This document shows, piece after piece, positions 1 through 20,000 of a stretch of DNA of 20,000 nucleotides. The stretch comes from an uncultured virus (IMG/VR IMGVR_UViG_2713896875_000003) (lineage: Duplodnaviria > Heunggongvirae > Uroviricota > Caudoviricetes). The notes beneath the pieces are model-generated. The model was not told the DNA's origin. It searched no databases and worked only from the letters and a program-made list of their open reading frames with translations. Numbering within the stretch: the first letter of the stretch is position 1; each line of letters begins with the position of its first letter. The position numbers and the translations under genes were made by a program. The stretch is taken from positions 52,394 to 72,393 of IMG/VR virus record IMGVR_UViG_2713896875_000003; one strand, 5' to 3'.

Positions 1-414
1 TTGAAAGAAAAACATCAAAATATTGTAAATGGTAATTGTGACTTATCTATTCAATGTAAAAAAGTTGGAAAGAATTATATTCGAGTAGCAAAAGCACGTC
101 GCAAAGACTATATGCGTGATCAAGTTGATGATGACACCATTCTAGGAATTTTAGATACTATCACTGGAGTTTTTGGACGAACAGCAAAAACAACGAAGAA
201 AAAGCAAGATGAAATCGTTAAGCAATTAGAGCAAAACGAAGATATCTTGAAATCAGTAGAAGATACACCCAGTGAAAAAGCAACTGATGAAGTTAGTGAA
301 ACTAAGCCAACTAAACAAAAGGCAAAAGCGACAGCACCAGTTAATCAAGCGGCATCTAAAGTGGAACCAGCAAAAACAGCGAGTGTTCAACGCCGTATCA
401 AACCAAAAATTTAA
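1..414 (+). CDS. C-terminal fragment of a probable phage AAA/NTP-binding (Sak4-like) recombination/replication protein; 5' end outside the window
   Basis: ORF open from base 1; IVNGNCDLSIQCKKVG resembles the C-terminal strand of phage AAA_24-type ATPases, followed by a low-complexity K/E/A/T tail; sits directly before an SSB-like gene. Walker motifs are not visible in the window. Confidence 0.55.
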   Translation: MKEKHQNIVNGNCDLSIQCKKVGKNYIRVAKARRKDYMRDQVDDDTILGILDTITGVFGRTAKTTKKKQDEIVKQLEQNEDILKSVEDTPSEKATDEVSETKPTKQKAKATAPVNQAASKVEPAKTASVQRRIKPKI

Positions 415-464
415 AAGACAACAAAAAAATAAAACTAAAAATATATTGAAAAGAGGAATTTAAT

Positions 465-977
465 ATGGGATTAAAAGATTTAGCAAGTGAAGTATTGGCA
501 GGATTCGATCCAAAAACAGACAATCCAAATGCAGGAGATTTTGATGGACTTCCTGATGGTGAATATGATGTAACGTTGGAAAATGTAGAGCATAAAATTT
601 TCAATAGTGGTTGGGAAGCTTTGTCTTTTGCGAATGAAGTTACTATTGGTGAAGCTGCAGGGCGAAAGGAATTTATTAACTTAGGTTTTGATGAAAACGC
701 AGTGCCGTCTTTTGTATTAAATAAAAACATTAAATTAGTAGGGAAACTGGCAAGCGTTGTTGGTTTGCAATTGACTGATGATGATTGGGAAGATGAAGAA
801 ACACTTGCCGCAGCTTTTCAAGATGTAATCGGTAGTCAATATATTTTAGTGATTACCTCATCACCAAATAAAAAAGACCCATCAAAACCATATAAAAATT
901 ATGATTTTGTTGCGTATGAAGATGAATCAGAAGCCGATGATGTGTCTGTTATTTCTGATGAAGAAATTCCATTTTAA
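465..977 (+). CDS. Phage single-stranded DNA-binding-like protein (DUF669-like)
   Basis: RBS AGAGGA upstream of ATG; FDGLPDGEYDV motif; acidic C-terminal tail ending DEEIPF, typical of SSBs; located in the replication module. Confidence 0.7.
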   Translation: MGLKDLASEVLAGFDPKTDNPNAGDFDGLPDGEYDVTLENVEHKIFNSGWEALSFANEVTIGEAAGRKEFINLGFDENAVPSFVLNKNIKLVGKLASVVGLQLTDDDWEDEETLAAAFQDVIGSQYILVITSSPNKKDPSKPYKNYDFVAYEDESEADDVSVISDEEIPF

Positions 978-1000
978 AAATTAAGAAAGGGGCTTGGCCA

Positions 1001-2563
1001 ATGTTTACTTTTTATTGGTTGTACCAAAACAAAAATGATTGGCTAGCAGTTTTCAAAACAGATAACACGTATACTATCGCAAATGACAGAGAGAGCCTAA
1101 CACAGGCTCTTTCATCTGTCACTTATCTTGTTAGCTATGGTAATCATCGTGGAATAGATAAATTTTTGGCCAAAATTTTAACTGATGGAAAAAGTTCATT
1201 TTTACAAAAACAACTTTGTATTGATTTAAGCCAAGAAGCCAGAAATTGCACTATTGAAGAAATAGCGTTTAATTTACGTATGGATATTTCAGCGCAAACG
1301 TTAGAAGAATTTTGCAAGAAGCGAATTGACGTATGCGAAAAGATTTTTGAAGAACGTGAAGAATATTTAGAAACAAAATTCGAGATAGTGAAAGAATTTG
1401 ATTTATCACCGCGATCTGTGACAAAAACACGTGCAAATTTAGCTGCAGAAATTTTACAAGCTAAGAAAATGCCGAAGCGCCCCAATATTTTATTTTTTGA
1501 TATTGATAAAAATGTACCTAAGAACGAACTACCTGACCGCGTGTTAAATTTCTATGAATCAATAAAAAATAATTATAAGAATACGCTAGAGGAAAAACTC
1601 AAAACGGAAAAGTTCAAAATGACATTAGCAGGGTTAACGCATATCTACGGTTTTGGTGGGTTGCATGCAGCAAAAGAAAAATACAAAGGAAAAGGACATT
1701 TTTTACTTATAGATGTGAAGCAGTTCTTTCCAACTATTATTTTGAATAATAATTTTCTAAGTAGAAGTATAAAAAATCCTAGTGCTTTTTCTGATTTGTA
1801 CGATAAAAAGGTTCAGACAGAAAAACTAACTTACAAGACGTTAATTAACGCAGTGAATGGCTCAATGAATAATCCTTATTCAGCTATGTATGATCCACAA
1901 AAGTTTTTTTCAGTAACAGTTAGTGGTCAATTAATCATTACGCATTTGATTTTGGTTTTGGAACACTTTGTTGAAGAATTAATTCAAACTAACACTGACG
2001 GCATTCTTGTAAAGATAAATCCAATCATGGAGCCACTGATTCGGGATTTATTAAATCGTTGGTGTGAACAATTACATGTGAATGTGTCTGTAACATCAAT
2101 AAAACAGGTATGGCAAAAAGCGGTTAATGATTATGTGTTCCAAACAACTGATGGTGATTTTATTCGTAAAGGAATATTTGCGCCACCTACTTATTTATCT
2201 AATAATATGCCAATCGTAAGTGCTGGTGTGTTTGCAAATGTAGTTGCTAACATCAAACCACAAGATTTTGTTATCCAGCAATTCAAAAATGGCGACATTG
2301 AAGATTTTTATTATATTGGTAAATTACAAGGCGATTTTGAACACATCGAACAAAGAGTAAATCAAACGTACAAACGAATGAATAATACTGTGTGTGGAAT
2401 TGCAACCACGAACAAAAAATACGGTGGTGTTTTTCAAGTAAAAAAAGACTTACATTCAAAACTACCAGGTTCGCCAGATAAATTTTTATCTTCAAGTATA
2501 GCTACAAAAAAAGATATTGATGTTCAGTGGTATATTAACCAAATTGAAAAAAATATTTTCTAA
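1001..2563 (+). CDS. Divergent family-B DNA polymerase-like protein with an apparently inactivated 3'-5' exonuclease domain
   Basis: GFGGLH pre-A motif; motif A-like LLIDVKQFFP; motif B-like KTLINAVNG; VTVSGQL; motif C-like QTNTDGIL; QKAVNDY; KG; C-terminal IDVQWYI; flanked by SSB and primase-helicase. Confidence 0.8.
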   Translation: MFTFYWLYQNKNDWLAVFKTDNTYTIANDRESLTQALSSVTYLVSYGNHRGIDKFLAKILTDGKSSFLQKQLCIDLSQEARNCTIEEIAFNLRMDISAQTLEEFCKKRIDVCEKIFEEREEYLETKFEIVKEFDLSPRSVTKTRANLAAEILQAKKMPKRPNILFFDIDKNVPKNELPDRVLNFYESIKNNYKNTLEEKLKTEKFKMTLAGLTHIYGFGGLHAAKEKYKGKGHFLLIDVKQFFPTIILNNNFLSRSIKNPSAFSDLYDKKVQTEKLTYKTLINAVNGSMNNPYSAMYDPQKFFSVTVSGQLIITHLILVLEHFVEELIQTNTDGILVKINPIMEPLIRDLLNRWCEQLHVNVSVTSIKQVWQKAVNDYVFQTTDGDFIRKGIFAPPTYLSNNMPIVSAGVFANVVANIKPQDFVIQQFKNGDIEDFYYIGKLQGDFEHIEQRVNQTYKRMNNTVCGIATTNKKYGGVFQVKKDLHSKLPGSPDKFLSSSIATKKDIDVQWYINQIEKNIF

Positions 2564-2581
2564 GGCAGGTGAAAAAATAGT

Positions 2582-4435
2582 GTGTTAAATTTTATAAAAT
2601 TAAGCCCAGGCGAGAAAAAGCCAGACCAAAAAAGTTTGGATGATTTCTATACTGATTTATCAAAATTAGATAACGCAGCTATTTTGTTAAACAAAGAAAC
2701 AGTTGTTGTTGATTTTGATGAGTTCCCAGAAATTGGCCGTAAAATATTAGAAAAATATCCAACTATGGCTTTTGAAACCAAACGTGGTATTCACCTTTAC
2801 TATAAACGACCTGTCCAAATCAATGGCCATAAAATTTTATTAAAAAACTGGACCAAGAAATTAACGGTTTCAGGTGCACTAGTTGATTACAAAACAGGCA
2901 ATAAATCAACAGCAACAATTAAACAAAATGGCCAACTTAGAAAAATGCATGGCACATTTGAAATGTTTGATGATCTGCCTACTTTGCCACTCGAATTATT
3001 GCCAGTGAAAGTTAAAAATGTACTTGCTGGCATGAAAGAAGGAGCAAGAAACAGTTCGCTCTATTCTCATTTGATGACAGTTCGTGAAATGTACGAACTT
3101 GATTACGATACATTAATGAAAATAGCTGAATTTATTAATAATGATGTCTATGCAGAATCACTGCCAGCTACTGATATTCATGCATTGGTTAATTCGGTGA
3201 ATGAGAAAGAAATTCGCGAACAGTTATATCTTGATCCAAAAGACATGATCATAACGAGTGAAGCATTGGCCCAAGAGTTCCAAGTGAAGTTTTTCAATGG
3301 TTCAATTTTCCACAAGGAAGATAATTACTGGATTAATGACCGAAACAAACTATTAAGACAAATAGATAATCGCATAAAACTACTACCAGCGAAATGGAAA
3401 CAAATTTTAGACTTGTTACCAGTCAAAGGTGAATTGATTGAAGCTGCAGATTTCCCAATCCAGTTTCGTAATGATTTCATGTTGGACGGTGCCGAAATTA
3501 TACCAATGTCAACTAGAGAATTTACGCCTTTCTTTTTAGATGTTGATTACGATCCAGATGCATATGATAAAACAGTTGATGAATTTCTGGACTTTCTTGT
3601 TTCAGATAAGAAAGATTTACGTTTAATTGTTGAAGAGTTGCTTGGTCATATTTTAATGACTGCAGGTTTTCCGCATAAAGTATTTTTCTTGGTTGGCTCA
3701 TCTGGAGCAAACGGAAAATCAACTTTTTTAGAAATGCTCAATTCATTTATTGGTGATTTAGGTTTAAATCTGGCATTAGAACAATTCAACGACCAAACGT
3801 CGGTGATGGAATTAGAAGGTAAGCTTGTAAACATCGGAGATGATATTGATGCAGGCTATATGGAAAAATCAATGAATTTTAAAACATTGGCATCAGGAAA
3901 TACCATCATGGTTAGGCCAATTTATTCGAAGCCATATAAATTAAAGAATAAAGCAACGTTAATTTTCACAGCAAACGAAATGCCAACGTTTAAAGATAAA
4001 TCAGGTGGGATTGCTCGTCGTGTAGTAATTATTCCATGCGATAACAAAGTAAAAAAAGCAGATCCAAAAATTGATGAAAAATTATCTTCAGATAATGCAA
4101 AATCATATTTATTGAATATCGCTTTAAATGCAATGGAGCGGATTATTAACAATGGTGGCCAACTTTCTTCTTCCGAAACCGTAGCGAAAGTCACAGAAGA
4201 ATATTTTGTTGAAAGTGATTCTATTTTAACGTTTATTCATCAATGTGGGATTGACGAGAATATGACAACAAAAGGTGTTTATGATGAATACTTGAAAACA
4301 TGTGAAGAATCTGGAAGTAAGCCATATACACAAACGAAATTTACGCAACGTCTTAAATCTTTGGGCTATGAGAAAGCACAACGAAGAATGATGGGAAAAA
4401 AATATTACTATTATAAATTTAATGAAATAGAGTAA
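2582..4435 (+). CDS. Phage primase-helicase (N-terminal AEP/Prim-Pol-like domain, PriCT-like domain, P4/D5-type SF3 helicase)
   Basis: GTG start after GGCAGGTG; VVVDFD and TKRGIHLYY (AEP motifs); EGARNSSLY (PriCT-like); Walker A GSSGANGKST; Walker B VNIGDD; motif C IFTANEMP; arginine finger IARR. Confidence 0.9.
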   Translation: MLNFIKLSPGEKKPDQKSLDDFYTDLSKLDNAAILLNKETVVVDFDEFPEIGRKILEKYPTMAFETKRGIHLYYKRPVQINGHKILLKNWTKKLTVSGALVDYKTGNKSTATIKQNGQLRKMHGTFEMFDDLPTLPLELLPVKVKNVLAGMKEGARNSSLYSHLMTVREMYELDYDTLMKIAEFINNDVYAESLPATDIHALVNSVNEKEIREQLYLDPKDMIITSEALAQEFQVKFFNGSIFHKEDNYWINDRNKLLRQIDNRIKLLPAKWKQILDLLPVKGELIEAADFPIQFRNDFMLDGAEIIPMSTREFTPFFLDVDYDPDAYDKTVDEFLDFLVSDKKDLRLIVEELLGHILMTAGFPHKVFFLVGSSGANGKSTFLEMLNSFIGDLGLNLALEQFNDQTSVMELEGKLVNIGDDIDAGYMEKSMNFKTLASGNTIMVRPIYSKPYKLKNKATLIFTANEMPTFKDKSGGIARRVVIIPCDNKVKKADPKIDEKLSSDNAKSYLLNIALNAMERIINNGGQLSSSETVAKVTEEYFVESDSILTFIHQCGIDENMTTKGVYDEYLKTCEESGSKPYTQTKFTQRLKSLGYEKAQRRMMGKKYYYYKFNEIE

Positions 4436-4436
4436 A

Positions 4437-4716
4437 AGCCCTACTTTTCGTAAAAAGCCCCACTTTGTCCCTACTTTTTTTACAAAAGTAGGGCTCGTGA
4501 AAACCATTGGTGTTATTGGTTTTATATACTATTGTCCCTACTATCCCTACTTTTTTTTATTACTTAAAGAAAAAAAGAAGAATAATAGTATATATATTAT
4601 ATATAAGATAATCAAAAAAAGTGAGGCTTCTGGGGCTTGCAAGCTAAAACCATTGAGAGAGTAAGGTTTTGCATGTCCCTACTTTTAAAATAAAAGTGGG
4701 GACAAAGTAGGGACAG
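4437..4716. repeat. Probable phage replication origin: about 10 CCC(T/C)ACTTT iterons in both orientations around an AT-rich core
   Basis: Plus-strand copies at 4439, 4458, 4469, 4536 (partial), 4545, 4677; minus-strand copies at 4485, 4618 (variant), 4693, 4704; TATATATATTATATATA tract at about 4589-4605; directly downstream of primase-helicase. Confidence 0.75.
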
Positions 4717-4745
4717 CCACACTTTTTAGAATAAGGGGTGAGAAG

Positions 4746-5165
4746 TTGAAAGACGAAACAAAAAAGAAAAAATATTTTCTTAAACGTTATCGAAACTATC
4801 TTACAAGGATCAATCGATTAGAAGAGCAGCTTGTTTCTGTAAATGAACGTTTGGTAGGTTTACAGTCAAAAGTAATGTCTGATATGCCTAGTGGAGGTTT
4901 ACCAATAACAAAAGATGATTTATTGGAAAAGAAAGAAGAGCTACAGCATAGAATTGATACTTTAACAAACACATCTAAAAAAGTCAGACGAGAAATTTTA
5001 GATTGTATTGATACGCTTGATGATTTTCGCTTTGCTGAAATACTTGAAGCATATTTTATTGAAATAAAAACACTAGAAGAAATTGCGGAAGAGAAGCATT
5101 ATTCAATAAGACATTGTGGTTTTCTATATGCTAAAGCTTTAGAAACAATCAATGTTGATGAGTAA
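4746..5165 (+). CDS. RinA/ArpU-family (DUF1492-like) late transcriptional activator
   Basis: TTG start after AAGGGGTG; KYFLKRY...SDMPSGG; C-terminal sigma-r4-like HTH ILEAYFIEIKTLEEIAEEKHYSIRH; last gene before the packaging module. Confidence 0.85.
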   Translation: MKDETKKKKYFLKRYRNYLTRINRLEEQLVSVNERLVGLQSKVMSDMPSGGLPITKDDLLEKKEELQHRIDTLTNTSKKVRREILDCIDTLDDFRFAEILEAYFIEIKTLEEIAEEKHYSIRHCGFLYAKALETINVDE

Positions 5166-5172
5166 AACACTT

Positions 5173-5250
5173 CATTTTTATAGCATTTTTAGTTCATTTT
5201 GATAACACTTTTATCTCATGTTTATATCTAAAAAAATGAGGTACTATGAT
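5173..5250 (+). promoter_or_regulatory. Probable late promoter: five 11-bp-phased CA(T/C)(T/G)TT repeats (activator sites) and a -10-like TATGAT without a clear -35
   Basis: Repeats start at 5173, 5184, 5195, 5206, 5217; TATGAT at 5245-5250; lies between the activator gene and the first late gene. Confidence 0.65.
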
Positions 5251-5266
5251 ATTGTCAAAAAATATC

Positions 5267-5307
5267 AAAGACGGCAGCTATTCGTTTAGTTGTCGTCTTT
5301 TCATTTT
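5267..5307 (+). terminator. Stem-loop (terminator-like or leader hairpin)
   Basis: AAAGACGGCAGCTA-ttcgtt-TAGTTGTCGTCTTT, a 14-bp stem with two G-U pairs, followed by TCATTTT. Confidence 0.6.
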
Positions 5308-5322
5308 GAAAGGAGATAAACA

Positions 5323-5730
5323 ATGCGTGTATTAATTAGAAGTTCAGCATCTGGTTCAGAGTATTGGGATACCGAAGAAAAAAGAAATGTGTTTGTTCCT
5401 AAAGGCCAAGAACCAGATTTTGAAGTTACTGAAAATCCCGAATCAATGCTAAGTAAAGAAGCTGATTTATATGTTAGTGGTTTACCAATCACTGTAGGAA
5501 ATGAAACGGTTGATACTGATGGAATTAAAGGTGAACGATTATTAACAACTGCAACTGCAAGTGCTGATGATGAAGAACAAGATGAACTTGTTCCGTCTGA
5601 TGAATCTGTTGTATTAGAAGAAATGAATGTAAAAGAATTGCGTGAATATGCAAAACGAAAAGGTATTGAGATTCCAAGTGCTGCACGTGCAAAAGGTGAC
5701 ATTCTCAATATTATTAAAAAATCTGAATAA
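5323..5730 (+). CDS. Hypothetical protein with a C-terminal HeH/Rho-N/SAP-like helix-extended-helix motif
   Basis: RBS AAGGAG; C-terminal LEEMNVKELREYAKRKGIEIPSAARAKGDILNII; acidic linker; stop codon overlaps the HNH start (TAATG). Confidence 0.7.
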   Translation: MRVLIRSSASGSEYWDTEEKRNVFVPKGQEPDFEVTENPESMLSKEADLYVSGLPITVGNETVDTDGIKGERLLTTATASADDEEQDELVPSDESVVLEEMNVKELREYAKRKGIEIPSAARAKGDILNIIKKSE

Positions 5731-6107
5731 TGCGTTATTGTCAGTTTGAAGGTTGCTCTAATACAACAGAAAAAGGGGCTTATTGTTCCGAACATGCTAG
5801 GGAGTCTAGAAAAAAGAAAAAGCCAAGCAATGTTTATCATCATGACAACAAATCATTTTATCGAACAAAAGCATGGCAAGATGTCGCTGACTTTGTCTAT
5901 GAAAGAGAAAACGGTTGTTGTCAAAGGTGTGGTCGTTTTGTGTTTGGAAGGCAAGCACATCGGCATCATATAATACCAATCAAGAAGAACGAAATGCTCA
6001 AACTTGATCCAAACAATATTCGTTTGTTGTGTCCGAAGTGTCATGTGATTGAAGAAAATGAAGTAGATGAGAAAAAAGTTTTTCCATCTTATTTTAGGAG
6101 GAAGTAA
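5730..6107 (+). CDS. HNH endonuclease, terminase-associated (HK97 gp74-like)
   Basis: N-terminal CQFEGC...YCSEH; FYRTKAW; CQRC...HRHHIIP...NNIRLLCPKCH; just upstream of terS. Confidence 0.92.
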   Translation: MRYCQFEGCSNTTEKGAYCSEHARESRKKKKPSNVYHHDNKSFYRTKAWQDVADFVYERENGCCQRCGRFVFGRQAHRHHIIPIKKNEMLKLDPNNIRLLCPKCHVIEENEVDEKKVFPSYFRRK

Positions 6108-6109
6108 AT

Positions 6110-6235
6110 ATTAAACAGCAGTTAACAAAGCATTGGTGTATCAATCCTAAATGTAAATGGGAAATAAAAACACACAAATTGTTGGAAGGTTTAAAATGTC
6201 CGAAATGTAATTATCCAACTCAATTAAAAATTTAA
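6110..6235 (+). CDS. Small Cys4 zinc-ribbon protein (41 aa) with an ATT start, or a pseudogene with a mutated ATG; absent from the ORF track
   Basis: AGGAGG at 6096-6101, then ATT at 6110; translation IKQQLTKHWCINPKCKWEIKTHKLLEGLKCPKCNYPTQLKI*. Confidence 0.55.
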   Translation: MKQQLTKHWCINPKCKWEIKTHKLLEGLKCPKCNYPTQLKI

Positions 6236-6244
6236 AAAAATGAA

Positions 6245-6343
6245 GCCCCCCTATCAAATTTGATTCAAAATTTTTGTCGGGGGATAGGGTAGGGGGCAGT
6301 CACGCGTGTCGTTAGGTCAAAAATTTTAAAAATAAAAGGGGGG
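6245..6343. other. Candidate cos (cohesive end/packaging) region
   Basis: GC-rich core GGGGGATAGGGTAGGGGGCAGTCACGCGTGTCG flanked by inverted repeats (AAAATTTTTG 6267-6276 / CAAAAATTTT 6318-6327; C6 6246-6251 / G6 6338-6343), located between HNH and terS. Confidence 0.65.
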
Positions 6344-6354
6344 TGTATAAAAAA

Positions 6355-6807
6355 ATGACCACAAAAGCGCAACGCAAAGCGATTATTGATGAAAAAGTTA
6401 ATCACGAAAAAGCGCGAATTTTAGAAATTATGCGCAAGTCTGATTTATACACTATTACTCTTGATCCATTAATTGAATCATACTTGGATATTTTTGAAGT
6501 TTACCAATACAAATACATGCTGTGGAAAGAAAAAGGATTTCCCGAAACCCAAAAAACAACAAATAAGGCTGGAGCTACTAACAATAGCAAGCATCCATTA
6601 GCGCAACAAGTCGAAGTTTGGGCCGATAAAAAAATGAAAGCATTGGATTTATTAGGATTGACCAATAAGTCAAAAACAGGCAGACAAATTACTGGTGGTT
6701 CAACAGCTAGAGCAGATGAAGAAATGAAACGGCCAGAAGAAAAGCCTGTAGATGAATTGGCAGAACATCGGAAAAAATGGCGTAAAAAGGCAGGGAATGA
6801 AACATGA
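6355..6807 (+). CDS. terS: Terminase small subunit (P27 family)
   Basis: ATG at 6355 after GGGGGTG is preferred over GTG 6343; TNKAGATNNSKHPL and LDLLGLT motifs; overlaps the terL start (ATGA). Confidence 0.9.
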   Translation: MTTKAQRKAIIDEKVNHEKARILEIMRKSDLYTITLDPLIESYLDIFEVYQYKYMLWKEKGFPETQKTTNKAGATNNSKHPLAQQVEVWADKKMKALDLLGLTNKSKTGRQITGGSTARADEEMKRPEEKPVDELAEHRKKWRKKAGNET

Positions 6808-8531
6808 TTGAACCTGGTGTAAATTATGCTGATTTATTTGCGAAAGAAGTTCGAAAACATCCTAAGAAATATCCGAAAACGGTTCGTTTAGCAATAGATC
6901 GTTGGTATCGATGGAAGAAACGAAAAGATATTTGGTTTGATGTCGATCGTGCAAATGAAATGATGGACTGGGTAGAATCTTTTATTGTTCATACAAAAGG
7001 CGATATGGTAGGTAAACCATTTCTTTTGGAGCCATGGGAAAAATTCATTTATTCTTGGATTTATGGCTGGGTAAAAGAAAATGAAAAAGGGCAAGTAGTC
7101 CGTGTTACTCGTGAGGCATACGTACAAATACCAAAGAAAAATGGGAAAACACTAATAGCGGTAGGTGCGTTGGGGTATGCGATGTATGGCGAAGGTGCCT
7201 TATCTGTCGATTGCTATGCATGTGCTTCCGATTTTGCCCAAGCGCAATATGCTGCTAAGCCTTTTGCAGCTACTATCCTAAATAATCCAGTGCTATTAGA
7301 TGGGACTAAAATATTTAAAGGTCCAAAAGGCACCGTTTCAAGTATTACGTATGACTATTTATATGGAGATATGGCTTATACAAATAAGTTTATTGTTCAG
7401 ACAAAAAACATTGATAACATAGAAGGTTCCAATCCATATTTTGTTTTAAATGATGAGCTGCATAAACAAGAGAAAATGGAGCAGTACGATAACTTTAAAT
7501 CTGCACAAATTTCATTGCCACAACCGTTAATGTTTAATATTTCTACAGCTGGTAAAGGAAGTAGTTCGGTTGGTATTCGTGTTTATAAAGAAGCAAAAGA
7601 AGTCTTGAAGCGTGATGATAATGATTCAAACTTTGTTTTGATTTATGAACCAAATAAAGGATACGATTGGACAGATAAAAAAGTTTGGGAAATGTGCAAT
7701 CCTAACTGGGGAATATCTGTTGATTTGTCTGCTTTAGAATCAGCCTTTAAAACTGCGCAACGTTCCGCTCACTCGAAAGCTGAATTTTTAACGAAGCATT
7801 TAGATGTGTTTGTGAATGGTGCAGATAATTTTTTTGAACAAGATCAAGTGGAACCGTGTTTGGTTCCCACAAATGAATTAGGAAACTTAAGTGGTGAGCC
7901 ATGTTGGATTGGTTTGGACTTATCTAAAAGCCGAGATTTAACTTGCGTATCATTAAATTTTCCTACATGGGATGCCGAAGGAAAAGCGATACTCAAAGTA
8001 AAACAATTATATTTTATTCCTAGTGAAAATATTGATTTTCGAGAAAAGGAAGATAATGTGCCGTATTCTGAATTAGCAGAACAAGGATTTGTTGAATTTT
8101 GCGATGGTAAGTTAATTGATCAAGAACAAATATTTCATTTTATTGAAGATTGCATGGATTTTTATGATGTTCAACAAGTCAATTATGATCCAGCGATGAG
8201 TGACCGATTAGTTGAAAAATTGGAAAATTTAGGCTTGGAATGTGTGCAAGTTGATCAGTACGCAAGAGTATTGAACTCACCGCTTGAAGATGCCGAGCGA
8301 TTATTTTATGAGCAAAGGATTATGTTTGATAATCCTTTATTTTTGTATTGCGCTTTAAATGTGGTTGTCAAAATGGATTTTCAAGGCCGTAAAGTACCAA
8401 GTAAAAATCAGTCAAAGAGAAAGATCGATGGATTTGTTGCTTTCCTTTGTGCGCATAAGGAAACAATGGATCAAATGATTGATGTCAACGAAGATGATAT
8501 GGATGAATATTTAGATTCTATCTATCGATAA
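6804..8531 (+). CDS. terL: Terminase large subunit
   Basis: LEPWEKF; Walker A IPKKNGKT; Walker B VLNDELH; ISTAG; nuclease motifs IGLDLS, YDP and KIDG. Confidence 0.97.
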   Translation: MIEPGVNYADLFAKEVRKHPKKYPKTVRLAIDRWYRWKKRKDIWFDVDRANEMMDWVESFIVHTKGDMVGKPFLLEPWEKFIYSWIYGWVKENEKGQVVRVTREAYVQIPKKNGKTLIAVGALGYAMYGEGALSVDCYACASDFAQAQYAAKPFAATILNNPVLLDGTKIFKGPKGTVSSITYDYLYGDMAYTNKFIVQTKNIDNIEGSNPYFVLNDELHKQEKMEQYDNFKSAQISLPQPLMFNISTAGKGSSSVGIRVYKEAKEVLKRDDNDSNFVLIYEPNKGYDWTDKKVWEMCNPNWGISVDLSALESAFKTAQRSAHSKAEFLTKHLDVFVNGADNFFEQDQVEPCLVPTNELGNLSGEPCWIGLDLSKSRDLTCVSLNFPTWDAEGKAILKVKQLYFIPSENIDFREKEDNVPYSELAEQGFVEFCDGKLIDQEQIFHFIEDCMDFYDVQQVNYDPAMSDRLVEKLENLGLECVQVDQYARVLNSPLEDAERLFYEQRIMFDNPLFLYCALNVVVKMDFQGRKVPSKNQSKRKIDGFVAFLCAHKETMDQMIDVNEDDMDEYLDSIYR

Positions 8532-8549
8532 TAGAAAGGCAGTGAGATT

Positions 8550-9776
8550 TTGAAGCTAAGAGATAGACTTTCAAATGCTGTATATGGATTTTTGGAAAAG
8601 CGTGGCTGGATTGAAGATATTTATGGCAATGTAACAAGATATTCACAACGTTTTGTTAACGATTCTTCTATTATGGAATCGTCTGATGTTTATGAATTGG
8701 TGCAAGATATTTCTAATCAAGTTGCACTAGCAGAGCCAGTAGTAATTGGCCCTGATGGCGAAGAAGTCAAAAACCATTTCTTGCTAAACATATTGAAAAA
8801 TCCTAATGATTATTTAACTGGTTTTGAATTTGCAAAGCTTGAAACAAATACATTGTTAATCAATGGAGAAGCTTTTCCTATTACAGATAATGACCAGTTA
8901 CATTTAGGATATGGTGTTCAAACGAAATTAGATGGTCGTTTGATTGAAAAATTTTCAATGAATGGCCAACCAATACCAGGGAGTATGATTCGTCATATAA
9001 AAAATATTGGTGTGGATTCATTAAAAGGTGCTGGAATTATTGATCTTGCGAAAAGCACGCTAGAAGGTGTTTTAAGTGCTGAAAAGGTTTTGACAGAAAA
9101 ATATAAGAAAGGCGGCTTGCTCGCTTTCTTGTTAAAGCTGGATGCGCATATCAATCCAAATAACAGCGCTCAACAAAAGATAGTAAAAGCTATTTTAAAT
9201 CAGTTGGAAGAAACGCAAGATAATGATAGTCATTCAGTTAAAATGATTCCTTTGGGCAAAGGATACTCAATTGATACTTTAAAAAGCCCAATTGATGATG
9301 CAGCTATTCTTAATTATTTGGGTGTTTACAAAAAAGACCTAGGAAAATTTTTAGGAATAGATGTAAATACTTATCAAGCATTAATGAGAACAGATATTGA
9401 AAAAGCAATGATGTATCTGCACAACAAAGCAATTAAACCAATATTAAAAAATAAGAGCGAGCATTACTCGGCTCTTTTTTTTGTGCCTAATTCTGGTTAT
9501 CGAGTGGAATGGAAAATTAATATTTTGGACTTTGTACCTTATTCCACCAAAACAAATATTGGGTACAACATTGTTCGAACTGGTATTACCAGTCCTGATA
9601 ATGTGGCAGAAATGCTTGGTTTTCCTAGACAAAATACTAAAGCAACACAAGCCGTCTATATTTCAAATGATTTAACGGAAATCGGCAAAAAGAATGCTAC
9701 CGATAACTCATTGACAACAGAGGATGACTTGAAGGGAGGTGGTAAGAATGAAGAAACAGGAAATTCGGACATTTGA
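8550..9776 (+). CDS. Portal protein, HK97 family
   Basis: ILKNPNDYLTGFEF, LLINGEAF, MIRHIK; follows terL; 408 aa. Confidence 0.93.
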   Translation: MKLRDRLSNAVYGFLEKRGWIEDIYGNVTRYSQRFVNDSSIMESSDVYELVQDISNQVALAEPVVIGPDGEEVKNHFLLNILKNPNDYLTGFEFAKLETNTLLINGEAFPITDNDQLHLGYGVQTKLDGRLIEKFSMNGQPIPGSMIRHIKNIGVDSLKGAGIIDLAKSTLEGVLSAEKVLTEKYKKGGLLAFLLKLDAHINPNNSAQQKIVKAILNQLEETQDNDSHSVKMIPLGKGYSIDTLKSPIDDAAILNYLGVYKKDLGKFLGIDVNTYQALMRTDIEKAMMYLHNKAIKPILKNKSEHYSALFFVPNSGYRVEWKINILDFVPYSTKTNIGYNIVRTGITSPDNVAEMLGFPRQNTKATQAVYISNDLTEIGKKNATDNSLTTEDDLKGGGKNEETGNSDI

Positions 9777-10320
9777 CATCACAAACCTTAAAACAAGAAG
9801 CGAAGAAGATAGTCAAACACAGATTGTTACTGGCTATGCGGCGGTGTTTAATAGTCCAACAGAATTATGGGAAGGCCTAAATGAAGTGATTAAGCCTGGA
9901 GCTTTCAGTCGTGCTTTGTCAAATTCTGATGTTCGTTGTTTATTCGATCATGACTGGGGCAAAGTATTAGGGCGCACAAGAAGTGGAACTTTGAAACTTG
10001 AAGAAGATGATAAGGGACTACGATTTGAAGTGGAGTTGCCCAATACAACCATTGCCAATGACTTGATTCAATCAATGTCACGTGGGGACATTAATCAGTG
10101 TAGCTTTGGTTTTTATCCAACGGAAGAAACTTGGGATTATAGTTCAGACCCAGTTTTAAGAACTATCCATGAAGTCGAATTGTATGAAGTTTCTATTGTT
10201 TCTTTGCCTGCTTACGAAGATACAGAAGCAGCACTAGCAAGAAACAAACAAGAAATGAAGCAGGATATTAAAACTAGAAAAAAATTAATTGAAAAAATTA
10301 AAACAGCGCTTCAAGCGTAG
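9748..10320 (+). CDS. Prohead protease, HK97 family
   Basis: ATG 9748 after GGAGGT; GYAAVFN, LFDHD, LGRT, CSFGF, LYEVSIVSLPAY. Confidence 0.95.
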   Translation: MKKQEIRTFDITNLKTRSEEDSQTQIVTGYAAVFNSPTELWEGLNEVIKPGAFSRALSNSDVRCLFDHDWGKVLGRTRSGTLKLEEDDKGLRFEVELPNTTIANDLIQSMSRGDINQCSFGFYPTEETWDYSSDPVLRTIHEVELYEVSIVSLPAYEDTEAALARNKQEMKQDIKTRKKLIEKIKTALQA

Positions 10321-10332
10321 GAGGAATTTATT

Positions 10333-11697
10333 ATGAACAAAGAATTATTGCGTCAATTACAAGCTCGTCACGAGAAACGATTAAGTGATTTACAAGGCAA
10401 AATTGAATCTGGAGAAGTGCGTGAAGCAGATTTAGATTCAGTTAATGAAGAAATTGATGGTTTAATCGATGAATTAAAAGCCATTAAAGCTGAATCAGGG
10501 GATGATAATTCAGAATCTGGTGACGGTAAAGGCGATGATGGAACCGCTAAATCCGATAATACTGATGATGAAAATAAAGAAGATCGTGAAAAAGATACGA
10601 ACGAAAATAACAATGATAAAAACGAAGAAAATCGTGGCGGCATGATTAGTCAAGAACAGCGTGATGGCTTGTTACGCACAATTCATGAAGGAATGGAGGC
10701 TAGAAATGCGATGTCTAATGAACAACGTGAAAAACAAATTCGTAAAGCATTTGCCGATTTCGTTGTTGGTAATATTTCAGAAAGTGAAGCACGTTCATTA
10801 GGTATTGAAACAGGCAATGGTTCAGTGACAGTACCAGAAGTGATTGCATCCGAAGTGATTTCTTATGCTCAAGAAGAAAACTTATTGCGTAAATACGGAA
10901 CGGTGATTCGCACGGCTGGCGATGTGAAGTATCCAATTCTTGTGAAAAAAGCAGAGGCTAATGTAAACAAAAAAGAACGTACGACAGATATTACTGAAAC
11001 AGCGATTCAATTTGATGAAATTTTACTTGATCCAGCAGAATTTGATGCATTGGCAACTGTAACGAAAAAACTATTAAAAATGTCTGGTGTGCCAGTAGAA
11101 GATATTGTTGTAGAAGAATTGAAAAAAGCATATGTTCGCAAAGAAATTAATTATATGTTTAATGGCGACGATGCAGGAAATGAAAACCCAGGAGCTTTAG
11201 CTAAAAAAGCTGTTGCATTTGAAAAACCTGTAGATTTAACAGCTGCAGGTGCTGGTCAAAAATTATATGATGCATTGATTGAATTTAAAAATACACCAGT
11301 AACAGAAGTAATGAAAAAAGGGCGTTTTATTATTAATCGTGCAGCTTTAACTGCTATTGAAAAAATGAAAACAGATGATGGATTCCCATTGTTACGACCA
11401 TTCACGCAAGCAGAAGGTGGTATTGGTTATCAATTGGTTGGTTATCCAGTTGATTGGACCGATGCAGCAGATAAAAAAGGTGAACCAGATACACCAGTAT
11501 TATATTTTGGTGATTTTTCTGCTTTCAAAATTCAAGAAGTTATTGGAGCGTTAGAAATTCAAAAATTGGTTGAAAAATTCTCTGGAAAAAATCAAGTTGG
11601 TTTCCAAATTTACAACTTGTTAGATGGCCAATTAGTTTACTCACCATTCGAGCCAGCTGTTTATCGTTATGAAATTACAAAACCAGTAGGTGGTTAA
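10333..11697 (+). CDS. Major capsid protein, HK97 fold, with N-terminal delta (scaffold) domain
   Basis: RBS AGGAGG; coiled-coil N-terminus; GSVTVPEVIASEVI, MFNGD, LVGYPV, YFGDFS. Confidence 0.95.
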   Translation: MNKELLRQLQARHEKRLSDLQGKIESGEVREADLDSVNEEIDGLIDELKAIKAESGDDNSESGDGKGDDGTAKSDNTDDENKEDREKDTNENNNDKNEENRGGMISQEQRDGLLRTIHEGMEARNAMSNEQREKQIRKAFADFVVGNISESEARSLGIETGNGSVTVPEVIASEVISYAQEENLLRKYGTVIRTAGDVKYPILVKKAEANVNKKERTTDITETAIQFDEILLDPAEFDALATVTKKLLKMSGVPVEDIVVEELKKAYVRKEINYMFNGDDAGNENPGALAKKAVAFEKPVDLTAAGAGQKLYDALIEFKNTPVTEVMKKGRFIINRAALTAIEKMKTDDGFPLLRPFTQAEGGIGYQLVGYPVDWTDAADKKGEPDTPVLYFGDFSAFKIQEVIGALEIQKLVEKFSGKNQVGFQIYNLLDGQLVYSPFEPAVYRYEITKPVGG

Positions 11698-11698
11698 T

Positions 11699-11980
11699 GT
11701 GAATAACGAAGCTGAAACATTATCTTTAGAAGAAAAATTCAAAGCACATATTCATTTTGAAGAGGGGATGGATGATTCCATGCTCTCTTTTTATTTAAAT
11801 ATGGCAAAAAATTATGTGAAAACTGCAACTGGAGGGCAAGAAGAATATTTAATTTTGATGGTTGCTGGTATTGCTTATGAATATCGTGTTTCAGAAGATG
11901 AATTAGATAAGGCGTTGAATGCGATCACGCCATTTATCATCCAAGGAGTGATTCAACATGCCGAAGAGGCAGACGAATAG
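11699..11980 (+). CDS. Head-tail connector (HK97 gp6-like)
   Basis: FKAHIHF...DDSMLSFYLNMAKNYV...YEYR; follows the capsid gene; start is GTG 11699 or GTG 11690. Confidence 0.85.
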   Translation: MNNEAETLSLEEKFKAHIHFEEGMDDSMLSFYLNMAKNYVKTATGGQEEYLILMVAGIAYEYRVSEDELDKALNAITPFIIQGVIQHAEEADE

Positions 11981-12284
11981 GTTTCGATGGAAAGCGGACT
12001 TGCTAAATGTAAAAGAAGAAACAGATTCGAACGATAAAGTGGTTACGACCTATAAACTTAATAGGCTTTTATGGTACGAAGATATTGGAGTAACTGCACA
12101 AGAAAAATATCTTTCACAGCAAGCCAAAACAGACGTTGTCAGACGGATTAAAGTGAGATTGGATAAATCTATCACAGAAAAGTTTAGCGCTGTTAGAATC
12201 GATTCTGTGACCTATAAAATCACTCGTATTTACACAAATATGGATAAACGAGAAATGGAGTTGAGTTTGGCTTATGTTGACTGA
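11958..12284 (+). CDS. Head closure/head-tail adaptor (SPP1 gp16-like)
   Basis: Synteny, size, and beta-rich pattern IDSVTYKITRI...EMELSL. Confidence 0.75.
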   Translation: MPKRQTNRFRWKADLLNVKEETDSNDKVVTTYKLNRLLWYEDIGVTAQEKYLSQQAKTDVVRRIKVRLDKSITEKFSAVRIDSVTYKITRIYTNMDKREMELSLAYVD

Positions 12285-12606
12285 TTTTGAAACATTTAAA
12301 AAGGCACTCTTGGATTCTAGCTATAAAGTTTTTAGAGATCAAGCACCAAAGAATACACCATATCCGTATCTTATTTATTCGTATATTGGAGAAACTCAAA
12401 AATGGGCTTCAAATAAATTTATTGTGTCTAAAGGATTATATCAAGTATCGCTTTTTACAAAAGGAATTGAACAAGATTTGAATCCGTTAAAAAAAAGCTT
12501 TAAAAATTATAGTATTCATTTTAATGGTTTTTCTTCTATACAAGGAGATGAAAATGATGATACGATTACTAATTTTTATACAGAGGTGACTATTTACAAT
12601 GAGTAA
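12274..12606 (+). CDS. Probable tail terminator/completion protein (SPP1 gp17-like)
   Basis: APKNTPYPYLIYS...YQVSLFT pattern; in the neck module. Confidence 0.65.
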   Translation: MLTDFETFKKALLDSSYKVFRDQAPKNTPYPYLIYSYIGETQKWASNKFIVSKGLYQVSLFTKGIEQDLNPLKKSFKNYSIHFNGFSSIQGDENDDTITNFYTEVTIYNE

Positions 12607-12955
12607 TAACGGATTTTTAGATATGGCTAATCATTTAGGAACGATAGCGGAAGTTACAGAAGAAATAACAAAAGAATCATTAGAAGAAGCTGCAAATTTT
12701 TATTTGAATAAACTACTTCCTAAAGTCCCTAAATCATTACTTAAAAAGAAACATATGCGAGATCAATTAAAAGTTGAAGTAACTAATGAAGGTGTAGAAG
12801 TAGTTTTTGAAGATACAGCTTTTTATTGGCGATTCGCTGAAAATGGAACAGTAAATCAAAAAGCGCAACATTTTGCCAGCGGAACATTTGAACAATATAA
12901 AAGTCAAATAGAGATGATTATGACTAAAAAAATAATGAATAAAATGAAAGGATGA
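12599..12955 (+). CDS. HK97 gp10-family neck/tail completion protein
   Basis: HMRDQL...AFYWRFAENGTVNQKAQHF motif. Confidence 0.85.
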   Translation: MSNNGFLDMANHLGTIAEVTEEITKESLEEAANFYLNKLLPKVPKSLLKKKHMRDQLKVEVTNEGVEVVFEDTAFYWRFAENGTVNQKAQHFASGTFEQYKSQIEMIMTKKIMNKMKG

Positions 12956-12960
12956 ATAGC

Positions 12961-13608
12961 ATGTCAAGTATTAGTACGAAAGACAAACAATTATTATATC
13001 CAATTGGTATCGATGATTTATTCATTGTAATGTGGACACAATCAGAAACAGTAAGTTCGGGGCCGACATTTGATAGTGAAATTTGGAGATTGCCAAACAT
13101 TGTAAAATTAGGCATTAAAGGTAATGGTAGCACAAAAGATAAATGGGCTTCTAATAAACTATTTGCACGTGTAAGTCGAGAAACACAGCATGAATTAACA
13201 TTAGATCACGTGGCTATTCCAATTGCTATTTGGGATAAAATGAAAGGTGCTGTTAGTAAGAATGGTGTTTCTTTTTCAAAATCAACACCTAAAGAAATGC
13301 CATATTTTGCGGTAGGTGCTATTGGACCATTATCTAATGGTGAAAAAAGTGCTTTTTGGTATCCAAAAGTTCAACTTGCCATTGCGGAAGAACATGAATT
13401 TGAAACAGCAACCGAAGATATGGATATTAAAGATATTTCTTGTACGATGACAGCGACAAGTTTATTAGTTAATGATGTTATTAAATCAGATTATAATTCT
13501 GTTCGCTCTAGTGTAACTAATATGACTGTTGAAAAATTCATGAGTAAAGTAATTTATGATGAATCTCAGTTGGAGGATTCTTTACTTGGAGAAAGAGAGA
13601 GTGAATAA
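12961..13608 (+). CDS. Major tail (tube) protein, phi13-like
   Basis: IGIDDLF, WASN, PYFAVG, FWYPKVQL; start is ATG 12961 (after AAAGGA) or ATG 12952. Confidence 0.85.
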   Translation: MSSISTKDKQLLYPIGIDDLFIVMWTQSETVSSGPTFDSEIWRLPNIVKLGIKGNGSTKDKWASNKLFARVSRETQHELTLDHVAIPIAIWDKMKGAVSKNGVSFSKSTPKEMPYFAVGAIGPLSNGEKSAFWYPKVQLAIAEEHEFETATEDMDIKDISCTMTATSLLVNDVIKSDYNSVRSSVTNMTVEKFMSKVIYDESQLEDSLLGERESE

Positions 13609-13610
13609 TA

Positions 13611-14039
13611 ATGGCAAAATTACGCGATTTAGTAAATGTAAATATTAATGTTGATTATTTAGAAATACAAGGAGAAAAAATTCCTATTATGTTTTCAATG
13701 TCAGCATTAGATTATATTCAAGAAGCTTATGGAAAGCCGTATCCTATTTTTGAAAAAGATTTGAATCAAATGCTACAAAAAGATCAAGTAACGTTACGTG
13801 GTAATGAATTAAAAATTATTCGCTCATTGATGTACGGCATGGTGCGAGCTGGTGGTACTGAATGTACGATTAAAGAGCTAGAAGGTGCCATTGCAATTAA
13901 TGAAATTGTCAGTGCTTATGAAACGGTTATGGATGTTTTCGTGAACGGAAACTTCCAACAAAAAGATTTAGAAACAGTAAAAAAGCAACCGAAAAATCGA
14001 AACAAGCGCAGCCAAAATCGAAACAAGCGGAAGAAATAG
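13611..14039 (+). CDS. Tail assembly chaperone (gpG-like)
   Basis: Between tail tube and TMP; FSMSALDYIQEAYG; slippery A AAA AAG near the 3' end. Confidence 0.85.
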   Translation: MAKLRDLVNVNINVDYLEIQGEKIPIMFSMSALDYIQEAYGKPYPIFEKDLNQMLQKDQVTLRGNELKIIRSLMYGMVRAGGTECTIKELEGAIAINEIVSAYETVMDVFVNGNFQQKDLETVKKQPKNRNKRSQNRNKRKK

Positions 14040-14233
14040 AAATTCCTTGGGATTTTTATTTAAATGTAGCAATGGACTTGTTTGGTTGGGATGTAAATTT
14101 TTTTATGAACTGTACGCCAAATTTTTGGTTAAAGCAGTTCATTTTTTATTTGCGTAGAAATAATCCTGATGCGTTCGAGTTTGAACAGAATGATAGGATT
14201 TATACGATGGATCAAACACCATTTTTTAATTAG
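13979..14233 (+). CDS. -1 frameshift extension of the tail chaperone (gpGT-like), fused to the ORF starting at 13611
   Basis: A AAA AAG at 13979-13985 in the correct phase; the -1 frame is open to TAG 14231-14233 (..EEIEIPWDFYLNVAMDLFGWDVNFFMNCTP..DQTPFFN*). Confidence 0.8.
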   Translation, partial: KKATEKSKQAQPKSKQAEEIEIPWDFYLNVAMDLFGWDVNFFMNCTPNFWLKQFIFYLRRNNPDAFEFEQNDRIYTMDQTPFFN

Positions 14234-14248
14234 AAAGTAGGTGAGAAC

Positions 14249-16603
14249 TTGGCAAAGCATGAATCAGACGTTGTTTTACGATTTAAAATGGATGGACAGG
14301 TACAATATGCACAAACTATAAAAGAAATTAATCAAGTGATGAATACCGCAGCAAAAGAGTACAAGGCTCATATTTCAGCATTAGGGAATGATGCTACTGC
14401 AACCCAAAAATTAGTAGCTCAACAAAAAAAGCTACAAGTGCAAACAGAAGCAGCTGAAAAACGTACCAAAATGTTACGAAAAGAGTATGAGGAATCGGTA
14501 AAAGCAACTGGTGAAAATTCAAAAGAAAGTAAAAAATTATATGATCGTTTGCTACAAGCCGAAACTGCCGAAAATAATTTAAAAAATGCGTTGGACAAAA
14601 CCAATAAGGAACTTAAAGAGCAAGAAAAAGCTTCAAAATTTGCTGCAGATAATATAAAAAAAATAGGTGAAGCTGGCGAAAAAATTAAAGGAGTAGGTAC
14701 TAAAATAACTGCAGGTGTGACAGTACCTATCATGGCAATAGGTGGTTTTGCTACTAAGCAAGCAATAGAAGTAGAAACACAATTTGCTAAAGTTTCTACT
14801 CTTTTAGATTCAAGTCAAGTTGATTTTCAAAAATATAAAAATGAAATTGCAAAAACTGCAACAGATATGGGTGTGTCCTTTGAAGAATATTCTGAATCAG
14901 TTTATTCAGCTATATCAGCATCAGTTGATCAAGCTGATGCTGTTAATTTTGTGGGTGATGCAGTTAAATTGGCTAAGGGTGGTTTTACTGAAACTGCAAC
15001 TGCGGTAGATTTATTAACAACAACGATTAATGCATATAATTTAAAAGCTACTGATGCAGGAAAAATTTCGGATTATTTAATTTCTACTCAAAATTTAGGT
15101 AAAACAACTGTAAATGAGTTAGCTTCATCTATGGGGAAAGTAATTCCAATAGCTAATGCTAATAATGTAGGGATGAATGAATTATCAACTGCTTATGCTG
15201 TTATGACCAAAAATGGTATTGCTACAGCAGAAACTGGAACTATGGTAAAAGCCATGTTAAATGAGTTAGGAAAAACTGGTAGTCAAGCTGATAAAGCTTT
15301 GAAAGAGATTGCAGGAAAATCATTTAAACAATTAATGGATGAAGGGAATAATTTATCTGATGTCCTTAATTTGATGAATGAACATGCTCATAAGAATGGT
15401 TTAGCATTAAATGATATGTTTGGATCTGTTGAAGCAGGAACTGCAGCACTAACACTTTCAAAAGGTGAGGGTTCTGAATACAATGAAATTTTAAAACAAA
15501 TTAATGATTCAGCAGGTGCTACTCAAGAAGCTTTTGATAAAATGGATGATACACCAGCACGAAAAATGGAAAAGGCGCAACTAAGAATTGCTGATGCAAT
15601 GCGACAAGTTGGGGAAGTTGTGATACCTATAGTAGCTGATATTGCAGAAAAAGTTTCTCAATTTGTAACTGCATTTTCAAATTGGTTTGGTTCATTAGAT
15701 GAAGGTTCAAAACAAACAATATTAATGATAGCTGGTGTTGTTGCTGCTATCGGTCCAGTATTAGTAGTTTTAGGAACACTTGCTAGTTCCATTAGTAGTT
15801 TAATTCCAGTTATTGCTTTTATTGCGTCGCCAATTGGTTTAGTAATTGCGGCGGTTGCCGCTTGGGTAGCTGCAATCGTAGTTGCATATAATAAAATCGG
15901 TTGGTTTAGGGATTTTATCAATACCTCCTTTAAAGTAATTAAAGATATTGTGGTTGGTGTATTTAATGTTTTGAAAGATACGACAAAATCTACTTTTGAT
16001 TTCATCACAGGATTTATTGGTGGTGCCATGGATGGGGCTGCAAAAATTATTGGCGATTACGTAAATGCAATTAAGCGTATTTTTGGCGGTATCGTTGATT
16101 TTGTAACGGGAGTATTTACTGGAGACTGGTCAAGAGCGTGGCAAGGTGTTGTTGACATTTTTGGTGGTATTTTTGAAGGTATCGCTGCAGTAGCTAAAGC
16201 TCCAATCAATACCATGATTACGTTAATCAATGGATTTATTGGTGGATTAAACAATATAAAAATACCTAAATGGGTGCCAGGAATTGGCGGTAAAGGATTT
16301 CATATTGGAAAAATTCCTTATTTAGCAGAAGGTGGAACGATTCTAAATGGTCAAGCCATTGTTGGTGAAGCTGGTCCTGAACTATTAACCGCTAAAAACG
16401 GCAAGACAACTGTAACTCCATTGTCACCAGAAGAAAAAGCTCGTGGAATTGGTGGTGCTTTGAAAGGTGGCAACACTATTGAGCAACATGTTCATATTGG
16501 CCAAGTAGATGCAAATAATCCGAGTGAGTTAGATCGAATGAATCGCAAGCTTTATAAAGCAAGTGCGCAAGCTTTCTATGACTTAGGAGGTGTTCCAACG
16601 TGA
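14249..16603 (+). CDS. Tail tape measure protein (TP901 family core)
   Basis: TTG start after AGGTGAG; 784 aa; coiled-coil N-terminus; KITAGVTVPI; hydrophobic segment; FTGDWSRAWQG; IPYLAEGG...VGEAGPE. Confidence 0.95.
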   Translation: MAKHESDVVLRFKMDGQVQYAQTIKEINQVMNTAAKEYKAHISALGNDATATQKLVAQQKKLQVQTEAAEKRTKMLRKEYEESVKATGENSKESKKLYDRLLQAETAENNLKNALDKTNKELKEQEKASKFAADNIKKIGEAGEKIKGVGTKITAGVTVPIMAIGGFATKQAIEVETQFAKVSTLLDSSQVDFQKYKNEIAKTATDMGVSFEEYSESVYSAISASVDQADAVNFVGDAVKLAKGGFTETATAVDLLTTTINAYNLKATDAGKISDYLISTQNLGKTTVNELASSMGKVIPIANANNVGMNELSTAYAVMTKNGIATAETGTMVKAMLNELGKTGSQADKALKEIAGKSFKQLMDEGNNLSDVLNLMNEHAHKNGLALNDMFGSVEAGTAALTLSKGEGSEYNEILKQINDSAGATQEAFDKMDDTPARKMEKAQLRIADAMRQVGEVVIPIVADIAEKVSQFVTAFSNWFGSLDEGSKQTILMIAGVVAAIGPVLVVLGTLASSISSLIPVIAFIASPIGLVIAAVAAWVAAIVVAYNKIGWFRDFINTSFKVIKDIVVGVFNVLKDTTKSTFDFITGFIGGAMDGAAKIIGDYVNAIKRIFGGIVDFVTGVFTGDWSRAWQGVVDIFGGIFEGIAAVAKAPINTMITLINGFIGGLNNIKIPKWVPGIGGKGFHIGKIPYLAEGGTILNGQAIVGEAGPELLTAKNGKTTVTPLSPEEKARGIGGALKGGNTIEQHVHIGQVDANNPSELDRMNRKLYKASAQAFYDLGGVPT

Positions 16604-17313
16604 TTTTTATGAATCCTGATGAACCCAATTTCATTTGGAAAGATTTGAATGCAGTTCGCGATATGGGGTGTATTATCGAAAATGAGCTGTCAGAGGTTTT
16701 ACCAAATAAACGATATGAAACGTATTCGATTATCGGAAGAAGTGGTGAATTTAATGAAACGTTCAATGATTATGAACCCTTTGATTATGAAATTGAAGAT
16801 GTAACTATTCCATATGAGAACTTAAAAGAAGTCAAGCGTTGGTTAACTGGTAAAAGCAAGCTTATCACTCATAATAACGAGGACAAATATTTAGATGCTA
16901 TTTGTGCAATAAGCAAGCCAATCTCATTCAAAAATGAATGGGGTGTTTTTTATACCTTTAACATTGAATTTAGATGCCAACCTTTCAAGAGAAAAGTAAA
17001 TGAACAGCCTGTACTAATTAAAACAAAAACAGTTGAAATCACTGATCACGGTGACGAATCAGCATTTCCTTATATCGAGATTGATTCAAAAGGAGGCGAT
17101 ATTACGTTAAGCGTTGGTAGTAATTCACTAACGATTTTGCGTACACAATCAGGAATCGTCACTATTGATACCGAAAAGGGAAAAGCAATACAAGAAGGAA
17201 ATCCACTATTTACACGCGGTAGTTGGATAAAAACGAATCCTGGTCAAAATAAATTAAATATATCAGGAAATTTTATAGAAGCTAAGTTTTGGAATAGGAG
17301 CGCGTATTTATGA
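16600..17313 (+). CDS. Distal tail protein (Dit)
   Basis: Follows the TMP; IIGRSG, VKRWLTG, IEFRCQPF, PGQNKLNISG. Confidence 0.85.
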   Translation: MIFMNPDEPNFIWKDLNAVRDMGCIIENELSEVLPNKRYETYSIIGRSGEFNETFNDYEPFDYEIEDVTIPYENLKEVKRWLTGKSKLITHNNEDKYLDAICAISKPISFKNEWGVFYTFNIEFRCQPFKRKVNEQPVLIKTKTVEITDHGDESAFPYIEIDSKGGDITLSVGSNSLTILRTQSGIVTIDTEKGKAIQEGNPLFTRGSWIKTNPGQNKLNISGNFIEAKFWNRSAYL

Positions 17314-20000
17314 CACAAAATTTTATTTATGCCTATACTGCTATTCCTGAAAATTTAAACGATAACGGAATGGCTTTGCCAGATTGGCAAGATTTACCAG
17401 AAATTAACCGTGTGTTAAATGGTGTGTATCGATTCTATTGTAACTATGCAAGAGATGGCCAGTATCGCTCATACTTAAAAAAAGGAAACTTTCTAAAGGC
17501 ACAAGTTGAAGATGGATCATATCAATATTTTGAGATTTACAATATTAAAAAAAATCTGCAGTCAGTTTCAGTGACAGCGAGACACATTGGTTTTATGGCA
17601 AATAAGAATTTCATTATTGATTCGTTCACTGCTAACGGAAATGGCACGCAAATTATGAATAATTTAAAGGCTGCATTAACGTTTAAGCAACGGTTTAACT
17701 ATTTGTCGAATGTCGGTACTACACATCAATTTACAGCAAAACAAGTAGGTCCAATCGATGCAATTATTGGTTCTAACAATGGCAACCAAAATTTAACAGG
17801 TGTTACTGGTGGAGAATTAGAGATGGATAACTTTAATTTGAAATTAGTAAAACAAATTGGAGCAGATAATGGCTTTAGAATTGATTTTGGAATTAATTTG
17901 GAAGCTATAGATGAGGACTTTGACGACGAATCAATTATAAATAGTATCTTTCTTATCGGTGGCGTGCCAGACAATGATTATGACCAAGATAAAGAGCCAA
18001 TCACGTATGGATTTTTAGAAATTGCTGGTGTAAATGATAGTAACCGAAGAATTGGAAAACGTGAAAATTCGGAATGTAAAACAGTTGATGAGCTTAAAAA
18101 ATGGGGCCAGTCATTGTTTGATAAAGACCGTATTCATGAACCGAAAGTAACGCACACTATTAGCATGGTAGCATTAGAACACACCTTGGAATATGAAGAC
18201 ATGTACGAAGAGCTTTCTTCTTTGCATTTTGGTGATGTAGTACACGTGCGAGCAAAAGAAGTCGATATTGAAGTAACGGAGCGCATGGTGGAATATACTT
18301 GGTTTCCGACTTTAGGTAAATTTAAAAATATTGTTTTGGGGAATGATTTATCACTTTACACCTCAACAGTAAACAATCAAACTCAAGAGCTAAAACAAAA
18401 AATTGATAATCGGACAGAAACATTAGTACAAAATGTTTTAAATGCAACGGCATGGATTACTGGAAACAGTGGTGGACATGTCGTTTTTCGTCCAGAAAAA
18501 GCACCGTCTGAAATTCTTATCATGGATACGAATAAAGTTGCAACTGCAAAACGTGTGTGGCGTTGGAATTTAAACGGTTTAGGTTATTCCGACAATGGCG
18601 TTAATGGTCCTTTTGGAATTGCTATGACATCTAAGGGAGAAATCGTTGCTGACTTTATTAAAGTGGGCATTATTGACGTGAATGTTTTACAAACAAGCTT
18701 TAATAAAGCAACAGGCGATGTGCTAAAACTAGTGTCTGGTGCTTTGCAAATTTGGAATGAAAAGACAAAAATAATGGAACTAACCCGAAAAGGCATGGAG
18801 TTTTGGGACGGTTCAAGCCACGTTGGCACAATGGGAACAAAAGGGAATCCTTTTCCTGAATTAAACGATGTTAACGGAAATCCAGTCGTTACAGATGGCA
18901 AAGCATTGTTACTAGTTGGAGATAGTTCTTATAACACAATTGGATTATCTAACGAAAAAAATACAGGACTTGTCTTATCTGGTAAAAATCAGTTTCATTT
19001 GGGAAATCATTTTTATTTTATCGGTAAAGATGGAAATCCTTCTACGTTACACGTAGATAAGATTTTTATTAAAGGACAAGAAGTTATTCCTGGTCAAAAT
19101 GGTGGTGGTGGTTCTGGAGCTGGTACAGGTGGTTATCCATCAGAAGTTACAAGCGATGCAGATAAATTTGCTTGGGACTTATGGAGTTACCTATTAGCTA
19201 ACGGATACAGCAAAGCAGCTGCTGCAGGTATCCTCGGAAATGTACAAGGAGAAGTTGGTCCAAGTATGAACCCAGATACCGAACAAATAGGCGGTCCAGC
19301 TTACGGATGGGTTCAATGGGACGGTTCAGCATATCCATTGGTAGGCGCACCAACTTGGAATGGCCGAGAATATGTACAACGCTTAATCGCAGCTGCAGGT
19401 ATCAAACAAGACTATAGGACGTCATTAGCCCAAGCTCAATTAATTAATTGGTGTATGTTCAATGGGCAATGGTTAGGACAAGTAAGTCCATTAACAGTTG
19501 ATGAATTTAAAGTTGTCAGCTCGCCTAAAACAGCTGCTTATGCGTTTGAATTAAACTTTGAACGTCCAGCTGCAGCACATCCAGAAAGACAAACCTATGC
19601 ACAAGTATGGTATGACAAATTCAAAGATTTGAAAGCTTCTACTGCAACAGGAAAAGCTGGCATAGAACATTTGGAGACCTTAATGGGCAAATGGCTTGGT
19701 AATGGGCAATGTTATGCCGTTCCAGCCGAATATTCTGGTTTTATGGGCGGCTGTGGTTTAGGTGCAGGAACAATTTATGGCTTTTCACATGTAATTGGTG
19801 ATACATCATCTGCTGCAGATATTGGTGAAGCATATGATTGGAATGCGGTAGGTTGGCGAGTAATCCAAAATCCAACGTATCAAGATTTAGTGGTAGGAGC
19901 AATCGTCAATATTAGACGAGGTGGCCAATGGGGAACAGGTTGGACAGTAGACCCAACATATGGTCACACGGGTACGACACGTTTCCCTATAAATGTATAA
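17310..20000 (+). CDS. Tail-associated lysin/baseplate hub (Tal-like): prophage tail endopeptidase-like N-terminus, phage tail lysozyme domain, and a CHAP-like domain that appears truncated
   Basis: GGELEMDNF, LHFGDVV, WRWNLNGLG; GYSKAAAAGILGNVQGE...YGWVQW...FERP (lysozyme-like); GNGQCY...YGHTG (CHAP Cys/His); TAA at 19998-20000. Confidence 0.88.
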   Translation: MTQNFIYAYTAIPENLNDNGMALPDWQDLPEINRVLNGVYRFYCNYARDGQYRSYLKKGNFLKAQVEDGSYQYFEIYNIKKNLQSVSVTARHIGFMANKNFIIDSFTANGNGTQIMNNLKAALTFKQRFNYLSNVGTTHQFTAKQVGPIDAIIGSNNGNQNLTGVTGGELEMDNFNLKLVKQIGADNGFRIDFGINLEAIDEDFDDESIINSIFLIGGVPDNDYDQDKEPITYGFLEIAGVNDSNRRIGKRENSECKTVDELKKWGQSLFDKDRIHEPKVTHTISMVALEHTLEYEDMYEELSSLHFGDVVHVRAKEVDIEVTERMVEYTWFPTLGKFKNIVLGNDLSLYTSTVNNQTQELKQKIDNRTETLVQNVLNATAWITGNSGGHVVFRPEKAPSEILIMDTNKVATAKRVWRWNLNGLGYSDNGVNGPFGIAMTSKGEIVADFIKVGIIDVNVLQTSFNKATGDVLKLVSGALQIWNEKTKIMELTRKGMEFWDGSSHVGTMGTKGNPFPELNDVNGNPVVTDGKALLLVGDSSYNTIGLSNEKNTGLVLSGKNQFHLGNHFYFIGKDGNPSTLHVDKIFIKGQEVIPGQNGGGGSGAGTGGYPSEVTSDADKFAWDLWSYLLANGYSKAAAAGILGNVQGEVGPSMNPDTEQIGGPAYGWVQWDGSAYPLVGAPTWNGREYVQRLIAAAGIKQDYRTSLAQAQLINWCMFNGQWLGQVSPLTVDEFKVVSSPKTAAYAFELNFERPAAAHPERQTYAQVWYDKFKDLKASTATGKAGIEHLETLMGKWLGNGQCYAVPAEYSGFMGGCGLGAGTIYGFSHVIGDTSSAADIGEAYDWNAVGWRVIQNPTYQDLVVGAIVNIRRGGQWGTGWTVDPTYGHTGTTRFPINV

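Follow-up and report, generated by a model that had tools for sequence, protein, structure and literature searches.

A group IIB intron at the CHAP glycine codon of an Enterococcus phage tail-lysin gene, and its copies on plasmids

Why does a phage tail-lysin gene stop inside its catalytic CHAP domain, at the very end of the record that carries it? The window, a stretch of 20,000 bases, corresponds to C1:52394-72393, where C1 denotes the coordinates of the full 72,393-base record (G000). Bare positions below refer to the window, and all window features lie on its plus strand. A preliminary description of this DNA saw the lysin frame leave the YGHTG motif, read TTRFPINV and stop, and tentatively proposed that a mobile element, most plausibly one resembling a group II intron, is inserted after the first G of a glycine codon. 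Taking the evidence as a whole, we consider it highly probable that an RT-encoding group IIB intron of plasmid origin occupies the CHAP glycine codon of a prophage, that it is spliced on induction, and that the order of the record was produced by scaffolding.

The interrupted tail-lysin gene

The insertion lies in a gene for a tail-associated lysin, carried by a temperate siphophage of Enterococcus. The ORF (17310-20000) matches TIGR01665, PF06605 and PF18013 in profile searches, and the C-terminus of its product reads YGHTGTTRFPINV*. The 5' exon, which encodes the tail spike, the tail lysozyme and the first part of CHAP, spans 17310-19971, with the breakpoint taken from an intronless allele (L004); its last base is the first G of the Gly888 codon. 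Ahead of the catalytic domains lies a Gly-rich linker (residues 597-608; 19098-19133) that resembles the TP901-1 Tal processing motif, a likeness only. The phage tail lysozyme domain PF18013 (residues 621-771; 19170-19622; E 4e-25) is intact whether the transcript is spliced or not. The CHAP part supplies Cys801 in the sequence GQCY (19710-19712), which aligns with solved CHAP lysins and which, partly from that alignment and partly from general knowledge, we take to be catalytic. It also supplies His886 in YGHTG (19965-19967), placed by CHAP alignment 4 nt before the insertion point.

Past the histidine motif, the frame enters the intron and meets a premature TAA (19998-20000), also the last bases of the record, which would give an unspliced product of 896 aa. 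Pfam CHAP (PF05257) matches the window ORF over model positions 9-64 of 81 (E 0.007) and the intronless allele over 9-81 of 81 (E 7e-8); the lysin is thus broken inside the domain. The E-x-N motif that the preliminary description noted as absent from the window frame is found as EQN in exon 2. With Cys801 and His886 in exon 1, the full motif set exists only in the exon-joined form. The CHAP domain matches 5d74 (E 6e-8) and PlyCA (E 2e-6).

The preliminary description had allowed for an assembly end. This is literally the case, position 20000 being the last base of the record; a near-clonal IMG/VR record (G027/L007; 100% identical over the 20,000-base window) nevertheless runs on across all 2,647 nt of the intron, with 0 differences. 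With an ATG as its first codon and the premature TAA as its last, the 72,393-base record looks trimmed at gene boundaries. A circular wrap-around was ruled out, as a terminal overlap of at least 8 nt is absent.

The last 29 nt of the window (19972-20000) are the first 29 nt of the 2,647-nt group IIB intron. Exact matches to them stand at C1:34158 and C1:34230, where a full intron copy begins (C1:34230-36876, delimited by Rfam matches and the intronless allele), which identifies the sequence from 19972 as the proposed group II intron 5' end. The full copy matches RF02004 (group-II-D1D4-5) at 118.8 bits and RF00029 (Intron_gpII) at 59.4 bits. It has domains I, V and VI, with a CGC catalytic triad in domain V and a fold z of -3.0, and ends in AT, as the expected AY. 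An RT gene had been predicted to follow the break; a YADD-containing RT ORF exists, elsewhere in the record rather than downstream of the window. It occupies C1:34976-36751 and encodes 591 aa from an ATG, or 603 aa from a probable GTG at 34940. The protein carries RVT_1, YADD and HNH, scores 345 bits against TIGR04416 (cutoff 300), and is 41-71% identical (best segment) to the RTs of 80 GTDB loci. Over 617 aa it shares 44% identity with the protein of B.c.I4, a class B intron (PMC3261151). The RT is the sole long ORF of the insert and no transposase ORF is present there, which leaves the transposon alternative without its enzyme. Judged by sequence, the intron appears bacterial class B-like.

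The CHAP frame resumes, as foreseen, in a 3' exon at C1:36950-37083 that begins VIYGLNNGRIQTIEQNAE... and is identical to the intronless phage SEsuP-1 allele at 134 of 134 positions. Because exon 2 in that allele starts at the base directly after the end of exon 1, the break is fixed at 19971/19972, where the preliminary description had placed it. Downstream of exon 2 follow BppU, holin, endolysin, an att join (C1:41750-41798) and the integrase. A domain VII extension of 50-70 nt is absent, exon 2 resuming directly after domain VI; the extra 73 nt that the record shows past domain VI are an exact repeat, separated by an N in G027.

The variant 5' end and the target of the intron

The intron starts with GUACG and departs from the GUGYG consensus at position 3. 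Our survey of 5' ends covered 92 loci with an RT match, 77 of them parsable and 15 unparsed. The 77 ends were GTGCG (45), GCGCG (15), GTGTG (10), GAGCG (2), GTGAG (2) and one each of GTGCA, GTAAG and GTACG, where GTAAG belongs to a 95% allele (L005) and GTACG is the studied intron, represented by its G027 copy. We aligned domain I of 53 distinct sequences, comprising the studied intron, L005 and 51 relatives, nearly all with an RT identity of at least 53%. In 51 of 51 relatives position 3 is G and position 172 is C; in the studied intron and L005 they are A and U. Position 172 is the last base of the 4-nt bulge at lambda/epsilon-prime (nt 169-172), which reads AAGU in the studied intron versus AAGC in 49 of 51 relatives, AARC being expected for group IIB. 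Pair 4:171 is C-G in the studied intron; in L005, whose intron is disrupted by a deletion as well as by another intron, A4 faces G171.

Because alignment columns 75, 304 and 333 share the pattern of 3/172, the alignment alone counts as one event. Published phage introns that start with GUAUG (AR9, LPJP1 terL and c-st) carry AAGU in 3 of 3 cases, and the G3 introns of LPJP1 carry AAGC in 2 of 2. This comparison took three of the five GTATG introns of Table S1 in PMC12350094, the 5' end of LPJP1 terL being read by eye; those five belong to the 20 curated phage introns of that table. Since A3/U recurs in the three published GUAUG introns, the epsilon compensation is recurrent independently of our alignment. 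The variant 5' end that the preliminary description pointed out is therefore real, with the qualification that U172 compensates for it and that A3 has precedent in 5 of the 20 curated phage introns. GUACG is no defect, as a recurring compensatory change, A3-U172, keeps the predicted epsilon pair. The A3-U combination also provides a clean natural compensatory pair for the epsilon contact.

Covariation over 47 exon/intron pairs places EBS1 (CUGUGU) at intron nt 375-380, EBS2 at nt 311-316 and EBS3 at nt 429, for which pairing to the opening base of exon 2 holds in 19 of 19 cases. This placement replaced an early guess of nt 214-219 for EBS2. At the phage site, IBS1 (ACACGG; 19966-19971) pairs with EBS1 at 6/6 positions, one of them a wobble, IBS2 (19960-19965) pairs with EBS2 at 4/6 (three Watson-Crick pairs and one wobble), and EBS3 pairs 1/1, so that the anticipated pairing with the exon end is present. 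None of 70,798 other phage positions scores as high as the insertion site, and the whole record holds a single other site that does, at C1:7833, which is empty. Read as one string, the complement of EBS2, EBS1 and EBS3 ends in GGA CAC ACA G/G, the codons for Gly-His-Thr-Gly in the CHAP catalytic motif.

These pairings also bear on whether the junction between tail lysin and intron could be an assembly chimera, formed through a short look-alike sequence common to the phage and plasmid sites. The window ends at the record end, demonstrable assembly artefacts lie at both intron ends, and the last 4 nt are common to the flanks in the phage and in the plasmid portion of the record (plasmid A), all of which a chimera would explain. 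Yet both junctions are present and meet at adjoining bases of the intronless allele, in G027 exon 1 is followed by 71 nt of intron ahead of the N, and within the phage the EBS set matches the insertion site best. Moreover, sequencing run X3, assembled separately, joins exon 1 to the intron start at the same 5' junction; its contig for the intron/exon-2 join reaches 29 letters into the intron, below the 31-letter threshold. We regard the chimera as largely refuted, with a very small probability left to it, and treat the junction as genuine.

Copies on plasmids and the order of the record

We examined contigs of four DNA runs (X1, X2, X3 and X7) of the 24 listed. In X2 the intron sits at YGHTG of a plasmid-type CHAP gene, with 2 differences, on a 101-kb contig; X7 has it at YGHTG of a plasmid-type CHAP gene with 44 differences. 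Run X1 contains the intron with 0 differences, and the X1 phage allele is intronless. The right flank of the intron in G027 is exon 2 of a gene for a lysozyme-like plus CHAP protein that lies between VirB4 and MobP2 in E. faecalis plasmids. A transfer region of the pheromone type, with surface exclusion, aggregation substance, TcpC/TcpF and PcfK/PcfJ, precedes the copy at C1:34158/34230, which lies at codon six of a non-CHAP ORF, where the bases imitate the target. The CHAP gene of this pheromone-type plasmid A pairs poorly with the EBS set, fails at EBS3 and is uninterrupted. A reading of the plasmid site in G000 as a decayed CHAP gene was ruled out, as an intronless plasmid (L185) continues there as non-CHAP sequence; that reading had arisen from pairing the left flank of G000 with the right flank of G027.

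Phages with the intron are rare. By exact patterns, which miss other alleles, IMG/VR holds 54 intronless junction records versus 1 intron junction record. Metagenome contigs gave 0 intron-plus phage junctions, viral contigs gave G027 as the only further intron-plus phage record, and none of 50,697 phage records covers 80% of the intron. PLSDB, in turn, contains no full-length near-identical copy, only four partial ones at 94.5%. Because G000, G027 and X3 may be the same strain, we count the phage insertion as one event.

Identical or near-identical copies at different sites suggest that the intron is mobile. Because the same intron occupies the same codon of plasmid conjugation hydrolase genes, a jump from plasmid to phage is its likely origin here. 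This direction rests on prevalence rather than on pairing, since EBS2 pairs only partially at the phage site and the sites presumed to be home have a mispair at -2; L103, the target with the best pairing seen, is empty. In such a jump, the intron RNP, derived from a plasmid copy in the same cell, would have entered the prophage site by reverse splicing, followed by reverse transcription. By letting its EBS sequences read codons of a conserved catalytic motif, the intron would keep its supply of targets, the CHAP motif being common to phage tail lysins and the transfer hydrolases of plasmids. The locus pairs an identical donor, on conjugative plasmids resident alongside the prophage, with a stated reason for the jump, the complementarity of the EBS sequences to the CHAP motif codons; it makes directly testable whether the intron homes from plasmid to phage and whether a gene for a virion structural protein is spliced upon induction.

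The record itself runs from plasmid A through the intron into exon 2, then through the lysin, a 49-bp core and the integrase to exon 1 and the intron start. The lysin-core-integrase join has the attP form, with no N between lysin and integrase. In 14/14 related IMG/VR records the core leads into another shared sequence, which we read as chromosome, rather than into the integrase. At periods of 30-119, tandem duplication in the record is confined to the intron ends (72 and 73 nt); in G027 the duplications measure 76 and 75 nt with one N between, and runs X1, X2 and X7 show the intron as a single plain block in which duplications were not seen. Template slippage and a domain VII were rejected as biological accounts of the 72/73-nt duplications, which we interpret as scaffold overlaps. 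G000 joins plasmid A to exon 2, and G027 joins exon 1 to a gene of a second plasmid (plasmid B), joins that are not reciprocal. Because of these non-reciprocal joins and the N-separated overlap duplications, we read the order as arbitrary, most likely scaffolded through a collapsed repeat of at least three copies.

Alternatively, the layout could be real, with an excised phage circle having recombined with the pheromone-type plasmid through the identical introns into a cointegrate with an intact attP. Such a cointegrate would account for the record order, for the N-free lysin-integrase join and for the departure from the 14/14 related records, and intron-mediated recombination has been reported (PMC7947834). 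The depth of the listed X3 phage contigs (about 236-268 versus 218 for the plasmid-side bin) gives no sign of amplification and points the same way, depth being a weak measure. A single crossover, by contrast, would leave reciprocal joins, unlike those of G000 and G027, and overlap duplications stand at both joints, N-separated in G027. Furthermore, G027 ends at the integrase stop without lysin, which suggests ordinary integration there, and in X3 loose ends of host type flank the att core on either side, an arrangement that an empty attB would mimic. We therefore hold a cointegrate to be very improbable and retain scaffolding through the repeat as the reading of the order. The att core is presumably the 3' end of rpmG, judging from a translated loose end; attB was not found in the 25 + 2 genomes searched, nor in plasmids, and L001 contains no tRNA. 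The locus also serves as a warning that, in virus records derived from drafts, plasmid and prophage become fused through multi-copy introns.

Probable splicing of the tail lysin, and known systems

From established group II biology we infer that the tail-lysin intron is spliced. On induction, the late transcript would lose the intron, with maturase supplied in cis or from plasmid copies, and yield a 931-aa lysin. RNA left unspliced would encode the 896-aa protein, which keeps the lysozyme, the Cys and the His and lacks the last 43 residues with EQN, and it may lower the expression of downstream genes.

Only this splicing step is contested by the possibility that the intron splices poorly or not at all, the phage managing without the CHAP C-terminus or the prophage decaying. 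The confinement to a single lineage (1 intron-plus versus 54 intronless IMG/VR records) would fit, and a related intron reportedly reduces the expression of its host gene (PMC6003770). Phage VEsP-1 provides a further parallel. By sequence comparison it carries an insert of 128 nt (GG plus intron nt 1-126) at a position that is empty in the window (19764-19765), 207 nt upstream of the studied insertion. The insert splits the CHAP of the deposited gene, yet VEsP-1 forms plaques on four strains (PMC9865981). As its assembly was 'manually corrected', the insert may be an artefact. Poor splicing is harder to reconcile with an ORF and ribozyme elements that are intact, with 0-2 differences from the X1 and X2 copies, and with epsilon and EBS pairs that are kept; against a decaying prophage, the large structural ORFs of the window are open. 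We consider poor or absent splicing unlikely, if deserving of some weight, and retain splicing on induction as the preferred course.

According to PMC12350094, phages were until 2025 thought to be without group II introns, and the route by which these enter is still speculation. There, Merk, Jones and Eddy (2025) curate 20 phage introns and find matches in 9,229 IMG/VR genomes; Table S2 includes the intron of G027 as two cmsearch hits, with no host gene given. The studied intron resembles these phage introns in interrupting a phage coding gene that has intronless alleles. The intron of phage c-st, which starts with GTATG and sits within the gene for a minor tail protein, has no ORF, whereas the studied intron has one; two cases of likely host-to-prophage retroposition are described as well (PMC12350094). 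A text search of the supplement placed 0 of the 20 curated introns in Enterococcus and 0 in a CHAP lysin. What sets the studied intron apart from them is that conjugative plasmids carry identical source copies of it at the homologous codon. Group II introns in phages are thus already known; targeting of a CHAP codon across plasmid and phage we have not found described, and literature excluding most subscription journals yielded no paper on this intron or on a CHAP-targeting one.

With class B / group IIB introns of Firmicutes (B.c.I4 and relatives; class definitions in PMC4424553 and PMC3261151), the studied intron shares the RF02004 and RF00029 matches, the RT-maturase-HNH protein, the AY end and EBS1/2/3. 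It differs from them in its GUACG start, AAGU epsilon-prime bulge and CGC triad. Compared with class B introns that have a domain VII, it is without a 3' extension, and its EBS set fits the CHAP GHTG codons.

Unlike the studied intron, Ll.LtrB and Ef.PcfG, found in relaxase genes, belong to class IIA/ML. Their target likewise codes for a conserved catalytic His motif, a choice proposed to supply many empty sites; since different genes hold copies of these introns at one and the same codon, exons can be shuffled in frame (PMC7947834). The studied intron targets another family and connects two kinds of mobile element, through a plasmid transfer hydrolase and a phage virion protein. By extension, it might shuttle and shuffle cell-wall hydrolase domains between phage and plasmid, with chimeras, fusions and an altered tail-tip ratio as outcomes, a scenario that we regard as rather improbable. 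Because the copies lie at the same codon and phase of phage and plasmid genes, trans-splicing or recombination between them would then create in-frame chimeric CHAP domains. The order exon 1, intron, plasmid exon 2 in G027, if real, would be such a chimera. Recombination between intron copies could also fuse prophage and plasmid, and the efficiency of splicing could determine the proportions of tail tips with and without CHAP.

The studied lysin resembles TP901-1/Tuc2009 Tal in its tail spike, Gly-rich linker and catalytic C-terminus, and PlyCA and 5D74 in its CHAP domain; it departs from these lysins by combining a lysozyme with CHAP in a gene that is split by an intron. In TP901-1, Tal occurs in two tip forms, a heterogeneity that arises by proteolysis at the Gly-rich motif (PMC11409707) rather than by splicing.

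Related introns in plasmid genes and distant relatives

Beyond the tail lysin, we found a related intron in another CHAP-coding gene. At L095:2497-5126 (NZ_AP018540.1), an intron that begins with GTGAG and encodes a reverse transcriptase (RT) 60% identical to ours lies inside a plasmid lysozyme-CHAP gene, where it is inserted at the EQN motif (between YEQNSE and KG). From its position, EQN would be a second conserved CHAP motif that serves as an intron target. A closer relative, a 95% allele with a GTAAG start, occupies the plasmid A site at L005:4002-5550 (LR962543.1 and three more plasmids). This allele is a nested, decayed copy: it carries an internal deletion, and another group II intron (RF01999) breaks it at the stretch coding for YADD.

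Among more distant relatives in the GTDB loci L069-L088, many are inserted after codons for HNHP-like motifs, for example AHNHPSG in L080, which we take to be RadC-like. This arrangement suggests that a further lineage of introns is also adapted to a catalytic histidine motif that is conserved. A cluster of relatives in Bacillaceae (L014-L040) shares a common flank, TTGTGAA...TGTACT, across many species; their 5' ends read GTGCG, GCGCG or GAGCG, and intron position 2 is freely variable.

An intron fragment in phage VEsP-1

In phage VEsP-1 (MZ333456.2), the tail lysin is split at L003:3766-3893 by GG followed by intron nucleotides 1–126, which are 100% identical to ours. The insert (window equivalent 19764/19765) lies 207 nt upstream of the intron target site, and itself provides an in-frame ATG for the remaining part of CHAP. 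The target site is empty, with EBS1 pairing there of 6/6 Watson-Crick. This 5'-only fragment at a non-target site would be either an aberrant insertion or an assembly error.

The plasmid region and a predicted further target

Nearly half of the 'virus' record (C1:1-34157 of G000) is a pheromone-type conjugative plasmid region, with genes for surface exclusion, aggregation substance and transfer as well as for a nuclease and PcfK/PcfJ. Its VirB4/TcpF-like ATPase is split over two ORFs (16250-17467 and 17666-18538), and four Ns fall within C1:25528-25615. An empty site at C1:7833, upstream of the middle of ORF 7776-8093, has an EBS pairing score equal to that of the phage target and is a predicted further target of the intron.

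Phage modules and the att core

Compared with its SEsuP-1 counterpart, the tail lysin has 528 identical residues overall; its N-terminal region (window 17310-19100) is a different allele, whereas the catalytic end is ~99% identical, a pattern that points to module exchange near the Gly-rich linker. The terminase genes are preceded by a 135-aa acidic ORF (window 5323-5730) and an HNH-type ORF (5730-6107), an arrangement ordinary for cos-type phages. Between endolysin and integrase lies a 49-bp att core in attP form (C1:41750-41798 of G000, equal to L001:8751-8799); the site is common to 14 related prophage records. The start of the core encodes LHRETK and a stop codon and, taken together with the assembled loose end of a run, resembles the 3' end of rpmG.
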